Shown here: one piece after another, positions 1 through 64,000 of the stretch | How the letters are laid out: every line of letters begins with the position of its first letter | Numbering within the stretch: position 1 is the first letter of the stretch | Assembly (NCBI GenBank): GCA_018822885.1 | Contig: JAHJJA010000047.1 | Location: 5,384 to 69,383, forward strand | Direction of reading: 5' to 3' | Length of the DNA: 64,000 nt | Origin: Candidatus Omnitrophota bacterium | Lineage (GTDB): Bacteria; Omnitrophota; Gorgyraeia; Gygaellales; Profunditerraquicolaceae | Notes under the pieces: model-generated | Told to the model about the DNA's origin: nothing | The model's database searches: none | What the model saw: only the letters and a program-made list of their open reading frames with translations | Position numbers and translations under genes: made by a program

Positions 1-88
1 TATTCTCTCCTGGGGGTTTATTTTATCGTTGTTAATATTTTGTTTTATCAGGGTTTTTTCCAAGAAAAAATTTGACTAGGAGCTCAAG

Positions 89-793
89 ATGATGAATTTC
101 TTTGCGAATTGCCTTACTACTTTAAGCCTTTTGTTCGGGTTTATCTCGATAATCTTTTCTCTTGAGAGCCATTTTACCTTTGCATCCTGGGCGATCATCC
201 TTTCGGTTATCTTTGACGGCCTTGACGGGCATGTCGCGCGTATGAATCCAGTGCCCAGCGAATTCGGCAAGGAGCTTGATTCGCTTGTGGATGTTGTTGC
301 TTTTGGGGTTGCCCCGGTTGTCTTAGGGTATATTTTTGTTTATAGCGAGTTTCATTTCTGGCCTACGGTAGTATTATTTATTTATTTACTTTGTTCTATC
401 CTTCGCCTGGCAAAGTACAATATTACTCCTAAAGAAAAGATGCAAAACTACTTTTACGGTCTGCCTACTACAATGAGCGGGGGCACACTTGCTTCCTTTA
501 TTTTGATCTACAGAAGGTTCACCCAATCCCCTCCTCCGGTACTGTTCTTTTTGTTATTGGCGGCTGTCCTTGCTTTTCTCATGGTTTCCAGGGTCAAATA
601 TGCTAATTTAGACGGCATGAAGCAGATGTTTGGGAAATCGAAGTTTTTGTTATTGCTTGTGCTCTTGATTATCGCGGCCACCTTGTTCTCTTTTTATTGT
701 TTCACGTCGGTATTTTTACCTGAACTGATAGTTCTTGCGATTTTTGCGATTTATTTGATATTTTTCCCTTTCTTTCTGCGGAAATTTGTGTAG
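89..793 (+). CDS. CDP-alcohol phosphatidyltransferase (phosphatidylserine synthase-like)
   Basis: 234-aa multi-TM ORF carrying the CDP-alcohol phosphatidyltransferase signature (DGLDGHVAR...FGKELDSLVD). Exact lipid product not determinable. Confidence 0.65.
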   Translation: MMNFFANCLTTLSLLFGFISIIFSLESHFTFASWAIILSVIFDGLDGHVARMNPVPSEFGKELDSLVDVVAFGVAPVVLGYIFVYSEFHFWPTVVLFIYLLCSILRLAKYNITPKEKMQNYFYGLPTTMSGGTLASFILIYRRFTQSPPPVLFFLLLAAVLAFLMVSRVKYANLDGMKQMFGKSKFLLLLVLLIIAATLFSFYCFTSVFLPELIVLAIFAIYLIFFPFFLRKFV

Positions 794-914
794 AATATTA
801 CAAGTCGCTAGCAATAGCGAACGAGGTGTTTTTAAGTCAAGTTGTTCATAAATTCAAGACCCGATCTTAGGATGAGGTATAGATGGAGTAAGATCGGGTC
901 TTGTAAGCATAGCT

Positions 915-989
915 GCCGAGGTAGCTCAGTGGTAGAGCGCGGCCCTGAAAAGGCCGGCGTGGGAAGTCCGATTCTTCTCCTCGGCACCA
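915..989 (+). tRNA. tRNA-Phe (anticodon GAA)
   Basis: Hand-folded cloverleaf: acceptor GCCGAGG/CCTCGGC, D arm GCTC-AGTGGTA-GAGC, anticodon stem CGGCC/GGCCG with loop CTGAAAA, T arm GGAAG-TCCGATT-CTTCT, discriminator A, CCA encoded. Confidence 0.85.
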
Positions 990-995
990 TTACAT

Positions 996-1030
996 AAAGG
1001 GCAGTCATTATGACTGCCCTTTATGTTTTT
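996..1030 (+). terminator. Rho-independent terminator after tRNA-Phe
   Basis: AAAGGGCAGTCA-tta-TGACTGCCCTTT hairpin followed by ATGTTTTT. Confidence 0.6.
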
Positions 1031-1099
1031 AGTTAAGGGGCGCAGGAAATAAAAAGAAAAAATATCTCTGTTGTGATATAATCAATTACGGAGAAGAAG

Positions 1100-4000
1100 A
1101 TGAAAATAGCTATTCTGACAAATGAATACCCGCCGAATGTATATGGCGGCGCCGGAGTCCATGTTGAATATTTGACCCGCGAACTTTCCAGGCTGGAGAA
1201 CGGCGCGCACGTGGTAAAAGTCTTTTGTTTTGGAGCTCAGAAGGCTGAAAGCGCAAATTTAAGAGTTGAAGGGGTAAGCGCGCAGTATGATTTTCCGGTT
1301 AAAGACGCTCGGCATAAAAAGTTCCTGGATACCATGCTCAAAGACATCATCATTTCAGGTGAGCTTGATGATGTCGATATAGTGCATTGTCATACCTGGT
1401 ACAGCCACTTTGCGGGGCTTATGGTAAAACAGCTGTTAAACATTCCGCTTGTCCTGACAACCCACTCCCTGGAGCCGCACCGGCCGTGGAAAGCCGAACA
1501 GCTCGGTACCGCTTATAACGCGAGTTCCTGGATTGAAAGGACCGCTTATGAAAACGCGGATGGTGTCATAGCGGTCTCTAAAGCAATGAGAAAAGATATC
1601 AAGGACCTCTATAACGTGCCTTCCGAAAGGATCAAAGTAATTTATAACGGCATTGACCTAAATCAATATAAGCCGGTTAAGGACAAGGCAGTCCTTAATA
1701 AATACAAAATAGACCCGAAAATCCCGTATATACTTTTTGTCGGCAGGATCACCAGGCAAAAAGGGATCATCCACCTCGTGAACGCGATCAAGCACATTAA
1801 AGCGGGGCATCAGGTGGTTTTATGCGCGGGCGCTCCTGACACAAAAGAAATAGTGGAGGAAATGAAAGTCAAAGTTGAGAAGGTCAGAAAAGAAACAAAG
1901 AATAAAGTCATCTGGATAGAGGAAATGGTTTCTAAAGAAGATATCATAGCGCTTTATTCACAGGCAGCACTTTTTGTCTGTCCCTCGGTTTATGAGCCTT
2001 TTGGCATAATCAATATTGAGGCAATGGCGTGCGAGACCCCGGTAGTCGCGACAAAAGTAGGAGGCATCCCTGAAATAGTCGTGCCAAATGAAACAGGGTT
2101 ACTGGTGCCGATCCAGCACAAAGGCGCCAATGACTTCGAGCCGGTTGAGCCGGAAAAATTCTCAGAGGATTTAGCTTGCGCGATCAATTCTATCATAGAC
2201 GATGCCGGTAAACTTAGAGATATGGGGCTTAAGTCAAGGCAGCGGGTAGTGGAGCTTTTCAGCTGGAAGAGTATAGCCGAGGAGACCCTTGATTTTTATA
2301 AGCACCTTATTGAAAAGAAGGGTGCGCTAGACGTCAAAGGTAAACAGCGTGTGACTATTGAAAAGGTCCTGCCTGAGGTGGACAATGGAAAATATCCGAT
2401 AAAAAGGGTGCCCGGACAGCGCGTGAAAGTCATGGCCCATATTATTTCAGATGGGCACGATGAGAAGACGGCTTTTCTTCATTATTCTCATGCTTCGGAT
2501 AAGACATGGCAGGAAAAAGAACTGCTCCTGCAATATAACGACGAATATCTCGGGGATTTTGAGATTGAAAAAGAAGGTACCTATTTTTACACGGTGCGTT
2601 CCTGGATCGACCACTTTAAGACCTGGCGCAGCGAACTCGAGAAAAAGATCGCGGTAAAACAGGATGTTGCTGTAGATCTTTTAATAGGCGTTTCTTTGAT
2701 AGAGGAAGCATTGGGAAGGGCAGGGAAGAAAGATGGGGAGAAATTATCCGGATATATTGAAAAAATTAAACGTAAGGGTAAGGATCAGATAAAAGCAGCT
2801 TTGAGTAAAGAGCTCCTTGAGCTTATGAAAAAATATCCTGAAAAGGCCCTTATCTCGCAATATCACAACGAACTTGAAGTGAAAGTGGAGAGGGACAGGG
2901 CATCTTTTAGCAGCTGGTACGAGATGTTTCCTCGTTCAACTTCCAGGGTGATAGGTAAGCATGGGACCTTTAAGGATTGTGAGAAACTGCTTCCGGAAAT
3001 CGCAGGTATGGGTTTTGATGTTCTATATTTTCCACCCATCCACCCAATAGGGGTAAAAAACAGGAAGGGCAAGAATAATTCTATAAAAGCCACAGCTTCA
3101 GATCCGGGTAGCCCTTGGGCAATAGGTGGGAAGGAGGGCGGGCATAAAGCAATACATCCAGAGCTGGGGAGTTTTGAGGATTTTGCTTCGCTGGTTGCCA
3201 AGGCCAAAAAACACGGGATGGAGATAGCTCTTGATATTGCTTTTCAGTGTTCAAATGACCATCCGTATATCAAAGAGCATCCCGAGTGGTTCTCCTGGAG
3301 GCCGGATAGGACTATCCAGCACGCTGAAAACCCACCGAAAAAATATGAAGATATCGTCCCTTTTAATTTTAGAACAGACAACTGGAAAGAGTTGTGGGAA
3401 GAGTTAAAATCAATTTTCATCTTCTGGGCACAAAAGGGGGTAAGGATATTCAGGGTAGACAATCCTCACACAAAGCCGGTCGCCTTCTGGGAATGGCTAA
3501 TAGCCGAGGTAAAAAAAGAATATCCTGACACACTCTTTCTTTCCGAGGCTTTTACCAGGCCGAAGATGATGAACATGCTTGCAAAAGTTGGTTTTTCACA
3601 GTCATATACTTACTTCACCTGGAGAAATACAAAGCATGAGCTTGTCGAATATATTAATGACTTGACCAAGACCGCAGCTGCTGAGTTTTTCAGGCCGAAT
3701 TTCTGGCCGAATACTCCTGATATCCTGCACGAATACCTGCAGAAAGGAGGCAGGCCCGCTTTTATCATACGGCTTGTGCTTGCAGGCACGATTTCTTCTA
3801 ATTACGGGATATATGGGGGCGCCTACATAACCTGCCAGAACGAGCCCTATCCGGGTAAAGAAGAGTATGTAAACAACGAAAAGTATGAATTAAAAAACTG
3901 GAATCTAAACGCGCCGGGCAATATTAAGAAAGAAGTCACCCTAATAAACAAGATCAGGAAGGAAAACCCGGCGTTTCAGGAAACAAACAATATAAGCCTC

Positions 4001-4267
4001 AGGGAAACGAATAACCCCAACATAATTTCTTATGTAAAAGCCACTAGAGATCTGTCCAGCGTAATTTTGACCGTTGTAAATCTTGACCCGCGCAACACGC
4101 ATGCGGGCCTGGTAAGTGTGCCTTTAGGCGAACTTGGCTTGCCGGACGACGAAGATTATGAAGTCGAGGATTTATTGAACAATGAAACTTATATCTGGAA
4201 TGGCGAGTGGAACTATGTTGAACTTGATCCTGCCATAACCCCTGCTCATATATTTCGGATCAAGTGA
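1100..4267 (+). CDS. glgE: Bifunctional GT4 glycosyltransferase (glycogen synthase/GlgM-like) fused to alpha-1,4-glucan:maltose-1-phosphate maltosyltransferase (GlgE)
   Basis: The N-terminal ~400 aa has a GT4/glycogen-synthase fold (KIAILTNEYPP..GGAGVHV..., EPFGIINIEAMACETPVVAT..GGIPEIV). Residues ~410-560 match the GlgE N-terminal domain (VTIEKVLPEVDNGKYPIKRVPGQRVKVMAHIISDGHD). The rest is the GlgE GH13_3 catalytic core (FDVLYFPPIHPIG..., RIFRVDNPHTKP, FLSEAFTRPK). Confidence 0.75.
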   Translation: MKIAILTNEYPPNVYGGAGVHVEYLTRELSRLENGAHVVKVFCFGAQKAESANLRVEGVSAQYDFPVKDARHKKFLDTMLKDIIISGELDDVDIVHCHTWYSHFAGLMVKQLLNIPLVLTTHSLEPHRPWKAEQLGTAYNASSWIERTAYENADGVIAVSKAMRKDIKDLYNVPSERIKVIYNGIDLNQYKPVKDKAVLNKYKIDPKIPYILFVGRITRQKGIIHLVNAIKHIKAGHQVVLCAGAPDTKEIVEEMKVKVEKVRKETKNKVIWIEEMVSKEDIIALYSQAALFVCPSVYEPFGIINIEAMACETPVVATKVGGIPEIVVPNETGLLVPIQHKGANDFEPVEPEKFSEDLACAINSIIDDAGKLRDMGLKSRQRVVELFSWKSIAEETLDFYKHLIEKKGALDVKGKQRVTIEKVLPEVDNGKYPIKRVPGQRVKVMAHIISDGHDEKTAFLHYSHASDKTWQEKELLLQYNDEYLGDFEIEKEGTYFYTVRSWIDHFKTWRSELEKKIAVKQDVAVDLLIGVSLIEEALGRAGKKDGEKLSGYIEKIKRKGKDQIKAALSKELLELMKKYPEKALISQYHNELEVKVERDRASFSSWYEMFPRSTSRVIGKHGTFKDCEKLLPEIAGMGFDVLYFPPIHPIGVKNRKGKNNSIKATASDPGSPWAIGGKEGGHKAIHPELGSFEDFASLVAKAKKHGMEIALDIAFQCSNDHPYIKEHPEWFSWRPDRTIQHAENPPKKYEDIVPFNFRTDNWKELWEELKSIFIFWAQKGVRIFRVDNPHTKPVAFWEWLIAEVKKEYPDTLFLSEAFTRPKMMNMLAKVGFSQSYTYFTWRNTKHELVEYINDLTKTAAAEFFRPNFWPNTPDILHEYLQKGGRPAFIIRLVLAGTISSNYGIYGGAYITCQNEPYPGKEEYVNNEKYELKNWNLNAPGNIKKEVTLINKIRKENPAFQETNNISLRETNNPNIISYVKATRDLSSVILTVVNLDPRNTHAGLVSVPLGELGLPDDEDYEVEDLLNNETYIWNGEWNYVELDPAITPAHIFRIK

Positions 4268-4299
4268 ACAGACAGCTAAATTAGGTATTTTCTGCATCC

Positions 4300-4340
4300 A
4301 AAAAGAAAAACCCCGCAGCCAGATTTCTCTGCGGGGTTTT
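4300..4340. terminator. Bidirectional intrinsic terminator between glgE fusion (+) and csp (-)
   Basis: A-run, then CCCCGCAG-N10-CTGCGGGG, then TTTT. Gives a U-tract on either strand. Confidence 0.7.
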
Positions 4341-4360
4341 GTGTGTCAGAATGCTTTAGC

Positions 4361-4561
4361 TTATATTTTCGAAACGTTGGTTGCCTGGTCGCCCTTAGGC
4401 CCCTGGGTAACTTCGTATTCGACTGCGTCGCCTTCTGCTAAGGATTTATAGCCTTCTGACTTGATCGCGCTGTAGTGTACAAAGACGTCTTTTCCATCCT
4501 CGCCAGTGACAAAGCCGTAACCCTTTTGGTTCGAGAACCACTTTACTTTGCCTTTTGCCAT
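4361..4561 (-). CDS. csp: Cold-shock protein (CspA family)
   Basis: 66 aa, [18 protein letters not shown]...VFVHYSAI with RNP1/RNP2 motifs. Confidence 0.9.
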
Positions 4562-4682
4562 TTATTTCTGTTCACCCCCTTTACAACAAAAAAACCGTAA
4601 AGCGTTTTGTTTAGTTCTTTGCTTTTACGGTTTCGTCCATGTTACTAATCGCTATGCTCCTTTGTTTCTGTAGCTTGAAAAT

Positions 4683-4710
4683 AATATAACACATTTTTTT
4701 ATATTGTCAA
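4683..4710 (-). promoter_or_regulatory. Sigma70-type promoter for csp with ~115-nt 5'UTR
   Basis: Minus strand reads TTGACA-N16-TATATT (plus 4705-4710 and 4683-4688). A long 5'UTR is typical of cspA-like genes. Confidence 0.5.
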
Positions 4711-4752
4711 TCTAAACTTTATGCTATAATTACATAAATATTTTAGCAGTTT

Positions 4753-4985
4753 GCCGATGTAGCTTAAGCCCCGAAAGGCGCTTCGTGCATTCGGGTCCCG
4801 ACTTACGACATTAGATGTCGTTTGGTCGGAACGTCGGGATTGGTAGATTGGTGGTAGGATTATCATATGCCGATGTAGCTCAGCCCCGACGCTCGCTTAC
4901 GCTCGGTCGGGGTCCCGACTTCCGACACTAGATGTCGTTTGGTCGGAACGTCGGGATTGGTAGATTGGTGGTAGGATTATCATAT
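4753..4985 (+). repeat. Two tandem ~116-nt structured repeat units abutting tRNA-Thr, each starting with a copy of the tRNA's first 15 nt
   Basis: Unit 1 is 4753-4868 and unit 2 is 4869-4985. Both begin GCCGATGTAGCT(T/C)A, matching the tRNA-Thr 5' end. Each has a GC-clamped hairpin (CCCGAA-N14-TTCGGG in unit 1, CCCCGAC-GCTCGCTTACGCTCG-GTCGGGG in unit 2) whose stem changes are compensatory. A second hairpin TCCCGAC-N30-GTCGGGA follows in both. Confidence 0.7.
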
Positions 4986-5058
4986 GCCGATGTAGCTCAG
5001 TTGGTAGAGCAGCGCTTTCGTAAAGCGCGGGCCGGAGGTTCGATCCCTCTCATCGGCT
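4986..5058 (+). tRNA. tRNA-Thr (anticodon CGT)
   Basis: Acceptor GCCGATG/CATCGGC, D arm GCTC-AGTTGGTA-GAGC, anticodon stem GCGCT/AGCGC with loop TTCGTAA, T arm GGAGG-TTCGATC-CCTCT. CCA not encoded. Confidence 0.85.
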
Positions 5059-5071
5059 AAATTTTGTCTTT

Positions 5072-6328
5072 ATGCCCAAAATAAGAGAAGTATTAAAGAA
5101 CCGCGATTTCTTTTTGTTGTGGGTCGGCCAGATAATCTCCCAACTTGGTGACAGGTTGGGGTTTATGGCCCTGATCGGTTTTGCCTATTCTAAAAAAGAC
5201 CAAGGTTCGCCCGCCGAAATATTCAAGATCCTCCTGTTTACGATAATCCCGGTTTTTCTTATCGGCCCGATAGCCGGGGCTTATGTGGACAGGTGGGACA
5301 GGCGCAGGACGATGTATCTTTGCGACCTTCTGCGGATGCTCTTGGTTTTGATCATCCCGTTTTTTTTATTTTATCAGAGGAATCTGCCCATAGCTTATTG
5401 TATCATATTCCTGATCTTCTGTCTGGCGCGTTTCTTTGTGCCTGCGAAGTTAGCTATTGTTCCTGATCTGGTGGAGAAGAAACATCTTTTAATGGCTAAT
5501 TCGCTGGTGAATGTGACAGGGATGATCGCTTTTGTCATCGGCTCTGGAGTCGGAGGTGTCTTGGTAGAATGGGTGGGGGCTGAAAAGGGGTTCTATCTGG
5601 ATGCCTTGAGTTTTCTTGTCTCCGCATTGCTAATATTCTCTATTTCGACCCGCTGGGCAGTGAAAATGAACTTTAAGAGGATAAGCGGAGAGATAGTCGA
5701 GGTGATCAAGAAGTCAGTTGCGCAGGAAATAAAAGAGGGGTTTATTTATTTTGTAAGCAAAAAGGATATAAGATTTACTTCCTGGATTCTCTTTGTAGTA
5801 GCTTCTGCTTTAGGCATTCTATCGGTTGTCTCTATCGTATTTATCCAAAATACCCTGCACTCTGCGACTAAAGACCTTGGGCTTTTGATCATGTTTTTAG
5901 GGGCAGGGCTGTTTGTGGGGACGCTTGCTTACGGGAAATTCTGCCAAAGGGTCTCTCATTATAAGGCGATCTTTGTGGCATTTATCTTAAGCGGCGGCCT
6001 GATCATCTGCTTTACCTTAAGTTTAAGCAGGTATCCTCATTTTGGCATTGCCATGGCCCTTGCGTTGATGTTCGGGTTGTTGGTCTCGCCGATCATGTCT
6101 GTGGTCAATACTATTATCCATAAGACCAGCGATAATGATATGCGGGGCAAGATCTTTAGCTCCTTAGAAATCGTAATGCATTTTGGATTTTTATTATTCA
6201 TGTGGATAAGCAGTATCCTCGCGGAGCGTTTTTCAAATTCGCTAATACTTGTAATCGTCGGGTGTGTTTTTATCGCGCTGGGTATTATTAATCTTATTTT
6301 TCATCGTAGGATTCCATGGTTAGATTAG
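5072..6328 (+). CDS. MFS transporter
   Basis: 418 aa, 12 predicted TM segments, MFS-like N-terminus with conserved GxxxDRxGRR-like motif (YVDRWDRRRT). Confidence 0.65.
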   Translation: MPKIREVLKNRDFFLLWVGQIISQLGDRLGFMALIGFAYSKKDQGSPAEIFKILLFTIIPVFLIGPIAGAYVDRWDRRRTMYLCDLLRMLLVLIIPFFLFYQRNLPIAYCIIFLIFCLARFFVPAKLAIVPDLVEKKHLLMANSLVNVTGMIAFVIGSGVGGVLVEWVGAEKGFYLDALSFLVSALLIFSISTRWAVKMNFKRISGEIVEVIKKSVAQEIKEGFIYFVSKKDIRFTSWILFVVASALGILSVVSIVFIQNTLHSATKDLGLLIMFLGAGLFVGTLAYGKFCQRVSHYKAIFVAFILSGGLIICFTLSLSRYPHFGIAMALALMFGLLVSPIMSVVNTIIHKTSDNDMRGKIFSSLEIVMHFGFLLFMWISSILAERFSNSLILVIVGCVFIALGIINLIFHRRIPWLD

Positions 6329-7623
6329 AAGAGCATAAACAGCAAACAGAACATAAGGCGATAGAAAACCTTCCCATGCCGCAGAGGGTCTATATTACTT
6401 TATCCCAGCATCTGGGTAAGGTGTGCGAGCCTTTAGTTAAGGTTGGGGATCCGGTATTTTTGGGGCAGAAGATAGCCGCTGCTCAGGCGCATGTATTTTC
6501 ACTGGTATATTCTTCTGTTTCCGGCAAAGTAGGCGCGATCCAGGAGTGGCCGCATCCTGTGTTGGGGCGCTGCAAAGCAATCGTGATCGAGAATGACGGG
6601 TTAGATAAGTTACAAGTTCAGAAGGTCGCCAGGTCACAAGAAGAAGTAGGCAGATTGACTCCCGAAGTAATACGTAACATCGTATTCGAGGCCGGGATAG
6701 TCGGGATGGGCGGGGCAAGTTTCCCGTCGCATATAAAACTTAATCCTCCGAAGCCTGTGGATATATTAGTTATTAACGGCGCTGAATGCGAGCCGTATTT
6801 GACCAGTGACTCAAGGCTTATGATTGAGAAGGCAAAGGAGATTCTTCTGGGTTCAGAGCTGGTGGCTAAATGCGTCGGGGCCAAGGATGTCTATATAGGT
6901 ATTGAAGATAATAAGCCGGAAGCGATTGAGATTATAACTCACCAGGTCACAAAGTCACCCTCTGACTTCGCAAGAGGTGGGCAAAGTTACAAGTTGAAAG
7001 TGCTAAAATCCGCTTATCCGCAAGGAGGGGAGAAGCAGCTTATAAAGAATGTTTTAGGAAAAGAAGTGCCTTCAGGTAAGCTGCCTTTTGATATCGGGGT
7101 GGTGGTGCAGAATGTGGCTACTTGTTTTGCTATATATGAAGCGGTTTATTTAGGTAAGCCGTTATATGAAAGAGTGGTCACAGTGACAGGGGATTGCCTT
7201 GAAAGCCCCAAGAATCTTCTTGCGCGCATTGGCACGCCGATAAAAGAATTAATAGATTTTTGTGGCCCCCGGAGTAAAGAACCATCAAAGATAATCATGG
7301 GAGGTCCGATGATGGGGTTTGCGCAATTTACTGACCAGGTCCCGGTAATTAAAAGCACAAACGGCGTCCTGGTTTTATCCGACACCGGTTACAAGACAAT
7401 AGAAGACGCTCTTTGCATACGTTGCAGTCGCTGTGTCCAGGAGTGTCCGGTGGGCCTTATGCCTTGCCTTATTGCTATGGCTTCGCAGAAAGAAAGGTGG
7501 GATCTGGCTAATGATCACAGATGCATGGACTGTATGGAGTGTGGTGTATGCAGTTATACCTGTCCGCAGAAGATAAATCTCGTCCAGCTAATAAAGCAGG
7601 CAAAAATGAAGGTGGCAAGATGA
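6316..7623 (+). CDS. rnfC: Rnf electron transport complex subunit C
   Basis: 435 aa with GMGGASFP motif, NGAECEPYLTSD, and two 4Fe-4S CxxCxxCxxxCP motifs. Confidence 0.85.
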   Translation: MVRLEEHKQQTEHKAIENLPMPQRVYITLSQHLGKVCEPLVKVGDPVFLGQKIAAAQAHVFSLVYSSVSGKVGAIQEWPHPVLGRCKAIVIENDGLDKLQVQKVARSQEEVGRLTPEVIRNIVFEAGIVGMGGASFPSHIKLNPPKPVDILVINGAECEPYLTSDSRLMIEKAKEILLGSELVAKCVGAKDVYIGIEDNKPEAIEIITHQVTKSPSDFARGGQSYKLKVLKSAYPQGGEKQLIKNVLGKEVPSGKLPFDIGVVVQNVATCFAIYEAVYLGKPLYERVVTVTGDCLESPKNLLARIGTPIKELIDFCGPRSKEPSKIIMGGPMMGFAQFTDQVPVIKSTNGVLVLSDTGYKTIEDALCIRCSRCVQECPVGLMPCLIAMASQKERWDLANDHRCMDCMECGVCSYTCPQKINLVQLIKQAKMKVAR

Positions 7624-8156
7624 AAGAGATAGTCAGGTACAGTTTGGTGTTAGGGGTGATCTGTTTTATTTCCGGGACGCTTTTGGCTGTGGTCAATAGC
7701 GCTGCACAGCCAAAGATCGCGCTCCAGAAGGAGGAGGCAGAGAAGCTGGCGCTTAAAGAGGTAGTCCCTCAAGCGGATGATTTTAGACCGGTAAAGGAAG
7801 GCGAGAAGTTACTCTATTACAGCGCTTATAATAAATCGGGTAAACTTATGGGTTTTGCTATTAAAACCGAAGCAACAGGATACTCTTCCGACATCCAGGC
7901 CCTGACAGGGCTTGGTCTTGATTTTAATATAATCTGTGTTAAGGTATTATCTCAAAATGAGACCCCCGGGCTTGGCAGCAGGATAGAGGAGACGTCTTTT
8001 CTAGAGCAATTTAAAGGCAAGGATCTTGGGTCATTTGATAAAATAGAGGCGATAAGCGGAGCTACTATTTCTTCCTCGGCCCTGATGGATTCGATTAAAA
8101 AGAAGATCTCCGAGACTAAAGATGAATTACAAAGAGAGATAAAGAATGCAAAATAA
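7620..8156 (+). CDS. rnfG: Rnf subunit G (FMN-binding)
   Basis: Start ATG at 7620 overlaps the rnfC stop (ATGA) and follows an AAGGTGG RBS. N-terminal TM helix, ETPGLG motif and SGATISS FMN-attachment motif. The ORF-track start at 7521 is rejected. Confidence 0.8.
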   Translation: MKEIVRYSLVLGVICFISGTLLAVVNSAAQPKIALQKEEAEKLALKEVVPQADDFRPVKEGEKLLYYSAYNKSGKLMGFAIKTEATGYSSDIQALTGLGLDFNIICVKVLSQNETPGLGSRIEETSFLEQFKGKDLGSFDKIEAISGATISSSALMDSIKKKISETKDELQREIKNAK

Positions 8157-9099
8157 TCTGATAGTAAGTTCTTCGCCTCATATAGCTTCTCATGACGCAA
8201 CGCCAAAGATCATGTGGTCTGTGTTCTTTGCGCTACTTCTTTCAGGGGCCGCAGGGGTGTTTATTTTTGGCATGCGGGCGCTTATGGTGATATTGGTCTC
8301 AATCGCCTCATGTGTTGCGACGGAATACTTGATCCAGAAGTTGCGCCGTAAAAAGATCACTATTAGCGACGGTTCAGCCGCTCTTACCGGGCTTTTGCTT
8401 GCCTATAATCTTTCTTCGACTGTGCCGCTTTGGATGCCGCTTGTTGGAGGATTTTTTGCCATAGCTATCTGTAAGCAGGCCTTTGGCGGGTTGGGAAGGA
8501 ATATATTCAATCCTGCTTTGGCTGCGCGGGCGTTTTTGCTTGCCTCATGGCCAAAACATATGACTGATTTCGCAAGGCCATTTACTTTAGATGCTATTAG
8601 CAGCGCAACGCCCCTTGCCTGTTTTAAACTCGGTAAAGTAAGCGGGATGGATGAGCTGGGGCTGTCTTACTGGGATATGTTTCTTGGTAAGAGAGGGGGA
8701 TGTTTGGGCGAGGTTTGCATAGTGGCTTTGTTGATCGCAGCCGTTTATTTATTATGGAAGAAATATATCTGGTGGCAGACGCCTTTGGGTTTTATACTTA
8801 CCGTCGGAGGCCTGAGTTGGGTCTTCGGGCAACAGGGTTTCTTAAAAGGCGATTTTCTTTTTAGTATACTTTCCGGAGGATTGATCCTGGGCGCATTTTT
8901 CATGGCTACGGATTATGTGACCTCGCCGTTGACAAAGCAAGGGCAGTTGGTATTTGGCGTGGGTTGCGGCCTGATTACATTTGTGATCCGCCGCTTTGGC
9001 GGCTATCCGGAAGGGGTCTCATATTCGATCCTGATAATGAATGCTGTTGTTCCTTTGATCGACAGGTATGTGCGCCCGAGAGTCTACGGAGTAAAATGA
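8146..9099 (+). CDS. rnfD: Rnf subunit D
   Basis: 317-aa polytopic membrane protein with SSPH and NPALAARAF motifs typical of RnfD/NqrB. Confidence 0.85.
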   Translation: MQNNLIVSSSPHIASHDATPKIMWSVFFALLLSGAAGVFIFGMRALMVILVSIASCVATEYLIQKLRRKKITISDGSAALTGLLLAYNLSSTVPLWMPLVGGFFAIAICKQAFGGLGRNIFNPALAARAFLLASWPKHMTDFARPFTLDAISSATPLACFKLGKVSGMDELGLSYWDMFLGKRGGCLGEVCIVALLIAAVYLLWKKYIWWQTPLGFILTVGGLSWVFGQQGFLKGDFLFSILSGGLILGAFFMATDYVTSPLTKQGQLVFGVGCGLITFVIRRFGGYPEGVSYSILIMNAVVPLIDRYVRPRVYGVK

Positions 9100-9722
9100 A
9101 GACGCTGATAAAAGAATTTACTAAAGGCATCACTATCGAGAACCCTACCTTTGGGTTAATATTAGGATTGTGCCCTACGCTTGCGGTTTCTACATCTCTG
9201 ATCAATGCTCTAGGCATGGGGGTGGCAGCTACATTTGTGCTGGTCGGTTCAAATACAATTATTTCTTTGGTGAGGCGTCTTATTCCGGGCCGCATCCGCC
9301 TTCCGGCTTTTATTGTCATAATCGCTACTTTTGTTACCATCTGTGAATTGGCTATGAAGGCTTATTTGCCGGCGCTGGATTCGGCTTTGGGGATATTCGT
9401 TCCCCTGATCGTGGTCAACTGTATAATCCTGGCCCGGGCAGAGGCATTTGCCTCTAAGAATAAAGTCTTACCATCTATCCTCGATGGGTTAGGTATGGGG
9501 GTTGGTTTTACAATCGGTTTAAGTGTAATCGCTTTGATCCGAGAGATCTTAGGGGCTGGCAGTATTGCCGGTATAAAGATACTGCCTGGTTTTGAGCCGG
9601 TGGCCATGATGATCCTTGCTCCTGGAGCATTATTAACTCTGGGTTTATTGATCGGGCTTACTAATTTATTAAGGAATTTACGCGGTAAGCCCAATCTTAG
9701 CAGAAAAGGAGGCTGTTGTTAA
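9096..9722 (+). CDS. rnfE: Rnf subunit E
   Basis: ATG at 9096 overlaps the rnfD stop (ATGA). MKTLIKEFTKGI...NPTFGLILGLCP matches the RnfE/NqrD family. Confidence 0.85.
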   Translation: MKTLIKEFTKGITIENPTFGLILGLCPTLAVSTSLINALGMGVAATFVLVGSNTIISLVRRLIPGRIRLPAFIVIIATFVTICELAMKAYLPALDSALGIFVPLIVVNCIILARAEAFASKNKVLPSILDGLGMGVGFTIGLSVIALIREILGAGSIAGIKILPGFEPVAMMILAPGALLTLGLLIGLTNLLRNLRGKPNLSRKGGCC

Positions 9723-10330
9723 TGGACCTAGGTAAGATTATTGCTATCGCAATAAGCATGATCTTTGTCAATAACTTCATCCTTTCTAAATTTCTCGGGC
9801 TCTGCCCATTCTTAGGGGTTTCAAAGGAAAGTAAGCCAGCGCTTTCAATGGGCGCGGCTGTTATTTTTGTCATGACTTGTTCCTCGATAATGACCTGGCT
9901 GATCTATAATTATCTGCTTCTGCCGTTTAATATAGGATATTTAAGAACAATAACTTTTATCCTTGTAATAGCGGCCTTTGTGCAGTTTATAGAGATGGTC
10001 ATACGCAAATATTCCAATGTTTTATACAGGAGCCTTGGTATTTACCTTCCCCTGATTACCACTAATTGCGCTGTGCTGGGAGTCACCATACTCAATATCA
10101 ATAATTTCTATTCAGGCGGCAAGGCTGTCAAGGCGAGTTTTATTTATTCCACATTCCAGGCATTTTTCGCGGGTGTCGGTTTTCTTGTCGCGCTTATACT
10201 TATGTCAGGTATAAGAGAGCGCCTTGAATTGTCGGATGTGCCTGAAAGCCTTAAAGGAATACCGATAGCTTTTATCGTAGCATCTCTGATGAGTTTGGCG
10301 TTTATGGGATTTAGCGGATTCTCCCGCTAA
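9722..10330 (+). CDS. rnfA: Rnf subunit A
   Basis: ATG at 9722 overlaps the rnfE TAA (TAATG) and follows an AAAGGAGG RBS. RnfA/NqrE-like six-TM protein (FLGLCPFLGVS). Confidence 0.85.
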   Translation: MDLGKIIAIAISMIFVNNFILSKFLGLCPFLGVSKESKPALSMGAAVIFVMTCSSIMTWLIYNYLLLPFNIGYLRTITFILVIAAFVQFIEMVIRKYSNVLYRSLGIYLPLITTNCAVLGVTILNINNFYSGGKAVKASFIYSTFQAFFAGVGFLVALILMSGIRERLELSDVPESLKGIPIAFIVASLMSLAFMGFSGFSR

Positions 10331-10355
10331 TCTAATTAATTAGCTTAGCGGGAGA
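10320..10355 (+). promoter_or_regulatory. Inverted repeat / palindrome at the rnfA-rnfB junction overlapping the rnfB Shine-Dalgarno
   Basis: TCTCCCGCTAA (10320-10330) pairs with TTAGCGGGAGA (10345-10355) around the perfect palindrome CTAATTAATTAG. An alternative pairing TTAGCGG (10311-10317)/CCGCTAA lies inside the rnfA 3' end. The 3' arm contains GGAGA, the rnfB RBS. Confidence 0.35.
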
Positions 10356-10364
10356 ATTTTAAGT

Positions 10365-11156
10365 ATGAACATCTTAATACCGATATTGACTTTGGGTGTT
10401 TTGGGCCTGCTGTTTGGGGTCGGTCTGGCTTTGGCAGCGAAAAAATTCTGCGTTGAGACAGACCCTCGCCTGGATAAAGTCTATGCTAAGCTTCCCGGGG
10501 CTAATTGCGGCGCCTGCGGAATGCCGGGGTGTATGGGTTTTGCCGAAGGCTTGATCCAGGGCTCTTGTTCAGTCGAACACTGCGTTGTATGCAGCGAGGA
10601 GGCCCGGGAGGCGATCGCGAAGATCCTTGGCGCAGGGGCCAAAGCGAATGTAAAAAAAATAGCCGTTCTTTACTGTTACGGTGGCAATAAGAGAGTGAAG
10701 GATAAATTTGTTTACTCTGGAATCAAAAACTGCGCCGCCGCAAATATTATTATGGGGGGCCAGAAGGCATGTTTTTATGGTTGTATTGGTTTGGGCGATT
10801 GCGTCAAGGTTTGTCCTTTTGGGGCGATTACAATGTCAGAAGAGGACTTACCGATCGTAGATGAAGCTAAATGCAAAGCTTGCAATAAATGCGTTTTGAC
10901 TTGCCCAAAGAAATTATTCAGCCTCGTCCCGGTGACTGGTAAGGTTTTTGTCGCCTGCAGCTCGCATGATCCGGGCAAGGATACTAAGGCGGCCTGTTCT
11001 GTAGGATGTATTGCTTGCGGTTTGTGTGTCAAGGCCTGCAAATTTGACGCCATAAAAGTGGTTGATAATTTAGCAGTAATAGATTACCATAAATGTACGT
11101 CATGCGGGGAGTGCGTAAAGGCTTGCCCCATGAAGACAATACGTGTCAGGGCGTAG
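10365..11156 (+). CDS. rnfB: Rnf subunit B (polyferredoxin)
   Basis: N-terminal TM helix, CGACGMPGC motif and multiple CxxCxxCxxxCP ferredoxin motifs. Confidence 0.85.
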   Translation: MNILIPILTLGVLGLLFGVGLALAAKKFCVETDPRLDKVYAKLPGANCGACGMPGCMGFAEGLIQGSCSVEHCVVCSEEAREAIAKILGAGAKANVKKIAVLYCYGGNKRVKDKFVYSGIKNCAAANIIMGGQKACFYGCIGLGDCVKVCPFGAITMSEEDLPIVDEAKCKACNKCVLTCPKKLFSLVPVTGKVFVACSSHDPGKDTKAACSVGCIACGLCVKACKFDAIKVVDNLAVIDYHKCTSCGECVKACPMKTIRVRA

Positions 11157-11189
11157 TTAGCAGGGAGGCGCCCTAAGAGTGGGATAGGC

Positions 11190-11813
11190 ATGGAAAGGAA
11201 GGTCGGGGTGAATATAGCGGTAATGGCTTCAGGCCGCGGCACGAATTTCGCGGCGATTATCAGGGCGGTAAAACAAGGTAAGATCAAAGCTAATTTAGCT
11301 TTGTTAGTTTCTGATCAGCCCGGAGCAGGCGCGATCGCCAAGGCAAAGCGCGCAAATGTTAAAGTCGCGCTGGTAAAAAGAGGTGATTTCGCCGGGAAAA
11401 AAGAGTTTGAAGCCAGGATCATTCAACATTTAGAAGAAAATAAAATCGGTTTGATCGTGATGGCGGGGTTTATGCGCATGCTTAGCCCGGGATTTGTCAG
11501 GCGTTTTAAAAATAAGATCCTCAATATCCATCCGGCGCTACTTCCTTCCTTTAAAGGCGCGCACGCGATAAAGGACGCCTTTGAGTACGGCGTAAAGGCC
11601 ACAGGAGTGACTGTGCATTTTGTCGATGAAGAGATGGATCACGGCCCAATAATCTTACAGTGCCCGCTTGAAATAAAAGAGGATGATTCTTTAGAATCCT
11701 TAGAGGCAAAGATCCATAAGATCGAGCACAGGCTTTATCCGCAAGCTATCCGATTGTTTGTCGAAGGAAGGTTAAAGATATTTAAAAGGAAAGTCAAGAT
11801 CGCTAGTCGCTAG
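11190..11813 (+). CDS. purN: Phosphoribosylglycinamide formyltransferase
   Basis: NIAVMASGRGTNF...NIHPALLPSFKG...HFVDEEMDHGPII match PurN motifs. Confidence 0.85.
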   Translation: MERKVGVNIAVMASGRGTNFAAIIRAVKQGKIKANLALLVSDQPGAGAIAKAKRANVKVALVKRGDFAGKKEFEARIIQHLEENKIGLIVMAGFMRMLSPGFVRRFKNKILNIHPALLPSFKGAHAIKDAFEYGVKATGVTVHFVDEEMDHGPIILQCPLEIKEDDSLESLEAKIHKIEHRLYPQAIRLFVEGRLKIFKRKVKIASR

Positions 11814-12687
11814 ATTTCTCCCAGACTGCCGCGTTGTTTAAGATAAGTGTATTTTTGGTAAGCAGGTTCCTGAATTCAAATTCCCTAAAATCTTTAAAAC
11901 CGTAAGCCCTTATTGTAGAAGAAGCGATATTCAGTATTTCTTTATCCGTTTCCGCGTTATAATCCACTTCTGGTTTCTGAAATTTTAATTTTATCCGGTA
12001 TTCAATCTGACGCGCGATGAATTCCGGCATAGTTATTTCTTTGTAGTCGATCTTGTCGCCCGTAGTATTATCGATAAAATCAGGAGATATTTCTGTCTCT
12101 TGGATAATCCTGTGTTGATATTCGGTCACAGACATAAGAGAGTAGGAAACTTTTTTTAGGTCCTGATAATAGGTCAGTTCTTTTATGGCGAAGCCGTATT
12201 TTATATCAGCGATGATCATACATATGAACTCCGGCTCTGATCCGGGGTTTTTTTGCATACTAAAGAGCACCCGGCGAATGACATTGCGCACCTGATACAT
12301 CTTTTCGGCAGCCTTTTTATCCAGGGTTACATCCTGGGATTGCTCTTTTTCCGGGACCTTTTTGATCAGGTATTCGATAGAAATCTGATAGCCTTTAGGC
12401 GTGGATTTGTTTTCTAAGATCTGAAACTTCTCCGTGAATTTTTCCGGTTTTTCAGCCTTGGTTACGATATTCTCAAGCGGCACGTATACCCACAGAGTGT
12501 TGCCTGTAAGGCGGCAGATCGCGTCGATATTATATTCGTTTTTGCAGATATTTTTTACTGAGAAAGCAATGGAAGTCTTCTGGAAGGATGGGGAAGTAGA
12601 AGATGTGCACCCGCTTAGGATGGCAATGATGAGTAAATTAAGGCTTGCTCTTGCCGAATTCCTTAAAGATAGCCTCAATTTCATCAT
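11803..12687 (-). CDS. Hypothetical lipoprotein
   Basis: Signal peptide with lipobox (LIIAILSGC). No recognisable domain. Confidence 0.5.
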   Translation of the reverse strand: MMKLRLSLRNSARASLNLLIIAILSGCTSSTSPSFQKTSIAFSVKNICKNEYNIDAICRLTGNTLWVYVPLENIVTKAEKPEKFTEKFQILENKSTPKGYQISIEYLIKKVPEKEQSQDVTLDKKAAEKMYQVRNVIRRVLFSMQKNPGSEPEFICMIIADIKYGFAIKELTYYQDLKKVSYSLMSVTEYQHRIIQETEISPDFIDNTTGDKIDYKEITMPEFIARQIEYRIKLKFQKPEVDYNAETDKEILNIASSTIRAYGFKDFREFEFRNLLTKNTLILNNAAVWEKSSD

Positions 12688-14350
12688 AGTTTAGCTCTTC
12701 TTTCAATACGAGTTCATTGGCTAATTTGTCCATCAACGGTATATCTTTTTTTAATAGTTCCGTAACTTCGTCAAGGCAGGTCTTCATTATGTGCTGGACG
12801 TCATTATCAAGGCGCATTTTTGTCTCTTCGGAAATAAGGACATTGCCTCCGAATCGTTTGTAGAAATCTAAAGCGTGAAAATCACCGATTAATCCGGATT
12901 TGCCCATTCCTATGCGCCAAACCATATTGTGAGCCGTATAGAGGGCGTTTGCAAAATCTCCTCCTACGCCGGAAGTGGTGTAGCCGAATTTGATCTTCTC
13001 GGCCGCGTAAGAACCAAGGCTTATTTTAATATCGGTAAGCAACTGGTTTTGATTTTCAATGAAAACCTCCTCTTTTTCCGGCACCCAGGTGACTCCTCCG
13101 GTTTGGCCGCGCGGAGTGATCGTGATTTTAAAAACATCTTTACTTGGGGCTAATAGATATGTGATGATTGCATGCCCCGCTTCGTGATAAGCGATCTGTT
13201 GTTTTTCTTTTTCACTCAATTTTATTCTGCGTTTTATCCCGAGAGCGATTCTTTCGCGCGCGTCATCGATCTCTTTCATGGTCATAAAAGTTTTTCCGTT
13301 ACGCACAGAAATGAGGGCAGCTTCTCTTACAATATTAGAAATATCAGCCGGGCTGTTTCCTACGGTGATCCTTGCCAGGCGGTCTAATTTGACGCTCTCG
13401 GCGTCATATTGTACTTTTCTAAGATAGTAGGCAAACAGCCTCTCGCGTTCTTCCAGGTTTGGTTTATCAACGTAAATCTTGCGATCGAATCTTCCGGGGC
13501 GCAGAAGCGCAGAGTCAAGATAGCTTTCTGCCATGTTTGTAGCCCCGATTATGATAATGTTCAGCTCCTTTTCTTTAAGGCCGTCCATTTCAACAAGCAG
13601 CTGGTTTAAGGTAGTATTTGTTTCTGTTTGCCCGCCGAATCCCACATTAGTACTTCTCTGCGCGCCGACGGCATCGATTTCATCGATAAAGATGATGCAG
13701 CCGCCTTTTAGCTCAGCAAGGTTTCCGGCTCTCTTAAAAAGGCTGCGGATACGCCCGGCTCCTACACCCACGAACATCTCTACAAATTCAGAACCTGACA
13801 TTGAAATAAACGGCAGGCCTGCTTCAGTAGCAATGGCTTTTGCCAGGTAAGTCTTTCCGCATCCCGGGGGACCAAGCATCAATATGCCTCTTAGGATCTT
13901 TCCTCCGATTTTCTGTAGTTCTGCGCGGTCTTTGACCAGGCTTACAACCTCCAGAGCTTCCTGCTTTGCCTCATCCATGCCGATGACATCATTCCATTTA
14001 ATGCCTAATTCTTCCCCGGAAACAGATTTTTTGCTGACTTGGGTAAATGACTGGCCACCTCTTTTGTAGAACATCCAGTACATCATAAAGGTGTAAACTG
14101 CTCCCTGGATGAGCCCGACGATGATCCAGATGAATATTTGCAGGGGGTAGGTGGCTAGCTGTGATTGGCGAAGGTAGGATTCCGATTCGTTCCAGGCGCG
14201 GATGCCGTTTATGATGATGAAAATAAGGCCGATAAAAAGCCCTGAACCAAGGGTGATCAGGATTATGCGGATCCAGTATAGCCGCCAGTAGAACTTGAGA
14301 GTCTTCCAATTCATACTTAAGAAAATATCACAACCTCCCCGATTAGTCAA
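12638..14350 (-). CDS. ftsH: ATP-dependent zinc metalloprotease FtsH
   Basis: Two N-terminal TM segments, AAA+ Walker A GPPGCGKT, SRH region, HEAGHA zinc-binding motif. Confidence 0.85.
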   Translation of the reverse strand: MTNRGGCDIFLSMNWKTLKFYWRLYWIRIILITLGSGLFIGLIFIIINGIRAWNESESYLRQSQLATYPLQIFIWIIVGLIQGAVYTFMMYWMFYKRGGQSFTQVSKKSVSGEELGIKWNDVIGMDEAKQEALEVVSLVKDRAELQKIGGKILRGILMLGPPGCGKTYLAKAIATEAGLPFISMSGSEFVEMFVGVGAGRIRSLFKRAGNLAELKGGCIIFIDEIDAVGAQRSTNVGFGGQTETNTTLNQLLVEMDGLKEKELNIIIIGATNMAESYLDSALLRPGRFDRKIYVDKPNLEERERLFAYYLRKVQYDAESVKLDRLARITVGNSPADISNIVREAALISVRNGKTFMTMKEIDDARERIALGIKRRIKLSEKEKQQIAYHEAGHAIITYLLAPSKDVFKITITPRGQTGGVTWVPEKEEVFIENQNQLLTDIKISLGSYAAEKIKFGYTTSGVGGDFANALYTAHNMVWRIGMGKSGLIGDFHALDFYKRFGGNVLISEETKMRLDNDVQHIMKTCLDEVTELLKKDIPLMDKLANELVLKEELNYDEIEAIFKEFGKSKP

Positions 14351-14703
14351 ACCTTATTTGCTTTCATGCTTTTGTTTCATTTGTTTTAGGTTTTCGCTTC
14401 CGGCACAAAATTTTTTGCCGTCTGCTTCGGTTTACGCACTCGCTCTCGGATAGCCTCTCCCAACATTGGGGACCTTCGCTCGCCGTAATCCCTCGCAGAC
14501 CTGTTCCTAATAAGACGATGGCAAAAAATTCAATGTGCCGTCAGCAAAAGCGCTAAAACAAATCAAAAGAATATACCCAAAAGGCATTTCTAAGAAATAT
14601 ATTGCGACAAATAAGGTTGTTTTTCTTGACTAAATTTTTTTGGCGTGTATAATTGTATCCTATTGTTTAACTACAAATTTAAGCCCCCAATTCTATCGGA
14701 TGA

Positions 14704-15999
<1,296 letters not shown>

Positions 16000-16002
16000 T
16001 GA

Positions 16003-16290
16003 ATGCTATCGATACTAAGAAAAGCATTTTGGCTCTTTGGGATTACCGTACTTCTTCTGATCCTCTTTTTGCCGGGTTATACTAAGCTTCAGGAATTAAG
16101 AGACCGTAACCAAGATTTACAAGGAAGGATCAAGAACCTGCACGTGGAGAATGCCTTGCTGCAGGAGGAGCTCAACCGCATCCAGAATGATCCTGTTTAT
16201 CTGGAGAAACTGGCCCGTGAGAAGATGGGCGTAGTGCGCAAGGGCGAGATCCCGATAAAGATGATACCGGAAAAAAAGAAGAAGAGATAG
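16003..16290 (+). CDS. ftsB: Septum formation initiator FtsB/DivIC-like
   Basis: 95 aa with an N-terminal TM helix followed by a coiled coil (LQELRDRNQDLQGRIKNLHVENALLQEELNRIQ). The position after eno is conserved in many bacteria. Confidence 0.6.
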   Translation: MLSILRKAFWLFGITVLLLILFLPGYTKLQELRDRNQDLQGRIKNLHVENALLQEELNRIQNDPVYLEKLAREKMGVVRKGEIPIKMIPEKKKKR

Positions 16291-16400
16291 TTGAAACCAA
16301 TTGTTCTTTATCAAAATTAGGGTATAATCAGCAATAGCGAATGAAATTTTAGAGGCGAAGCCAAGGGACTGTTATAAGATTTCGCTAAGGAAAATAAATT

Positions 16401-16735
16401 CGCGGGGTGGAGCAGCCTGGTAGCTCGCAAGGCTCAATGTCTCGCCTATACATGTATGGGCGTACGATGGGCTATTCAGCCGGTAACGGCTGAAGGATAG
16501 TCGGTCAAATTCGGTGAAGCCCGAAAGGGTAATACCGAGCCAAGCCTGCGCAGTTTTGCTTTGCAAAACGAAGCAGCACAGGAAGGTGTAGAGACTAAAC
16601 GGCCGAGACCCTTCTTAAGGAAGGGCCAAGATATAGTCCAGACTACGAATTTGCCAGAGTAGCGGCAAAGCGGCGAAAGCCGAAGTAGTATGCATAACCT
16701 TGAGGTCATGCGTTCAAATCGCATCCCCGCAACCA
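16401..16735 (+). tRNA. Initiator tRNA-fMet (CAT) interrupted by a group I intron in the anticodon loop
   Basis: Exon 1 (16401-16434) is CGCGGGGTGGAGCAGCCTGGTAGCTCGCAAGGCT, with C1 mispaired against A72, A11:U24 and the D arm of bacterial initiator tRNA. Exon 2 (16693-16735) supplies CATAA, CCTTG, AGGTC, the T arm ATGCG-TTCAAAT-CGCAT, CCCCGCA, discriminator A and CCA. Mature loop would be CUCAUAA. Confidence 0.8.
16435..16692 (+). ncRNA. Group I intron (IC3-like), 258 nt, no ORF
   Basis: It follows exon U33 and ends in G. It contains P7-P8-P7'-like AGACTAAACGGCC...CCCTTCTTAAGGAAGGG...GGCCAAGATATAGTCC. It also contains GTCAAATTCGGTGAAGCC, CCGAGCCAAGC and GAAGGTGTAGAGACTA, which I recognise from the Azoarcus tRNA-Ile and cyanobacterial tRNA introns. 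Many GNRA-type hairpins are present. Confidence 0.7.
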
Positions 16736-16777
16736 ATTTAGACTCCATTAAAGATAATCAAAGCATGGAGGGGACAC

Positions 16778-17137
16778 ATGAAAATATTACTATCGCTTTT
16801 TGTTTTTTTGTTTTTGGCCGGATGCGCCACAGCTCCCAAAGAAGATAAGGGGTGCGGGGGTGTTGAGGTTAAGAAAGTCCAGGTCCAAGAGAAACGTGTA
16901 ATCGTTATTTCAGAGCAGGATAAAACAGGGCTTAGGGATTCTATTGCGGTATTTACCGAGCAAATAGAAAAAAAGCCTTTGAGCCCCGAAGCTTATTATA
17001 ACCGCGCAAAGGCGTATTTTTTCCTGAAGGAATACGATAAGAGTTGGCAGGATATTGAAAAGTCCAAGTCTTTGGGTTATGTTGTAGAGCCGGGTTTTCT
17101 TGTAAAACTGCAAGAGGCGTCGGGAACCAAGCAGTAA
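16778..17137 (+). CDS. Hypothetical lipoprotein (TPR-like C-terminus)
   Basis: Signal peptide plus lipobox (FLAGC). Short helical repeat region. Confidence 0.5.
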   Translation: MKILLSLFVFLFLAGCATAPKEDKGCGGVEVKKVQVQEKRVIVISEQDKTGLRDSIAVFTEQIEKKPLSPEAYYNRAKAYFFLKEYDKSWQDIEKSKSLGYVVEPGFLVKLQEASGTKQ

Positions 17138-17160
17138 TAATCAAGCCAAATGATTTTATG

Positions 17161-17190
17161 ATCCCGCCAATTCTCTTGGCGGGATTTTTT
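17161..17190 (+). terminator. Rho-independent terminator
   Basis: ATCCCGCCAA-ttctc-TTGGCGGGAT followed by TTTTTT. Confidence 0.75.
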
Positions 17191-17198
17191 CTATCCAT

Positions 17199-19859
17199 AT
17201 GAAAAATCTCTGGAATTTTTCCGATTCTGCCGCAAGTTTTGAGTTTAAAACCGCCCCAAATCTTAATTCGCTGTATCTGCCTTTATGCAATGATCATCTT
17301 ATGTCCTCGATCACCCCCAGTCTGCACGGAGATATTAAAAGCGGACAAAATTCATTCCTGCTTACCCCTGTTTCCCGCATTGATCTGACAGTTTCACGCT
17401 CATCCCGTAATTTCTGGATTTACATTGATAAAAATAAAATATGGTCAGCAACCGGGGTTTCTAAGGATATAAAACAACTGAAGCAGGATAAGGCTGACTT
17501 TTCCGCAGGCCTGCTTTGGCAAAAAGTCACAAGGGCCAACAAAAAAATAGGCCTTAGCGCAGAAATACTTTCTTTTGTCCCCTCGACAGGCGAGCCGGTA
17601 GAAATAATGCGGGTCAGCCTGAAAAATATTTCCTCAAAGAAAATCCAATTGACTCCAACCGCGGCGATCCCGATTTACGCGCGCAGCGCCAATAACATCC
17701 GCGACCACAGGCATGTGTCTTCATTGTTGCAACGGATCTATTTGCATAAATTCGGAGTCATTTCAAAGCCGACTCTTTCTTTTGATGAAGCAGGCCATAA
17801 GCCAAATAAGGAAAATTATTTTGTTTTAGGCTGGGATGAAGATTTTAAGGCGCCGCAATACCTGTATCCGACGCAGGAGATGTTTTGCGGTGAGGGTGGG
17901 GACTTGGAGGCGCCGCTTTCTGTCCTTAATAATCTATCTCCAGATGAAAGCCCTATTCAGGGTAAAGAGGCTATAGGCGCCCTTGGTTTTAAAAGTATCT
18001 GCCTTGCGCCCGGAGCCGCTCATTCTTACATCATTCTGATGGGAATCAGTGATGATACCGCTTCGATAAACAAGATCATCAGAAGATTTAAATCCATTTC
18101 TAAAGTCAACGCGGCATTGGAATCGACAAAAAAATCCTGGGTTAAGGTTTCAGAGAAGATAAGGCTTTCTACGGGCGACGATGATTTTGACCGGTGGTTC
18201 CGTTGGGTGAGTATCCAGCCTACATTAAGAAGGATATTCGGCTGTTCTTTTCTGCCGGACTTTGATTACGGTAAGGGGGGCAGGGGCTGGCGCGATTTAT
18301 GGCAGGATTGCCTTAGCCTTATACTTAATAACCCCAACGAGGTGCGCGCCCTCCTGATCAATAATTTTTCCGGCGTAAGGATCGACGGTTCAAATGCTAC
18401 AATTATCGGCAACAAGCCGGGTGAGTTTATAGCCGACCGTAATGATATCCCCAGGGTTTGGATGGACCATGGGGTCTGGCCGTTGATCACCCTTGATCTA
18501 TATATGAATGAGACAGGGGATTTTGAAATCCTGTTTGAAGAGACGACTTATTTTCGCGACCAGCATATTTTCCGCTCTCAAAAAACAGATAAAGAATGGA
18601 AGCCTTATTTTGAAAACAAATTAAAGACTGCTTCAGGCAAGCTTTATCGTTCGACTATCTTAGAGCATCTGTTAGTGCAGAATCTGGCGCAGTTTTTTAA
18701 TGTCGGTAAACATAACTTTGTCCGTCTTGAGGGCGGCGATTGGAATGATGGGCTTGATATGGCTAAAGATAACGGCGAGAGCGTGGCGTTTAGCGCGATG
18801 TACGCGTATAATCTTTTACGCCTATCAGAGCTCCTGTTTAAGGCCGGAAGAAAGAAGATTTTCTTTGCCAGAGAATTAAAGATCCTCTTGAAGAAGGTCG
18901 ATTACAACAATATTCAGGCAAAACATAAATTGCTGGATGAGTATTTTACGAGGACAAAAGGCACGCTTTCAGGGGCTAAGGTTGAAGTAGATGCGGTTTC
19001 GTTGGCCAAAGACCTGAAATCAAAAGCCGAATGGCTGATGGCGCGTGTGCGCAAGAACGAATGGTTAAAGGATGATTTTTTTAACGGTTATTACGATGAC
19101 AATTGCAGGCGCGTGGAAGGAAAAGTCAATGGCCTTTTAAGGATGAGCCTGACATCGCAGGTGTTTCCGATAATGAGCGGCGCCGCTACTGACAGCCAGA
19201 TAAAAGAGATCTTAAAATGCGCCGATAGATACCTTCTGGATAAAAAGCTCAACGGTTATCATCTAAATACCGATTTCAAAAAGGAACAGCATGACTTGGG
19301 GCGCGCGTTTTCCTTCGCCTATGGCGAGAAGGAGAACGGCTCGTTTTTTAACCATATGATCGTGATGTTTGCCTTTGCGCTTTACAGGCGCGGCTACAAC
19401 TTAGAGGGTTGGCGCGTTTTAAGTTCTATTTATAATATGGTTATGGATAGCGGAAAAAGCAGGATTTATCCTTGTCTGCCGGAATATTTTAATCCGGAGG
19501 GCAGAGGGATGTATTCTTATTTGACCGGCTCCGCAAGCTGGTTTGTGCTGACTATGCTCACACAGGTTTTTGGGGTAAGGGGTGAGGCAGGAGACTTGCT
19601 CATCGAGCCTAAATTATGCGCCAAGCATTTCGGCAAAAATAAGACCTTGAGCATTGAAAGGGTTTTTGCCGGGAAAAATATTAAAGTGAATTTTGTCTGT
19701 CCGCGCAAGGCCTCTAATGCTAAATTACAGATTAAAAGGGCAAGTTTGAACAACCGTAATCTATTGATAAAAGAGGATAACAGAGTTTTGATTCCCCGCA
19801 AAACCGTAATTGCTCTACCGTCTGATAAAATAAATAGTATCGAGGTAGTTTTGGGATAA
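17199..19859 (+). CDS. Putative glycoside phosphorylase/hydrolase of the (alpha/alpha)6-barrel GH94/GH65-like superfamily
   Basis: 886 aa. Motifs GGRGWRDLWQD and EGGDWNDGLDMA resemble the conserved RD..QD and DWND catalytic-region motifs of cellobiose-phosphorylase-like enzymes. Family assignment is tentative. Confidence 0.5.
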   Translation: MKNLWNFSDSAASFEFKTAPNLNSLYLPLCNDHLMSSITPSLHGDIKSGQNSFLLTPVSRIDLTVSRSSRNFWIYIDKNKIWSATGVSKDIKQLKQDKADFSAGLLWQKVTRANKKIGLSAEILSFVPSTGEPVEIMRVSLKNISSKKIQLTPTAAIPIYARSANNIRDHRHVSSLLQRIYLHKFGVISKPTLSFDEAGHKPNKENYFVLGWDEDFKAPQYLYPTQEMFCGEGGDLEAPLSVLNNLSPDESPIQGKEAIGALGFKSICLAPGAAHSYIILMGISDDTASINKIIRRFKSISKVNAALESTKKSWVKVSEKIRLSTGDDDFDRWFRWVSIQPTLRRIFGCSFLPDFDYGKGGRGWRDLWQDCLSLILNNPNEVRALLINNFSGVRIDGSNATIIGNKPGEFIADRNDIPRVWMDHGVWPLITLDLYMNETGDFEILFEETTYFRDQHIFRSQKTDKEWKPYFENKLKTASGKLYRSTILEHLLVQNLAQFFNVGKHNFVRLEGGDWNDGLDMAKDNGESVAFSAMYAYNLLRLSELLFKAGRKKIFFARELKILLKKVDYNNIQAKHKLLDEYFTRTKGTLSGAKVEVDAVSLAKDLKSKAEWLMARVRKNEWLKDDFFNGYYDDNCRRVEGKVNGLLRMSLTSQVFPIMSGAATDSQIKEILKCADRYLLDKKLNGYHLNTDFKKEQHDLGRAFSFAYGEKENGSFFNHMIVMFAFALYRRGYNLEGWRVLSSIYNMVMDSGKSRIYPCLPEYFNPEGRGMYSYLTGSASWFVLTMLTQVFGVRGEAGDLLIEPKLCAKHFGKNKTLSIERVFAGKNIKVNFVCPRKASNAKLQIKRASLNNRNLLIKEDNRVLIPRKTVIALPSDKINSIEVVLG

Positions 19860-19868
19860 TTCTTGCGA

Positions 19869-19918
19869 TCAAGACCCGGTCTTGACTTTCTATCTCAATG
19901 TTAAGACCGGGTCTTGAC
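19869..19918. repeat. Pair of 18-bp near-palindromic sites
   Basis: 19869-19886 is TCAAGACCCGGTCTTGAC and 19901-19918 is TTAAGACCGGGTCTTGAC. They are reverse complements of each other, each self-complementary, and related to the hairpin arms at 856-905. Confidence 0.6.
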
Positions 19919-19939
19919 AGCGTGAGAGGAAAACAAATC

Positions 19940-19968
19940 TTTACAAATCAATAATATATAGGTATAAT
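19940..19968 (+). promoter_or_regulatory. Sigma70-type promoter upstream of hisG
   Basis: TTTACA-N17-TATAAT, with a ~130-nt leader to the hisG ATG. Confidence 0.55.
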
Positions 19969-20100
19969 AACTCCTCGTGTTAAAGAGGCCGGTTAAAATA
20001 AGGAAAACCTGGAAGATAAACCCCCGGACGCGGGTCAAAAAGAGTAAGAAAATCTACTCCCGCAGTAAAACAAAGCTTGAAATAAAAAGGATGATCCAAA

Positions 20101-20985
20101 ATGAAAGAAAAAGTGCTTAAAATAGGTTTACCAAAGGGCAGCCTTCAGGAGGCGACCTTTAAAATATTTAAAAAGGCCGGATTCAATGTTTCGCTTCCTA
20201 ATGAGCGCTCTTATTTTCCGTCGATAAATGACCCCGAAATAAAAGCGGTATTGCTGCGCGCGCAGGAGATGTCCCGTTACGTGCAGGATGAAGCGCTTGA
20301 TTGCGGGATCACCGGCAATGACTGGATTTTAGAAAACAGGTCTGACGTGGTAAGGATCACTGATCTGGCTTACGCCAAGCAGAGCATGAACAAGGTGCGC
20401 TGGGTCCTGGCTGTACCGCAGGATTCCGGAGTAAAGTCGGTGAAGGATCTAGGTGGAAAGCGCATTGCCACGGAATTGGTTAATGTCACCAAAGATTACT
20501 TTAAAAAGCACAATGTCAAGGTCGATGTTGAATTCAGCTGGGGCGCCACAGAAGTCAAGGTAAGCGCCGGGTTAGTCGATGCTATTGTCGAGCTTACCGA
20601 GACCGGTTCAAGCCTAAGGGCAAATAAATTAAGCGAGATCGCCACTCTTTGCGAATCCACTACGCAGTTCATCTGCAATAAAAAAGCGTTTAAAGACCCT
20701 TGGAAGAAGGCGAAGATGGAGGAGATAGCACTTTTATTAAAGGGCGCCATTGCCGCCGAGGCAAAAGTAGGCCTGAAAATGAATGTGCGTAAAGGTGATC
20801 TGAAGAAAGTAACTTCTAAACTCCCCGCGCTTAGAAAACCGACTATCTCCGGACTTTCCGAAGATGGATGGTATGCGGTCGAGACTATAATAGATGAGAG
20901 TGTAGTGCGCGTGCTGATCCCGGAGTTAAAGAAGGCCGGGGCCTCGGGGATCATTGAGTATCCGTTGAATAAAGTAATTTACTAG
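20101..20985 (+). CDS. hisG: ATP phosphoribosyltransferase, long form
   Basis: 294 aa: HisG catalytic domains plus a C-terminal regulatory domain. Confidence 0.85.
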
Positions 20986-21011
20986 TAGCGGGCGATTAAA
21001 AGGAGCAAACG

Positions 21012-21113
21012 ATGCCTTGCGGTAAAAAGAGAAAAAGAAAGAAGATCAGGACTCATAAAAGAAAGAAGTTGCGTCGTCGTCTTCGCCATCTGAAGAAGAG
21101 AGCCTGGGGTTAA
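21012..21113 (+). CDS. 33-aa highly basic protein resembling ribosomal protein bS22
   Basis: MPCGKKRKRKKIRTHKRKKLRRRLRHLKKRAWG follows an AAAGGAG RBS. Composition and KRKR..HKRKKLRRR pattern resemble bS22 ([25 protein letters not shown]...). Below the ORF-track length cutoff. Confidence 0.45.
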   Translation: MPCGKKRKRKKIRTHKRKKLRRRLRHLKKRAWG

Positions 21114-21148
21114 TCCGATAACAAGTAGGTTTAGGGGCTATTCCGATA

Positions 21149-22126
21149 ATGACTTCTAACGCGAAGAAGCGCGCATGGGGCCTGTTTTTGTGCTTTTTGT
21201 TTTGTTTTAGCTTAAGAACAGACATATATTGCCTGGATAAGAAAAGTTCATCCGCACTTTCTCATTATATCATGGGAGTGATGTATGAGGATTTGGGCGA
21301 GATCGATAAGGCTATCCAGGAATATAAGAAGGCTATAGGGTTTGATTCCCAGGTAGTGCTTATGCATTTAAGCCTGGCTGCTAATTACCTGAAGAAAAAT
21401 CAGGCAGCTCAGGCAATAGATGAGCTTAAGACGGCCATCCTATTAGACCCTGATTCGGTCGAGCCGCACGCCATTTTGGCGCTGATATATACCTCTCAGA
21501 ATAAGGGCGAGCTGGCCTCCCAGGAATACGAAACAGCTTTAAAGAACGCTTCAAAACTTGACCCGGGTAATATCAATATCTACAAAGGCCTTGGGGCAGT
21601 ATATTTGAAGCAGAAGAAAACAAAAGAGGCGGAAAGTACTTTTAAGCTTATTCTGGATTTGTCTCCCGGTGATGCCGACGCGCATTTTTTTCTCGGCGGT
21701 ATTTATAACGAGGAAAATAAGTCCGCGCTGGCGGAAAAAGAACTTAAGCGCGCGATAGAGCTTAAGCCTGATTATGCCGAGGCGTTGAATTTCCTCGGCT
21801 ATCTTTATGTGGAGTCCAACAGGAACCTGGATAAAGCCGAGGGCATGATACGTAAGGCTTTAGAGAAGGACAAGGATAATGGCGCCTACATTGATAGCTT
21901 GGGCTGGCTTTATTTTCAAAAAGGGAAGATTAAAGAGGCGCTTAAGGAGCTCGAAAGAGCTAAAACTTTGATCGAAGACCCGGTTGTCTACGAACATCTC
22001 GGAGAGGCCTACTTAAAATTAAAAGATATAGATAATGCCAGGCTTAACTGGGAGAAATCACTAAAGCTTGATCCGAAACAGGAGAAGGTCAGAAAAAAAC
22101 TTGAAAATTTAAAGAATAAAAGATAG
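21149..22126 (+). CDS. Secreted TPR-repeat protein
   Basis: Signal peptide followed by ~8 tetratricopeptide repeats. Confidence 0.6.
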   Translation: MTSNAKKRAWGLFLCFLFCFSLRTDIYCLDKKSSSALSHYIMGVMYEDLGEIDKAIQEYKKAIGFDSQVVLMHLSLAANYLKKNQAAQAIDELKTAILLDPDSVEPHAILALIYTSQNKGELASQEYETALKNASKLDPGNINIYKGLGAVYLKQKKTKEAESTFKLILDLSPGDADAHFFLGGIYNEENKSALAEKELKRAIELKPDYAEALNFLGYLYVESNRNLDKAEGMIRKALEKDKDNGAYIDSLGWLYFQKGKIKEALKELERAKTLIEDPVVYEHLGEAYLKLKDIDNARLNWEKSLKLDPKQEKVRKKLENLKNKR

Positions 22127-22136
22127 AAAGCAAAAA

Positions 22137-22964
22137 TTGAAAATGGATCAATCTCAAGAAAAAATCAAAGAATTAGAAGCTAAAGCAAAAGAGATACGCT
22201 GTCTTATCGTAGAGATGCTTGCTAAGGCTGGTTCCGGGCATCCCGGGGGGAGCCTTTCGGCGACAGACCTGATCACTGCTTTGTATTTTGCGGTATTAAA
22301 GCATGACCCTAAGAATCCGCAGTGGCATGAACGCGACAGGTTTCATATGTCAAAGGGGCATTGTTGTCCGCTTTGGTATGCGGTTTTGGCTGAATCAGGC
22401 TATTTTCCTAAGGAAAAGCTGATGACTTTACGCCAGCTTGGTTCTATGCTTCAGGGGCATCCTGACAGGCGCACTCCCGGAGTAGAGGTACCCTCTGGTT
22501 CTCTGGGGCAGGGGTTGTCAGTCGCGCTGGGAATGAGTTTGGCTGCGCGGGTAGATAAAAATGATTACAGGGTGTACGTCTTGATTGGCGACGGAGAATC
22601 GCAAGAGGGTAATATCTGGGAAGCGGCAATGGCTGCCAGCCACTATAAATGCGACAATATCTGCGCTATCCTTGATTATAACGGATTCCAGATCGACGGA
22701 AAGATCTGTCAGATCATGGCATTAGAGCCTGTAGTGCTCAAGTGGCAGGCTTTCGGTTGGAATACCATAGAGATAAACGGCCACGATATGAAACAGATCC
22801 TGTCCGCATATGAAGAGGCAAAGAAAGTAAAAGAGAAGCCCACGATCATCATCGCGCACACAGTAAAGGGTAAGGGTGTTTCTTTTATGGAGCATGTCTG
22901 CGATTTTCACGGCCGCGCGCCTACGAAAGAAGAAACAGAAAAGGCATTGAAAGAATTACAATGA
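22137..22964 (+). CDS. Transketolase, N-terminal subunit
   Basis: Split-type transketolase TPP-binding half (GHPGGSLSATD, GDGESQEG). Confidence 0.85.
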   Translation: MKMDQSQEKIKELEAKAKEIRCLIVEMLAKAGSGHPGGSLSATDLITALYFAVLKHDPKNPQWHERDRFHMSKGHCCPLWYAVLAESGYFPKEKLMTLRQLGSMLQGHPDRRTPGVEVPSGSLGQGLSVALGMSLAARVDKNDYRVYVLIGDGESQEGNIWEAAMAASHYKCDNICAILDYNGFQIDGKICQIMALEPVVLKWQAFGWNTIEINGHDMKQILSAYEEAKKVKEKPTIIIAHTVKGKGVSFMEHVCDFHGRAPTKEETEKALKELQ

Positions 22965-23896
22965 GCGAACTTTTATATCAAAGGGATATCTACGGAAAGA
23001 CTCTAGTCGAACTTGGCAAGATAAATAAGGATATTATCGTCCTAGACGCGGACCTTTCCAGTTCAACACGCACAAGCCTTTTTGCCAAGGCTTATCCGGA
23101 AAGATTTTTTAACCTCGGAGTAGCAGAACAGAATATGATGGCTACCGCCGCGAGGTTTGCCTCTTGCGGCAAAACTGTGTTTGCCTCTACATTCGCGATA
23201 TTCGCTACCGGCAGGGCATGGGACCAGGTCAGAAATTCCGTCAGCTATAGTAATTTTAATATCAAAATAGTGGCTACTCACGCAGGCATCACCGTAGGCC
23301 CTGACGGGGCAACGCATCAGGCACTCGAAGATATAGCCCTTATGCGCGTGATCCCTAACATGAAGATTATTGTTCCTTGCGACGGCCCCCAGACAGGCGA
23401 AGCTATAATTGCAGCGCTAAATAATAAGGGCCCTTTTTATGTGCGGCTAGGACGGTGTAAGGTTCCTACATTAGAGAATAAGGGAGAGTTTAAATTAGGC
23501 AAGGCACAGGTCTTGACCGAAGGTAATGATGTAGCGGTTCTTGCCTGCGGTATAATGGTCGCGCAGGCGCTGGAAGCAGTCAAAAGCTTAAAAGAAAAGG
23601 GGATAAGTGCTCGGCTGATCAATATGCATACTATAAGGCCCCTTGATAGCGAGGCGATCTTAAAGGCCGCTAAAGAAACCCGCGGCATAGTGGTCTGCGA
23701 AGAACATTCGGTGATCGGAGGGCTGGCCTCCAGCATCGATGAAGTAGTGGCGGAAAATCACCCCACAAAAGTGCTGCGCGTCGGGATAAAAAACAGGTTC
23801 GGCCAATCTGGCGAGCCTGATGAATTGCTTAAAGAGTACAATCTGACGAGCGCGGATATTGAAAAAGCCGTATTAGCCTGCATATCTTCTAAGTAA
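22961..23896 (+). CDS. Transketolase, C-terminal subunit
   Basis: Pyrimidine-binding and C-terminal domains. Overlaps the N-terminal subunit stop. Confidence 0.85.
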   Translation: MSELLYQRDIYGKTLVELGKINKDIIVLDADLSSSTRTSLFAKAYPERFFNLGVAEQNMMATAARFASCGKTVFASTFAIFATGRAWDQVRNSVSYSNFNIKIVATHAGITVGPDGATHQALEDIALMRVIPNMKIIVPCDGPQTGEAIIAALNNKGPFYVRLGRCKVPTLENKGEFKLGKAQVLTEGNDVAVLACGIMVAQALEAVKSLKEKGISARLINMHTIRPLDSEAILKAAKETRGIVVCEEHSVIGGLASSIDEVVAENHPTKVLRVGIKNRFGQSGEPDELLKEYNLTSADIEKAVLACISSK

Positions 23897-23899
23897 AAA

Positions 23900-24820
23900 T
23901 TGGTCCTCAAATCCTACGCTAAATTAAACCTCTATTTAAAAGTCCTGAAGCTTCGTAAGGATAAATACCATAGCCTAAAAAGCCTGTTTGAAAGGATCGA
24001 TCTCGCTGATAGGATAATCATCAGGTCAACCCCGGATAAAAGAATCAGGATAATCTGTAAAGACGCGGCTGTACCTCAAGATAGCGCTAACCTTTGCTAT
24101 AAAAGCGCAAAATTATTGCAGGATGTTTTTGGCATTACTAAAGGCGCGGATATTACGATTGAAAAAAATATTCCTGTGGGAGCCGGGCTCGGAGGCGGTT
24201 CAAGTAACGCTGCCACAGTGCTTTTAGGCTTGAATAAAATTTGGAAACTAAATATTTCCCGGGAAAAACTGGCTAAATTAGGCGCTAAGGTCGGCAGCGA
24301 CGTGCCGTTTTTTATTTACGCTTCTCCTTTTGCCCTTGTTACTGGAAGGGGTGAGAGGATAAAGCCGTTAAAACTCCTTAATAAGGGTACTCTTTGGCAT
24401 ATTATTATTGTGCCGAAATTGCACGTTTCCACGCCTTTGATTTATAAGAAATGGGATGATTTTAGCGGGATTTCCCCTACACCAACTTTTAATAAAACTG
24501 GTTCAAGAAAGTTGGTGTGGGGGTTGACAAAGCCCAAATACGATGTTAAACTACTTCTTTCGGTGATTGAAAAAAAGGGCCTGATTTGGCCGGATGGGGT
24601 TTTATTCAACAGCTTAGAGGCTGTGACAGTAAAGCTTTATCCTGAAGTCAGGCTCATAAAAGAAAAACTCTCCGCTCTGGGTGTAAAATCAATCTTGATG
24701 TCCGGAAGCGGTCCGGCTGTATTTGGAATTGTTTCTTCGCGAAAGGAGGCCGTAGCTTTAAGGGAAAGGCTGACGTATTCTTGCAGCCGGTGGCGTGTTT
24801 TTGCCGCTAAGACTTTTTAA
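23900..24820 (+). CDS. ispE: 4-diphosphocytidyl-2-C-methyl-D-erythritol kinase
   Basis: GHMP kinase motif PVGAGLGGGSSNAA, AKLNLYLKV N-terminus. Confidence 0.8.
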   Translation: MVLKSYAKLNLYLKVLKLRKDKYHSLKSLFERIDLADRIIIRSTPDKRIRIICKDAAVPQDSANLCYKSAKLLQDVFGITKGADITIEKNIPVGAGLGGGSSNAATVLLGLNKIWKLNISREKLAKLGAKVGSDVPFFIYASPFALVTGRGERIKPLKLLNKGTLWHIIIVPKLHVSTPLIYKKWDDFSGISPTPTFNKTGSRKLVWGLTKPKYDVKLLLSVIEKKGLIWPDGVLFNSLEAVTVKLYPEVRLIKEKLSALGVKSILMSGSGPAVFGIVSSRKEAVALRERLTYSCSRWRVFAAKTF

Positions 24821-24838
24821 GCAGAGTAACAGGAGGTA

Positions 24839-25240
24839 ATGGCCATGGAAATCACCGAAGTAAGGGTAACTCTTAAGGATTCTCCCGATAAAAAACTAAA
24901 GGCATACGCGACTGTTACTTTTGACAATGCCTTTGTCGTCAGGAATATAAAAGTAATAGAGGGCTCTACGGGGCTTTTTATCGCAATGCCTTCTAGAAAA
25001 ATAAAACAGCCCTGTCCGAAATGTAATTTTAAGAACGAATTACGCAGTAAATATTGCAACCAGTGCGGCGCGACTTTGCCTGTGACTAGCCGTCCTATGC
25101 CGGAAGAGACTCAAGGTAGTTCGCAGTTGGAGCACAAAGATATAGCTCATCCTATCACCCAGCAGTTCAGGGAGCTTCTGCAGAAGAAAGTCCTGGAAGC
25201 GTATGAGCAGGAAAAGCTAAAGAGCCCAGCCGGTTTTTAA
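24839..25240 (+). CDS. spoVG: SpoVG-family protein with an inserted zinc-ribbon
   Basis: The N-terminus matches SpoVG (ITEVRVTLKDSPDKKLKAYATVTFDNAFVVRNIKVIEGSTGLFIAMPSRK), and the C-terminus has DIAHPI. About 40 aa are inserted containing CPKC-N13-CNQC. Confidence 0.7.
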   Translation: MAMEITEVRVTLKDSPDKKLKAYATVTFDNAFVVRNIKVIEGSTGLFIAMPSRKIKQPCPKCNFKNELRSKYCNQCGATLPVTSRPMPEETQGSSQLEHKDIAHPITQQFRELLQKKVLEAYEQEKLKSPAGF

Positions 25241-25269
25241 GGCAGGATGACCGCAAGTTCATATTTGCC

Positions 25270-25389
25270 CGGTAGTGTCCCGCCGTAGTATTGGGTAGCA
25301 AGCGGGATCCCGACCGAGCGTAAGCGAGCGTCGGGATAATGGTAGCACAGGGCGGCCTCGCAAAGTATGAGGAACTTAGAATTTAGATT
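25270..25389 (+). repeat. tRNA-Gln-flanking structured repeat, copy A (upstream)
   Basis: It contains CCCGC-N18-GCGGG, then a TCCCGAC-CGAGCGTAAGCGAGC-GTCGGGA hairpin. The loop is the reverse complement of the unit-2 loop at 4891-4905. Confidence 0.65.
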
Positions 25390-25460
25390 TGGGATGTCGT
25401 CCAATGGGAGGACACGAGAATTTGGGTCTCGCTATCATGGTTCGAATCCATGCGTCCCAA
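25390..25460 (+). tRNA. tRNA-Gln (anticodon TTG)
   Basis: U1-A72 acceptor TGGGATG/CGTCCCA, D arm GTCC-AATGGGA-GGAC, anticodon stem CGAGA/TCTCG with loop ATTTGGG, T arm CATGG-TTCGAAT-CCATG. G37 is slightly unusual. Confidence 0.75.
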
Positions 25461-25486
25461 TTTGATAAGATGATTGTCAAGGTTCT

Positions 25487-25590
25487 CCCGCCGTAGTATT
25501 AGGTAGCAAGCGGGATCCCAACTGAACGCAATAGAAGTTGGGAATCCTTGCCGGGCAACGGTCGATTTCAGACGTCCCAACTAACACAGA
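25487..25590 (+). repeat. tRNA-Gln-flanking structured repeat, copy B (downstream)
   Basis: Same CCCGCCGTAGTATT(A/G)GGTAGCAAGCGGGAT head as copy A. The hairpin is TCCCAAC-TGAACGCAATAGAA-GTTGGGA, covarying with copy A. It ends GGTCGATTTCAGACGTCCCAA, a degenerate copy of the tRNA-Gln T-arm and acceptor 3' end. Confidence 0.65.
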
Positions 25591-25596
25591 AAAACT

Positions 25597-26850
25597 ATGA
25601 AAAAAAATATCGCGGTTATAATTTTAGCTGCTGGTAAGGGCACGAGGATGAAATCCGACTTGCCTAAAGTTCTTCATCCTGTTTGCGGCAGGCCTATGCT
25701 TGATTATGTGCTTGATCTGGTTAAAGAATTAAAAGTCAAAGAGACGGTTTTAGTGCTGGGGTACAAACACGAGCAGATCGCCAAACACATAGGGCCGGGC
25801 ATAAAGGTGGCAGTCCAGAATAAGCTTCTTGGGACAGCCGATGCCATAAAGGCAGGTCTGTCAAAGCTTAAAAGTTTTAAAGGCACAATACTTGTTCTTT
25901 ACGGGGATATTCCGCTGTTAAAGAAAGACACGGTCAAGAAATTACTTGATCATCAAACAAAGAATGAGATCGATGCGACTATCCTGACCGCGGAATTGGC
26001 CAAGCCCTCGGGTTACGGCAGGATACTTAGGGACAAATGCGCGGCGATACGCGGTATCATCGAAGAGAAGGATGCCGATGATGTGGATAAACAGATAAAG
26101 GAGATCAATACCGGCATCATCTGTTTTGATAAAACAAAGTTAGCCGGCTGTCTGAATTTAGTCAAGCCGAACAACCGCAAAAAAGAATTTTACCTCACCG
26201 ATATAATCGGGATATTCTATAAGAAAGGCTACGTGATAGAGAGCGAGAAGGCGGCGGATATCGATGAGGCCTTAGGTATCAACTCTAGGGTAGACCTTGC
26301 AAGGGCAAATGCGTTTATGCAGAAGAGGATCAATGAAAAATTCATGAATGACGGGGTGAGTATTGTCGATCCCAATTCGGCTATTATAAACTACGGGGTA
26401 AAAATCGGCCGGGAGACCACGATTTATCCCTTTACATTCATCGAAAAAAATGTTAATATTGGCAAGCGCTGCTCAGTCGGCCCTTTTGTACATCTTAGGG
26501 AGGGCACAGAGCTAAAAGACGAAGTTTTAATAGGTAATTTCCTCGAGATTACCCGTTCGAAGATCGGCAGCAAAACAATTGCCAAACATTTTTCATATAT
26601 CGGAGATTCCCGCGTGGGTAAGCTTGTCAACATCGGCGCAGGGACGGTGACCGCTAACTTTGACGGCCAAAACAAGAATGTCACTGTGATCAAAGACGGG
26701 GCATTTATCGGGTCTCACACTGTTTTAGTCGCTCCGGTAAAAATCGGCAAGCGCGCCGTGACAGGCGCTGGCTCGGTCGTGCTTAAAAACAGGGATGTTG
26801 CAGACGCAGAGGTAGTCTGCGGAGTGCCGGCAAGAAGCATAAAAAAATAA
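25597..26850 (+). CDS. glmU: Bifunctional UDP-GlcNAc pyrophosphorylase / GlcN-1-P acetyltransferase
   Basis: LAAGKGTRMKS nucleotidyltransferase N-terminus plus C-terminal left-handed beta-helix hexapeptide repeats. Confidence 0.85.
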   Translation: MKKNIAVIILAAGKGTRMKSDLPKVLHPVCGRPMLDYVLDLVKELKVKETVLVLGYKHEQIAKHIGPGIKVAVQNKLLGTADAIKAGLSKLKSFKGTILVLYGDIPLLKKDTVKKLLDHQTKNEIDATILTAELAKPSGYGRILRDKCAAIRGIIEEKDADDVDKQIKEINTGIICFDKTKLAGCLNLVKPNNRKKEFYLTDIIGIFYKKGYVIESEKAADIDEALGINSRVDLARANAFMQKRINEKFMNDGVSIVDPNSAIINYGVKIGRETTIYPFTFIEKNVNIGKRCSVGPFVHLREGTELKDEVLIGNFLEITRSKIGSKTIAKHFSYIGDSRVGKLVNIGAGTVTANFDGQNKNVTVIKDGAFIGSHTVLVAPVKIGKRAVTGAGSVVLKNRDVADAEVVCGVPARSIKK

Positions 26851-26863
26851 GAGGGCTAAAATT

Positions 26864-27802
26864 ATGGATAAGTTAGCGATTTTCAGCGGAAACGCGCATC
26901 CGGAGTTGGCAAAAAACATAGGTAAATATTTAAGGGTCGGCCTGTCTTCTGCTTTAGTATCCAGATTTAGCGAAGGAGAGATCCGTGTTAAGATCGATGA
27001 TAACGTGCGCGGTAAAGACGTCTTTATAATACAACCTACTTGTCCTCCCACAAACGATAATCTGATGGAGCTTTTGATCATGATCGACGCTGTGCGCAGG
27101 TCTTCTGCCCAGCGTATCACAGCTGTCATCCCATATTTTGGCTATGCGCGCCAGGACAGGAAGGATCAGCCGCGCGTCCCCATCACTGCCAAATTAGTGG
27201 CCAACATCTTGACTACCGCCGGAGCCAGCAGGGTCCTGACCGTAGATCTGCATGCGGGACAGATTCAAGGGTTCTTTGATATTCCGCTCGATCATCTTTT
27301 TTCCGTAGGGGTCTTTTTTGATTATTTTCAGAAACTAAAACTAGAGGATGTGGTGGTGGTCTCCCCCGACGTGGGCGGGATCAAAATGGCGCGCGCCTAC
27401 GCCAAAAGAATGTCTGCGGGGCTGGCGATCATTGATAAGAGGCGGGAGTCTCCTGAAAAAACAGAAGTAATGCATATTTTAGGAAACGTTGAAGGCAAAA
27501 ACGCCATTATCGTGGATGATTTGATCGCCACCGGCAGCTCTCTATTTGAGGCCGTCGAGACTTTGAAGAAGGCAGGCTCAAAGAGGGTCTTTGCCGCGAT
27601 CGCACACGGGGTCTTATCTGGCCCTGCGATAGAGAGGCTTGAAGCGTGCAAGAGCCTTGAGAAGTTATTGATCACAGACAGCATCCCGCTTTCCGAGGAT
27701 AAAAAACATCCCCGGCTTGAAGTATTGACATTATCCAATCTTTTGGGAGAGGCGATAAAGAGGATCCACAACGAAGAATCGGTGAGTTCGTTATTCGATT
27801 AA
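26864..27802 (+). CDS. prs: Ribose-phosphate pyrophosphokinase
   Basis: Canonical PRPP synthetase motifs (DLHAGQIQGFF, VVSPDVGG, DDLIATGSS). Confidence 0.9.
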   Translation: MDKLAIFSGNAHPELAKNIGKYLRVGLSSALVSRFSEGEIRVKIDDNVRGKDVFIIQPTCPPTNDNLMELLIMIDAVRRSSAQRITAVIPYFGYARQDRKDQPRVPITAKLVANILTTAGASRVLTVDLHAGQIQGFFDIPLDHLFSVGVFFDYFQKLKLEDVVVVSPDVGGIKMARAYAKRMSAGLAIIDKRRESPEKTEVMHILGNVEGKNAIIVDDLIATGSSLFEAVETLKKAGSKRVFAAIAHGVLSGPAIERLEACKSLEKLLITDSIPLSEDKKHPRLEVLTLSNLLGEAIKRIHNEESVSSLFD

Positions 27803-27844
27803 AAATAAAAACAGCTAAGCACGATCGGCGAAGGAGCAATTAAA

Positions 27845-28537
27845 ATGGAAGAGATACTGTTAAACGCGGAGTTGAGGGAAGAATTAGGAAGAGGCAAGGT
27901 CAAAGACTTAAAAGATAAAGGGTTTATACCTGCGGTGATCTATTCCGAGGGTAAAAATGCCCAGGCCCTTAAAGTCTCTAAAGGCGAATTGATAAGGTTG
28001 ATCCATCATCATCGCATCGAAGGTGTGGTCATCTCCCTTAAAGTAAAAGAAGACGATAAGGAGAAGGCCAGAAGTTGTCTTATTAAAGAAATACAGTATG
28101 ATCCGGTGCACGATGATATCCTTCATGTTGATTTTAACGAGATCTCCCTGACTAAGGAGATCAAAGTCAATATCCCCATTGAGGCGGTCGGCGAACCTAT
28201 AGGCGTAAAGCAGGAAGGCGGGTCTCTTGAGCATATACTTTGGGAAGTCGAAGTCGAATGTTTGCCTACGAATATACCGAAAAACATACAAATTGATGTC
28301 AGTCAGCTGAAGATGGGCGAAGCTATTCATGTCAAGGATATCCCGTTTCCTGCCGGCGTAAAGGTATTAAATGATTTAGGAGCGATCATCTTACAGGTTG
28401 CCGCACCGATGAAAGAGGAGGTCCCTGTCGAGGCTGTTGAAGGTGAAGAGGCCAAGGAGCCGGAAGTAATCAAGGAAAAGAAAGAAGTCCCGGGTGAAGG
28501 CGAAGCCGAGCCAGAAGAAGGTAAAGAAAAGAAATAA
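27845..28537 (+). CDS. rplY: 50S ribosomal protein L25 / general stress protein Ctc
   Basis: L25/Ctc N-terminal domain plus an extended acidic C-terminal tail. Confidence 0.85.
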   Translation: MEEILLNAELREELGRGKVKDLKDKGFIPAVIYSEGKNAQALKVSKGELIRLIHHHRIEGVVISLKVKEDDKEKARSCLIKEIQYDPVHDDILHVDFNEISLTKEIKVNIPIEAVGEPIGVKQEGGSLEHILWEVEVECLPTNIPKNIQIDVSQLKMGEAIHVKDIPFPAGVKVLNDLGAIILQVAAPMKEEVPVEAVEGEEAKEPEVIKEKKEVPGEGEAEPEEGKEKK

Positions 28538-28546
28538 TCTTTCTAG

Positions 28547-29122
28547 ATGAAGCTCATTGTGGGTTTAGGGAATCCGGGAAGAGATTATGCCGAATCAAGG
28601 CATAACATCGGTTTCTCTGTTGCCAAGGCGCTGATCAAGGAGCGCGGGTTTGTTCTTAAAAAAGATAACGGCACGTTTTCTTTAAGTGCCAAAGGCAGGA
28701 TCTGCGGCCAGGTCGTGATAGTAGCGCTTCCGCTTACTTACATGAACCTGTCCGGAAACGCGGTAGCGGCCCTGGTCAGGAAGTATAAAATAGAGCCCGT
28801 AGACCTGCTTGTGATCATGGATGATCTGGATTTGGAGTTTGGCAGGATCAAGATAAGGCCAAGCGGTTCCTCCGGCGGGCATCGCGGAGCGGAGTCGATA
28901 ATCGAATCGCTGGGCATTCAGGAATTTGCTCGACTGCGAGTCGGGATCGGAAGGCCCCACCAAAAGGCAGATGCGGCGGAATTCGTGTTAAGCGAGTTCA
29001 CAAAAAAAGAAAAAGCGCTCTTCAAAGAAGAGATAGATACAGCAGTCGAGTGTTGCGAGTATTGGGCGGCAAAGGGTATTGTAGAGACTATGAACAAGTT
29101 TAATCGAAAGGACGAAAAATGA
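28547..29122 (+). CDS. pth: Peptidyl-tRNA hydrolase
   Basis: MKLIVGLGNPGRDYAESRHNIGF. Confidence 0.9.
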   Translation: MKLIVGLGNPGRDYAESRHNIGFSVAKALIKERGFVLKKDNGTFSLSAKGRICGQVVIVALPLTYMNLSGNAVAALVRKYKIEPVDLLVIMDDLDLEFGRIKIRPSGSSGGHRGAESIIESLGIQEFARLRVGIGRPHQKADAAEFVLSEFTKKEKALFKEEIDTAVECCEYWAAKGIVETMNKFNRKDEK

Positions 29123-29406
29123 ACAAGTACGAAGCGATGTTTATTGTAAAGCCGGATCTGTCTGAGGAAGAAAGAAAAAATCTTTTTAACCAGATCGCGG
29201 AAGCAGTGACAAAGAACAACGGAGCTATCATAAACTCTTGCGTCTGGGCCGATAGGAGAAAGCTTTATTTCCCTATAAAGAAGCACCACGAAGGTATGTA
29301 TTACCTTTTGAATTTTAATCTCCCCCCTCTGGCGGTAAAGGAAATAAGGAATGTCTATAAACTTAATGAAAATATTTTACGCGTGTTGATTTCAAATCTG
29401 AAATAA
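29119..29406 (+). CDS. rpsF: 30S ribosomal protein S6
   Basis: MNKYEAMFIVKPDLSEEE... Confidence 0.9.
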   Translation: MNKYEAMFIVKPDLSEEERKNLFNQIAEAVTKNNGAIINSCVWADRRKLYFPIKKHHEGMYYLLNFNLPPLAVKEIRNVYKLNENILRVLISNLK

Positions 29407-29415
29407 GGAGAGATC

Positions 29416-29856
29416 ATGGCAAGTTATAATAAAGTTTTGTTAATGGGCAACCTTACCAAGGACCCTGAATTGCGCTATACGCCCCAAGGCGCTGCGGTGG
29501 CGAATCTGCGCATGGCGGTCAACCGGAAGTACCGCAACAAAAATCAGGAATTGAAAGAAGAGGTCTGTTTTATCACTGCCGTAGTCTGGAACAAGCAGGC
29601 TGAGACCTGTAATCAATATCTACATAAAGGAAGCCCGGTCTTTGTCGAAGGAAGGCTGCAATCTCGTTCTTGGGAGGATAACGCCGGGCAGAAGAGAAGC
29701 GTAATAGAAGTAAGGGCAGAGCGTGTGCAGTTTTTAGGAAGCGGCAAGAGCACCGGAGCGGCCGCGGAAGCTACGGCGGAGGGATTACCTCCGGATGAGC
29801 ATACTACTGAAGCAGCATGGTTAGAAGAAAGCGAGGGGGACTCACATGAAGGTTAA
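29416..29856 (+). CDS. ssb: Single-stranded DNA-binding protein
   Basis: OB fold ([21 protein letters not shown]) and acidic C-terminal tail. Confidence 0.9.
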
Positions 29857-30121
29857 GGTAAAGACTTTTGGAAGGTCTAAAACCAAAATAATGAAAAAGA
29901 AGCGTGATACTTTACTGATGAGAAAGAAATTCTGCCGTCTTTGCGTGGATAAATCCAAGACTGTGGATTACAAAGACGTAAAGAGGCTTGAATCATTTAT
30001 AAGGGAGGCCGGCAAAATAGTTACAAGCCGTGTAACCGGGACTTGCGCTAAACATCAGAGAGTAGTGGCTGAAGCGATAAAGAAAGCTAGATTTCTTTCG
30101 TTGATTCCTTATGCCCGCTAA
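29846..30121 (+). CDS. rpsR: 30S ribosomal protein S18
   Basis: KFCRLC...[11 protein letters not shown]...[17 protein letters not shown]. True start may be an internal Met. Confidence 0.8.
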
Positions 30122-30139
30122 AATAAGGGGGGTGTTGTT

Positions 30140-30583
30140 ATGGAAGTCATATTAAAGCAGGATGTGAAAAATATAGGTAAGGCAGGCAGCGTAGTCAAGG
30201 TAAAAGACGGATACGCGCGTAATTTCCTTGTACCTAACGGCCTTGCTGTGCTTTCAAGCTCCGGTAATCTTAAGAAGCTAGAGCAGGAGAAGCAAAAGAA
30301 AGCCGAGGTGCAGGAAAAGATCAAGGCAGAGGCAGAGGCCTTTAAAGAGAGATTAAGCGCGGTTTCTTTGACTATATCGGCTTTGTCTAAAGAAGAAGAT
30401 GAGTTATACGGCAGTATCGGACCGCATGATATTTCGGCGGCATTAAAGGATGAGGGGATAGAGCTGGATAAGGCTTTTATCTTGCTTGATGAGCCGATAA
30501 AAACCCTCGGTATTTATGAAGTCCCGATCAAGCTGCACCCGGAAGTCACTACAAAGATCAAGGTTTGGATAGTTAAAAAATAA
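30140..30583 (+). CDS. rplI: 50S ribosomal protein L9
   Basis: MEVILKQDVKNIGKAGSVVKVKDGYARNFLVP. Confidence 0.9.
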   Translation: MEVILKQDVKNIGKAGSVVKVKDGYARNFLVPNGLAVLSSSGNLKKLEQEKQKKAEVQEKIKAEAEAFKERLSAVSLTISALSKEEDELYGSIGPHDISAALKDEGIELDKAFILLDEPIKTLGIYEVPIKLHPEVTTKIKVWIVKK

Positions 30584-31923
30584 TGGCTAACGCTTTAGCG
30601 ATAGAAAAGATCCCCCCGCAGAATCTTGAGGCGGAAATGGCTGTTTTAGGTTCTATGCTTTTGGATGAAGAGGCTATTTCTGTTGCCATCGAGAAGCTCG
30701 ATGAAGATTCATTTTATAAAGACTCCCACCGAAAGATCTTTCAGGCTGTATCCGGGCTTTTTGCCGCAAATAAGGCAGTCGACCTGATCACTCTTACCGA
30801 CGAGTTAAAGAGAAGTGAAATGCTGGGTAATATCGGAGGGGTCAGCTATCTTACGGCCCTGGTCAATTCTGTGCCTTCGGCTGCCAATATCAATCATTAT
30901 GTCTCGATAGTCAAAGAAAAATACATCCTAAGGACGCTAATCAACAGCGCCAGTAAAATAATCGCTCTTAGTTATGAAAGCGAAGGCAATGTCGATGAAG
31001 TCGTAGATAACGCTGAAAAATTCATCTTTGAAGTAAGCGACAGGAAGGCACACGGCGCTTCCTATATACATTTGAAGGAGATAGTAAAAAGCAGTATTGA
31101 GACTATCGATAAGCTGTATCAGAAGAAGGCGCATGTCACCGGCATACCTACCGGTTACATTGATTTTGATATCAAGACCGCGGGGTTGCAGCCGTCGGAT
31201 CTGATCATTATTGCGGGAAGGCCATCGATGGGGAAAAGTGCTTTTGCCTTAGGCATGGCGGAGTACGCCGGAGTCGTGGAGAAGATCCCGACCGCGCTTT
31301 TTAGCCTTGAGATGTCTAAAGAGCAGTTGGTGCAGAGGATGCTCTGTTCTCATGCTAAAGTCGATGCGCACAAGGTCAGGACCGGTTATCTTGCTACCTC
31401 TGACTGGCCGAAACTTACCGCTGCCGCGGGTAAACTTTCTGAGGCCCCGATCTTTATCGATGACACACCGGGCATTTCGGTAATGGAGCTTCGGGCAAAG
31501 GCGCGCAGGCTCAAGGCGCATCATGATATCAAACTGATAATCTTAGATTACCTTCAGTTGATGCGGGGGAACCTTGGTTCAGAAAGTCGTCAACAGGAGA
31601 TCTCAGAGATCTCGCGGTCTTTGAAGGCCCTGGCCCGTGAGCTAAGCGTTCCGGTGATAGGGATCAGCCAGTTGTCCCGCGCGGTTGAATCGCGTAATGA
31701 CCATCGCCCGCAGCTTTCTGATCTAAGAGAGTCCGGGGCGATCGAACAGGATGCCGATGTAGTGGTACTTATATTAAGGGAAGAGTATTATAACCGTACT
31801 TCCGATAACGAGGGTGTAGCGGAGATAATTATTGCTAAACAGCGTAATGGCCCGGTCGGCTCTTTAAATCTCGCCTTTATTAAAGAATATACGCGATTTG
31901 AAAATATTGCCAGAGTCGAATAA
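30583..31923 (+). CDS. dnaB: Replicative DNA helicase
   Basis: DnaB N-terminal domain plus RecA-like core (GRPSMGKS Walker A, ISQLSR). Confidence 0.9.
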   Translation: MANALAIEKIPPQNLEAEMAVLGSMLLDEEAISVAIEKLDEDSFYKDSHRKIFQAVSGLFAANKAVDLITLTDELKRSEMLGNIGGVSYLTALVNSVPSAANINHYVSIVKEKYILRTLINSASKIIALSYESEGNVDEVVDNAEKFIFEVSDRKAHGASYIHLKEIVKSSIETIDKLYQKKAHVTGIPTGYIDFDIKTAGLQPSDLIIIAGRPSMGKSAFALGMAEYAGVVEKIPTALFSLEMSKEQLVQRMLCSHAKVDAHKVRTGYLATSDWPKLTAAAGKLSEAPIFIDDTPGISVMELRAKARRLKAHHDIKLIILDYLQLMRGNLGSESRQQEISEISRSLKALARELSVPVIGISQLSRAVESRNDHRPQLSDLRESGAIEQDADVVVLILREEYYNRTSDNEGVAEIIIAKQRNGPVGSLNLAFIKEYTRFENIARVE

Positions 31924-31974
31924 AATTAATAAAATTTATTGATTTTTTAATTAACTCTTGTATAATAACTAAAA

Positions 31975-34530
31975 ATGCGCATAAAACTTTTTTTCACTAT
32001 AGCCGCTTTTCTTTTCTGTAGTTTTTTCGGGGCCTTGCTTGCCGAAGAAGCCCAAATAATTTCTAACACCACTCAATCTCAAGTAGAAGAGATTCCTGCA
32101 GCAGAGACAAAAGACTTTTCGCAAGAAACAGTTACGATAAGCGAAGAAGCCGCGCCCTTGGAATCGCCAGTATCTTCTGAGGAAACCACGACTTCTGAGG
32201 AGGTCTCGGTCCCTGATCAACCGATTAATAATACTGCAAACGATACTATTGAATCCAGCCAACTAAAGCTAGAAGAGACAGGATTAGGAGAGCTGGAGGC
32301 TGCCGAACCACCTCAAAAAATAATAAAGGCTATAGAAGTAAAAGGCAATAAAGCTATCAGCACTAATACTGTAGTCTCAAAATTGAAGACCCGCATTGGC
32401 AGTCCTTATCAGGAAACAGTGATCAGCGATGATCTGAAACGCCTTTATCTTTTAGGTTTCTTTAGCGATATAAAGATCGACTCCGAGGATTACAAAGACG
32501 GCGTCAAGGTGATAATAACTGTTATCGAAAGGCCCTTGATCGAGAAGATCGCATTTACCGGCACGATGCATCTGACAATGAAGGAAGAGAAAATCAAGGA
32601 GCAGTTAAAATCAAAGGAATCACAGTACCTTGATTACCCAAATCTGTCGGAAGATGTGCGCATAATCAATAAGATCTACGAAAAGATCGGTTACAACCAG
32701 GCAAAGATCGAATATAAGGTAAATATCAACAAAGATACAAATAAGGCTACGATAGAGTTTGTCATAGATGAAGGCAAAAAAGTCAAGATCAAAGAGGTGC
32801 TTTTTGAAGGCAACAAGGCTTTTTCAGGAAAGCGCATCATCAGATTAATGAAGACGCGCCCTGCCTGGTTGTTTAATGCCGGGCTTCTTAAAGAGGAAGT
32901 CTTAAAAGAGGACATGGAGCGTATAAAAGCGTTTTACCGCAAGAACGGCTACGCTGACGCCAAAGCGGATTATCAGGTATCGCCGTATCCCAAGAAAGCC
33001 TTTTTCTTGGTCGTCACCGTCAAGATCCAGGAGGGAAAGAAATTCTTAGTGGGTAACGTGACTATCCAAGGGAATAAAGATATCCCGGAAAAAGATATTC
33101 TAAACAAGATAACTGAATGCGTCCCGGGAAAAGTCTTTAGCCAGGATGCGTTAAAACAGGACATCTCAAGTATTCAGGGCCTTTATTTTGACCGTGGCTA
33201 TATCTCTTGTCAGGTCCAGGAAACGACCTCGGTAAATAACTCGACCGGCCGGGTAGACATTACTTACAGCATCGTTGAGAATGAAGTCGCTTATGTGAAT
33301 AAAATAAAGATGCGCGGCAATGTAAAGACCAAGGATGTGGTCATCCGCAGGGAAGTCAGGATCCATCCCGGAGATAGATTTGACGGAGACAAGCTTCGCC
33401 GCAGCAAAGAGCGTCTGCAGAATTTAGGGTTTTTTGATGAGGTAAGTTATGACACCGAAGACACGGATGTACCTAATAAAAAAGACCTGATTGTAGAAGT
33501 CAAGGAATCTAAGACAGGTGCGTTCAGTTTCGGCGGCGGCTACAGCACGGTCGATCAGTTTGTGGGTTTTGTAGAGGTAGAACAGAAGAATTTTGACTGG
33601 AGGAATTGGCCTTATTTTACCGGCGGCGGGCAGGATCTAAGGTTCAGGGGTTCATTTGGAACCGTGACTTCCGGTTTTGAAATGAGTTTTACAGAACCAT
33701 GGCTTTTTGATTATCCTATTTCTTTTGGCTTTGATGCCTATCAGCGCCAGCACCAGAGGGATAGCGATGTGGGTTATGGTTATGATGAAAAGATAAATGG
33801 CGGCGACCTGCGCCTGGGGAGAGAGCTTAATGAATACTTAAGAGGCGACCTGATGTATAGGTATGATAGTATCAAGATCTCTAATATTACTGATAACGCT
33901 ACTAATGATCTTCTCCAGGAAGCAGGGACAAACAATATCAGCAGTATTACCCCCAGCCTTACCTTTGACAGCCGCGATAACGTATTTGATACAAGAAAAG
34001 GAAATTACCTGACCACTTCTTATGAGTACGCGGGCGGGCCATTAGGAGGGGATAAGGATTACTGGAAATCTTTTAACCGGGTTTCTCATTATTTCCCCAT
34101 GCCCCGCGGCGCGGTCCTTGAGGCGAGGGTGAGAGTCGGGGTGGGGCAATCGAATATTCCTATTTACGAAAGGTTCTTCGCCGGAGGTGCCAGCACCATC
34201 AGAGGTTATAAAGAAAGGCGCATCGGCCCGATTGATCCGGTATCAAAGGATCCGCTCGGAGGAAATGCCCTGTTTATCGGCAATATGGAATACACATATC
34301 CTTTGTTTAGTTTTTTAAAAGTCGCAGGGTTCTACGATTCGGGTAACGTTTGGGACAAGCTCGGTAATTTCTTTGACGGAGGTTTCAAATCAGGTTTTGG
34401 CTTAGGCGTAAGGATCAAGACGCCTATCGGCCCGATTAGCCTTGATTATGGTATTCCTATGAGTAAGGCTCCGGGCGAAGAGAAGAAGACAGGCGGCAGG
34501 TTTCATTTCAGCGCAAGCCACGGTTTCTAA
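31975..34530 (+). CDS. bamA: Outer membrane protein assembly factor BamA
   Basis: Signal peptide, low-complexity E/T/S-rich spacer, POTRA repeats and a C-terminal Omp85 beta-barrel ending ...FHFSASHGF. Confidence 0.85.
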   Translation: MRIKLFFTIAAFLFCSFFGALLAEEAQIISNTTQSQVEEIPAAETKDFSQETVTISEEAAPLESPVSSEETTTSEEVSVPDQPINNTANDTIESSQLKLEETGLGELEAAEPPQKIIKAIEVKGNKAISTNTVVSKLKTRIGSPYQETVISDDLKRLYLLGFFSDIKIDSEDYKDGVKVIITVIERPLIEKIAFTGTMHLTMKEEKIKEQLKSKESQYLDYPNLSEDVRIINKIYEKIGYNQAKIEYKVNINKDTNKATIEFVIDEGKKVKIKEVLFEGNKAFSGKRIIRLMKTRPAWLFNAGLLKEEVLKEDMERIKAFYRKNGYADAKADYQVSPYPKKAFFLVVTVKIQEGKKFLVGNVTIQGNKDIPEKDILNKITECVPGKVFSQDALKQDISSIQGLYFDRGYISCQVQETTSVNNSTGRVDITYSIVENEVAYVNKIKMRGNVKTKDVVIRREVRIHPGDRFDGDKLRRSKERLQNLGFFDEVSYDTEDTDVPNKKDLIVEVKESKTGAFSFGGGYSTVDQFVGFVEVEQKNFDWRNWPYFTGGGQDLRFRGSFGTVTSGFEMSFTEPWLFDYPISFGFDAYQRQHQRDSDVGYGYDEKINGGDLRLGRELNEYLRGDLMYRYDSIKISNITDNATNDLLQEAGTNNISSITPSLTFDSRDNVFDTRKGNYLTTSYEYAGGPLGGDKDYWKSFNRVSHYFPMPRGAVLEARVRVGVGQSNIPIYERFFAGGASTIRGYKERRIGPIDPVSKDPLGGNALFIGNMEYTYPLFSFLKVAGFYDSGNVWDKLGNFFDGGFKSGFGLGVRIKTPIGPISLDYGIPMSKAPGEEKKTGGRFHFSASHGF

Positions 34531-34638
34531 GTCTGCCCCCGCACTAATTGGAAAATCAATATTAGAGAAACCAATCGGAGCGGGGGTTTAATTCAAATAT
34601 TAACATTATAAGCAAAAACGGACAAAACAGGAGGAGAA

Positions 34639-35145
34639 ATGAAAAGGGCAGCGATAGTCTTATTTGGAGTGATTTTTGGTCTGACCATTGCCGGCAGGTG
34701 CGCGTTTGCGGCGGATAAGCTCGCATACGTCGACCTAAGCCGTCTTTTTAGCGAATACGGCAAGACAAAGGATTATGACAAGACCTTAAGCGACAAAGAA
34801 GGCTCTTACGTCAGCGAAAGAGATAAGAAGATAAACGATATTAAGAGTTTCCAGGACAAGCTGAATATCATGTCCGATCAACAAAAGGAAACCAAGAAGA
34901 GCGAACTGGAAACAAAGATCAAGAGCCTGCAGAATTTCCAGAACCAGAAAGAAACTGATCTTCGTAAAGAGCAGGATGAGAAATTAAAAGAGATCATGAA
35001 AGATATCGAAGAGGCAGTCAAGAAATTTTCGGAAAAAGAAGGATACACCCTTGTTTTTAATGACAGGGTATTGATCTATCAGACTAAGAGTTACGACATT
35101 ACAGAGAAGGTCCTTGATATTCTTAATAAGGGCTACAAGAAGTAA
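34639..35145 (+). CDS. skp: Periplasmic chaperone Skp (OmpH)
   Basis: Signal peptide plus a coiled-coil OmpH-like protein, immediately downstream of bamA as in proteobacteria. Confidence 0.75.
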   Translation: MKRAAIVLFGVIFGLTIAGRCAFAADKLAYVDLSRLFSEYGKTKDYDKTLSDKEGSYVSERDKKINDIKSFQDKLNIMSDQQKETKKSELETKIKSLQNFQNQKETDLRKEQDEKLKEIMKDIEEAVKKFSEKEGYTLVFNDRVLIYQTKSYDITEKVLDILNKGYKK

Positions 35146-35150
35146 AGCTT

Positions 35151-36188
35151 TTGATGCAAAAGACCCTCAAAGAAATAGCTAAGCTTATAGGCGGTGAGGT
35201 TGTAGGAGAGGATAACGTTGTTATAACGGGGGTTTCCGGGATCAAGGAAGCCTCAAGCGGCGACATAACATTTTTAGCAAACCCAAAGTATTTTCCTCTT
35301 ATAGATAAGACCCGGGCAGCTGCGATCATAACTTCTAAGGACGTTACCGTTTCCTCTAAGCCTATCATCCGCACAGAAAATCCATCTTTAGCTTTTATCA
35401 AAGTGGTCGAGAGTTTTTCTGCTTACGAAGTAATCCATCCTAAGGGAATACACAAGACAGCAATAATAGGCAATAATGTTTCTTTGGGCAGTGCTGTTGC
35501 GCTCGGACCTTATGCGGTCATAGGGGACAATGCGTCTATAGGAGATAACTCTGTAATTTATTCCAATAGTTTTATCGGCCATGACACAAAAATCGGAAAG
35601 AATTGCCTGGTATATCCTAATGTCTCTGTCCGCGAGCGTATATTGATCGGAAACCGCGTCATTATACATAGCGGTGCGGTCATCGGCTCTGATGGTTTTG
35701 GCTACATAAATATAGAAGGAAAATACCACAAGATCCCTCAAATTGGGACGGTTGAAATAGGGGATGATGTGGAGATAGGCGCTAATACTTGTATTGACAG
35801 GGCGCGTTTTGACAAGACTATTATAGCAAAAGGCACAAAGATAGATAATCTGGTGCATTTGGCCCACAATGTCATCGTCGGAGAGAATACGATCATCGTC
35901 GCTCAAGCCGGGATTTCAGGAAGCACGGTCATCGGCAAGAATGTCACTATCGCAGGCCAGGCCGGGCTCGTAGGCCACATCACTATAGGCGATGGCGCAG
36001 TGCTTGCGGCGCAGGCAGGTATCACAAAGTCAGTCCCCGCGAATACGATTGTTTCGGGGTATCCGGCGCGCCAGCATGATAAGGCAAAGCAGGTAAATGC
36101 CTGCGTGCAGAACCTGCCGAAACTCTATGAAACCATAGATGGGCTAAAGAAAAAAATCGCTGAATTAGAGAATAAGTTAAAGGACTAA
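35151..36188 (+). CDS. lpxD: UDP-3-O-acylglucosamine N-acyltransferase
   Basis: LpxD N-terminal domain plus hexapeptide LbH repeats, followed by lpxC/fabZ and lpxA. Confidence 0.85.
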   Translation: MMQKTLKEIAKLIGGEVVGEDNVVITGVSGIKEASSGDITFLANPKYFPLIDKTRAAAIITSKDVTVSSKPIIRTENPSLAFIKVVESFSAYEVIHPKGIHKTAIIGNNVSLGSAVALGPYAVIGDNASIGDNSVIYSNSFIGHDTKIGKNCLVYPNVSVRERILIGNRVIIHSGAVIGSDGFGYINIEGKYHKIPQIGTVEIGDDVEIGANTCIDRARFDKTIIAKGTKIDNLVHLAHNVIVGENTIIVAQAGISGSTVIGKNVTIAGQAGLVGHITIGDGAVLAAQAGITKSVPANTIVSGYPARQHDKAKQVNACVQNLPKLYETIDGLKKKIAELENKLKD

Positions 36189-36197
36189 GAGCCAAAA

Positions 36198-37511
36198 ATG
36201 AGTAAACAGCAAACGATTGCAAAAGAGATCTCTTTGAGCGGGGTGGGGTTGCACACCGCTAATAAAGTAAATGTGACCTTTAAACCCGCGCCTGTTGATT
36301 CGGGGATTAATTTTATACGGGTCGATTCTCCGGCAAAGGCTTTGATAAAGGCTTCTACGGAGAACCTATTGTCCCCTTCGCTATATCCGCGCCGCACATC
36401 CATAGGAAAAGACGGCGCAGAGATCCAGACTATCGAGCATCTTATGGCTGTGTTTTCCGGGCTTGGCATAGATAATATTATCGTAGAGGCCGACGCCAGC
36501 GAGCTCCCCGGGATGGACGGAAGCGGCCTGCTTTTTTCGCAGGAATTAAGCCGCGCCGGGATAAAAGAGCAGGAAAAAGAGCGCAAGGTTTTTAGCGTGA
36601 AGGAACCGATTTTTATTGAGCACGAAGGTTCGTCATTGATCGCGTTACCCTGCGCGGATTTTAAAGTCTCTTATACCCTGAATTATAATCACCCTTATTT
36701 AAAATCGCAGTTTTTGGAGGCCACTATAAATGCGGATTTATTTCAAAAAGAGATCTCCGGGGCAAGGACATTTTGTCTTGAGCAGGAGGTGGAATTAAAG
36801 CGCGAGGGCTTTGGGCACGGGGCAAATTATGAGAATACCCTTGTCGTCGGCAAAGACGGGGTTATTAAAAACAAGCTTCGTTTTTCAGATGAGTTCATCC
36901 GGCATAAGGTATTGGACCTGATCGGTGATCTATATTTGGCTGGGCCGATCAAAGCGCATATCATCGCGATCAAAAGCGGCCACGCGCATAATCTTGAGCT
37001 TGCGCGTAAGATCAGCCAGCAGGATCAAACTCCTTCTGCGGCTTCCGCGGGAGGCTTTGGTTACAAGCTGCAGGCAGGAGCGGTAATGGATGTGTCTACG
37101 ATAAAAGAGATCCTTCCTCACCGCGAGCCTTTTCTCTTTGTCGACAGGATCATTGAGATGGAGTACGGTAAACGCGCTCTCGGGATCAAGAATGTCACTA
37201 TTAACGATTATTTTTTTAAAGGCCATTTTCCGAACAGGCCGGTCATGCCCGGAGTTATAATCATCGAGGCCATGGCGCAGGTCGGAGGAGTCATGATGCT
37301 TGCCCCGGAAGAAAACCGTGGGAAGCTGGCGTTTTTTATGGCGATAAATAATGTCAAGTTCAGAAAACCCGTTGTTCCCGGGGATCAGTTATTTTTAGAG
37401 GTAGTTGCGGGCAAGATGAAGTCAAAGACAGGCATAGTCCACGGCAGGGCGTTGGTCGACGGCAAGGTCGTGGCAGAGGCGGACCTGATGTTTGCCATTA
37501 TTGAGAATTGA
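36198..37511 (+). CDS. lpxC: Bifunctional UDP-3-O-acyl-GlcNAc deacetylase / 3-hydroxyacyl-ACP dehydratase (LpxC-FabZ fusion)
   Basis: ~280-aa N-terminal LpxC (GVGLHTA..., HxxH zinc region), then a linker, then a FabZ hotdog domain (REPFLFVDRIIE..., HFPNRPVMPGV). Confidence 0.85.
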   Translation: MSKQQTIAKEISLSGVGLHTANKVNVTFKPAPVDSGINFIRVDSPAKALIKASTENLLSPSLYPRRTSIGKDGAEIQTIEHLMAVFSGLGIDNIIVEADASELPGMDGSGLLFSQELSRAGIKEQEKERKVFSVKEPIFIEHEGSSLIALPCADFKVSYTLNYNHPYLKSQFLEATINADLFQKEISGARTFCLEQEVELKREGFGHGANYENTLVVGKDGVIKNKLRFSDEFIRHKVLDLIGDLYLAGPIKAHIIAIKSGHAHNLELARKISQQDQTPSAASAGGFGYKLQAGAVMDVSTIKEILPHREPFLFVDRIIEMEYGKRALGIKNVTINDYFFKGHFPNRPVMPGVIIIEAMAQVGGVMMLAPEENRGKLAFFMAINNVKFRKPVVPGDQLFLEVVAGKMKSKTGIVHGRALVDGKVVAEADLMFAIIEN

Positions 37512-37529
37512 TATCTAAATAGATAAAAG

Positions 37530-38321
37530 ATGGATATACATAAGACAGCGATAGTTTCCGGTAAAGCGAAATTAGCAGTGGGCGTATCAGTCGGCCCATA
37601 TTCTGTCATTTCAGATAATGTTTGTATCGGGTCAGGGACAAAAATAGGCACGCATTGCCTGATCGAAGGCTATACGACTATCGGAAAGAATTGCGAGATA
37701 TTCACAGGGGCTGTAGTCGGCAGCAAGCCGCAAGATTTAAAATTCAGTGGAGAAAAAAGCTTTTTAGAAATAGGGGATAATAATGTCATCCGAGAATATT
37801 GTACCCTTAATCCCGGGACAGGGGAAGGGGGCAAGACTGCTGTAGGCAGCAACTGTTTGCTTATGGCTTATTCGCATGTCGCCCACGACTGCCTGATTGG
37901 TAACAAGTGCATTTTCGCGAATTGCGCTACACTTGCGGGCCACGTTACGATCGAAGATATGGCCATCATCGGCGGAATTGTCGCGGTCCATCAGTTTGTG
38001 CGCGTCGGTAAGCTTTCCATAATCGGAGGCTGCTCTAAAGTCGTCCAGGATATTCCACCGTATTCTACATGCGACGGGCATCCCGCGCGGATATATGGGC
38101 TTAATCTGCTCGGCTTAAGAAGGCATAATGTCTCAAAAGATTCCATAGGGTTACTTGATAGCGCGTTTAAGATCCTATTTAATTCTGGGGTTTCCGCGAA
38201 ACGCTCGCTCGAAAAAATAGAAAAAGAATTTATTCGCACCGAAGAAATATCCTATCTCGCAGATTTTATAAAAAAGTCAGAGCGCGGCCTATCTCGTTCA
38301 TGCCGCAAAGATAAAGTATAA
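37530..38321 (+). CDS. lpxA: Acyl-ACP:UDP-GlcNAc O-acyltransferase
   Basis: LbH hexapeptide repeats plus the LpxA C-terminal helical domain. Confidence 0.85.
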   Translation: MDIHKTAIVSGKAKLAVGVSVGPYSVISDNVCIGSGTKIGTHCLIEGYTTIGKNCEIFTGAVVGSKPQDLKFSGEKSFLEIGDNNVIREYCTLNPGTGEGGKTAVGSNCLLMAYSHVAHDCLIGNKCIFANCATLAGHVTIEDMAIIGGIVAVHQFVRVGKLSIIGGCSKVVQDIPPYSTCDGHPARIYGLNLLGLRRHNVSKDSIGLLDSAFKILFNSGVSAKRSLEKIEKEFIRTEEISYLADFIKKSERGLSRSCRKDKV

Positions 38322-38334
38322 AAACAATCGACTT

Positions 38335-39138
38335 ATGGAAAAGATCGGCCTTATCGCCGGAAACAGGAAATTTCCTATCCTTTTTTGCGAAGCAGCGAAA
38401 GATAAAGGTTATCATATCGTAGCCGTCGCTATTAAGGGCGATACTTCTTCTGCAATAAATAGATCGGCAGGTAAGACCTACTGGATCGGCCTCAATGAGT
38501 TTAGCAAGATGTTTGAGATATTTAAAGGCGAGAGGATCACTAAGGTGGTCATGGCCGGACAAGTCAGCCCTCATCGTCTTTTCAGTAAAGAGATAAATAA
38601 AGACGAAGCCCTAAGGGGCCTGCTTGAGAATATAAGAGATAAGAAGGCCGATACAATATTCGGCGCGGTAGCGGCAAAGCTTAAAGATAATGGTTTTGAG
38701 CTTTTGGATTCTACGATCTTTATAGAAGAACACCTGCCGAAAAAAGGGACGCTGACTAAATCAGAGCCGGATCAGTTTTTGCGGGAGGATATTGATTTTG
38801 GTTTTGGCCTCGCAAAGGCGATCGGGGGACTTGATATAGGCCAGACAGTAGCGGTAAAATCCAAGGCGGTTATCGCGGTAGAGGCCCTTGAGGGAACAGA
38901 TAATCTTATAAGGCGGGCCGGAAGAATAAGCCGCGGCGGATTTACTTTGATCAAGGCCAGCAAGCCTAAACAGGATATGCGTTTTGATATACCGGTAGTA
39001 GGCCTGAATACTATAAGAAATTTAGTCAGGGCAAAAGCCAGATGCCTCGCTATCGAGGCTGATAAGACGCTTTTTATCGATAGGCAGGAGAGCGTGAGGC
39101 TTGCGGATAAAAAGGGTATTGTTATTGTAGCCGTATAA
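38335..39138 (+). CDS. lpxI: UDP-2,3-diacylglucosamine hydrolase LpxI-like (DUF1009)
   Basis: MEKIGLIAGNRKFP N-terminus typical of LpxI. Position after lpxA mirrors Caulobacter-type lpx clusters. Confidence 0.6.
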   Translation: MEKIGLIAGNRKFPILFCEAAKDKGYHIVAVAIKGDTSSAINRSAGKTYWIGLNEFSKMFEIFKGERITKVVMAGQVSPHRLFSKEINKDEALRGLLENIRDKKADTIFGAVAAKLKDNGFELLDSTIFIEEHLPKKGTLTKSEPDQFLREDIDFGFGLAKAIGGLDIGQTVAVKSKAVIAVEALEGTDNLIRRAGRISRGGFTLIKASKPKQDMRFDIPVVGLNTIRNLVRAKARCLAIEADKTLFIDRQESVRLADKKGIVIVAV

Positions 39139-39152
39139 AGGAGGAGCTGACT

Positions 39153-39617
39153 ATGAGAAAGATATCGGCTTTATTGATTTTTCCCGTTTTACTTGCAGGA
39201 TGTGTTTCTACGAGGAGTCTGAATGATATCCAGTCGCGCGTAGATTCTCTGGAATCTAAAAGCCAGCAGACAGAAAGCGCCATTGTTTCATTGCGTCAGG
39301 GGCAGGAGAAGCTGCAGGCAAATTACGCGGAGCAGGCGCAGTTAGTGCAGAAGATACAGGATGAGCAGAAAAAGGCCAAAGACCTCCTTATGAAAGCCGC
39401 GCAAGCTAGGCCTAAGGCAAATATGCCGGATGCCAAAGAGATCCAGAGCGCGCTTAAGAACGCCGGTTTTTACAAGGGAGAGATTGATGGGGCTATCGGG
39501 GAAAAGACAAAAGAGGCGATCAGGAGTTTCCAGAGCGCAAATGATCTTAATCCCGACGGAGTCGTAGGCAGCAGGACATGGTCAGCCTTGACTAAGTACC
39601 TTGAGGAGAGGAACTAA
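39153..39617 (+). CDS. Lipoprotein with C-terminal peptidoglycan-binding domain
   Basis: Lipobox LLAGC, central coiled coil, and a C-terminal PG_binding_1-like repeat (LKNAGFYKGEIDGAIGEKTKEAIRSFQ). Confidence 0.6.
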   Translation: MRKISALLIFPVLLAGCVSTRSLNDIQSRVDSLESKSQQTESAIVSLRQGQEKLQANYAEQAQLVQKIQDEQKKAKDLLMKAAQARPKANMPDAKEIQSALKNAGFYKGEIDGAIGEKTKEAIRSFQSANDLNPDGVVGSRTWSALTKYLEERN

Positions 39618-39630
39618 AGAGTAATTTTTC

Positions 39631-39658
39631 TTGACACAGATTAATATTAGGGTATAAA
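39631..39658 (+). promoter_or_regulatory. Sigma70-type promoter
   Basis: TTGACA-N16-TATAAA upstream of the CBM48 gene. Confidence 0.5.
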
Positions 39659-39683
39659 ATAAGTCAAACAAGGAGGAGGATTT

Positions 39684-39962
39684 ATGGCAAGGACAGCAGC
39701 AGCAGGAAAAGCGATTCAACTTAAAATCAACGCACCTAAAGCAAAGAGGGTGAGTGTTGCCGGATCTTTTAATAATTGGGATGATAAATCTTTTAGCGCT
39801 AAGAAGAACACTAAAGGTGAGTGGGCAGTGAAATTAAATTTAAAGCCGGGAAAGTACGAATATAAGTTTGTTGTGGATGGTTCCTGGGTAACTGATCCTA
39901 AATCAAAGTGCCAGATTTTCAATTCCATGGGGACACAAAACAGCATATTGGAAGTAAAATAA
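39684..39962 (+). CDS. Stand-alone CBM48 / AMPK-beta-type glycogen-binding module protein
   Basis: 92 aa. ...KRVSVAGSFNNWDDKSFSAKKNTKGEWAVKLNLKPGKYEYKFVVDGSWVTDP matches isoamylase-N/CBM48 modules. Confidence 0.6.
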   Translation: MARTAAAGKAIQLKINAPKAKRVSVAGSFNNWDDKSFSAKKNTKGEWAVKLNLKPGKYEYKFVVDGSWVTDPKSKCQIFNSMGTQNSILEVK

Positions 39963-39994
39963 GGGTCTTTGTTTAAGATCTGATCGATTAATTT

Positions 39995-40027
39995 GGGCGC
40001 CACTGGTACTAGGGGCGCCCTTTTTAT
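39995..40027 (+). terminator. Rho-independent terminator
   Basis: GGGCGCC-N12-GGCGCCC followed by TTTTT. Confidence 0.7.
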
Positions 40028-40049
40028 TAAGAAGGGGGAGCATCAAGGT

Positions 40050-40769
40050 ATGAGGTTTGTATATGGGCCAGTAATTTCACGCAGAATCGGCGTTTCTTTG
40101 GGCATCAGCCTCACTCCTTATAAGATCTGTAATTTCGACTGTATTTATTGCCAGCTGGGCAGGACCAGAGAAAAAACAAATGTAAGGAAGGAATATATTG
40201 CATCCGGGGAGATCATCGACGAGGTAAGGGCATGGATCTCGGCTAATAAGCAGGAGGAGGCCAAGTTAAATTATCTTACTATCTCCGGTTTGGGTGAGCC
40301 TACTTTGAATACAGGGATCGGCCGGATAATCTCCGAAATAAAAAAGATCTCCGGTGTGCCTCTGGCAGTGATTACAAACGCCTCTTATTTAAACGACAAG
40401 GAGGTGCGCAGCTGCCTTTTATCCGCTGATCTGATCGTTCCTTCTTTAGATGCGGCAAGCCAAGAGGTCTTTGAGAAGATCGACCGCCCGTCGGCGGAAG
40501 TAAAATTAAATGATATAATCGAAGGGCTGGTTGATTTAAGAAAAGAATATAGTGGAAAGATCTGGCTTGAGGTGATGTTGGTTTCCGGAGTCAATGATGA
40601 TATCAGGCATATTAAGAAGCTTAAAGAAACCATCGACAGGATCGAGCCTGATAAGATCCAGCTTAATTCACCTGTACGCACGACTAGCGAGGAGAATGTT
40701 TTGCCGGTAGAGAGGGCTAAATTAGAAAAGATCAAAGAGATACTGGGAGATAGGTGTGAGATAGTCTAG
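40050..40769 (+). CDS. Radical SAM domain protein
   Basis: CNFDCIYCQ (CxxxCxxC) near the N-terminus. Start moved to the ATG at 40050 downstream of the terminator. Confidence 0.65.
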   Translation: MRFVYGPVISRRIGVSLGISLTPYKICNFDCIYCQLGRTREKTNVRKEYIASGEIIDEVRAWISANKQEEAKLNYLTISGLGEPTLNTGIGRIISEIKKISGVPLAVITNASYLNDKEVRSCLLSADLIVPSLDAASQEVFEKIDRPSAEVKLNDIIEGLVDLRKEYSGKIWLEVMLVSGVNDDIRHIKKLKETIDRIEPDKIQLNSPVRTTSEENVLPVERAKLEKIKEILGDRCEIV

Positions 40770-40773
40770 CTGC

Positions 40774-40952
40774 TGATTTGGTGCGGGACAAGCGCATCGA
40801 TTATTCGCGCCTGTAGCTTTAGTGAAGCCATAACTTATGGAGCGTAAGCGAACATAAGTTATATGGCTGAACTAATCCCGCACCAATAGGCATTAAACAT
40901 ACTTTATTGATTTGGTGCGGGACAAGCGCATCGATTATTCGCGCCTGTAGCT
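40774..40952 (+). repeat. 134-nt structured repeat unit plus partial second copy fused to the 5' end of tRNA-Arg
   Basis: TGATTTGGTGCGGGACAAGCGCATCGATTATTCGCGCCTGTAGCT occurs at 40774 and again at 40908, where it runs into the tRNA. Inside the unit, TTGGTGCGGGA (40777-40787) and TCCCGCACCAA (40876-40886) flank a hairpin GCCATAACTTATG-GAGCGTAAGCGAA-CATAAGTTATATGGC. Confidence 0.65.
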
Positions 40953-41013
40953 CAATGGATAGAGCGCTAGCCTTCGGAGCTAGGCGTTGGAGGTTCGACT
41001 CCTCCCAGGCGCA
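40941..41013 (+). tRNA. tRNA-Arg (anticodon TCG)
   Basis: Acceptor GCGCCTG/CAGGCGC, D arm GCTC-AATGGATA-GAGC, anticodon stem CTAGC/GCTAG with loop CTTCGGA, T arm GGAGG-TTCGACT-CCTCC. Confidence 0.85.
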
Positions 41014-41028
41014 AGAGGAATTCAAAAA

Positions 41029-41343
41029 ATGAAAAAGTGCCCGTTTTGCGCGGAAGAAATTCAGGATGAAGCGATAAAATGCAGGTATTGCGGCGAGTTG
41101 ATTAACGCCAAAGCCAAGACGCCGTGGTATTTAAAGACTTCTACTTTAATAGTGGCTCTGTTGTGCGTCGGGCCGCTGGCCTTGCCTTTGGTCTGGCTTA
41201 ATCCGCGCTTTTCCAAGAACCTAAAAATAATCATCACATTGATCATAATCATTATAACTTATTATTTCGCTGCCTTGACTATAAATTCAGTCAAGAAGAT
41301 CTCTGATTATTATCAGAAAATGCAGCAGCTTAACTTGTATTGA
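41029..41343 (+). CDS. Zinc-ribbon membrane protein
   Basis: N-terminal CPFC-N14-CRYC zinc ribbon followed by two TM helices. Start moved to the ATG at 41029. Confidence 0.5.
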
Positions 41344-41382
41344 TATTTTTGTGGTTTTTAAAAGCGAGGAAGGAGGGCTAAT

Positions 41383-41859
41383 ATGAGAAAAGCCGGATAT
41401 TATTTATTTTTGAGTGTTTGTCTTATATTGTTAGCTTCTATGGCATATTCCGATGACCAGGGAGACAAGAGTTTTCTTAGCCCGGACAGGATATATGGTG
41501 TTGATAAGCCAAATGCGCCGCCCTCTTTTGGGGCAAGTTCCGGTACCGGAGCTTTTTTAACCCCGGACAGGGTTTACGGTGTTGACAAACAAAGAGCGCT
41601 CTCTTATGAAGCCGGGAATCTCCGTTTTAAGACAAAGCCGACCACGGATGCGGCAAAACCTAAAATACCCAGAAAAAGCGGTTGTCAGTATGATTCTGAT
41701 TGCTCCGGAGGAAAGGTCTGCGTGAAAACAAGGTTTAGCAGTGATGGCATCTGCGCCTCAAGGGATGAAAAACAGAGCTATATCGACGGGAGTTATAAAA
41801 AGAAGAAGAAAGCCAAAGAAGATATCCATAATAAGACCTGGCAAGACTTTGATTACTAA
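41383..41859 (+). CDS. Secreted hypothetical protein with internal repeat and Cys-rich C-terminal module
   Basis: Signal peptide. Repeats LSPDRIYGVDKPNAPPSFGASSG and LTPDRVYGVDKQRA. Four-Cys motif CQYDSDCSGGKVCV...GICAS. Confidence 0.5.
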   Translation: MRKAGYYLFLSVCLILLASMAYSDDQGDKSFLSPDRIYGVDKPNAPPSFGASSGTGAFLTPDRVYGVDKQRALSYEAGNLRFKTKPTTDAAKPKIPRKSGCQYDSDCSGGKVCVKTRFSSDGICASRDEKQSYIDGSYKKKKKAKEDIHNKTWQDFDY

Positions 41860-41879
41860 AGGACAAAAGATTAATTTTC

Positions 41880-41909
41880 TTTACAATTTTGGAATGAAAG
41901 TGTTATAAT
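41880..41909 (+). promoter_or_regulatory. Sigma70-type promoter upstream of pilin gene
   Basis: TTTACA-N18-TATAAT. Confidence 0.45.
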
Positions 41910-41980
41910 TGAGGGAAGAAAAAAGTAAGCTGGTATATTAAAGAGAATTCCAGCAAAACATAGAATAAAGGAGGAGGGAA

Positions 41981-42346
41981 ATGTTCAATAGGAAAGGTTT
42001 TACGCTTATCGAGTTGGTCATGGTCATTGTCATCTTAGCTATCCTTGCTATTGTGGCGATCCCGAAGTATTTTGACCTTCAGAATGACGCCAAGGCATCG
42101 GCAGAAAAAGGCGTAGTCGGCGGTGTCAGGTCCGGTGTTTATTCTTACTATGCCCAGTACAAGACATTCCCTGCTGCTCTTGATAACGCTACCGTGGCAG
42201 CTTGTACTTCCACGAATCCGTGTTTTACCAATGTCTTAGGCCAGGGCGGCCTTTATCCGGACTGGACCAAATCAAGCTCTAACACCTATGTCGGTCCTAC
42301 AAACACTACCTATACTTACACCGCGGGTACAGGCGAGTTTAATTAA
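41981..42346 (+). CDS. Type IV pilin / pseudopilin
   Basis: Prepilin N-terminal cleavage/methylation motif GFTLIELVMVIVILAIL. Confidence 0.75.
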   Translation: MFNRKGFTLIELVMVIVILAILAIVAIPKYFDLQNDAKASAEKGVVGGVRSGVYSYYAQYKTFPAALDNATVAACTSTNPCFTNVLGQGGLYPDWTKSSSNTYVGPTNTTYTYTAGTGEFN

Positions 42347-42493
42347 AGGAGGGATGAATGCGACGCGCGCATAAACACAGAAGGCTAAAGAAGCATCATC
42401 ATAAAAAACATATGAGTCTTCTACAGGCGATCAGAATGTACGCCGGTATGCCGGTGGGTTCCTAGGAGCTTAAGGCACGACTCTAAAGCTGGA

Positions 42494-42519
42494 GTAGGGC
42501 ACACTTAAGTGTGCCCTAC
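42494..42519 (+). other. Perfect 11-bp stem / 4-nt loop hairpin downstream of pilin gene
   Basis: GTAGGGCACAC-TTAA-GTGTGCCCTAC. No U-tract follows. Confidence 0.5.
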
Positions 42520-42557
42520 CGGAAACAAGGGTTCGGGCCTTGGAGGGGGGATAAATC

Positions 42558-43037
42558 ATGAAAGCACTATTAATGTTTATTGCGTTTATTGCTGTTTTGT
42601 CGATGATTGCGATAGCCTATGGGCAGGGACCGGCTCCGTCTATGATAAATTTTCTCAACAGTTATAACAACCCGAGATTTGAAGCTGAACACCAGCAGGA
42701 CGCCGATAGCGCTTTTATAAAAAGTATGAATGCCCAGACTTACCGCTATTATTATGATTCTCCGGTCAGCAAGGCAAGCGACGGGTTTATTAACACCACG
42801 ACTTCTTGGGCGGATATATTTTATGAGGTCGGCAAGACTTCCGCTGATGATAATATCTTAAGCGGGATAACCTTTGGGTTAGGTAAAGGGCTTGCATCGA
42901 GCATTACGCGCGGGGTTGCTGGAGTTGCCGATATAACGACTTCGGCGTTTCCTCCTTATGATAAACCTTTAGTCGCTACAGAGTATAAGGTCGTCGCTCC
43001 GCAGAAGGAGTTTAAAGTAAATATACTCGAGTGGTAG
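42558..43037 (+). CDS. Secreted hypothetical protein
   Basis: Signal peptide. No recognisable domain. Confidence 0.5.
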   Translation: MKALLMFIAFIAVLSMIAIAYGQGPAPSMINFLNSYNNPRFEAEHQQDADSAFIKSMNAQTYRYYYDSPVSKASDGFINTTTSWADIFYEVGKTSADDNILSGITFGLGKGLASSITRGVAGVADITTSAFPPYDKPLVATEYKVVAPQKEFKVNILEW

Positions 43038-43047
43038 AGGTACAGGG

Positions 43048-44928
43048 TTAGTTTTCCCTGAGTTGTTTTTCCGCGTCGACCACATCGCGGTTTATAACGC
43101 GTATGGTCTCGCGGATTTTGTCTTTTAAGAGATAGGAAGCCACTCTGGCATCGGATATTTCACGCAGGGTTTGAATGCTCATGCGAAAATAGCGCACTAC
43201 CTCACCTTCATCGACATCTGTAAAGCGTAACATTTTCTCAAAATTAGTTCCGCGCAGCCATGCTTCCATGGCGACACTTAAATGAAAATAAGGGAGCTTG
43301 CTGAAAGGATATATTCTGTAGCGTTCTTCTTTATGCTTGATGCGGTCGTAAGTTTCTTCGCAGACGCGTTTAATACTTCTGGTACCTTTTGAAATCCCCA
43401 CAGGCATGCGTTGGTTTTTGCGCGGTTCAAATACTACTCCGGCAGCAATCACGCCTAAACCAAATTCATCTAATTGTTCCAGAACATTATCTTCGTAAAG
43501 TTCGGATAAGATCAATTCATAGCCGTAAACGCTTTTTGCGAACTGTCCCTTTTGGCTTAATACTCCGTCATGGATATATCCAAGTTCTTTCAGGAGCCTT
43601 AATTTTGCATCAATAAGGCGCAGGGCTTCTTTCTGCTCATTTTTGCGCGACTGAAAATAGTGCAAAGAGAGTGGGTAAACCTTAAAAAGTTCCTCTTGGT
43701 ATTTTTCGTAAAGATTGAGTATTGTGGCATAAGAAGTATTTAGTTGGCTTCTGACTTCTTCAGGTTTTCCGAATATTACGCGTTTTGCGTCTTCTAACTC
43801 TATTCGGTGTAAATTCACTCTGCAATAAACAAAACCTTCTTTATCAATTCCGCGCCTGCCTGCGCGTCCTGCCATTTGATAAAAATCGCGCGTTTTTAAA
43901 TTACGCACATATTTACCGTAGAATTTACGCAGGTCATCAAACATCACTGAACGGCTAGGCATATTTATGCCAAGGGCAAAAGTCTCGGTAGTAAAAATGA
44001 CTTTGAGCAGACGGCTGGTAAAAAGGCGCTCAATCACTTCTTTTAAAGTGGGAAGCATTCCTGCGTGATGATAGGCAATTCCGCGCTGGATCAAGGGAAA
44101 CATATCTTGTGCGGTGCGGTCGGTTTTGACATCAAAACGCTCGCACAGATTATTGTATATTTCAACGATTTGCTGTTTTTCTTTGCCATTAAGAAAATTA
44201 TGGTGCATGGACTCAAAGGCAAGCTCTTCTGCGCGCCTCCTGCCAAAGACAAAGTAAATCGCAGGCAGACCGTCTTTTTGATTAAGGTAGCTGATCAGGG
44301 TGCTTAGTTTATTAGGCCTGCCGTATTTAAGGCGCTTTAAGTGGTCGATCTTATCTACGATTTCATTGCCGCACTGGAAAAAGAAATGTAAGGGCACAGG
44401 GCGCTTATCTTCAATGACCACTTGGACCGGTTTATTGTGGATGGATTCGATCCAGGCTGCAAATTGTTTGATATTAGGAATAGTCGCGGACAGGCCCAGG
44501 ATTTTCATATGTTTGGGCAGGAAAATCAGTGACTCTTCCCAGACAGTTCCGCGTTCAGGATTATCTATGTAGTGGATCTCATCGAAAATGATCCATGTAT
44601 ATTTGTCCAAGCTGGTAGGTTCATCAAGGATTTTATTGCGGAAAATCTCTGTGGTCATGATCAGCACAGGTGCTGCCGGATTAATAGATACGTCTCCGGT
44701 AAGAATGCCGATCTGGTCGCCGAATTGACTTTGGAAATCGCGGAACTTCTGGTTAGAAAGGGCTTTAATAGGGGCGGTGTAGATGACCCCGAATCGATTC
44801 TGGATAGAAGTGGAGAGGATGTGCTCTGCTATCGCGGTCTTTCCGGCTCCGGTGGGAGCCGAAACAATCACCGAATGCCCCTGATTGATGTGGCCTATGG
44901 CTTCTTGTTGGAATTTGTCGTAAACCAT
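43048..44928 (-). CDS. Ski2-like DEAD/DEAH-box helicase
   Basis: Walker A APTGAGKT, DEIH box, helicase C domain. ATG at 44928 preferred over the track's GTG at 44967. Confidence 0.75.
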   Translation of the reverse strand: MVYDKFQQEAIGHINQGHSVIVSAPTGAGKTAIAEHILSTSIQNRFGVIYTAPIKALSNQKFRDFQSQFGDQIGILTGDVSINPAAPVLIMTTEIFRNKILDEPTSLDKYTWIIFDEIHYIDNPERGTVWEESLIFLPKHMKILGLSATIPNIKQFAAWIESIHNKPVQVVIEDKRPVPLHFFFQCGNEIVDKIDHLKRLKYGRPNKLSTLISYLNQKDGLPAIYFVFGRRRAEELAFESMHHNFLNGKEKQQIVEIYNNLCERFDVKTDRTAQDMFPLIQRGIAYHHAGMLPTLKEVIERLFTSRLLKVIFTTETFALGINMPSRSVMFDDLRKFYGKYVRNLKTRDFYQMAGRAGRRGIDKEGFVYCRVNLHRIELEDAKRVIFGKPEEVRSQLNTSYATILNLYEKYQEELFKVYPLSLHYFQSRKNEQKEALRLIDAKLRLLKELGYIHDGVLSQKGQFAKSVYGYELILSELYEDNVLEQLDEFGLGVIAAGVVFEPRKNQRMPVGISKGTRSIKRVCEETYDRIKHKEERYRIYPFSKLPYFHLSVAMEAWLRGTNFEKMLRFTDVDEGEVVRYFRMSIQTLREISDARVASYLLKDKIRETIRVINRDVVDAEKQLREN

Positions 44929-44957
44929 TGATGAACTCCGTTTTTGCTTAGAAACGT

Positions 44958-45083
44958 CACCCCGCACCTTTTAATTATTCATGTTTTTAAGATTAATAAA
45001 TGAATATTAAAAAGGTGCGGGGTAAGTTCGCACAATAAGTTATGTCGCTTAGATTCTCAAATAGCTGCTCCATAACTTATGTG
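44958..45083. repeat. Long perfect inverted repeat plus a CATAACTTATG-stem hairpin related to the tRNA-Arg-proximal element
   Basis: 44958-45022 is CACCCCGCACCTTTTAATTATTCAT-N16-ATGAATATTAAAAAGGTGCGGGGT. 45031-45083 is CACAATAAGTTATG-TCGCTTAGATTCTCAAATAGCTGCTC-CATAACTTATGTG, whose stem and TCGCTTA loop match the 40828-40865 hairpin in the opposite orientation. Confidence 0.6.
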
Positions 45084-45107
45084 CTCACTTATTATAATCT
45101 AATTTTG

Positions 45108-45135
45108 TTGATTTATCTAATAAAAATAGTACAAT
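45108..45135 (+). promoter_or_regulatory. Sigma70-type promoter, possibly giving a leaderless mRNA
   Basis: TTGATT-N16-TACAAT ends 6 nt before the ATG at 45142. No RBS is visible. Confidence 0.35.
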
Positions 45136-45141
45136 GATGGC

Positions 45142-45693
45142 ATGAGTTATAGCGTGGCAATTAATAAGGCCTGGGAGGAGTTTGTAAAGTTAAATCCCCC
45201 AAAGGAACTGGCTGTAAAATTCCTTGCCGATGAATATTCTGTTAATATTATAGGTAAGCAGGTGCTTTCACTTTCCTGCAATGTCCCGGCCAAGGAGTAT
45301 GTAGCGATAATTATTTTGCATTTTTTGGCTAAAAAACTAAAGGGCTTGCCTGCTTTGACAGGCGAGTGGTTGCCCTTTCGTGAATTCTCCGGGATTGAGG
45401 GCTATTTTGATGCCTTTAAGAAACGCTCTATTGAGCCGATCCTAAGAAAATACGGTAAAAATCCTGAGGCGATCTTAGCCGGCCTTGATAAGCTGCCTGT
45501 GAAAAAAGCTGAAGGCGGCGATGTAGGGATTGTCGTGCAGGCATTTGAACAGGTGCCGGTTTTAGTCAAGCTCTGGAAGGCGGATGAGGAATTTGGCCCA
45601 GACGCTAACATTTATTTTGATAGAAGCGTTACGTCCATATTTTGCACCGAAGATATCGTTGTCCTGGCAGGTATAGTCGCAAGTCAATTATAG
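45142..45693 (+). CDS. Hypothetical protein
   Basis: 183 aa, no signal peptide, no recognised motif. Confidence 0.5.
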   Translation: MSYSVAINKAWEEFVKLNPPKELAVKFLADEYSVNIIGKQVLSLSCNVPAKEYVAIIILHFLAKKLKGLPALTGEWLPFREFSGIEGYFDAFKKRSIEPILRKYGKNPEAILAGLDKLPVKKAEGGDVGIVVQAFEQVPVLVKLWKADEEFGPDANIYFDRSVTSIFCTEDIVVLAGIVASQL

Positions 45694-45703
45694 GAGGGTT
45701 AAA

Positions 45704-46273
45704 ATGAGAAAGCTGTATTTGTTTCTGTCTTTATTTTGTTTCTTGATGATTTCGCTGGTTTCCCTGCACGCAATTGATACAGATAACCAGGGTAAGGCCT
45801 CGGAAGATTTTAAGTTCAGTATCCCCTTTGGCAGAAGCTATGATTACTCCGATATTTTGGTGAAGAGGGCTGTTGACGGGGATACGCTGGTGTTAGCAAA
45901 TGGAGAGAGGGTGCGTTTGATCGGTATTGATACTCCGGAGATGCATGAGTCCAGTAAACTTAACCGAGATGCTAGTCGCTCTAATCAGGATGTCGAATCA
46001 ATTAAGGCGATGGGAAGAGAGTCATATGAATTTACAAAGGGCCTGGTGGAAGGCAAGCGCGTGAGTTTAGAGTTTGATGTTGAGCGCAAGGATAGGTATG
46101 ATAGGCTGCTCGCTTATGTTTATTTGAAAGACAGCGGGTTATTCGTGAATGCGGAGATAGTCAAGCAGGGCTACGCTTCTTTGATGACAATCCCCCCGAA
46201 TGTCAAATACGCGGATCTATTTAAGGAATTATATACAGAGGCTAGGGAGAATAACCGAGGTCTTTGGAAATAG
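45704..46273 (+). CDS. Secreted thermonuclease (staphylococcal nuclease-like)
   Basis: Signal peptide. SNase fold motifs VKRAVDGDTLVL...RVRLIGIDTPE...RYDRLLAYVY... Confidence 0.75.
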   Translation: MRKLYLFLSLFCFLMISLVSLHAIDTDNQGKASEDFKFSIPFGRSYDYSDILVKRAVDGDTLVLANGERVRLIGIDTPEMHESSKLNRDASRSNQDVESIKAMGRESYEFTKGLVEGKRVSLEFDVERKDRYDRLLAYVYLKDSGLFVNAEIVKQGYASLMTIPPNVKYADLFKELYTEARENNRGLWK

Positions 46274-46274
46274 C

Positions 46275-46601
46275 ATGAGTGATTTGTGGTATTGGAATAA
46301 AGAGCGCTTTATTTCCCTGATTATTGTTTGTGCATATTTAGTTATAGCGCTATTTTTTATTAAGTTTTCATTAATAGCTACTTGGATAAGTATTTTACTT
46401 TATTTAGGGCTTGCACTTTTATGCATATGGTTTCCTGAGGGGATGGGTAGTTTAGAGTATCCCAGTGGACCGGAATGGGTAAGACAGGGATTGTCTAGGT
46501 GTTTAAGGCCAACCCCATGCTTTTTTGTAAGAATCGGAGGCTGGGTTTTGTTGCTGTTACCCATTGTTATGGGGGTAGTAAATTTCTTAACAAATATATA
46601 G
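46275..46601 (+). CDS. Small membrane protein
   Basis: Start placed at the ATG at 46275. Three predicted TM segments. Confidence 0.4.
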   Translation: MSDLWYWNKERFISLIIVCAYLVIALFFIKFSLIATWISILLYLGLALLCIWFPEGMGSLEYPSGPEWVRQGLSRCLRPTPCFFVRIGGWVLLLLPIVMGVVNFLTNI

Positions 46602-46615
46602 AGTGGAGGTTTATT

Positions 46616-47656
46616 ATGTTGCGTTATTTAACTGCAGGTGAATCGCACGGAAAGGCGTTGGTCGCTATCTTAGAAGGGATGCCGGCCGGATTAAAATTGG
46701 ATGTGCGTAAGATAAATTACGAGTTAAAGCGCAGGCAGTCTGGTTTTGGCCGCGGCGCGCGCATGCAAATTGAGAAGGATACTGTACAGATAGTTTCCGG
46801 AATGAGAAAAGGTGTGAGTCTGGGGAGTCCGATTGCGCTTTTGATTGAAAATAAAGATTGCAGTATTGAAAGTAAGCCGAGTGTGTTGAGTCCTCGCCCG
46901 GGCCACGCAGATTTATCAGGCATATTAAAATACGGATTTAAGGATGCGCGGGATGTTTTAGAGCGCGCTTCGGCAAGAGAGACAGCTTCGCGCGTCGCAG
47001 TGGGCGCGGTTTGTAAATTATTTTTGGATGAGTTTGATATTGATATATCAAGTAAGGTCTTAATGATTGGCGGGGAATGTTCCCCTCAATCCATGATGAA
47101 GAAGATCATGGGGGCAAAAGAAAATAAGGATACCGTGGGAGGTATTTTTGAGGTATTAGCTGAAGGTGTACCTGCCGGGCTCGGCAGCTATGTCCAGGCT
47201 GACAGGCGGTTGGATGCACGTTTGGCGAAAAGCATAATTTCGATTCCGGGTATTAAGGCAATTGGTTTTGGACTTGGGTTTGGATATGCCTACAGATTTG
47301 GTTCGCAAAGCCACGATGCGATTTATTATGCAAAAGACAAAGGGTATTTTCGTAAGACTAATAACGCAGGCGGAATAGAGGGGGGAGTTTCTAACGGAGA
47401 GGATATAATAATCCATGCCTCTATGAAGCCGATCTGCACATTAATGAAGCCGCTAGATTCAGTAAGCATCAATTCAAAGAAGAAATCCAAGGCAAGCACT
47501 GAGCGCTCTGATATCTGTGTGGTTGAGGCCGCAGGTGTTGTGGGAGAGAATGCCTGCGCTTTTGTTTTGGCGGACGCGATTTTGGAGAAATTCGGCTCAG
47601 ATAATCTCATTGATATTAAGAAGTCATTTCAGCAATACGTAAAAAGAATTAAGTAA
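46616..47656 (+). CDS. aroC: Chorismate synthase
   Basis: MLRYLTAGESHGKALVAILEGMPAGL follows a GGAGG RBS. The track start at 46499 is rejected. Confidence 0.85.
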   Translation: MLRYLTAGESHGKALVAILEGMPAGLKLDVRKINYELKRRQSGFGRGARMQIEKDTVQIVSGMRKGVSLGSPIALLIENKDCSIESKPSVLSPRPGHADLSGILKYGFKDARDVLERASARETASRVAVGAVCKLFLDEFDIDISSKVLMIGGECSPQSMMKKIMGAKENKDTVGGIFEVLAEGVPAGLGSYVQADRRLDARLAKSIISIPGIKAIGFGLGFGYAYRFGSQSHDAIYYAKDKGYFRKTNNAGGIEGGVSNGEDIIIHASMKPICTLMKPLDSVSINSKKKSKASTERSDICVVEAAGVVGENACAFVLADAILEKFGSDNLIDIKKSFQQYVKRIK

Positions 47657-47673
47657 GTCAGGAGGGTTTTAAA

Positions 47674-47961
47674 ATGTCAATGCTTGATTTCTATAATATC
47701 ACTTTTGAAAAAGCGGATAATTCAAAGCAGATGGTGATTAAAGGAGAAGTAAAAAATAACTCCGGAAGAAATTATAATGCCGTTGCGATCAGGGTGGTCC
47801 TGTTTAACAAAAATATTCCTGTTGTAAGTACTGTCGTTGTGGTAAATGGAGTACCTAATGGTTCGACCAAAAGTTTTGAGAAGTTCGTCGAGGAAATCGA
47901 ATATGAAGAGGTAGCTAAGTCAATAAACAGGCAGGAAGCTTATATTGAGAGCGCCTATTAA
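47674..47961 (+). CDS. Hypothetical small protein
   Basis: 95 aa, no recognisable domain. Confidence 0.4.
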   Translation: MSMLDFYNITFEKADNSKQMVIKGEVKNNSGRNYNAVAIRVVLFNKNIPVVSTVVVVNGVPNGSTKSFEKFVEEIEYEEVAKSINRQEAYIESAY

Positions 47962-47987
47962 TCGCCTTTTTAGAAAATATTTGTGTT

Positions 47988-48032
47988 AGAAAATCACCTC
48001 CTTTACGTCAATTAATATTAGAGGAGGTGATT
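47988..48032 (+). promoter_or_regulatory. 13-bp hairpin pairing an anti-SD (16S 3'-end mimic) with the spoVG Shine-Dalgarno
   Basis: AAAATCACCTCCT (47988-48000), then a 19-nt loop, then AGGAGGTGATTTT (48020-48032), ending 2 nt before the ATG at 48035. Confidence 0.6.
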
Positions 48033-48034
48033 TT

Positions 48035-48292
48035 ATGGATAACGGTTTAGAAGTAAAGGTAGTGCGGCTGCATCGCTTTGAAGGTGATTCGAAACTGAAG
48101 GCCTTTGTGGATATCGCGATAGGCGATTTCGTGATCAAGGGTTTTCGGATTGTCGAGGGCAAGAATGGCCTGTTTTTAGGCCTGCCGCGGGAAAAGGCAA
48201 AGGATGGAAAGTATTACGGCGCCTTTTTCCCAGTGACTGACGAAGCGCGCAAAAGTTTAAGCGATGTGGTTTTAGCGGCGTATCAGGAGTAA
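48035..48292 (+). CDS. spoVG: Septation protein SpoVG (canonical)
   Basis: MDNGLEVKVVRLHRFEGDSKLKAFVDIAIGDFVIKGFRIVEGKNGLFLGLPREKAKDGKYYGAFFPV. Confidence 0.85.
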   Translation: MDNGLEVKVVRLHRFEGDSKLKAFVDIAIGDFVIKGFRIVEGKNGLFLGLPREKAKDGKYYGAFFPVTDEARKSLSDVVLAAYQE

Positions 48293-48300
48293 AACACGGA

Positions 48301-48373
48301 GGGACGTTTTCGAATCCAAAGCTAAGAGTGTCCCCGGTGGGGACACTCTCCCGATTGGGTTTGAAAGCGTCCC
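48301..48373 (+). other. Nested stem-loop between spoVG and aroK
   Basis: Outer GGGACGTTTTCGAA / TTTGAAAGCGTCCC arms enclose a perfect AGAGTGTCCCC-GGT-GGGGACACTCT hairpin. Only a weak U-tract follows. Confidence 0.45.
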
Positions 48374-48398
48374 TGCTAAACTGCTAAAAGAGAGCAAC

Positions 48399-48896
48399 AT
48401 GGCTAATATTTATTTAGTGGGATTTATGGGTACGGGTAAAAGCGCGGTAGGCCAGGAGCTGGCTAAAAAGAAGAAGTGGAAGTTTGTGGATTTAGACCAG
48501 TTGATCGAGTTTAAAGAAAAAATGCTTATTGCGGATATCTTTGTCAATAAAGGAGAGCCGTATTTTCGTAGGTCAGAAAAGAAAACCCTTAAAGAAGTAG
48601 CGCGTGAGAAAAAATTCGTCGTTGCCTGCGGCGGCGGTATTGTTATGGATGAAGAGAATATCAAGCTGATGAAAGAAAGCGGTTCAATAGTCTGCCTTTG
48701 CGCTTCTCCTGAATCGATACTCAAAAGGACATCCGGGTATTCCCATCGTCCGCTGTTGAATGTCAAGGACCCTAAAAAGCAGATTGAATTTTTACTCAAA
48801 ATGCGCGCACCTTTTTATGCCAAGGCTGACAAGACAATCGATACCTCAAAACTTTGCGTAAAAGAGGTGGTTTCCAGGATCTTAAAATTAGTTTAA
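48399..48896 (+). CDS. aroK: Shikimate kinase
   Basis: MANIYLVGFMGTGKSAVG P-loop. Confidence 0.85.
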   Translation: MANIYLVGFMGTGKSAVGQELAKKKKWKFVDLDQLIEFKEKMLIADIFVNKGEPYFRRSEKKTLKEVAREKKFVVACGGGIVMDEENIKLMKESGSIVCLCASPESILKRTSGYSHRPLLNVKDPKKQIEFLLKMRAPFYAKADKTIDTSKLCVKEVVSRILKLV

Positions 48897-49789
48897 TGTT
48901 AAAGAAAACCTCCATCATTTTCCTGTTGGTTTTTTTCTCTCAAGGTATCGCTTTAACTAAACAGCCAAGCCGAAAAGAAATAGCATCTTTTACTAAATCT
49001 ACCCTTAAAGAGAGGAACGAAGAGGCAGCAAGGAAATATTTTGACCTCGCAAACGATCTTTCTAATAAACAAGATAGTGAGCAGGCGATCTTCAATCTTA
49101 GCGAAGCTATCAGACTCAATCCTCAATATGCAGAAGCTTACAATAACCGCGGTTTGCTTTATTCAGCCAAGGGAGAATTCGAAAAAGCAATTTCAGATTT
49201 TAACCGGGCAATAGAGTTAAAGTCAGATTACGCCATTGCCTATGATAACAGGGGGTTTGTTTATGCTTCAAAAGCTGACCCTACGCGCGCGATCTCAGAT
49301 TTTACCAGGGCAGCTCAGATAAACCCGAAGTTCTCGGAAGCATACAATAATAGGGGCTGCGCTTATCTCAATATTAATGATTGCGACATGGCGATAAAGG
49401 ATTTTGATAAAGCTATAGATATCGAACCTAAATACTCTTCTGCTTACTATAATCGCGGGCTAGCCTTTGCCATTAAGAATGATTTAGACAAAGCGATCGC
49501 TGACTTTACAAAATCTATAGAATTCAACCCTCTTACCGCAACCTTTGTAAACAGGGGCACAGCCTACAGCCATAAAGGGGATCTTGATAAAGCCATTAAT
49601 GATTTTAGCAAGGCATTAGAGCTTGAGCCTGCCTCGGCAGAGGTGCTTTATAATCGCGCCATTGTTTATTGTGATAAAAGAGATTATGATCTAGCTTGGA
49701 ATGATCTGCATAAGGCGGCCGCATTAGGTTGTAAAATCGACCCCGCGTTCTTAGAACAGTTAAAGAGGGAGTCCGGGAGAGAGGGATGA
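48896..49789 (+). CDS. TPR-repeat lipoprotein/secreted protein
   Basis: Start at the ATG at 48896 (TAATG overlap with aroK). Signal peptide and seven or more TPR units. Confidence 0.6.
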   Translation: MLKKTSIIFLLVFFSQGIALTKQPSRKEIASFTKSTLKERNEEAARKYFDLANDLSNKQDSEQAIFNLSEAIRLNPQYAEAYNNRGLLYSAKGEFEKAISDFNRAIELKSDYAIAYDNRGFVYASKADPTRAISDFTRAAQINPKFSEAYNNRGCAYLNINDCDMAIKDFDKAIDIEPKYSSAYYNRGLAFAIKNDLDKAIADFTKSIEFNPLTATFVNRGTAYSHKGDLDKAINDFSKALELEPASAEVLYNRAIVYCDKRDYDLAWNDLHKAAALGCKIDPAFLEQLKRESGREG

Positions 49790-50901
49790 CAGATTTAGAG
49801 GCATTGGTCAGCTTAAACCTGGTTCAGGATCTCGGCACGATACGCCTTAAAAAACTGCTTGAGATCTTTGGAAAACCGCAAAATATCCTGAGAGCTTCTT
49901 CGCAAGATTTGATGCGCGCCTCCGGCATAGGGCAAAAAATATCCTTGAATATCCGGTCTTTTAAAAAAGAAGACCTGGAGCGTGAACTTGCCTTGTCAAA
50001 TAAGCTAGGGCTTAAGATTGTCACCTTTGAGGATCAGGATTACCCCGAGATTCTAAAACAGATCTCCGATCCTCCGATTGTGCTTTATATAAAAGGCAGT
50101 ATCATCAAAGAAGATAAACTTAGTATTGGTATTGTCGGTTCGCGTCGTGCTTCTTTGTATGGCCTGAATAACGCTGAGACTTTTGCAGCGGATTTATCGG
50201 AAAAGGGATTTACTGTGATTTCCGGGATGGCCCGCGGAATAGATACATCTGCGCATCGCGGAGCTATCAGGGCGGGCGGACGTACGATTGCAGTTATAGG
50301 CAGCGGTTTTAATCGGTTGTATCCTCCTGAAAATAAGGAGTTAGCCGAAGAGATCGCTAATTGTGGGGCTGTTGTTTCGGAGTTTCCGGTTGATATGGAG
50401 CCCTTTAAGCAGAATTTTCCCCGCAGGAACCGCCTGATCAGCGGTTTGAGCCTTGGGGTGTTAGTGGTCGAGGCGGCGCGCAACAGCGGCGCGCTTATTA
50501 CTGCCGATTTTGCGTTAGAGCAAGGAAGGGACGTTTTTGCTATCCCTGGGAAGATTGATTCTTCCAGCTCTTTCGGCACAAATGAGCTGATTAAGCAAGG
50601 AGCGAAGCTGGTTTGTTGCGCTGAAGATATTTTGGAGGAGTTTGATTCTGCCGGATTTGACGCAAGGGATAAAAGAGGAAAGAAAAAATTAGATAAGGAT
50701 CCTGATAACGCTTTGTCGGACTCCGAAGAGAGGCGCATTTTTAGTTTTATTACCGAAGATTCTATTCAGCTCGATGATCTAGTCAGAAAATCAAGCCTGG
50801 ACGTTTCCAGATTATCTGGTATACTTTTGAAGTTGCAGCTTAGGGATTTGATCAGGCAGTTGCCGGGAAAACAATTTGTAAGGAGAGTCAATGAAAGATA
50901 A
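49786..50901 (+). CDS. dprA: DNA processing protein DprA (Smf)
   Basis: Rossmann-like DprA core (GMARGIDTSAHRGAI...) upstream of topA, as in many bacteria. Confidence 0.85.
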   Translation: MTDLEALVSLNLVQDLGTIRLKKLLEIFGKPQNILRASSQDLMRASGIGQKISLNIRSFKKEDLERELALSNKLGLKIVTFEDQDYPEILKQISDPPIVLYIKGSIIKEDKLSIGIVGSRRASLYGLNNAETFAADLSEKGFTVISGMARGIDTSAHRGAIRAGGRTIAVIGSGFNRLYPPENKELAEEIANCGAVVSEFPVDMEPFKQNFPRRNRLISGLSLGVLVVEAARNSGALITADFALEQGRDVFAIPGKIDSSSSFGTNELIKQGAKLVCCAEDILEEFDSAGFDARDKRGKKKLDKDPDNALSDSEERRIFSFITEDSIQLDDLVRKSSLDVSRLSGILLKLQLRDLIRQLPGKQFVRRVNER

Positions 50902-52849
50902 AAGTTTGGTAATAGTTGAGTCACCGACAAAGGCAAAGACGATCAGCAAGATATTGGGAAGCGAATTTACTGTGGTTTCTTCTATGGGGCATTTGATAGA
51001 CCTCCCGCAAAAAAAACTGGGAGTGGATATTGAGAAGGATTTTGATCCGGATTACGTGATCATCCCCGGAAGGCAGAAGATCCTGGCTGCGATAAAAAAA
51101 GAGGCCAAGGGCAAAAGCGCGATTTACATCGCAACCGACCCTGACCGCGAAGGTGAGGCGATTGGCTGGCAGATAAAGGAACGTTTGCTCAAAGGCAAGA
51201 ATGTCTTGCGTGTTACATTCCACGAGATCACTCCCGCGGCTGTGAGCGTTGCTTTTAAGAATGCGCGTGATTTTGATAAGAATATGGTCGAGGCCCAGAC
51301 AAGCAGGCGTGTCCTGGATAGGATCGTGGGTTATTTCTTAAGCCCATTACTATGGAAGAAGATCGTGCGCGGCTTAAGCGCCGGCAGGGTGCAATCAGTA
51401 GCCCTTAGGTTGGTAATTGATAGAGAGAGGGAGATCCAGAAATTCGTGCCTAAGGAGTACTGGGAGATCGAGGCGGAACTTAAGAAATCCGCAAGTCAGT
51501 TCACGGCAAAATTAGATAAAATTGAGGAAGTAAAAGCTGAGATAAAGAATAAGGAGCAGGCCGAGAAGATAGTAGCTGATTTAAATGGAAGGCAGTTTAA
51601 GGTTTCTCAGGTTAAGGAGTCTGAGAAGAAGCGTTACTCCGACGCCCCTTTTATCACCAGTACTTTACAGCAGGAGGCATTCAATAAGTTGCGATATAAT
51701 GCCAATAAGACTATGATCGTGGCACAGCAGCTTTATGAAGGCATTGATATTGGCGAAGAGGCCCCGGCCGGGCTTATTACATACATGCGTACGGATTCTC
51801 CGCGCGTGGCTCCAGAGGCGATACAAGAAGTAAGAAGCTGTATTGCCAAGAATTTCGGTAAAGATTACCTGCCTGCTGAACCGAATGTCTTCAAGGTGAA
51901 GAAGCAGGCCCAGGAGGCCCACGAGGCCATAAGGCCGACGCTTATTTCTCGTCCTCCGGAGAGCCTTGAGAAGTTTTTGACTCCGGAGCAGTATAAATTA
52001 TACGAGCTTATTTATAAGCGTTTTCTGGCAAGCCAGATGTCTCCTGCCCGCTATAAAGCCGTATCCGTCACCATCAATGCGGATAAATATCAATTTGGCG
52101 CTTCAGGAAGCACATTGATCTTCGATGGATTCACAGCTGTTTATAGTAAGGGTGAAGATGATAAGGAAAAAAATAAAATCCCAGCAATGAAGAAGGATGA
52201 GGTTTTAGAGCTGTTGAAGTTGCTACCGTCGCAACATTTCACCAAGCCTCCGGCAAGATTCTCTGATAGCTCTCTGGTAAAGGCGCTGGAGGAGGAGGGT
52301 ATCGGTAGGCCATCAACATACGCCCCGATCATCCAGACTTTGATTTTACGCGATTACATACGAAGGCTTAAAGGGTATTTAAATCCTACGGAATTAGGGT
52401 TTAAAGTCTGCGACATGCTGGTTGAATATTTTCCCAAGATCATGGACGTAAAATTCACTGCCGCCATGGAAGAGGAACTTGATGAAGTAGAAGAGGGCAG
52501 GCTCAAAAGAAAAAAGGTTTTGGAAGATTTTTACGCCCCTTTTAAGGTGAACCTTGATTTTGCCCAGGCTAATATCAAGAAGGAAGTCATTACTTCTAAT
52601 GAGGTTTGCGAGCTTTGCGGTAAACCTATGATCGTCAAATGGGGCAGGCGCGGCAAGTTTTTGAGCTGTTCAGGTTTTCCCGCGTGTAAAAGCTCCAAAT
52701 CCATCACTAGCGGCGTCAAGTGTCCGCAGGAGGGCTGCGGCGGGGAATTGATCGAGCGCCGCTCCAGCCGCGGATTCTTTTATGGTTGCTCCAATTTTCC
52801 TAAGTGTACATTTACTTCCCGGACACTACCGGAAGATAAAGAGGAGTAA
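50891..52849 (+). CDS. topA: DNA topoisomerase I
   Basis: TOPRIM (VIVESPTKAKTI), catalytic Tyr region, two C-terminal Cys4 zinc ribbons. Confidence 0.9.
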   Translation: MKDKSLVIVESPTKAKTISKILGSEFTVVSSMGHLIDLPQKKLGVDIEKDFDPDYVIIPGRQKILAAIKKEAKGKSAIYIATDPDREGEAIGWQIKERLLKGKNVLRVTFHEITPAAVSVAFKNARDFDKNMVEAQTSRRVLDRIVGYFLSPLLWKKIVRGLSAGRVQSVALRLVIDREREIQKFVPKEYWEIEAELKKSASQFTAKLDKIEEVKAEIKNKEQAEKIVADLNGRQFKVSQVKESEKKRYSDAPFITSTLQQEAFNKLRYNANKTMIVAQQLYEGIDIGEEAPAGLITYMRTDSPRVAPEAIQEVRSCIAKNFGKDYLPAEPNVFKVKKQAQEAHEAIRPTLISRPPESLEKFLTPEQYKLYELIYKRFLASQMSPARYKAVSVTINADKYQFGASGSTLIFDGFTAVYSKGEDDKEKNKIPAMKKDEVLELLKLLPSQHFTKPPARFSDSSLVKALEEEGIGRPSTYAPIIQTLILRDYIRRLKGYLNPTELGFKVCDMLVEYFPKIMDVKFTAAMEEELDEVEEGRLKRKKVLEDFYAPFKVNLDFAQANIKKEVITSNEVCELCGKPMIVKWGRRGKFLSCSGFPACKSSKSITSGVKCPQEGCGGELIERRSSRGFFYGCSNFPKCTFTSRTLPEDKEE

Positions 52850-53718
52850 TGCAGCGCCATATCGAGAAGTTTATACGTTATCTTGAGATCGAGAAGAATT
52901 ATTCCCCTCATACTATTCTGAATTATAAACTTGATCTGGAAGATTTTAGCAAATTCCTCGCAGATACAGAGGTCGAGAAAGTAGATTATCTGACTCTAAG
53001 GAAGTATCTGGCCGCATTAAAAGAAAAGACCCTCGGCAACCGCAGTATCGGCCGCAGGCTTTCTGCCTTGCGCAGTTTTTTCAAGTTTCTTACCCGTGAA
53101 GGACTTTTAAAAACAAATCCGATCTTGATCCTTTCCAGCCCGAAACTGGATAAGCACCTGCCAAGTTTTATGACAGAGGATGAAACGGGCTCGCTTATTG
53201 AGTCTGCGCATGCCTTGGATGAGGATGATGAGCGCGGGTTGAGGGATAGGGCAATCCTTGAGACTTTTTATTCCGCAGGCCTTAGAATCTCTGAGTTGGT
53301 CGGTCTAGACGCGGATGATATTGATTTTATAGGCTGTATTTTAAAGGTAAGGGGAAAGGGTAAAAAGGAGCGCATCGTGCCGATAGGCGATACCGCGCTT
53401 GTTGCGATACGCAAATATTTGGATAAGAGAAAGAAGAAATCAGAGGCGGTATTTTTGAATAAAAACGGCCGCCGCATCACTACCCGCGGCGTGCGCGGGA
53501 TCGTTGAAAAGTACCTGAAATTAGCGGGTATAAAACACGGTGTTTCTCCGCATACCCTAAGGCATTCCTTTGCGACGCATTTATTAAACCGCGGGGCGGA
53601 TCTTAGGACAGTGCAGGAACTTTTAGGCCATGCGAATTTATCGACTACGCAGATCTATACGCATTTAACCACAGAAAGATTGAAGAATATCTACGACAAG
53701 GCGCACCCGAGGGCTTAA
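52849..53718 (+). CDS. xerC: Tyrosine recombinase XerC/XerD family
   Basis: Phage-integrase-family catalytic residues in RHSFATHLL...LGHANLSTTQIYTH. Confidence 0.85.
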   Translation: MQRHIEKFIRYLEIEKNYSPHTILNYKLDLEDFSKFLADTEVEKVDYLTLRKYLAALKEKTLGNRSIGRRLSALRSFFKFLTREGLLKTNPILILSSPKLDKHLPSFMTEDETGSLIESAHALDEDDERGLRDRAILETFYSAGLRISELVGLDADDIDFIGCILKVRGKGKKERIVPIGDTALVAIRKYLDKRKKKSEAVFLNKNGRRITTRGVRGIVEKYLKLAGIKHGVSPHTLRHSFATHLLNRGADLRTVQELLGHANLSTTQIYTHLTTERLKNIYDKAHPRA

Positions 53719-53720
53719 TT

Positions 53721-55013
53721 ATGTTTATATTCTACGATTTAATATTTTTATTGGTTGCAATTATCCTTTTACCTAAGTATTTATTGAAAAGGAAATTCCG
53801 CAGCGCTTTTCTTTCGCGGCTTGGGCAGCTGCCTGAAGGATTGTCATTAGATAGGCCGATATGGATCCATGCGGTAAGCGTTGGGGAAGTGATGGCGGTG
53901 CGGGGGCTTATCGATGAACTTAGAAAGGCTTACCCTCAAAAGAAATTTGTGATTTCCACGGTGACTGCGACCGGCAATAAGATCGCAAACAGCCTTGCAA
54001 AGCCGGGTGACCTTGTGACTTATCTGCCTCTTGATTTAAGTTTTATCGTAAAAGGCCTGATCAATAAGATAGATCCGATTGCCTTTGTGGTAGTTGAGAC
54101 GGAGATCTGGCCAAATCTGTTCAGCTGTCTATATAAAAAAGGAATCCCGGTAGTAACTGTAAACGGGAGGATCTCCGATTCCTCCTTTAGGGGCTATTCC
54201 AGGATAAAATTTTTGCTTAAGCCTATTTTAAACAGGGTGAGCGTTTTTTGCGTACAAACAACAGCTGATGCCCAAAGGCTTAAGAGTTTAGGGGTAGCTG
54301 AAGATAAGATCCGCGTTACAGGAAACGTAAAATTTGATATACGGCCTTATTCCGGGGTCGATTCTTCAAGCGTAAGAAAAAGACTGGGGATTACCGTTGG
54401 ATATAAACTTTTGGTTGCAGGAAGCACACATCAGGGGGAAGAGGAAATAATCTTAGCTGTTTACAAGCAGCTGTTAAAGGTGCATCCGGATCTAAGGCTT
54501 TTACTTGCGCCTCGCCATCCGGAACGCGCGCAGGAGGTGGGGAGGCTGGTTCTATCTTGTGGTTTTGAGCCGGTTTTTATCTCTAAATTATCCCAGTTGC
54601 CTAACACTTATCGTTTGCCTCCTGTATTTATTCTTGATACTATCGGCCAATTAATGGATTATTATGCTGCCGCTGATATTGTTTTTGTGGGGGGCAGCCT
54701 TATTGAGAAAGGCGGGCATAATATTCTTGAGCCGGCCAGCCTTAATAAACCGATTCTCTTTGGGCCGCATATGTTCAACTTCCGTGAGATCACAGAGCTG
54801 TTTCTTGAGAATAAATCCGCTGTTATGGTGCGTAATGGCCAGGAGTTAAGTGGTCAATTAGAGGTTTTGTTGGTGGATCCTTTTAAGCGGGAGGATCTTG
54901 GCAGCCGTTCAAGCCGGCTTTTGCGCCAAAATCAGGGCGCAACCAAACGTAACCTGGAGTTTATAAAAAGCGCATTAACCATAAATCAAGATATAAAGGG
55001 CAAAAAAGGATAA
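53721..55013 (+). CDS. waaA: 3-deoxy-D-manno-octulosonic acid (Kdo) transferase
   Basis: N-terminal TM anchor plus the KdtA glycosyltransferase family pattern. Confidence 0.8.
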   Translation: MFIFYDLIFLLVAIILLPKYLLKRKFRSAFLSRLGQLPEGLSLDRPIWIHAVSVGEVMAVRGLIDELRKAYPQKKFVISTVTATGNKIANSLAKPGDLVTYLPLDLSFIVKGLINKIDPIAFVVVETEIWPNLFSCLYKKGIPVVTVNGRISDSSFRGYSRIKFLLKPILNRVSVFCVQTTADAQRLKSLGVAEDKIRVTGNVKFDIRPYSGVDSSSVRKRLGITVGYKLLVAGSTHQGEEEIILAVYKQLLKVHPDLRLLLAPRHPERAQEVGRLVLSCGFEPVFISKLSQLPNTYRLPPVFILDTIGQLMDYYAAADIVFVGGSLIEKGGHNILEPASLNKPILFGPHMFNFREITELFLENKSAVMVRNGQELSGQLEVLLVDPFKREDLGSRSSRLLRQNQGATKRNLEFIKSALTINQDIKGKKG

Positions 55014-55019
55014 TTCCGG

Positions 55020-55047
55020 TTGACAAAAAGGAAATTAGTGTTATACT
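55020..55047 (+). promoter_or_regulatory. Sigma70-type promoter in the csp leader region
   Basis: TTGACA-N16-TATACT. Confidence 0.5.
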
Positions 55048-55082
55048 TAAATCCGTAGTAAATGAAGATTAGAAATCTTGGA

Positions 55083-55117
55083 CCGAAAGGTAAAGAACAC
55101 TATCTTTCGGTTTTTTT
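55083..55117 (+). terminator. Intrinsic terminator (terminator of waaA and/or attenuator in the csp leader)
   Basis: CCGAAAG-N14-CTTTCGG followed by TTTTTTT. Confidence 0.6.
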
Positions 55118-55221
55118 GTGTATGTCATTGTTTACCCCGTTAGAAAAACTAGTGTGCGGTAAAGGTGATAAAGGTTTCTAACGGGATTTACTATAATTTT
55201 AGTGAGAGGAGGTAGTAAACA

Positions 55222-55422
55222 ATGGCAAGAGGCAAAGTAAAGTGGTTCTCTAATCAGAAAGGTTATGGTTTTATCACACCTGAATCCGGTAGCGATGTAT
55301 TTGTTCATCACAGCGCTATACAGGGTGAAGGTTATAAAACCTTGACTGATGGGCAGGAAGTAGAGTTTGATATTGAGAAAGGCCCAAAGGGAGATCAGGC
55401 AGTTAACGTGGTTAAGCTTTAA
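55222..55422 (+). CDS. csp: Cold-shock protein (CspA family)
   Basis: [33 protein letters not shown]. Confidence 0.9.
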
Positions 55423-55435
55423 CCCGTAAAAACAA

Positions 55436-55472
55436 GAGCCCGGCTTTCCTTCCGGAAAAGCCGGGCTTTTTT
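55436..55472 (+). terminator. Rho-independent terminator
   Basis: GAGCCCGGCTTT-N9-AAAGCCGGGCT followed by TTTTTT. Confidence 0.8.
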
Positions 55473-55506
55473 GTTTGTAGGCTTAGAAAACAAAAAGGAG
55501 CATTAA

Positions 55507-55713
55507 ATGCATACAGGTAAAATCAAGAAGTTAGTTCGTGAAAGAGGATTTGGTTTCATTAGCGATACAGACGGAAGAGAAGTGTTTTTTCACCAGTCGA
55601 GCTTGATTGATGTGAAATTTGATTCATTGAATGAAGAAGCAAATGTGGAATTTGACATTGAGAAATCAGATAAAGGCCCGCGTGCAGTCAATGTGAAGGT
55701 TATGGCTGCCTAA
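55507..55713 (+). CDS. Cold-shock domain protein (divergent)
   Basis: 68 aa. RNP1-like RGFGFI and RNP2-like VFFHQ. Confidence 0.75.
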   Translation: MHTGKIKKLVRERGFGFISDTDGREVFFHQSSLIDVKFDSLNEEANVEFDIEKSDKGPRAVNVKVMAA

Positions 55714-55727
55714 CAAAGCAGGTAATT

Positions 55728-57020
55728 ATGAAAATAGTCCTGATAGAGCCGGCTTGCTCCGAGGCAAATGTCTATAGCAGGTTGCATATGCCCTTATTGG
55801 GGCCGGTATACCTTGGAACGATTTTAAGGGATAGAGGGCATGAGGTAGAGGTTTATAATGAGGATATCCTCCGGCCTGACTATTCTGGACTTGATGCCGA
55901 TATTATAGGCATCTCGATCCTGACTTCCACTGCCAAGCGCGGGTATGAGATCGCCCGCAGGTTCCCTAAAGAAAAAGTGATTATGGGGGGTGTGCACGCA
56001 AGCCTCCTGCCGGAAGAGGCACTTGAGGTTTGCCGGCAGGTGGTTGTCGGCGAGGCCGAAGAGGTGATTGCCGGGATAGTCGAAGGGACTATAACAGAAA
56101 GGATCGTTCAAGGTAAGGCAGTGCAAAATCTGGACAGCCTGCCGTATCCTGATTTCTCTTTGATCAAAGGCTATAAGCAGAGTTCTTTTATCTCGCCTAT
56201 TTCGACTTCCCGCGGATGCCCTTTTGATTGCACATTTTGTTCTGTGACAAAGATGTTTGGCCGCAAATACCGTTTTCGCAGCGCCCAGAATGTAATGAAA
56301 GAACTGACTTCCCGCAACGCCGGAACGCTTTTTTTCGTGGATGATAATTTTACAGCCAGCCCTTCGCGCACGCGCACTCTTTTAGAGATGATGTTAGAAC
56401 ATAAGCTTCCCACTAAATGGAGTTGTCAGGTGCGCTGTGATGTGACAAATAACGAGCACCTGCTTTCTTTAATGTCACGTGCAGGATGCACTGTTGCTTG
56501 CGTAGGTTTTGAGTCGGTAAACCAAAAAACCCTCGAGGCCTTTGACAAAAAGCAGGGGTTAGAGGATATTATCAGGGCAATAAAGTGTTTTCATAAAAAG
56601 AAGATCAAGGTCCACGGCATGTTTGTTTTGGGCGGAGATGATGACAGCGAGCATACAGTGTGGGAGACTCTTAAATTCGCTCTTAAGCAGAAAATAGATA
56701 CTATTCAGATGTCTATCCTTACTCCTTTTCCCGGCACCAAGGTCCATGATGATTTAAAGAAGGAAGGCAGGATCTTTAGCCGCGATTGGAGCCTTTATGA
56801 CGGCCAGCATATAGTTTTTAAGCCAAAAATGCTTTCTTCAAAGCAGCTGCAGTTAAGCGTATTGCAAGCCTACCGCAAGTTTTATTCACTTTCCAGGTCA
56901 GTTTCACTCTTAATCAGGCTGAAATTCCACAATGCAATGTTCCGCCTGATGGGTTATAAGATCGTCAGGGAGTGGATCGGGCATAATCGTAAATTGCACT
57001 GGATCCCGCAGGGGCAATAA
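55728..57020 (+). CDS. B12-binding domain radical SAM protein
   Basis: N-terminal cobalamin-binding-like Rossmann domain, then CPFDCTFC (CxxxCxxC) radical SAM core. Confidence 0.7.
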   Translation: MKIVLIEPACSEANVYSRLHMPLLGPVYLGTILRDRGHEVEVYNEDILRPDYSGLDADIIGISILTSTAKRGYEIARRFPKEKVIMGGVHASLLPEEALEVCRQVVVGEAEEVIAGIVEGTITERIVQGKAVQNLDSLPYPDFSLIKGYKQSSFISPISTSRGCPFDCTFCSVTKMFGRKYRFRSAQNVMKELTSRNAGTLFFVDDNFTASPSRTRTLLEMMLEHKLPTKWSCQVRCDVTNNEHLLSLMSRAGCTVACVGFESVNQKTLEAFDKKQGLEDIIRAIKCFHKKKIKVHGMFVLGGDDDSEHTVWETLKFALKQKIDTIQMSILTPFPGTKVHDDLKKEGRIFSRDWSLYDGQHIVFKPKMLSSKQLQLSVLQAYRKFYSLSRSVSLLIRLKFHNAMFRLMGYKIVREWIGHNRKLHWIPQGQ

Positions 57021-57114
57021 CTTCCCAATATTTTCTAAATTAATTCCATTTTCTTTAATATATGATAAGATATATCTATCAGTTATGAAGGATATATTCT
57101 ATCTTATGAGGATT

Positions 57115-57172
57115 AAAAGACGTTTCTAGTTTTTTAGCTAAAGTGTTAAAAACTTAGATGCGTCTTTTTTTT
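57115..57172 (+). terminator. Stem-loop with 8-nt U-tract
   Basis: AAAAGACG-N38-CGTCTTTT followed by TTTT. Confidence 0.4.
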
Positions 57173-57188
57173 AAGAAAGGGGGCCACT

Positions 57189-58310
57189 ATGGCAAAGAAA
57201 GTCACTGTTTTAGGTGCGGGAAACGCAGGGCATGCGGCTGCTTTTGAGATTTCACTAAACGGCCAGGAGGTCATGCTTTTTGAACACCCTAATTTTGCCA
57301 AAAGTTTAGACGGGATCAGGCAGAAAGGCGGTATCGAGGCGGTCAAAGAGTTGACTACAGAAGGAAAGATCGTCCCCGCTATGATGTCTGGGTTTGCTAA
57401 GATAACCGGCTTGACTACAGACCCTAAAGAGGCGATGGATTTTGCTGATATAGTAGTGATGCTTGTGCCGCAATTCGCGCAGGAGACGATCTTTAAATTA
57501 ATGATGCCCTATCTTCGCGACGGACAGATTTTTGTGGTACTGCCGGGTAACTTCGGTTCAATGATCTTTAGAAAATTGATGAAAGAAGGGGGGATCAACA
57601 AAAAAGTCACCTTTGTTGAGACGACCTCGATCCCTTACGCGGTTAGAGTCATCGCTCCGGGGACAATTTATATAGAAGGAAAAAAGTCGGCTTTCTCGGC
57701 GGCTTCTTTGCCTGCTTCAGAGATCAATAATGTGATAGAAGCGCTTAAGGATGTTTTATTTTTAAAGATCATCCCTCTTAAAAATGTGCTGGAGGTCTGG
57801 TTGTCAAACCCCAATATGATCATGCATGTGGCTACCGCCACTCTTGGGATGGGGCCGATGGAATCGAGGCAGGGAAAGATCCAGTTTTACGCGGAAGGAT
57901 GCTCGCCTTCAGTAGCAAAGGTCCTGGAAAAAGAGGATGAGGAAAGGCTTGCCGTAGGCAAGGCCTATGGTTTAGACTTGATGTCATTTGTGGATGTTGT
58001 TAATAATTTTTACGAGCTGAACATGAAGAGCATCCGTGATTTTGCCGAGCATACCCCGATTCATAACCGCATGCCTAATGATTCTCCGAAGAGCCCAAAG
58101 GAAAGATACATCAGTGAAGACTGTCCTTGCGGGCTGGTGCCTGTTTATGATTTCGGTAAGGCAGCGGGTGTAGCCTGTCCTACTATGGAGGCGATCATCA
58201 GAATAGATAATATTTACAACGATGCCGACTATTTTAAAAGCGGCATCACTTTGCAGAAACTCGGGTTATCGGGAATGAGCAAGGAGCAGATACTGGATGT
58301 TTTAAAGTGA
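57189..58310 (+). CDS. NAD(P)-dependent opine (octopine/nopaline-type) dehydrogenase family protein
   Basis: VTVLGAGNAGHAAAFE Rossmann N-terminus and a helical C-terminal domain. Family assignment by pattern recall. Confidence 0.55.
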   Translation: MAKKVTVLGAGNAGHAAAFEISLNGQEVMLFEHPNFAKSLDGIRQKGGIEAVKELTTEGKIVPAMMSGFAKITGLTTDPKEAMDFADIVVMLVPQFAQETIFKLMMPYLRDGQIFVVLPGNFGSMIFRKLMKEGGINKKVTFVETTSIPYAVRVIAPGTIYIEGKKSAFSAASLPASEINNVIEALKDVLFLKIIPLKNVLEVWLSNPNMIMHVATATLGMGPMESRQGKIQFYAEGCSPSVAKVLEKEDEERLAVGKAYGLDLMSFVDVVNNFYELNMKSIRDFAEHTPIHNRMPNDSPKSPKERYISEDCPCGLVPVYDFGKAAGVACPTMEAIIRIDNIYNDADYFKSGITLQKLGLSGMSKEQILDVLK

Positions 58311-58325
58311 AAATCGGGAGGAACG

Positions 58326-59342
58326 ATGAAGGCGGCATTTTTTGATTTAGAAGGGTGGGAGTTACCAGTAATCACGGAAGTTTTTAAGGGCAAGGGGATA
58401 GAAATAATCAGGGCAGAGAATGATCTGTTGAATAAGAATACTCTTCCTCAAATAAAAGAAGCAGAGGTTCTTTCAATCGCTTATTCCTTAGCTGATAGGG
58501 CAGTGATCGAGGCATTGCCGAATTTAAAATTGATAAGCACGCGCACTACCGGTTTTGACAATGTGGACACTGTTTTTGCCAAAGAGAAGGGGATCGGGGT
58601 TATAAATGTTCCTTCTTACGGAGAAGAGACGGTGGCAGAATATGCTATGGCTTTGATCCTGAATTTATCCCGCAGAATGAGCATGACCTTTTTAAGAAGC
58701 CTGTTCGGAGTATTCGACCAGAAAATGGTGCGCGGTAATGACCTGGAAGGAAAAACTTTAGGAGTAATCGGAACCGGCAAAATAGGCAGGAAACTGATCA
58801 AAATGGCCAGCGGTTTTGATATGAATATTATCTGTTATGATGTCTATCCGAATCAGGAGGTGGTTGATAAATATAAGGCCAAGTATGTCAGCCTCGAAGA
58901 GTTATTTAAGGCCTCGGATGTGATCTCGATCCACTCTCCTTATACGAAAGAGACGCACCACTTGATTAATTTCGATACATTAAAATCATTAAAGAAGGGT
59001 GTGCTTTTGGTGAATACCGCGCGCGGCCCGATTGTGGATACTTCGGCTATCTTGCAGGGGGTCAAAGACGGTATTTTTGGCGGTGTGGCTTTGGATACTT
59101 TTGAAGGAGAGCAGGTCTGGGTAAAAGAAGAAAGTATCATCGGTAATAAGGCCGAGCTTCCGGCGGGCGAGGTCTTTAAAAAAGGCCTGGAGTCATTCTA
59201 TCTTTTGCGCTTTAGAAATGTCATCCTTACTCCGCATAATGCATTTAACAGTCATGAGGCAGTAAGAAGGATACTTGATACCTCTGTTTCTGATATCGGC
59301 GCTTTTTGCCAAAAGGGCAATTGCGAGCATCGCGTAGTTTAA
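58326..59342 (+). CDS. D-isomer-specific 2-hydroxyacid dehydrogenase
   Basis: GxGxxG NAD site (GVIGTGKIGR) and catalytic R/E/H in the conserved order. Confidence 0.8.
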   Translation: MKAAFFDLEGWELPVITEVFKGKGIEIIRAENDLLNKNTLPQIKEAEVLSIAYSLADRAVIEALPNLKLISTRTTGFDNVDTVFAKEKGIGVINVPSYGEETVAEYAMALILNLSRRMSMTFLRSLFGVFDQKMVRGNDLEGKTLGVIGTGKIGRKLIKMASGFDMNIICYDVYPNQEVVDKYKAKYVSLEELFKASDVISIHSPYTKETHHLINFDTLKSLKKGVLLVNTARGPIVDTSAILQGVKDGIFGGVALDTFEGEQVWVKEESIIGNKAELPAGEVFKKGLESFYLLRFRNVILTPHNAFNSHEAVRRILDTSVSDIGAFCQKGNCEHRVV

Positions 59343-59353
59343 GAGGGCAGTTT

Positions 59354-60781
59354 ATGGAAGAGTTTGTTATAAAGGAAAAAGCAAGGCAAAGGTGGTTGAT
59401 CGCGCTTACTTGTGCGGTATCTCTGATGATCACCTTTGATTATAGCAGTTTGAATATTTCTATTTCTGCTATCGCGCAATATTTTGGAGTAAAAGTCGGC
59501 GTTGCAGCTTGGCTTCCGACAGTCTACCTCTTGATTATCACAAGTTCGCTTCTTGGGTTCGGAAAGCTCGGGGATATTATAGGGTATAAGAAAGTCTATG
59601 TTATGGGTTTGAGCGTATTCTGTTTAGGGGGCTTTTTATGCGCGGTCTCCCCGAGTTTTAATTTGCTTTTAGCCGCTCGTTCATTACAGTCTTTTGGCCA
59701 GGCTATGTACAGCCCGATTTGCATTGCCATGCTTACTACTTTCCTGCCCGCGGATATGAAAGGAAAGGCCCTTGGCCTTTATGCTACTTTTCAAGGGTTA
59801 GGGCTTGCCATAGGTCCTGCGGCAGGCGGTTTTATCAACAGTTATTTTAGCTGGCGAGGTAATTTTCTTATTGCTGTGCCGGTTTCCCTGTTGATCATCT
59901 TCGGGGCGGCCAAGATCATTCCATCAAGGCAGGCTAAGGCCGAGGATAAGCGTTTTGATTTTTTTGGAGCAGTTTTATTATTTATCGCTTTAGCGGCTTT
60001 GCTTTATGCTGTCAATTCCGGGGTTAAAATGGGGTGGAGCAACCCTTTGATCATTTCTTGCGGAGTCATTTCTCTGGCATCTTTCATAATATTTTTTCTT
60101 CTTGAGAAGAGGATCAGCTATCCTTTACTTGACTTGAAGTTATTTCAGAACCGCGATTTTACTTTTTCTGTCAGCGCTTCTTTTCTCGGGCTTCTTTTAA
60201 ACATGGGCATGATTTTTCTTTTTCCTTTTTACCTGCAGATGTTAAAGGGGCTGGATATTACAAAGGCAGGGCTTGTGATGGTTTGTCCTTCGATAATGAT
60301 GATGCTTTTGGCTCCTTTCTCCGGCAGTCTTTCTGACCGTATTGGCTCGCGCAAGGTGTGTTCATTCGGGATGGTCTTGGTGATTGTTGCATTTGGGCTT
60401 TTTTCTTTTTTGACGCTTAATTCAAGCCTGCTGTTTATTGTTTTGGCTTTGTTGTGTTTGGGCACCGGAATGGGTTTTTTTATAGCGCCCAATAATAAAC
60501 AGGTCATGGTGCATGCCCCTCAAGGTAAGCAGGGGGTTGCTTCCGGTGTTTATAAGATTTGTTTGAATGCCGGCTCATCGATCGGCATCGCGGTATTTAT
60601 GCTGGTGCTTGCCCAAGTCGTGCTTTTTGACGTGGCAAAAATGAATCTGATGCTTAGTGATGTGCGTAGCCATTCGGATGTTATAATGTCTGGTTTTCGC
60701 GGCGCTTTTATCTTCGGTCTCATTATTGCGGTGATAAATCTGATATTCTGCGTCCTCTCGAAGGATAAGAGGTTGGAATAG
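59354..60781 (+). CDS. MFS transporter (14-TM, DHA2-like exporter)
   Basis: Start at the ATG at 59354. About 14 TM segments and MFS motif A-like loops. Confidence 0.7.
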   Translation: MEEFVIKEKARQRWLIALTCAVSLMITFDYSSLNISISAIAQYFGVKVGVAAWLPTVYLLIITSSLLGFGKLGDIIGYKKVYVMGLSVFCLGGFLCAVSPSFNLLLAARSLQSFGQAMYSPICIAMLTTFLPADMKGKALGLYATFQGLGLAIGPAAGGFINSYFSWRGNFLIAVPVSLLIIFGAAKIIPSRQAKAEDKRFDFFGAVLLFIALAALLYAVNSGVKMGWSNPLIISCGVISLASFIIFFLLEKRISYPLLDLKLFQNRDFTFSVSASFLGLLLNMGMIFLFPFYLQMLKGLDITKAGLVMVCPSIMMMLLAPFSGSLSDRIGSRKVCSFGMVLVIVAFGLFSFLTLNSSLLFIVLALLCLGTGMGFFIAPNNKQVMVHAPQGKQGVASGVYKICLNAGSSIGIAVFMLVLAQVVLFDVAKMNLMLSDVRSHSDVIMSGFRGAFIFGLIIAVINLIFCVLSKDKRLE

Positions 60782-60871
60782 GATTTGCGTTTAGAGGAGA
60801 GATTAAAAGCTGTTGCCCGTAAAAGGAAACTGTGATAGTATCAACAATACACTGTAATTAAAGGGAATAAT

Positions 60872-61591
60872 ATGGAGATAAAAGGCAGACAAAGAGAAAG
60901 TGTTATAATCCTTGATTTGGCCGGTAAGATCGATGTAAATTCCGGCCCGTTTGTCGAAGCAGTAGGCCAGTGCCTGCGCGACGGCTACACCGATATCCTT
61001 TGTAATTTTGAAGAGGTGGATCTGGTGGATTACATGGGTATCTCTGTAATCGTGATCGCCTATAAAGAAGTGGTCAATTATCACGGCAGGATGAAGTTTG
61101 TGAATGTGCCGGCTCATGTCAGGAGTGCTCTTTCTATATGCGGCCTTGATAAAGCCATTGAGATATACGCCGATGAGGATATGGCGGTAAACACCTTTAA
61201 AGAAGACAAGATCATAGAAGATATTAAGAAAATGCAGCTTCGCCGCAGGTTTAAGCGCCTGCCTATAGATATAAAGATCGAGTTAAAGGCTAAGCGCCCA
61301 AGGGCCCCGGAGTGCTATAAATTAGACATACTTGATTTAAGCGCGATAGGCGCCTATATTTATGGCTGCGATAAATTCAAACTGGGAGATGAAGTTCTGA
61401 TAAAAATGAAACTGCCTCCCGAAAATGAAGAGATGGAGCTTGATGCTAAGGTAGTCTGGCTTCCCGATAAACAGGTCCAGCATCAGGTATATCCGGGGAT
61501 GGGGGTTGAATTTTATAATATCTCGACTTCTGCCCAAGCCAAACTCCTTAAGTTTATCGAAAGAAACCTTTCTTCTTCCCTCGCAGAGTAA
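60872..61591 (+). CDS. STAS (anti-sigma antagonist-like) domain fused to a PilZ c-di-GMP-binding domain
   Basis: N-terminal SpoIIAA-like STAS. C-terminal PilZ signatures RRRFKR (RxxxR) and DLSAIGAYIYG (DxSxxG). Confidence 0.55.
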   Translation: MEIKGRQRESVIILDLAGKIDVNSGPFVEAVGQCLRDGYTDILCNFEEVDLVDYMGISVIVIAYKEVVNYHGRMKFVNVPAHVRSALSICGLDKAIEIYADEDMAVNTFKEDKIIEDIKKMQLRRRFKRLPIDIKIELKAKRPRAPECYKLDILDLSAIGAYIYGCDKFKLGDEVLIKMKLPPENEEMELDAKVVWLPDKQVQHQVYPGMGVEFYNISTSAQAKLLKFIERNLSSSLAE

Positions 61592-61713
61592 TCTTCTTAC
61601 CTGTTTTGATTTTTACCTATCCTTTTGTGTTTCTTAGGCTTGTTTGCCTGATAAAACGATTGCGCTAGTTTAGCGATTGTGATAAAATATTAGTTTAAAA
61701 TAGGGGGTGATCC

Positions 61714-61986
61714 ATGGATTGGAAGGTGTTTTTTATGACTTTCGGGGCGGTGTTTTTTGCGGAGCTGGCGGATAAGACCCAGCTGGTAGGAATAGGCATG
61801 ACTTCTAAGACCGGTAAACCTCTATCTGTCTGGTTTGGTTCAGTTTGCGCGTATATGATAGTAACCCTTTTGTCGGTATTAATAGGAATGGTTTTAAGTA
61901 AGCACCTTAATCCCGATCTTATTAGATACTCCGGGGCAGCGCTTTTTATAATCATCGGGGTGTTGATGATTTTTAAAATATTGTAA
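61714..61986 (+). CDS. Single-repeat UPF0016 (GDT1/TMEM165-type) membrane protein
   Basis: 90 aa, 3 TM. FFAELADKTQL resembles the E-x-G-D-(K/R)-(T/S) family motif, with A replacing G. Confidence 0.5.
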   Translation: MDWKVFFMTFGAVFFAELADKTQLVGIGMTSKTGKPLSVWFGSVCAYMIVTLLSVLIGMVLSKHLNPDLIRYSGAALFIIIGVLMIFKIL

Positions 61987-61999
61987 CTAGGAGGGATCA

Positions 62000-62590
62000 A
62001 TGAAAAGAATTGAACGCTATCTAATAACGGGTTTAGCTGTTGTAGGGCCGGTTTTCTTAAGCGTTTATCTTTTGATTGTTGTTTTCCAGTTTATTGACGG
62101 CATATTGGGCAGGCTAGTAAACTCCTTATTGAAAAATCACCTGGGGTTTACTATTCCCGGGCTTGGTTTTGTGCTGTTTTTCTTGGTGTTAATCTTTGTA
62201 GGCTTTTTGGCAAATCGTTTTCTTGGCCGCAGGATGGGACAGCAGATTGAGAAATGGTTTTCCGGCCTTCCTTTGATCAATTTGGTATATCCGACTATAA
62301 AGCAGATCATCCTATTTATCTCTGCCCAAAAGGAGTTTGGTTTTAAAAGAGTTGTTTTAGTGGAGTACCCCTCTAAAGGAATCTGGTCTTTAGGTTTTAT
62401 AACTAATGAGCAATTCTATAAGATAAATACAGCTTTAAGCAGGGACATGATCGCAGTTTTTATCCCTAGTACTCCCGGGCCCTTATCCGGGTTTTTTATC
62501 TTTGTGCCCAGAGAGGAGCTTAAGTTTCCCGATATTTCCGTGGGGGAAGCCCTGAAAATAATTATTTCCGGGGGGGTATTTAAACCTTAA
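62000..62590 (+). CDS. DUF502-family membrane protein
   Basis: Two N-terminal TM helices plus a conserved C-terminal domain. Confidence 0.5.
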   Translation: MKRIERYLITGLAVVGPVFLSVYLLIVVFQFIDGILGRLVNSLLKNHLGFTIPGLGFVLFFLVLIFVGFLANRFLGRRMGQQIEKWFSGLPLINLVYPTIKQIILFISAQKEFGFKRVVLVEYPSKGIWSLGFITNEQFYKINTALSRDMIAVFIPSTPGPLSGFFIFVPREELKFPDISVGEALKIIISGGVFKP

Positions 62591-62594
62591 CGGT

Positions 62595-63641
62595 ATGAAA
62601 AACTATCTTTTTAGTCTAGCTACTGACAAGAACAAAAACGTTATAGCCGGGGTTTTGAAGTTTCTTTTATTCTTGCTGTCTGTTGCCTATGGCGGTATAG
62701 TCCGGATCCTGATTTACGTTAATCAAAAAAGAGCAGTTACCTTAAATTGTAAAGTAATCAGCGTTGGGAATATAACTTTAGGAGGCACCGGAAAGACTTC
62801 TTTAGTAGAATTTATTGCCCGGTTTTTAAAGCAAAAAGGGAAAAAAATAGCGGTTCTAAGCAGGGGGTATAAGAGGGTTATGATGTCGCAGGATGGGGAT
62901 TGTCGCCAGATGGGGGATGAGCCTTATATGCTGCAGCGTAACTTAAAGGATGTCCCGGTCATTGTGGATGCTGACAGAGTTCGTGGAGCTGCCAAGGCGA
63001 TAAAGGATTTCGGCGCAGACACTGTTATTCTTGATGATGGTTTTCAGCAGTGGAAAATCAGAAAAGATCTGGAGATCGTCTCTATCGACGCTACCTGCCC
63101 CTTTGGCAATAGAAACATGCTTCCGCGGGGGATTTTGCGTGAGCCGTTATCCTCGCTAAGGCGCGCAGACATTTTTGTTTTAACCAAATCCAATCTTAAG
63201 CGGGATGTCGGCGGTATTAAATCTGTCTTAAATAAACTTAATCCTAAGGCTTTGATTTTTGAATCTGTCCATGAGCCGGTAGGCTTTTACGAGGCTAATG
63301 ATCTAGGCAAGGGGCTTGCTCTTGATTCTTTTAGGGGAAAAAGAGTAATTTTATTTTCCGGTATAGGCGATCCGGATTCTTTTGAGAATCTGGTCAGAAG
63401 TTTAGAGATAAAAGTCGTATCACACTTTAGATTTGGCGACCACCACTATTATTCGCAGGAAGATTTGAATAATATCACTAAGGCCGCTCAAGAGAATGGG
63501 GCAGAAGCGGTTATAACTACGGAAAAGGATGCAGTGAGATTAGGGGCAGGTAAGTCGCAAGTGCTAGTGTTTAAGATAGAGGTAAAGATAAAAGATGAAG
63601 AAAGATTTTTTAATAGATTACTCAAGTTATATTCTGTTTAG
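62595..63641 (+). CDS. lpxK: Tetraacyldisaccharide 4'-kinase
   Basis: VISVGNITLGGTGKTSLV P-loop after an N-terminal TM anchor. Confidence 0.8.
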   Translation: MKNYLFSLATDKNKNVIAGVLKFLLFLLSVAYGGIVRILIYVNQKRAVTLNCKVISVGNITLGGTGKTSLVEFIARFLKQKGKKIAVLSRGYKRVMMSQDGDCRQMGDEPYMLQRNLKDVPVIVDADRVRGAAKAIKDFGADTVILDDGFQQWKIRKDLEIVSIDATCPFGNRNMLPRGILREPLSSLRRADIFVLTKSNLKRDVGGIKSVLNKLNPKALIFESVHEPVGFYEANDLGKGLALDSFRGKRVILFSGIGDPDSFENLVRSLEIKVVSHFRFGDHHYYSQEDLNNITKAAQENGAEAVITTEKDAVRLGAGKSQVLVFKIEVKIKDEERFFNRLLKLYSV

Positions 63642-64000
63642 GGCGGTTGCTTTTATCATCGGTTTTCTTCCTATCAGAGTAGGTCTTTTTCTTGGAGAGC
63701 GCATAGGGGACCTTCTTTACGCCTTGGATGTAAAACATAAGGCGATTGTTTACGCTAATCTAAAAGTCGCTTTCGGCAAGTCGAGGTCTCCTTCGCAATT
63801 AAAGAAGCTGGCAAGGGGGTTTTATCGTAATTTCGGCCAAAGCCTTGTCGAGATCTTTTTTATTCCCTTTGCCGACGAGAAATATATTAAAAAATATGTT
63901 TCTTTTGAAGGTTATGGACATATCGATGAGGCGTTTAAAAAGGGAAGAGGCGTAATCCTGCTTGGAGTGCATGCCGGAAGCTGGGAATTGTCTAATATTA
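63595..64000 (+). CDS. lpxL: Lipid A biosynthesis acyltransferase (LpxL/HtrB family), 5' partial at window end
   Basis: Open frame from ATG 63595 to the window end (MKKDFLIDYSSYILFRAVAFIIGFLPIRVG...GVHAGSWELSNI). Overlaps the lpxK 3' end. Not in the ORF track because no stop is reached. Confidence 0.6.
   Translation, partial: MKKDFLIDYSSYILFRAVAFIIGFLPIRVGLFLGERIGDLLYALDVKHKAIVYANLKVAFGKSRSPSQLKKLARGFYRNFGQSLVEIFFIPFADEKYIKKYVSFEGYGHIDEAFKKGRGVILLGVHAGSWELSNI

Follow-up and report, generated by a model that had tools for sequence, protein, structure and literature searches.

We asked what kind of DNA separates the tRNA-Arg(TCG) gene of a Candidatus Omnitrophota bacterium from the radical-SAM gene upstream of it, where a direct repeat ending in the first bases of the tRNA brackets a structured insert. 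An earlier note on this DNA (GCA_018822885.1, JAHJJA010000047.1:5384-69383; the whole 64,000-nt stretch is called the window here) had read positions 40774-40952 as a miniature transposable element that carries terminal inverted repeats and duplicated the tRNA 5′ region as its target. The direct repeat itself was confirmed. The 45-mer TGATTTGGTGCGGGACAAGCGCATCGATTATTCGCGCCTGTAGCT is present in two exact copies, at 40774-40818 and 40908-40952 (134 nt from start to start), and each copy closes with bases 1-12 of tRNA-Arg(TCG). The second copy ends in the first 12 nt of the intact gene (40941-41013, plus strand, 69.9 bits). On the left, the radical-SAM stop codon TAG and a CTGC spacer (40767-40773, plus strand) form the ancestral junction at which tRNA-Arg begins in relatives; in one of these, L069, the spacer at this junction is GCTGC. 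Between this stop codon and tRNA-Arg, the interval 40774-40952 is best interpreted as a 134-nt tandem unit present in 1.34 copies, and the simplest neutral description is a truncated unit 0 with 33 nt left, a complete unit 1 of 134 nt, and the tRNA.

The composition of the unit was resolved along its length. Unit 0 (40774-40806, plus strand), which is identical to 40908-40940 at 33 of 33 positions, holds the last 4 nt of the loop of a hairpin that we call B, the 3′ arm of that hairpin (40778-40788), the octamer CAAGCGC-A (40789-40796) and the spacer TCGATTATTC (40797-40806). Unit 1 then runs from tRNA-Arg bases 1-12 through hairpin A (57 nt), hairpin B (47 nt) and an 8-nt copy of the tRNA 3′ end to the same 10-nt spacer. 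The displaced copy of bases 1-12, here x12 (40807-40818, plus strand), loses its identity with the tRNA within the D stem, precisely at the start of hairpin A, where GCGCCTGTAGCT gives way to TTAGT at 40819. At the far end of the unit (40923-40940, plus strand; defined from the sequence and the MFE fold), CAAGCGC-A at 40923-40930 matches the 3′ acceptor strand and discriminator of tRNA-Arg, CAGGCGC-A, at 7/8 positions, and the MFE fold pairs CAAGCGC with bases 1-7 of x12 (GCGC.CUG with CA.AGCGC). The chance of such an 8-mer anywhere in the 134-nt unit is ~0.05 by arithmetic. The two ends of the unit are those of tRNA-Arg, and its interior is a palindromic repeat. Outside the 12 + 8 nt, similarity to tRNA-Arg lies at chance score, and the tRNA model RF00005 has no match on 40774-40940, where no cloverleaf is recognised. 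The 134-nt unit folds at -53.6 kcal/mol, compared to -29.3 ± 3.6 in shuffles (z = -6.7).

The whole locus is identical in an NCBI MAG contig (GCA_018824265.1, L001), and the Logan contig L002 agrees fully as far as it reaches, to a point within hairpin A; the structure is therefore real and not a one-off assembly artefact. Window and L001 run together for 7 kb at 99.87% identity and then diverge abruptly at 42346. Tandem Repeats Finder did not report the array, which has too few copies, and a scan of 40500-41200 for sigma-70 promoters and intrinsic terminators found no consensus. Rfam 15, used at the gathering threshold and, at the three tRNA loci discussed below, at E ≤ 10, matched only tRNAs and one group I intron in the window. 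A CRISPR- or casposon-like array was rejected: the "spacers" are homologous hairpin modules, the Tandem Repeats Finder and repeat scans show no array, and no cas gene is present among the checked ORFs. A tRNA intron of the group I or bulge-helix-bulge (BHB) type was also set aside, since no Rfam intron or ribozyme model matches at E ≤ 10, tRNA-Arg is intact, and by inspection the flanks form a continuous helix with no 3-nt bulges.

Related loci were collected by protein-anchored scans with the upstream radical-SAM gene, which yielded Candidatus Omnitrophota loci with a conserved order of radical SAM, tRNA-Arg(TCG), tRNA-Lys(CTT), archease, RtcB, SerRS and tRNA-Ser. Unoccupied tRNA-Arg sites, a prediction of the mobile-element reading, do exist: in 20 of the 34 loci the tRNA starts 1-15 nt past the radical-SAM stop codon, and in the other 14 the two are separated by 54-1109 nt. 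At the 20 empty sites the tRNA abuts the stop codon, and the part of the 45-mer that is not tRNA sequence, 33 bases, is missing from all of them. The 45-mer therefore cannot be a duplicated target, as had been proposed. Such an array would presumably have started from two intact tRNA-Arg genes in tandem, a state found in none of the 34 loci.

Hairpin A (40819-40875, plus strand) is larger than first described. It comprises a basal stem P1 (TTAGT/ACTAA), a GA/GA internal loop, P2 (AGCC/GGCT), a 2-nt bulge, and P3 (ATAACTTATG/CATAAGTTAT) capped by the apex GAGCGTAAGCGA (40840-40851). Pattern searches recovered close relatives at unrelated intergenic sites of other Omnitrophota loci. An alignment of 9 sequences has 73% column identity and one common structure: a 5-bp basal stem T-N-A-R-T / A-Y-T-N-A, the symmetric GA/GA internal loop, a 4-bp stem RSSC/GSSY, the 2-nt bulge, and a nearly invariant distal stem AYAACTTAYG / CRTAAGTTRT with the apex GAGCG...GCGAA. 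RNAalifold found compensatory changes at 9/19 pairs of this alignment. We searched 718 kb with a covariance model, R1, and obtained 33 matches representing ~20 distinct elements, all in Omnitrophota-like loci; the DNA of other phyla, about half of the 718 kb, gave none. The copy in the window scored 86.3 bits (E = 1e-17, match 40819-40881). In the resulting alignment 96.4% of cells are paired and 16 of the 19 pairs change on both sides, a value that 0/500 shuffles reached and that no slid register came near. A K-turn reading of the tandem G.A motifs was rejected on the geometry of the bulge, which is unsuitable.

The family is sporadic, with a density of ~20 elements per roughly 350 kb of Omnitrophota loci, all of them intergenic, and it persists across genomes with only ~60% protein identity. 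Copy density in the source genome is low (2 in ~74 kb). The second copy in the window, on the minus strand at 44960-45091, is again a composite of hairpin A (45017-45091; 53 bits, E = 2e-9) and hairpin B (44960-45022), and no tRNA adjoins it. No further R1 copy was found in the window even with filters off, and 10 kb more of the source genome to the right holds no additional tRNAs or hairpin copies. The suggestion that the element belongs to a repeated family was thus borne out by this second copy and the ~20 copies in related loci. No Rfam family matches hairpin A. Viral contigs gave five exact 18-mer matches; 0 were confirmed by the covariance model and they are attributed to chance. Literature searches returned no description of these elements in Omnitrophota.

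Hairpin B (40876-40922, plus strand) is the variable TCCC...GGGA hairpin that stands 3′ of hairpin A in the family composite. It is formed by TCCCGCACCAA (40876-40886), a 25-nt loop and TTGGTGCGGGA (40912-40922), and TTGGTGCGGGA also occurs at 40778-40788. The second window copy has the same hairpin-B stem (CCCCGCACC...GGTGCGGGG). In relatives the composite runs from hairpin A through hairpin B into TTAAT-TC-GCGC..., an inverted hairpin A that reaches the ribosome-binding site of the next gene, and such composites occupy entire intercistronic spacers. The basal stem of hairpin A contains the stop codon of the upstream gene, which in 6 cases ends at position +2/+3 of the match. Pairs of hairpin A on opposite strands around hairpin B were found at L011 (5187/5277), L005 (2224/2374 and 4837/4949) and L033 (5931/5834), and some copies of hairpin A carry further hairpins within their apices. 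The inverted 11-mers that had been taken for terminal inverted repeats are present, TCCCGCACCAA at 40876-40886 with its partner TTGGTGCGGGA, but the upstream partner lies at 40778-40788, one base to the right of its reported position of 40777-40787. Since hairpin B is a regular part of the family and TCCCGCACCAA pairs with the nearer, downstream copy 25 nt away, the supposed terminal repeat is an arm of hairpin B. Together, hairpins A and B make up a single member of a REP/BIME-like family of palindromic repeats that is interspersed in Omnitrophota genomes.

We then considered the other tRNA genes of the window. A standard ARAGORN scan placed tRNA-Phe at 915-989, tRNA-Thr at 4986-5058, tRNA-Gln at 25389-25461 and tRNA-Arg(TCG) at 40941-41013. 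A fifth, tRNA-Met(CAT) with a 258-nt group I intron (16401-16735), was found in intron-aware mode only. Upstream of tRNA-Thr lies an array of two tandem 117-nt units (4753-4985, plus strand; a repeat of 91 nt at 98%), with copies of the tRNA start from 4753 and 4869. Each unit consists of tRNA-Thr bases 1-12/15, CCCGAC-type hairpins, TTGGTAGA (bases 16-23) and a tail, and in this order a ~75-nt hairpin block therefore splits a tRNA-Thr copy exactly at the junction of bases 15 and 16. Around tRNA-Gln (25262-25580, plus strand), a hairpin pair of TCCCGCC..GCGGGA and TCCCGAC/TCCCAAC flanks the gene on both sides, and the block at 25512-25580 is a decayed full-length tRNA-Gln copy (score 29.5 vs 17.4 ± 3.1, reached by 0/300 shuffles). 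The earlier note had recognised a shared apex loop at the Arg, Thr and Gln loci, and this was exact: GAGCGTAAGCGA recurs at 25316-25327 (plus strand), 5′ of tRNA-Gln, and at 4893-4904 (minus strand), 5′ of tRNA-Thr, when ~0.008 exact copies of a given 12-mer are expected by arithmetic in 64 kb on both strands. The extension of this match to a single family held in part. tRNA loci are systematically affected, but the Thr and Gln hairpins have the 12-nt apex alone in common with hairpin A; their stems are of the CCCGAC type, they do not match the hairpin-A model, and the Thr apex, in unit 2, is inverted.

To survey this pattern more widely, we scanned 400 nt on each side of 68 tRNA calls for the gene's own first 12 nt, allowing ≤1 mismatch. 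Upstream copies of the 5′ end in direct orientation were found at 14 calls, and at 0 calls were there downstream or inverted copies. The 14 calls represent 12 distinct loci (L001 repeats the Arg locus of the window, and L041 and L042 are near-identical), compared to ~0.1 expected by chance. The point at which a fragment ends always lies in one of two regions, mostly the D arm or D loop (bases 12-18) and occasionally the anticodon loop. The duplicated stretch usually begins at tRNA position -2 to +1. Duplication lengths at these other loci range from 12 to >90 nt; the cleanest run from -2/+1 to the D loop (15 nt in L038, 17 in L030, 16 in L003, 17 in L041 and 14 in L001). In L038, L034 and L069 the upstream fragment occupies the ancestral position directly after the stop codon. 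CCCGAC...GTCGGG hairpins, searched for in 806 kb, occur only at D-loop sites of tRNA copies. L069, for instance, has a 44-nt CCCGAC hairpin between CTCAA and TTGG at the D-loop position of a tRNA-Arg 5′ half, and the same half in L034 lacks the hairpin. A second type of module, made of tRNA bases 1-14, a covarying hairpin and the invariant GGATTTCGC, stands 5′ of tRNA-Lys and tRNA-Arg in at least 6 genomes. L082 combines a 16-nt tRNA-Lys fragment, ~200 nt, a 224-aa ORF and the full tRNA-Lys, and a tRNA-Arg 3′ fragment of the classical kind lies 2.4 kb downstream of its tRNA-Arg. A BHB-intron reading of the D-loop hairpins failed on their flanks, which form a continuous helix, and a promoter reading of the TTTCGC motif failed on its distance to tRNA +1, which ranges from 22 to 35 nt. 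The hairpin family, the stacked fragments and the nested tRNA loci described next jointly suggest that small structured DNA has repeatedly targeted the tRNA genes of Omnitrophota.

A more elaborate arrangement was observed in L034, L035 and L069. Here a tRNA-Arg 5′ half ends in the anticodon loop and is followed by ~60 nt, a complete and different tRNA-Arg(TCG), ~50 nt, and the matching 3′ half, of which L069 has three such modules. The inner tRNA is framed by two arms that form an imperfect inverted repeat of ~35 nt. Complementarity between the outer halves is still perfect, and in the split anticodon stem a compensatory change distinguishes L035 from L034. Rfam searches of the three loci at the gathering threshold and at E ≤ 10 matched no ribozyme or intron family, only tRNAs, and we take the nested loci to be DNA insertions carrying a replacement tRNA. 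They might belong to a tRNA-gene-specific, hairpin-loop-seeking class of mobile DNA in Omnitrophota that sends palindromes into D loops and ~190-nt cassettes, bounded by the ~35-nt imperfect inverted repeats, into the anticodon loop of a resident tRNA-Arg, bringing a complete replacement; the 134-nt unit of the window would then be a non-autonomous relic. We regard this as a speculative and quite unlikely generalisation. In its most radical version the split outer tRNAs may still be used, for which the complementary halves, the compensatory change between L035 and L034, and the RtcB and archease genes next door speak. Such use would imply an RNA-level pathway of excision and ligation in bacteria.

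The search for an enzyme gave one putative candidate. Ten ORFs of the window, from the surroundings of the tRNA loci and from the minus strand, were checked; all are housekeeping genes, with no transposase, RAYT or recombinase/integrase among them. The cognate transposase envisaged for the element was thus not found among them or near the window, and no transposase, RAYT or recombinase has so far been linked to the hairpin family. In relatives, tRNA-Lys is always immediately preceded, and overlapped, by the gene of a ~230-aa protein, even in a different genomic context, and truncated tRNA-Lys 5′ fragments stand upstream of this gene. The protein has 783 homologues and no Pfam domain; its confident structural model (pLDDT 84) matches HTH DNA-binding domains only, and this ORF adjoining tRNA-Lys showed no recombinase or nuclease fold. 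It would be no more than a putative candidate for the enzyme.

The explanation that we favour, to which we give about even credence, sees the unit as the carcass of a copied tRNA-Arg gene. The ends of the copy would survive, and its body (bases 13-65) would have been replaced by the REP/BIME-like palindromic repeat. Local duplication or unequal recombination would have produced the array, with the intact last copy as the working gene. Palindromic hairpins would repeatedly have entered those stretches of tRNA copies that code for loops (the D and anticodon loops), as well as the tips of other hairpins, and their presence in both kinds of loop suggests a hairpin-loop-seeking insertion process acting on single-stranded DNA. 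At the RNA level, the unit would form a hairpin-rich 5′ leader on a radical-SAM/tRNA co-transcript, which RNase P, cutting at tRNA +1, would remove. Several observations weigh against this origin. No related locus has the intact tandem tRNA-Arg pair, similarity to tRNA-Arg does not extend beyond 12 + 8 nt, and the 8-nt match alone has p ~0.05. The perfect identity of the 45-mer copies requires a recent duplication or gene conversion, and 1.34 copies are not the product of a simple tandem duplication, so an extra deletion must be assumed; simple tandem duplication, unequal crossover at the TAGCT microhomology and snap-back synthesis were each considered, and none gives the observed order otherwise. 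The source genome has few copies, no mobilising enzyme is encoded by the 10 window ORFs or linked to the family, and the retention of the hairpin across genomes of ~60% protein identity could reflect an RNA-level function instead of selfish spread. This last point leads to a selected structured RNA, a 5′ leader or small RNA in which either a tRNA-like minihelix with an acceptor-like stem on hairpin B is cut by RNase P, or the hairpins stabilise or regulate the radical-SAM/tRNA transcript. The very stable fold, the strong covariation of hairpin A including its basal stem, the conserved tandem G.A motifs, the pairing of x12 with CAAGCGC followed by a discriminator-like A, and the second module with its invariant GGATTTCGC in at least 6 genomes are all consistent with it. 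We nevertheless consider it unlikely: both orientations occur within one spacer and the Thr apex is inverted, which favours palindromes acting at the DNA level, most relatives have nothing between the stop codon and tRNA-Arg, Rfam offers no matching family, and the acceptor-like stem contains a C.A mismatch.

Site-specific integration offers a different origin for the same anatomy, one that we find rather unlikely yet rank directly after the carcass of a gene copy. A small non-autonomous element whose attP-like end carried the tRNA 5′ part (+1 to the D loop) would have recombined in the D arm, leaving the host 5′ fragment on the left and a regenerated tRNA on the right, and repeated integration would have built the array. 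An intact gene with a displaced direct fragment is a known hallmark of integration (PMC4383910; PMC9897764). The cleanest duplications (L038, L030, L003, L041, L001) begin at tRNA -2 to +1 and end in the D loop, the fragments of L038, L034 and L069 hold the ancestral position, and L082 has both the ORF between a tRNA-Lys fragment and the full gene and the distant tRNA-Arg 3′ fragment. Known integrases, however, are said to displace 3′ fragments and to use the anticodon or T loop, an account attributed to Williams in 2002; here the fragment is 5′ and its boundary falls at tRNA base 12/13. The "element" would be just 122 nt and non-coding, the first x12 of the window is off the ancestral position with 33 nt of element-like sequence before it, the ORF adjoining tRNA-Lys has no recombinase or nuclease fold, and the checked window ORFs include no integrase. 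A classical MITE with 11-bp terminal inverted repeats and a 45-bp target-site duplication in the tRNA 5′ region is very unlikely. A direct repeat does flank an insert containing inverted 11-mers, and the repeated family and the empty sites in relatives, which survive from the original proposal, would fit a MITE. The absence of 33/45 duplicated bases from all empty sites contradicts it, however, and duplication lengths elsewhere vary from 12 to >90 nt. The 11-mers are not at the ends of the insert, one of them lies inside the "duplication", and the downstream pairing as hairpin B recurs in other family members; whether the insert is counted as 89 or 134 nt, its ends (TTAGTGAA... and ...CTTTAT or ...GTAGCT) are not inverted repeats. 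With the terminal repeats and the target duplication lost, and no transposase among the 10 window ORFs, what stands of the diagnosis of a miniature transposable element is a repeated family, empty sites in relatives and the systematic involvement of tRNA loci. A false partial duplication created by assembly or chimerism is extremely unlikely. The repeats are short and the window and L001 part abruptly 1.3 kb downstream, but the L001 MAG contig over the whole locus and the independent Logan contig over its covered part agree with the window, and analogous structures occur in many unrelated assemblies.

Among known systems, the closest comparison is with the REP, BIME and REPIN elements, which are mobilised by RAYT tyrosine transposases. 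REP and BIME sequences are extragenic palindromes that occur in both orientations and in mosaic clusters (PMC3116915, PMC3337134). Like these, the Omnitrophota elements are short imperfect palindromes, extragenic within operons, with many dispersed copies of lineage-specific sequence, present in both orientations and in composite clusters of alternating hairpins with conserved linkers. They differ in having no GTAG-type flank, but T-N-A-R-T GA ... GA A-Y-T-N-A flanks, and no RAYT linked to them so far. A GTAG/RAYT connection at this locus was dismissed, the "GTAG" being only tRNA bases 7-10 and missing in the Lys and other Arg cases. They also differ in a basal stem that embeds the upstream stop codon and covaries, in nesting within the apices of other hairpins and within tRNA loops, and in a sequence that is conserved across very divergent genomes. 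Integrase-displaced tRNA fragments likewise pair an intact tRNA with a direct partial copy, lose identity abruptly within a stem-loop of the gene and can form arrays (PMC4383910, PMC9897764), whereas here it is the 5′ end that is copied, identity breaks off in the D arm, the "island" measures 45-122 nt and the 10 checked window ORFs include no integrase. Bacterial MITEs (Correia/CREE, ERIC, RPE, Nezha) are similarly small, non-coding, structured and repeated, with presence/absence polymorphism between relatives, yet the insert here does not end in inverted repeats, a short target duplication of fixed length is absent, and most of the 45-mer is not target sequence.

Resemblances extend to interrupted RNA genes. 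As in archaeal disrupted tRNAs (non-canonical BHB introns in D/T loops, split tRNAs) and bacterial group I tRNA introns, extra hairpins occupy tRNA loops, and the L034-type tRNA halves, parted by complementary flanks and with RtcB and archease nearby in relatives, recall archaeal split tRNAs. Unlike in those systems, an intact tRNA is always present, inspection showed no BHB geometry, neither a group I intron nor any other ribozyme matched, and the window's fragments are not accompanied by the remainder of the tRNA. Bacterial rRNA intervening sequences (IVSs) are also sporadic hairpin insertions at helix tips of stable-RNA genes, but they reside in functional genes and are excised by RNase III, whereas the hosts here are apparently dead gene copies.

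In conclusion, the locus brings together interspersed palindromic repeats and displaced tRNA fragments, and its preference for tRNA loops is unusual. Most work on interspersed palindromic repeats has concerned Proteobacteria, and the family described here is well defined and strongly covarying in an uncultivated phylum, Omnitrophota, where it has two unusual habits: stop codons are embedded in its basal stem, and its copies lodge in the loops of further hairpins, the arms of tRNA genes among them. This has consequences for the annotation of tRNAs in MAGs, in which fragments and split genes can be miscalled, for assemblies, which break at hairpin repeats, and for the way in which essential single-copy tRNA genes survive under invasion. 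With the covariance model and the simple rules that emerged (an upstream 5′ fragment, a boundary at the D loop), the question can be tested as complete Omnitrophota genomes appear.

Upstream of tRNA-Lys and tRNA-Arg, we observed a second type of module at seven related loci (L001 7475-7640, L010 6854-6981, L034 7097-7162, L043 5141-5200, L082 2722-2785, L038 1093-1148 and L030 326-386). This module combines tRNA bases 1-14 with a short hairpin that covaries (stems including TCCCC/GGGGA, TCCCGC/GCGGGA and TCCTTG/CAAGGA) and with the invariant GGATTTCGC. At tRNA-Lys, GCTAATGG comes next, a sequence complementary to the 5' end of the tRNA.

At tRNA-Lys, we also identified genes for a protein of ~230 aa (L034 7193-7891, L030 1255-1776, L082 3001-3675 and L085 3001-3786). 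The 3' end of the gene always lies within the start of tRNA-Lys(CTT), and truncated tRNA-Lys 5' fragments are found upstream of it. The family has 783 homologues, many of them on contigs of ~1 kb, and shows an N-terminal HTH and an alpha/beta domain, with no Pfam domain detected.

In L034 (6721-6983), L035 (3601-3997) and L069 (545-1031), an outer tRNA-Arg(TCG) is split at the anticodon loop into 5' and 3' halves by a cassette edged by imperfect inverted repeats of ~35 nt. Inside the cassette lies a second tRNA-Arg(TCG) that is complete and distinct from the outer one. Three 3' modules are stacked in L069. In L041 (6336-6410) and L042 (6723-6797), ARAGORN calls a tRNA-Pro(TGG) 2 nt past the radical-SAM stop codon, at the site where every other relative has tRNA-Arg(TCG). 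L082 carries an intact tRNA-Arg (105-178) and, 2.4 kb downstream, the tRNA-Arg 3' fragment GGTTCAACCCCTGCCAGGCGTA (about 2640-2665), a scar of the kind classically left by an integrated island. At this locus, the RtcB gene (4290 onward) encodes an 897-aa product; faint Pfam matches within it to the intein-splicing and LAGLIDADG_3 families suggest that the gene contains an intein.

Within the window, the composite of hairpin A (the Omnitrophota palindromic repeat) and hairpin B (the variable TCCC...GGGA hairpin that follows it) occurs a second time, at 44960-45091 on the minus strand. This copy is intergenic, flanked by a DEAD/DSHCT helicase gene on the minus strand and the following gene on the plus strand, with no tRNA nearby. 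Compared to the copy at tRNA-Arg, its conserved stem has one base pair flipped, from C-G to G-C. A further hairpin on the plus strand (855-903; perfect 15-bp stem CAAGACCCGATCTTA ... TAAGATCGGGTCTTG) ends 11 nt upstream of tRNA-Phe; it lacks any copy of the tRNA-Phe 5' end and shows no sequence kinship with the other hairpins. The plus-strand tRNA-Met(CAT) gene (16401-16735) was absent from standard ARAGORN output and was recovered in intron mode. Its anticodon loop is interrupted by a group I intron of 258 nt, with an Rfam RF00028 match at 16438-16657 (58 bits).

Lastly, we compared the window to L001 (MAG contig JAHJGW010000142.1). The two are 99.87% identical over 7071 nt and diverge abruptly at window 42346 / L001 7071. 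Beyond this breakpoint, L001 carries tRNA-Lys, archease, RtcB and SerRS, whereas the window carries unrelated genes. Either this is a structural variant, or one of the assemblies contains a chimeric join.

Follow-up and report, generated by a model that had tools for sequence, protein, structure and literature searches.

The intergenic region between a helicase gene and a divergently oriented DUF3786 gene, in the 64-kb stretch of Candidatus Omnitrophota DNA analysed here (hereafter, the window), contains two adjoining hairpins, and the question raised by this locus is what these hairpins are and how they relate to the genes beside them. Bacteria of the phylum Omnitrophota have not been cultivated, are often ultra-small and possess compact genomes, and to our knowledge almost nothing is known about the organisation of their gene expression. 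The first hairpin, identified by a repeat search, is composed of two 29-nt arms (44959-44987 and 44995-45023) that are 86% complementary and enclose a 7-nt loop. A preliminary description had reported a 25-bp perfect inverted repeat here; its position is correct, but the repeat is not perfect, the quoted 25-nt arms pairing at 22 of 25 positions. The second hairpin, CACAATAAGTTATG-N26-CATAACTTATGTG with a bulge of 1 nt, lies at 45031-45083, exactly where it had been placed. Folded as RNA, the sense (-) strand of 44929-45094 gives precisely this pair of hairpins, at -56.9 kcal/mol (z = -8.3 compared to shuffles). Furthermore, CATAASTTATG, allowing at most one mismatch, occurs four times in the window (only at 40829, 40853, 45034 and 45071) against an expected 0.93, a count attained in 0 of 100 shuffles.

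One pattern scan revealed that these hairpins belong to a repeat family with at least 119 loci in at least 82 assemblies, almost all of them from Candidatus Omnitrophota; 176 copies were found in 947 kb, with ~93% of units being intergenic. We built a covariance model (R1) from 125 copies. Each unit is composed of a hairpin of 57-90 nt (HP2, comprising P1-P4) and a variable hairpin with a GC-rich base, and the order of elements in HP2 is P1, a tandem G·A motif, P2, a bulge, P3, a second tandem G·A motif and the apex. On the - strand the helicase locus scores 67.1 bits with this model (E = 2e-13), compared to only 17 bits for the + strand, and the two adjoining hairpins (44959-45091) are one "singlet" copy of the repeat, designated W2, with the following parts:

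45023-45091, - strand: main hairpin module HP2, the CATAACTTATG hairpin of the preliminary description (covariance model, covariation in 125 copies, minimum-free-energy fold)
45087-45091 with 45023-45027: P1 stem of HP2
45085-45086 with 45028-45029: outer tandem G·A of HP2
45081-45084 with 45030-45033: P2 stem of HP2
45034: 1-nt bulge of HP2
45071-45080 with 45035-45044: P3 stem of HP2
45069-45070 with 45045-45046: inner tandem G·A of HP2
45047-45068: apex of HP2
44959-45022, unstranded: variable "central" hairpin, formerly the 25-bp inverted repeat (repeat search, fold)
44929-44958, - strand: remainder of the predicted helicase leader, GACGTTTCTAAGCAAAAACGGAGTTCATCA (sequence, compared with the empty sites L006, L133 and L135)

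The central hairpin of W2 is GC-rich at its base, ACCCCGCACC..GGTGCGGGGT, and AT-rich in its upper stem, and its CCCGCACC/GGTGCGGG clamp type recurs in L053, L107, L124 and the second copy in the window, W1. W1 (74.2 bits) and W2 are the only significant matches to the covariance model in the 64 kb, and W1 lies next to a tRNA gene:

40774-40818, + strand: copy 1 of a perfect direct repeat of 45 bp, with copy 2 at 40908-40952 (repeat search)
40819-40875, + strand: HP2 module of W1, upstream of tRNA-Arg (R1, E = 4e-15; fold)
40876-40923, + strand: central hairpin of W1, TCCCGCACCA-N28-TGGTGCGGGA (repeat search, fold)
40941-41013, + strand: tRNA-Arg (TCG), 18 nt downstream of W1

W2 is homologous to the W1 element (40819-40923) as its reverse complement: the alignment of 40814-40928 (+) with 44936-45100 (-) scores 83.5, compared to 39.7 +/- 6.0 for shuffles (z ~7). 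The alignment score and the covariance model bear out the proposal that W2 is a tRNA-independent member of the family of the tRNA-Arg element, and the comparison with shuffles and the model E-values exclude a chance low-complexity similarity to the element at 40774. The outer arms of W2, CCCCGCACC/GGTGCGGGG, do match TCCCGCACCA/TGGTGCGGGA of the tRNA-Arg element, as had been noted, but they are not the transposon terminal inverted repeats that the term "TIR-like" implied, serving instead to clamp a hairpin inside the element. Elsewhere in the window, GGTGCGGGG is matched at 16851 and 53897, in ordinary sequence that has no palindromes. The suggestion that a stem is re-used in opposite orientation says little, since CATAASTTATG is self-complementary except for its central base; what is truly inverted is the entire ~100-130-nt element. 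The TCGCTTA described as a shared loop start is indeed shared, as the reverse complement of a conserved TAAGCGA on the 3' side of the apex. The odd hairpins at the tRNA-Arg and helicase loci are hence explained as two copies of one element. That they arose by chance, as two palindromes in AT-rich intergenic DNA, is a reading favoured only by the general abundance of intergenic hairpins; it has a negligible probability and is refuted by E-values of 1e-13 to 1e-15, the shuffle controls and the hundreds of homologues found elsewhere.

Two tandem G·A motifs are conserved in HP2, where compensatory changes are also numerous. Across the 125 copies, 91.7% of cells are paired, compared to 82.2% in shuffles, and the covariation score is 0.235, compared to 0.087 for shuffles (reached in 0 of 500) and 0.015-0.05 for slid partners. 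The P1 and P2 stems covary freely. In 39 copies obtained independently of the search pattern, Watson-Crick pairs make up 97.5%, covariation is seen in P3 (TA/CG/AT, CG/GC/TA) and the outer GA/GA is retained in 36. P3 is an AT-rich stem of 10 bp, and HP2 measures 57 nt in W1, 69 nt in W2 and up to ~90 nt elsewhere. In 122 of 128 HP2 modules the sense strand is 4.3 kcal/mol stabler than the antisense strand, and the 5' end logo of 122 copies reads TT(A/T)A(A/G)TGAG. The JAPLLS01 genome harbors five copies that are 83-88% identical over 125 nt in unrelated flanks, and paralogous copies preserve pairing by compensatory changes.

These patterns bear on the possibility that the locus is a double-stranded operator, in which the divergent promoters of the helicase and DUF3786 genes would be controlled by a dimeric transcription factor bound to the CATAASTTATG boxes and to the GC-rich palindrome. 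The element does adjoin a bidirectional promoter, and every CATAASTTATG box in this genome is palindromic. Elsewhere, however, the boxes are not self-palindromic and are still mutually complementary (CATGACTTATG/CATAAGTCATG, ACAACTTACG/CGTAAGTTGT), the half-sites change with complementarity preserved, P1 and P2 covary freely, box spacing varies from 9 to ~45 nt instead of being fixed, and the conserved asymmetric GA/GA would be needless in a symmetric duplex site. Moreover, most copies lie between co-directional genes or beside tRNAs rather than at promoters, and we regard an operator as very unlikely.

The repeat, of ~130 nt, is apparently undescribed in Omnitrophota. Searches of the window and 18 loci against Rfam 15 at gathering threshold returned only tRNA, group I intron and c-di-GMP-I, and E-value-mode searches with W1 and W2 returned only generic miRNA-hairpin matches, 40-200 bits under threshold. 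A literature search on Omnitrophota repeats, hairpins, MITEs and RAYT, and on words from the repeat sequence, found no description, and viral contigs presented only two chance matches, within coding sequence. On inspection, a kink-turn was rejected, the tandem G·A motifs having no adjacent 3-nt bulge. A mini-ORF in the 5' strand (ATG-NNN-NNN-TAA) was likewise set aside: it has no Shine-Dalgarno (SD) sequence, is missing from ACAAC variants and is irrelevant for antisense copies, and is a by-product of the stem sequence.

The position of W2 relative to its flanking genes is defined by the following features:

43048-44928, - strand: helicase gene, Ski2/HelY-like (DEAD and DSHCT domains), of which W2 is the predicted leader
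45091-45135, both strands: conserved bidirectional core promoter, outside the repeat (promoter scan and conservation)
45142-45693, + strand: DUF3786 gene, divergent from the helicase gene, which served to locate orthologous loci

The core promoter, TTATAATCTAA..TTGATTTATCTAATAAAAATAGTACAAT, is kept in eight orthologous loci (the window, L004, L006, L036, L129, L131, L133 and L135). On the - strand, the predicted helicase promoter comprises a -35 box TAGATA (45114-45119), a spacer of 17 and a -10 box TATAAT (45091-45096); on the + strand, that of DUF3786 comprises TTGATT (45108-45113), a spacer of 16 and TACAAT (45130-45135), with the ATG at 45142 located 6 nt beyond the -10 box. From these consensus matches we infer the transcription start sites and the transcription of the element. 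The preliminary description had the hairpins overlapping the promoters of both genes, but the core promoter lies wholly beyond the interval it gave (44958-45083) and outside the element except for one base, 45091, which is at once the final T of the helicase -10 box and the base with which P1 begins. The element occupies a position past the helicase -10 box and ahead of the start codon of that gene (ATG, complement of 44926-44928). A Shine-Dalgarno GGAG at 44936-44939 lies 7 nt before the ATG, and the leader stretch 44929-44958 has no counterpart in the empty sites L006, L133 and L135. W2 is therefore located within the predicted helicase leader and upstream of, not inside, the predicted DUF3786 promoter, and the element itself is the promoter of neither gene. 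A -10-like TAAGTT inside the element was rejected on inspection as a promoter candidate, as it has no -35 box at fixed spacing because apex length varies. No terminator-like site was detected in 44700-45400, where no GC-rich stem with a U-tract was found; the hairpins of the W2 locus are followed by AAGUUCG or GACGUUUC, without U runs.

Comparison of orthologous loci reveals five states of the helicase-DUF3786 site:

Empty: L006, L133/134, L135/136
Singlet: the window, L036
Doublet: L131
One copy on each side: L004
Unrelated insert: L129/130

Different central hairpins occupy this site. At the empty sites nothing but a bidirectional promoter of 58 bp is present, and the start codons follow the -10 boxes by 6-13 nt, so that the genes there look leaderless or nearly so. 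Both states are also seen at rplA-rplJ, the spacer being filled in L044 and L098 and empty in L022 and L100. The orthology of filled and empty sites rests on protein synteny; no filled/empty pair could be aligned as nucleotides, the only four syntenic pairs found being filled on both sides, and insertion is thus inferred at the level of protein synteny. In three independent assemblies of the source species the intergenic sequence is identical, giving no sign of recent movement at the helicase locus.

Presence/absence at orthologous sites is also a property of MITEs that are co-transcribed and fold in mRNA, such as Correia/NEMIS in Neisseria, ERIC/IRU in enterobacteria and RUP/BOX in pneumococci. 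These elements are palindromic, ~100-250 bp long, intergenic and often near start codons or promoters, and their hairpins are expected to affect transcript processing and stability. The Omnitrophota repeat shares this polymorphism at helicase-DUF3786 and rplA-rplJ, as judged by protein synteny, and its doublets present terminal inverted repeats in the form of two inverted ~70-nt units, a notion inapplicable to the singlets W1 and W2. In contrast to MITEs, each of these "terminal repeats" is a long covarying hairpin, the phylogenetic spread of the repeat is far wider, and no target-site duplication could be demonstrated: TA/TAA is frequent at both ends and, because this terminal TA/TAA belongs to the covarying P1 stem, a duplication is not separable from it. 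We know of no cognate IS for the repeat. No transposase or RAYT-like gene was detected among 936 ORFs in the 8-kb neighbourhoods of 119 loci, among which only housekeeping families recur. Convergent unit pairs 0.4-4 kb apart enclose ordinary genes only; ten ORFs bracketed by copies are ordinary metabolic genes, with no RAYT or transposase among them. The subterminal hairpins of IS200/IS605 and of the PATE elements derived from them are similar to the repeat in being imperfect and recognized on one strand, with no TIR or target duplication needed. However, both IS200/IS605 end hairpins lie on the same strand and insertion occurs 3' of a fixed tetra- or pentanucleotide, whereas doublet units are inverted in the Omnitrophota repeat and no fixed 5' target was seen.

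Site-specific recombination would also account for some of these observations, with the mutually inverted W1 and W2 bracketing a segment of 4.1 kb (tRNA-Arg, four small genes and the helicase gene) capable of inversion or excision, or the units acting like integron attC sites. The bracketed small genes are missing from that position in relatives and, as in attC sites, structure is conserved over sequence, non-Watson-Crick features are strand-specific, and units lie flush with the stop of one ORF and the start of the next, with a fixed direction relative to genes. On the other hand, the unit consensus contains no RYYYAAC/GTTRRRY core sites (R''/R'), there are no IntI and no cassette arrays, and the neighbours are housekeeping genes and tRNAs rather than cassettes. 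No integrase lies beside the copies, the only Phage_integrase genes being XerC/D-like, ~7 kb off and in a conserved dprA-topA context; the three assemblies of the source species share the same orientation on the helicase side, and copies are mostly single and dispersed. We therefore consider recombination extremely unlikely. The 3' arm of the W1 central hairpin falls within the second copy of the 45-bp direct repeat, which consists of this arm, an 18-nt spacer and the first 12 nt of tRNA-Arg (GCGCCTGTAGCT), and the junction between tRNA position 12 and the start of HP2 is seen twice more in L120. The tRNA-Arg repeats, of 45 bp in the window and 12-13 bp in L120, include element sequence and look like local duplications.

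The repeat resembles REP and MITE elements, yet the precision with which it abuts stop codons, start sites and the ends of tRNAs is unusual. Units of the "GAGG" type have sense orientation and lie directly 3' of genes, with the TAA/TGA in their first 9 nt being the gene's stop codon, whereas "GAGC" units are antisense and end 0-17 nt from the following SD or start. This subtype polarity (55:1 versus 11:21; Fisher p = 2e-11) extends to the 18 convergent doublets (145-267 bp) among the 176 copies, nearly all of which join one GAGG-type and one GAGC-type unit in the order stop, GAGG unit, central hairpin, inverted GAGC unit, SD-ATG. With regard to replication strand as a cause of the polarity, GC skew and gene direction disagree at two loci only. 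Some units start exactly at tRNA 3' ends, and in L048 each of three successive tRNA genes is followed by a unit at the discriminator base. The SD was rejected as part of the element: the position of CCTCC floats, and in contexts without an adjacent gene start it is seen in 0 of 23, 7 of 29 and 2 of 28 cases, so that the SD belongs to the gene. Taken together, the polarity, the flush placement and the conservation in at least 82 species suggest that the repeat is under selection at the level of the host, as opposed to being purely selfish.

A host-selected cis-acting RNA module that is not mobile would fit this placement. Under such an interpretation, which we hold possible but somewhat improbable, the repeat would be a phylum-wide intercistronic signal for a conserved RNA-binding protein or RNase that separates, stabilises, terminates or translationally tunes cistrons and tRNA precursors, and W2 would be a regulatory helicase leader. 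Besides the subtype polarity to transcription, the ordered doublets and the L048 tRNA genes, this is consistent with the pairing maintained in paralogous copies and with the use of the same loci across species (the tRNA-Arg junction in the window and L120, the helicase leader and rplA-rplJ). In contrast, the strand on which GAGC units keep their two tandem G·A motifs is the antisense one with respect to the flanking gene, so that the mRNA would present U·C/C·U loops, and G·U mispairs show no excess over A·C (13 versus 9 and 4 versus 4) of the kind usual in functional RNAs. The presence/absence at orthologous sites, the differing central hairpins at one site, and the lack of a U-tract for intrinsic termination and of an Rfam family also argue against it. 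An RNA module could also be the domesticated state of a mobile repeat, and "mobile or regulatory", the wording of the preliminary description, is a fair statement of the open question about the family.

The closest parallels are found in the REP, BIME and REPIN sequences of proteobacteria, for which RAYT, a Y1 transposase of the IS200/IS605 type, provides mobility. Like the Omnitrophota repeat, they are multi-copy extragenic hairpins restricted to intergenic DNA that is probably transcribed; they occur as singlets and inverted doublets and form subfamilies common to related genomes; here, the same subtypes are seen again across different genomes. In BIMEs, Y and Z REPs are joined head-to-head with few linker types, as are the two unit subtypes of the Omnitrophota repeat. 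Both also share stop-codon-supplying termini and conserved mismatches, PMC3733652 stating that REP termini also supply stop codons and that RAYT requires conserved mismatches in single-stranded REP DNA. The same paper defines REPs as short (20-40 bp) GC-rich imperfect palindromes, in contrast with the 57-90 nt, the second hairpin and the AT-rich main stem of the Omnitrophota unit. The latter further differs from REPs in its two tandem G·A motifs, its strict subtype polarity to genes, the lack of a RAYT gene in the neighbourhoods analysed and the lack of a GTAG/CGTC tag, with GTAG preceding the element only at the tRNA-Arg fragment flank (W1, L120). Moreover, REP sequences are usually species-specific, whereas the core sequence of this repeat is kept across at least 82 species.

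With moderate confidence, we conclude that W2 is a copy of a non-autonomous REP/BIME- or MITE-like repeat, co-transcribed at this locus as a structured leader. The repeat would spread, or once have spread, as a single-stranded hairpin via a factor encoded elsewhere and, as the comparison of orthologous sites by protein synteny suggests, would have arrived between the helicase -10 box and start codon. The TAGATA-17-TATAAT promoter would then transcribe it at the 5' end of a helicase leader of ~155 nt, of which it would make up the initial ~135 nt and which is predicted to fold into two stable hairpins followed by the SD. Transcribed in the leader, the element would shift the helicase gene from leaderless to leadered, SD-dependent expression, and mRNA stability or translation may be altered.

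A more speculative proposal, which we consider doubtful, is that the units define a phylum-specific, directional "intercistronic cassette" read by a dedicated putative protein recognising tandem-G·A hairpins and acting in RNA processing/insulation or in RAYT-less mobilisation of single-stranded DNA. One subtype may stop the upstream frame, and the other may deliver the transcript to the next SD/start or follow a tRNA 3' end. If true, this would be a new RNA-processing/insulation system for compact operons and tRNA arrays, or a new form of single-strand DNA mobilisation.

The covariance model of the repeat provides an annotation motif, at the RNA or DNA level, for Omnitrophota genomes, and the repeat offers both a handle toward the protein that would read the tandem-G·A hairpins and a marker of insertion dynamics in metagenome-assembled genomes. 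The repeat fills many of the few intergenic spaces of Omnitrophota, where it would make apparently leaderless genes leadered, and it would constitute either an important cis-acting signal across the phylum or, like REPIN-RAYT, a genomic parasite of unusual longevity.

The 213-bp spacer between two divergent genes of this Candidatus Omnitrophota MAG contains W2, the copy of the repeat that stands upstream of the helicase gene (45091-44959, minus strand). The features of the locus are as follows:

Complement 44926-44928, minus strand: ATG of a Ski2/HelY-like helicase gene (DEAD and DSHCT domains)
45142, plus strand: ATG of a DUF3786 gene, divergent from the helicase gene
44959-44987 / 44995-45023: arms of the first hairpin of W2 (29-nt arms, 86% complementarity)
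CACAATAAGTTATG-N26-CATAACTTATGTG: second hairpin of W2

The intergenic sequence is identical in three independent assemblies, and the DUF3786 protein shares 99% identity with an NCBI protein of GCA_018824265.1. RNA folding of 44929-45094 (minus strand) yields just the two hairpins listed (-56.9 kcal/mol, z = -8.3). The preliminary description had placed two hairpins here, correctly, and had called the first a perfect 25-bp inverted repeat; the 25-mers it quoted agree at 22 of 25 positions, so this hairpin is good, not perfect. The motif CATAASTTATG (up to one mismatch) occurs four times in 64 kb, always in the W2 locus or that of W1, the copy upstream of tRNA-Arg (40819-40923, plus strand); 0.93 occurrences are expected, and no shuffle reached four.

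W1 and W2 belong to the same family, as had been proposed from the sequence alone. Alignment of 40814-40928 (plus) with 44936-45100 (minus) scores 83.5, against 39.7 +/- 6.0 for shuffles, and a covariance model of the family (R1), built from 125 copies, finds exactly two significant matches in the window, W1 (74.2 bits, E = 4e-15) and W2 (67.1 bits, E = 2e-13), with the opposite strands of both scoring merely 17-19 bits. The further proposal that a stem is re-used in opposite orientation proved uninformative, since CATAASTTATG is its own reverse complement except at the centre; what is inverted between W1 and W2 is the entire element, the similarity lying in the reverse complement.

An 18-nt gap separates W1 from tRNA-Arg(TCG) downstream, and the first 12 nt of that tRNA are present a second time ahead of W1. 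In a perfect 45-bp direct repeat (40774-40818 and 40908-40952), the 3' arm of the W1 central hairpin is joined through an 18-nt spacer to nucleotides 1-12 of tRNA-Arg, and at the tRNA-Arg of another locus (L120) the junction between tRNA position 12 and the start of the main hairpin (HP2) is present twice, in tandem. Given these two arrangements, the tRNA 5' fragment seems to have been co-duplicated with the element. Between tRNA-Arg and the helicase gene, the inverted W1 and W2 bracket a variable islet of four small genes (41029-43037). Their products are a membrane protein with a Zn ribbon, a secreted protein (47-nt repeat within its gene, 41472-41599), an N_methyl pilin-like protein and one hypothetical protein. 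In relatives the position is taken by NUDIX/Macro, DUF192 or NTP_transf_5 genes. A perfect 13+13-bp palindrome without spacer (42494-42519; half-sites GTAGGGCACACTT and AAGTGTGCCCTAC) separates the pilin-like ORF from the ORF at 42558-43037.

The divergent helicase/DUF3786 order is conserved in relatives, which allowed filled and empty sites to be matched by protein synteny. Five loci (L006, L133, L134, L135 and L136; coordinates L006 9943-10000, L133 2943-3000, L135 2943-3000) have a 58-bp spacer holding little beyond TTATAATCTAAAAT..TTGATTTATCTAATAA.AAATAGTAAAAT, predicted to form face-to-face sigma-70-like promoters. In these empty sites the helicase ATG follows its own -10 box by 6 nt, the DUF3786 start codon follows its -10 box by 12-13 nt, and this proximity suggests leaderless or nearly leaderless mRNAs at these Omnitrophota loci. 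The DUF3786 side of the window, with 6 nt from -10 box to ATG (45130-45144), points the same way. The window retains the promoter core at 45091-45135, and W2 plus 30 nt, with GGAG 7 nt before the ATG, occupies the interval from the helicase -10 box to the ATG. At the same site, a singlet whose central hairpin differs is present in L036. L131 holds a full doublet, its GAGC unit stopping 3 nt short of the ATG and an SD being absent, and L004 carries one copy on either side of the promoter core. Comparison of the empty core with these varied fillings indicates that the element is an addition to a compact promoter region, not the promoter, and that the site was probably filled several times or repeatedly remodelled. 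A matching pattern is seen in the rplA-rplJ spacer, which measures 1 nt in L022, has no HP2 copy in L100, and is filled from stop codon to start codon or SD in L044 and L098. The helicase-leader site of GCA_026387355.1 (L129 2744-3000 / L130 1-287) carries an unrelated insert of ~200 bp with a long GC-rich hairpin (AGCGGGTGACTGCCGAGACGGTGACC...GGCAGGCAGGACCCGCT) and no match to the HP2 model, which may be a second repeat family in the same niche.

In L004, whose DUF3786 protein is 72% identical, the two copies in the spacer show compensatory differences (CATGACTTATG/CATAAGTCATG and ACCCTTGACAC/GTGTCAAGGGT). Scanning species-representative genomes with the pattern ACTTATGGAG-N(5-35)-GA-N(0-1)-CATAAGTYAT returned at least 119 stretches, with ~8 chance matches expected by our own arithmetic; viral contigs gave two matches, both by chance. 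The pattern loci derive from at least 82 distinct assemblies, nearly all labelled Omnitrophota, the exceptions among the matches listed being a few TPA bins with labels beginning Planctomycet and two contigs labelled Nitrospirota. An nhmmer census of 947 kb identified 176 non-overlapping copies, which are biased toward the consensus because the genome scan was pattern-based. The two Nitrospirota-labelled contigs are ~80% identical to each other, and their copies (L019 953-1026 and L099 684-757) have the outer G·A motifs in antisense form and the apex and inner G·A in sense form, reflecting either a flipped hairpin tip or mis-binned Omnitrophota contigs.

The sense strand of each unit has the form tTAAATGAGnnCATAACTTATGGAGc[apex]GACATAAGTTATnTGnnCGAATTTA, with (T/C)CCC...GGG(G) immediately behind it. 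HP2 is composed, in order, of:

P1, 5 bp
Tandem G·A/A·G
P2, 4 bp
Bulge of 1-2 nt
P3, 10 bp
Second tandem G·A/A·G
Variable apex hairpin

The apex is often closed by GNA, GNNA or GNRA loops (e.g. GCGAAGC or GCGTAAGC). The central hairpin, the second part of the unit, is variable, with a few recurring types (e.g. CCCTTGACAT.., CCCCGCACC.., CCCCACACCAATTG.., TCCGAGGCATGAGCGG..), some of which also contain tandem G·A motifs. In this structure 91.7% of cells are paired, compared to 82.2% in column shuffles, and the covariation score is 0.235, compared to 0.087 in shuffles (0/500 reached 0.235) and 0.015-0.05 for slid partners; double changes are plentiful in P1 and P2. Since the search pattern fixes P3 and the inner G·A, we examined 39 full-length copies not matching it. 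In these, Watson-Crick pairs make up 97.5%, covariation is seen in P3 (pair 21-73: TA 21, CG 13, AT 3; pair 24-70: CG 26, GC 7, TA 5; pair 28-66: TA 25, CG 10), and the outer GA/GA is retained in 36 copies. What is kept across copies is complementarity between the arms, not palindromy of each arm, which argues for a hairpin in one strand over a duplex operator.

The HP2 sense strand is the more stable in 122 of 128 copies, by a mean of 4.3 kcal/mol, an effect of the G·A motifs together with the apex loops. In the central hairpin neither strand is favoured (43 vs 39). The stems are not enriched in G·T relative to A·C (13 vs 9; 4 vs 4 in the 39 non-pattern copies). Taken together, the data call for a single-stranded fold, on a defined strand, that may form as RNA or as DNA.

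Intergenic positions account for approximately 93% of copies. The two subtypes face genes in opposite ways. Units of the GAGG subtype (aTAAGTGAGG..) follow a gene immediately, in sense orientation, and the TAA or TGA in their first 9 nt is its stop codon; units of the GAGC subtype (TTtAAATGAGC..) are antisense, and 0-17 nt separate their 5' end from the following gene's SD or start. With gene calls in the comparison loci made by ORF heuristics, start and stop contexts number 55 and 1 for GAGC units, and 11 and 21 for GAGG units (Fisher p = 2e-11). The 18 inverted doublets are 145-267 bp long and, with few exceptions, pair the two subtypes; they run from stop codon through GAGG unit, central hairpin and inverted GAGC unit to SD-ATG. 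We do not count the SD to the element, as its position shifts between copies and CTCC-like sequence is seldom present without an adjacent gene start. In L048 (5879-6680), three consecutive tRNA genes are each followed by HP2 and central hairpin at the discriminator base, with no encoded CCA; a unit also stands ahead of a putative tRNA-Trp, so assigned from its anticodon loop, in both L022 and L127. Separately, a tRNA-fMet(CAU)-like gene of the window (16403-16731, plus), which received no ARAGORN call, carries a group I intron within its anticodon loop (Rfam Intron_gpI, 16438-16657, 58 bits; exons CGCGGGGTGGAGCAGCCTGGTAGCTCGCAAGGCTCA ... CATAACCTTGAGGTCATGCGTTCAAATCGCATCCCCGCAACCA), and c-di-GMP-I riboswitch matches occur in two Omnitrophota loci (L065 814-893, 73 bits; L017 1944-2153, 36 bits).

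Among known systems, the element most resembles REP/BIME/REPIN elements. BIMEs consist of two REP unit types joined head-to-head by a few linker types, and the present repeats are likewise extragenic hairpins of two head-to-head unit types with a few linker types and conserved mismatches, here tandem G·A. REP termini supply stop codons, as do the units here, and RAYT needs conserved mismatches in single-stranded REP DNA (PMC3733652). In contrast, the REP size of 20-40 bp and the GTAG/CGTC tag do not apply here. Terminal inverted units and presence/absence polymorphism at orthologous sites are shared with MITEs, whose target duplication and parent IS were not found for this repeat. We rejected the repeat as an attC site, intrinsic terminator or operator and as a member of any Rfam family, and our literature search retrieved no paper describing it.

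Several observations are evidence for an amplifying repeat: the five copies in the JAPLLS01 genome (83-88% identity over 125 nt, unrelated flanks), subtypes common to different genomes, filled and empty sites, and doublets. Evidence against a simple transposon is that no transposase was found in any copy neighbourhood examined, no target duplication was demonstrable, and the W2 locus showed no polymorphism among three assemblies of the species. Host-level selection is evidenced by subtype polarity, by placement flush with the limits of coding and tRNA sequences in genomes whose spacers are very short, by compensatory evolution of individual copies, and by conservation of the core in at least 82 species. 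The main rival, which we consider less likely, is a dedicated cis-acting RNA module that may have been domesticated. A function purely at the mRNA level meets its main difficulty in the GAGC units, whose G·A motifs are kept on the antisense strand relative to the neighbouring gene. On the balance of amplification, anti-transposon and host-selection evidence, we lean toward a non-autonomous element of REP/BIME or MITE type, whose single-stranded hairpin would be recognised by a putative factor and which would survive only in orientations that the expression of neighbouring genes tolerates.

The family is unusual in its tandem-G·A architecture, its directional two-subtype cassette and its phylum-wide conservation. 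With promoters, transcription start sites and RNA-level statements all inferred, the TAGATA-17-TATAAT promoter would drive a helicase leader of ~155 nt, with W2 as its 5' part and two stable hairpins ahead of the SD, and the stabilisation and translation of the helicase mRNA would be changed relative to the leaderless arrangement of relatives.

Follow-up and report, generated by a model that had tools for sequence, protein, structure and literature searches.

The spoVG locus and its surroundings

In the window, by which we mean the whole 64,000-nt stretch of DNA that was analysed, spoVG lies in the gene order aroC, orf95, spoVG, aroK (48399-48896), a TPR gene and dprA. The features closest to it are the following.

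46616-47656, + strand: aroC, chorismate synthase (PF01264, E 4e-106)
47674-47961, + strand: orf95, an FxLYD-domain protein (NF038353, 29.1 bits)
48035-48292, + strand: spoVG coding sequence, 85 aa (PF04026, E 1.4e-20)
48300-48374, + strand: long stable hairpin without a U tract, in the gap between spoVG and aroK (repeat finder)

Judged by its PF04026 match, the gene at 48035-48292 is a true SpoVG, in agreement with the earlier note on this DNA, which had called a canonical spoVG here. The NF009749 model gives its product 62 bits, under that model's cutoff of 108 bits. There are 114 SpoVG homologues, and all those with a source name are labelled Candidatus Omnitrophota. The comparisons below draw on 80 spoVG loci from different genomes and two near-identical contigs (82 loci).

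The gene upstream of spoVG is co-oriented with it in 75 of 76 loci. In 57 of 79 loci this gene ends 10 nt or less from a conserved, -35-like hexamer (GTTAGA in the window) at the head of the spoVG leader, and in 34 of 79 the hexamer itself contains the stop codon of aroC. orf95, which sits between aroC and spoVG here and in a subset of the relatives, ends 23 nt before the hexamer, placing the window among the 22 of 79 loci with a distance above 10 nt. An upstream gene that abuts the hexamer leaves no room for a terminator, so that read-through into the spoVG leader is to be expected; aroC, the conserved co-oriented gene, is the likely source of such transcription.

On the other side, the spacer between spoVG and aroK folds with a ΔG of -57 kcal/mol (z -8.7), and an analogous strong hairpin stands 3' of spoVG in about 90% of 74 loci. 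The hairpin at 48300-48374 may be terminator-like or serve as a 3' stabiliser; its recurrence after spoVG suggests that the gene is a self-contained unit between aroC and aroK.

A helix pairs the Shine-Dalgarno sequence of spoVG with an upstream anti-SD

Over the helix region the window reads tgtGTTAGAAAATCACCTCCTTTACGTCAATTAATATTAGAGGAGGTGATTTTATG. Read directly from the window, positions 47990-48002 (AAAATCACCTCCT) and 48022-48034 (AGGAGGTGATTTT) are perfectly complementary over 13 bp. This helix over the Shine-Dalgarno (SD) sequence of spoVG had been pointed out in the earlier note and it stands; the repeat finder and RNAfold extend it to 16 bp (47990-48005 with 48019-48034), one of them a U.G pair. 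Two details of its geometry change: with the extended pairing the loop measures 13 nt and not 19, and the SD arm, described as ending 2 nt before the ATG, ends at 48034 and directly adjoins the start codon at 48035. Taken alone, the hairpin has a ΔG of -19.8 kcal/mol. Its arms, both defined from the sequence, the repeat finder and RNAfold, are:

47990-48005, + strand: 5' arm of the helix, the anti-SD (AAAATCACCTCCTTTA)
48019-48034, + strand: 3' arm of the helix (TAGAGGAGGTGATTTT), which makes up the entire predicted 5' UTR

The SD core GGAGG occupies 48023-48027, inside the 3' arm. CACCTCCT is present in the sense orientation as a single copy on the + strand of the 64-kb window, and about 0.08 perfect 13-bp inverted repeats within 80 nt would be expected in 64 kb of random sequence, by a rough estimate (64000 x 80 x 4^-13). 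The 5' arm matches the canonical 3' tail of 16S rRNA, which we take to be ATCACCTCCTTT; the window itself contains no 16S gene. Resemblance to the 16S tail is unavoidable here, because the arm pairs with an extended SD.

With both arms present, the predicted probability of finding the SD unpaired rises from 0.0002 at 37 °C to 0.015 at 80 °C. A search of Rfam over the hairpin gave nothing at gathering score and nothing with an E-value below 1.9.

Conservation of the helix and selection at the RNA level

At 79 of the 82 Omnitrophota loci spoVG has an equivalent helix in front of it, which settles in the affirmative whether it is conserved at spoVG orthologues, a check proposed along with the original observation. 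The leader of these 79 loci keeps one order: GT(T/G)AGA, a pyrimidine-rich anti-SD, CGTCTATT, a few bases, A/G-AAGG(A/G)GGTGAT, about 4 nt and the ATG.

Covariation in MAFFT alignment columns proved uninformative outside the SD core, since the arms pair in a varying register within a spacer of fixed length (15 nt). Covariation was instead assessed by permutation of duplex energies and with a register-free pair table. Cognate arms form duplexes of -17.8 kcal/mol on average (range -10.6 to -26.5), against -14.9 kcal/mol for non-cognate arms, and none of 2000 permutations matched the cognate mean. The pair table covers 76 loci and shows the SD core paired in 73-76 of them. At the middle of the core stands U-A in 40 loci, C-G in 27 and U.G in 6, while the outer SD positions are occupied by 4-6 pair types. 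Stability favours the sense over the antisense strand in 67 of 79 loci, and G.U makes up 14% of the pairs in optimal duplexes: together, the signature of an RNA helix and not of a DNA palindrome.

Individual loci illustrate how the two arms change together. At L006, GGAGGAAT is paired with ATTCCTCC; at L060 and L062, the partner of the SD arm GGAGGAACGAT is ATCGTTCCTC or TCGTTCCTC, and over 100 nt of inserted sequence separate the two. Long leaders of 52-181 nt occur at 16 loci, and all their insertions lie downstream of CGTCTATT. The role of 3' arm always falls to the SD, even at loci where 100-180 nt separate it from the 5' arm, which marks SD occlusion as the selected property. From the comparison of these loci, the helix is under selection as RNA, in which it is predicted to occlude the SD.

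The inserts of the long leaders fall inside the loop; they are structured, variable from locus to locus and palindromic.

A bipartite promoter-like motif frames the 5' arm

Column counts over the 79 loci with a helix delimit a second set of conserved elements, which in the window take the following positions.

47974-47984, + strand: A/T-rich, UP-element-like tract (79 loci), weaker here than the consensus AAAA(A/G)AAT
47985-47990, + strand: GTTAGA, -35-like box (79 loci)
47991-48005, + strand: 15-nt promoter spacer, filled by the 5' arm of the helix
48006-48013, + strand: CGTCAATT (consensus CGTCTATT), ECF-type -10-like box, which makes up most of the loop
48018-48021, + strand: predicted transcription start region of the spoVG-proximal promoter, placed 12-15 nt past the C of CGTC

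Five of the six letters of the hexamer (G, T, A, G and A) do not vary across the 79 loci; the third position is taken by T (68 loci) or G (11 loci). Exactly 15 nt separate GT(T/G)AGA from CGTC in 78 of 79 loci, despite the shifting register of the pairing within this spacer. The A-rich tract ahead of the hexamer persists both where it encodes the C-terminus of AroC and where it is non-coding. A run of purines 14-16 nt after the C of CGTC shows one pyrimidine in 237 cells (79 loci). When the 64-kb window was scanned with a position weight matrix, the hit at spoVG was the only one, with no second instance.

CGTC-type -10 boxes are known from promoters of the SigW, SigM and RpoE class. With its rigid bipartite -35/-10 layout and a -10 box of this type, GT(T/G)AGA-N15-CGTCTATT has the build of an ECF promoter. 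We thus read the conserved loop and the 5' flank of the helix as the putative boxes of a promoter-like motif, GTTAGA-N15-CGTCTATT, and not as RNA features. The description of the loop as an AT-rich palindromic element of the RNA gives way to this reading, as the loop coincides with the -10 box and the motif recurs at genes that have no helix.

The motif at other genes and its candidate sigma factor

The flanks of the spoVG loci already contain such genes. At three loci (L046, L051 and L054) the motif lies upstream of dprA with the same 15-nt spacing, and the spacers there show no complementarity to the SD (-3 to -8 kcal/mol).

Metagenome contigs, not assigned to taxa, were scanned with the pattern GTTAGAWW-N7-R-N5-CGTCTATT, in which the R leaves out pyrimidine-type (spoVG-type) spacers; at least 120 stretches matched. 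Among the matches listed, 91 of 121 instances have a co-oriented ORF (60 aa or longer) that starts within 200 nt of the motif, in most cases 17-35 nt past CGTC. At dprA, comM, radC, recA, a comEA-like gene and a zinc-finger anti-sigma gene, 17-35 nt likewise separate the motif from the start codon. In the metagenome instances the SD sets in 13-14 nt past the C of CGTC, the same as at spoVG. The motif is therefore found ahead of several unrelated co-oriented genes at a promoter-like distance and without the helix, behaving as an ECF-type promoter would. The products encoded downstream of it are:

zf-HC2 anti-sigma factor: at least 23 instances
ComM/YifB: at least 13 instances
IS200-like Y1 transposase: at least 9 instances
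HTH protein: at least 7 instances
DNA methylases: at least 4 instances
RecA: at least 4 instances
ComEA-like HHH_3 protein: at least 3 instances
23S-IVP four-helix proteins: at least 3 instances
RadC: at least 2 instances

The gene for the zf-HC2 anti-sigma factor directly follows one for an ECF sigma factor (TIGR02937, 76 bits; Sigma70_r2 and r4). In at least 23 loci the motif sits at this sigma/anti-sigma junction, overlapping the 3' end of the sigma gene, which links the motif physically to an ECF module. It is this genomic association that points to the ECF protein as the putative cognate sigma factor. One sigma factor appears, from the distribution of the motif, to drive a competence-like set comprising dprA, comM, radC, recA and the comEA-like gene. 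At L117 a canonical TTGACA/TATAAT precedes the ECF sigma gene itself, so that housekeeping promoters in these organisms look normal.

At non-spoVG motifs, pairing between spacer and SD does not clearly exceed that of non-cognate combinations (-5.2 against -4.8 kcal/mol, p about 0.09). A single exception is a comM locus (L125), whose spacer is an anti-SD with a pairing energy of -17.3 kcal/mol. The helix would accordingly be an addition to the motif, so far almost confined to spoVG in a survey whose metagenome pattern omitted pyrimidine-type spacers.

Proposed promoter-selective translation of spoVG

We now propose, as a probable if far from certain account, that the helix is built around a dedicated ECF-type promoter of spoVG: transcripts from this promoter would be translated and read-through transcripts would be silent. 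What we infer is where transcription starts, which sigma factor directs it, that read-through transcripts exist and that translation is affected.

GTTAGA (47985-47990) would serve as the -35 box and CGTCAATT (48006-48013) as the -10 box, the spacer between them doubling as the anti-SD arm. RNA polymerase with the ECF sigma factor would start at about 48018-48021 and produce an mRNA without the 5' arm, leaving the strong SD free and allowing SpoVG to be made. Since the -10 box lies in the loop, any start 3' of it would leave out the 5' arm. Transcripts entering from aroC and orf95 would instead hold both arms and fold (about -20 kcal/mol), with spoVG untranslated. In folding predictions, the SD is 89% unpaired in RNA beginning at the predicted start (48018), and less than 0.1% unpaired at 37 °C in RNA that includes the upstream region. 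The hairpin would in this way insulate SpoVG synthesis from housekeeping read-through and couple it to the sigma factor. That the spoVG mRNA carries its own anti-SD, as the earlier note had it, does not agree with the promoter geometry, which predicts a start of its own downstream of the 5' arm; the note itself had named such a start as an outcome that would refute it. On this geometry, only read-through RNA would have both arms.

Two observations count against the proposal. dprA likewise lies behind co-oriented genes and has the motif without a hairpin, so that insulation is no general need of the gene set, and the -35 box GTTAGA is without the 'AAC' of many ECF promoters.

A wider picture can be drawn, which we hold tentatively and with real doubt. 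Omnitrophota may possess a phylum-wide module of an ECF sigma factor and a zinc-finger anti-sigma factor, whose promoter, followed by an ultra-short leader, drives natural-competence-like genes (dprA, comM, radC, recA and the comEA-like gene) together with the global regulator SpoVG, and spoVG alone among them would have a promoter-embedded anti-SD. The choice of transcription start would then set translatability, and SpoVG would be strictly tied to the sigma factor despite read-through from the aro genes.

If correct, the arrangement is a compact way for the promoter of origin to decide whether an mRNA is translated, with one stretch of 50 bp encoding a promoter, a read-through insulator and a ribosome-binding site. 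Omnitrophota are an uncultured phylum, often ultra-small and host-dependent. For them, this would be the first concrete prediction of a sigma regulon, with an ECF sigma factor, a consensus, and targets in DNA uptake and processing along with SpoVG; it would also tie SpoVG to competence-type regulation outside Firmicutes. RNA-motif discovery and annotation can take a caution from the locus: where a helix covaries around a conserved "loop", the element can be a promoter that has taken its spacer into service as an anti-SD.

Relation to known systems

Sequestration of the SD and protection from external promoters are already known. The closest precedent is IS10, whose translation signals are hidden in RNA that starts at promoters outside the element (Davis, Simons and Kleckner 1985, Cell 43:379; cited in PMC13181058). 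As far as that work is represented in the citing article, the spoVG leader resembles the fold-back inhibition of IS10/Tn10 (and IS50) in that the 3' arm of an inverted repeat lies over the ribosome-binding site. It would also follow the IS10 logic as cited there, in which the element's own promoter fires between the arms and only transcripts from outside fold and become untranslatable; at spoVG the corresponding start is a predicted one. Measured against the same description, spoVG differs in being a phylum-conserved chromosomal regulator and not a mobile element. Its 5' arm, moreover, is exactly the spacer of the predicted promoter, its loop is the -10 box, and this promoter is of ECF type.

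ECF promoters are well described for SigW, SigM and SigX of B. subtilis (TGAAAC-N16-CGTA or CGTC) and for RpoE of E. coli. The Omnitrophota motif shares with them a bipartite build with a rigid spacer, the CGTC-type -10 box, an A-rich upstream tract and linkage to an ECF sigma factor with a zinc-finger anti-sigma factor. It departs from the SigW/SigM/SigX and RpoE pattern in its -35 box, GTTAGA, which lacks the 'AAC' usual in many ECF promoters, and in lying between the sigma and anti-sigma genes and not (only) upstream of the sigma gene. Whereas those ECF sets answer envelope stress, the targets in Omnitrophota look like competence and DNA-processing genes.

In Firmicutes, spoVG is transcribed by alternative sigma factors, SigH in B. 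subtilis and SigB (yabJ-spoVG) in S. aureus, and the streptococcal ComX/SigX regulon includes dprA, radC, recA and comEA. ComX and DprA feature in PMC7665891. A recent preprint (bioRxiv 10.64898/2026.04.02.716078) is also said to link SpoVG to ComK in B. subtilis. Omnitrophota would parallel both arrangements, with spoVG under a dedicated alternative sigma factor and with dprA, radC, recA and comEA under one shared alternative-sigma promoter, although the sigma family and the consensus differ. We know of no SD-sequestering helix at a Firmicute spoVG.

The pairing of an SD with an upstream anti-SD also recalls ROSE and fourU thermometers and the expression platforms of SD-sequestering riboswitches. 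Unlike these, the spoVG helix is far too stable, has neither an aptamer nor an Rfam match, and its conservation outside the arms is that of promoter boxes.

Literature searches returned no published description of this helix, motif or regulon. What appears to be new is the architecture, with a promoter spacer as anti-SD, a -10 box as loop and a 5' UTR as SD arm. Its phylum-wide conservation at a chromosomal regulator gene appears new as well, and so does the predicted ECF regulon that joins SpoVG with dprA, comM, radC, recA and a comEA-like gene in Omnitrophota.

Alternative explanations

The helix is conserved and covaries, and so it must matter in some transcript. This could be the aroC-spoVG operon mRNA, on which the helix would act as a riboregulator that is OFF by default and opened by a protein (SpoVG, for example), a small RNA or a metabolite. 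SpoVG proteins are nucleic acid binders, and the extra structured inserts in the loop at 16 loci would suit such a device. The promoter boxes, which recur elsewhere without a helix, nevertheless explain all of the conservation outside the arms. The inserts are variable and palindromic, no conserved alternative pairing of the anti-terminator kind is seen, and Rfam gave no match for the long-leader loci or the window region. We regard riboregulation as unlikely, and nothing in the present evidence argues for the autoregulation by SpoVG that had been suggested.

Somewhat less probable still is that the helix belongs to the end of the upstream transcript, as a U-tract-independent terminator, a site for RNase III or other processing, or a 3' stabiliser of aroC, its occlusion of the SD being incidental. 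It does stand immediately past the upstream gene, and the U-tract-free hairpins after spoVG in about 90% of loci may also end transcripts in this phylum. A terminator or stabiliser, however, could use any nearby sequence, while here it is always the SD that forms the 3' arm, even at a distance of 100-180 nt. The helix is not followed by a U tract: what comes after the 3' arm, across loci, is a variable NNNN-ATG. The terminator scan of the window did not flag the helix, which does not combine a GC-rich stem with a U tract as an intrinsic terminator would. Helices of 10-16 bp are also short for RNase III, which speaks against a processing site.

Translational coupling, to which we give a lower probability again, would have a ribosome that ends at aroC (TAG in GTTAGA) or on an ATG-TGA mini-ORF melt the 5' arm. 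The aroC stop codon inside the hexamer (34 of 79 loci) is as such a model predicts, and 8 of 10 GTGAGA loci inspected have a start-stop mini-ORF, ATGTGAGA. The hexamer stop, on the other hand, lacks an in-frame start codon in 26 of 79 loci, and 22 of 79 have an upstream ORF that stops over 10 nt short of the hexamer, so that coupling of this kind would not extend to all loci. Judging from the size of its footprint, a terminating ribosome would reach the outer few pairs only and not the CCUCC:GGAGG core. The invariant GT before the stop codon and the -10 box would also be left unexplained.

The reading first given to the helix, an RNA thermometer that frees the SD by melting on a temperature upshift or in some cold-relevant way, has in its favour a hairpin with the SD next to the start codon and csp genes in the window, but is extremely improbable: known thermometers depend on weak, mismatched helices, this one has 16 near-perfect pairs at -19.8 kcal/mol (-17.8 kcal/mol as the mean across loci), and its SD is predicted to stay below 2% unpaired up to 80 °C. 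The three csp genes do exist; two lie about 7 kb and one about 43 kb off, and nothing links them to the spoVG locus.

Promoter-selective translation remains our preferred account, and several narrower readings of the hexamer and the loop were set aside beside it. A leader peptide encoded by a 10-codon uORF (GTG/ATG-TTA-GAA...GTC-TAT-TAA) was rejected, as many loci lack the start codon or interrupt the frame with a stop, and conservation does not extend to the 'stop' in the loop. GTTAGA is not a conserved stop codon either: no ORF ends there in 26 of 79 loci, and the TAG and TGA frames differ between the hexamer variants. A pseudoknot between GUUAGA and the loop UCUA found no covariation, by inspection, in loci with the GTGAGA and CGTCA variants. 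Read as a sigma-70 promoter, TTAGAA-N17-CTATTA matches the consensus poorly, and a simple scan finds no + strand site at the hairpin. A palindromic operator, TAGA...TCTA, is disfavoured without being strictly dismissed: its invariant flanks are asymmetric, with GT before TAGA and CG before TCTA, and fit a promoter better.

Variants of the spoVG leader

Seven of the related Omnitrophota spoVG leaders (L028, L032, L038, L045, L070, L024 and L029) carry a palindromic insert, TAAGT-GA-GGCC...GGCC-GA-ACTTA, immediately 3' of the -10 box and often followed by CCCGCC...GGCGGG. Leaders with the insert measure 100-180 nt and retain the long-range helix between the anti-SD arm and the SD. The insert has no match in Rfam; it could represent a small MITE-like element, or else a regulatory domain added to the leader. 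Where the -35-like hexamer reads GTGAGA, it is preceded by AT in 8 of the 10 loci inspected (L007, L018, L020, L024, L050, L068, L074 and L077), creating a start-stop mini-ORF, ATGTGA, just 5' of the anti-SD arm.

Promoter-like motif and anti-SD spacer beyond spoVG

At one comM locus (metagenome contig L125), the promoter spacer is complementary to the comM SD (UCUCCCUGGC / GCCAAGGAGGA, -17.3 kcal/mol); spoVG may thus not be the sole user of the anti-SD-spacer design. Among the matches listed from metagenome contigs L083-L202, the promoter-like motif GTTAGA-N15-CGTCTATT lies at the junction of a conserved gene pair, exemplified by:

L117:9219-10571, ECF sigma (TIGR02937) and zf-HC2 anti-sigma genes

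The same motif is found upstream of comM, radC, recA, a comEA-like gene, dprA, IS200-like transposases and DNA methylases, and the genes sharing it are predicted to form a competence-like regulon. Upstream of the L117 ECF sigma gene itself stands a canonical TTGACA-N15-TATAAT (L117:9185-9225), with 1 nt between the end of its -10 box and the annotated ATG. This spacing could mean a leaderless mRNA or a true start codon downstream of the annotated one.

Surroundings of spoVG

Two features flank spoVG in the window:

47674-47961, +, orf95, FxLYD-domain protein (NF038353)
48300-48374, +, very stable hairpin directly 3' of spoVG, without a U tract

In the window genome orf95 is an insertion between aroC and spoVG; matched by position, a 96-codon ORF occurs in several relatives (L005, L007, L013, L018, L026 and L065). 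The spoVG-aroK spacer of the window folds with a dG of -57 kcal/mol (z -8.7), and an equally strong hairpin of different sequence is present in about 90% of 74 related loci (L003-L082; median z -5.6). This hairpin is likely a terminator or a 3' stabiliser.

Cold-shock and tRNA genes of the window

The earlier note took three csp genes, together with the spoVG helix, as a hint of cold-related regulation:

4364-4552, -, csp gene (cold-shock domain)
55231-55419, +, csp gene (cold-shock domain)
55513-55704, +, csp gene (cold-shock domain)

All three are indeed present, their products 42-63% identical to E. coli CspA. The 55-kb pair is about 7 kb away from spoVG and the third gene about 43 kb, and no link to it was seen.

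The window also holds an intron-bearing tRNA gene, absent from the ARAGORN output:

16404-16730, +, initiator-type tRNA(CAU) gene with a group I intron (Rfam RF00028)

The intron, matched by RF00028 at 16438-16657 with 58 bits, sits inside the anticodon loop, and its exon flanks read ...GGCTCA, intron, TAACCTTGAGG...CCCCGCAACCA.
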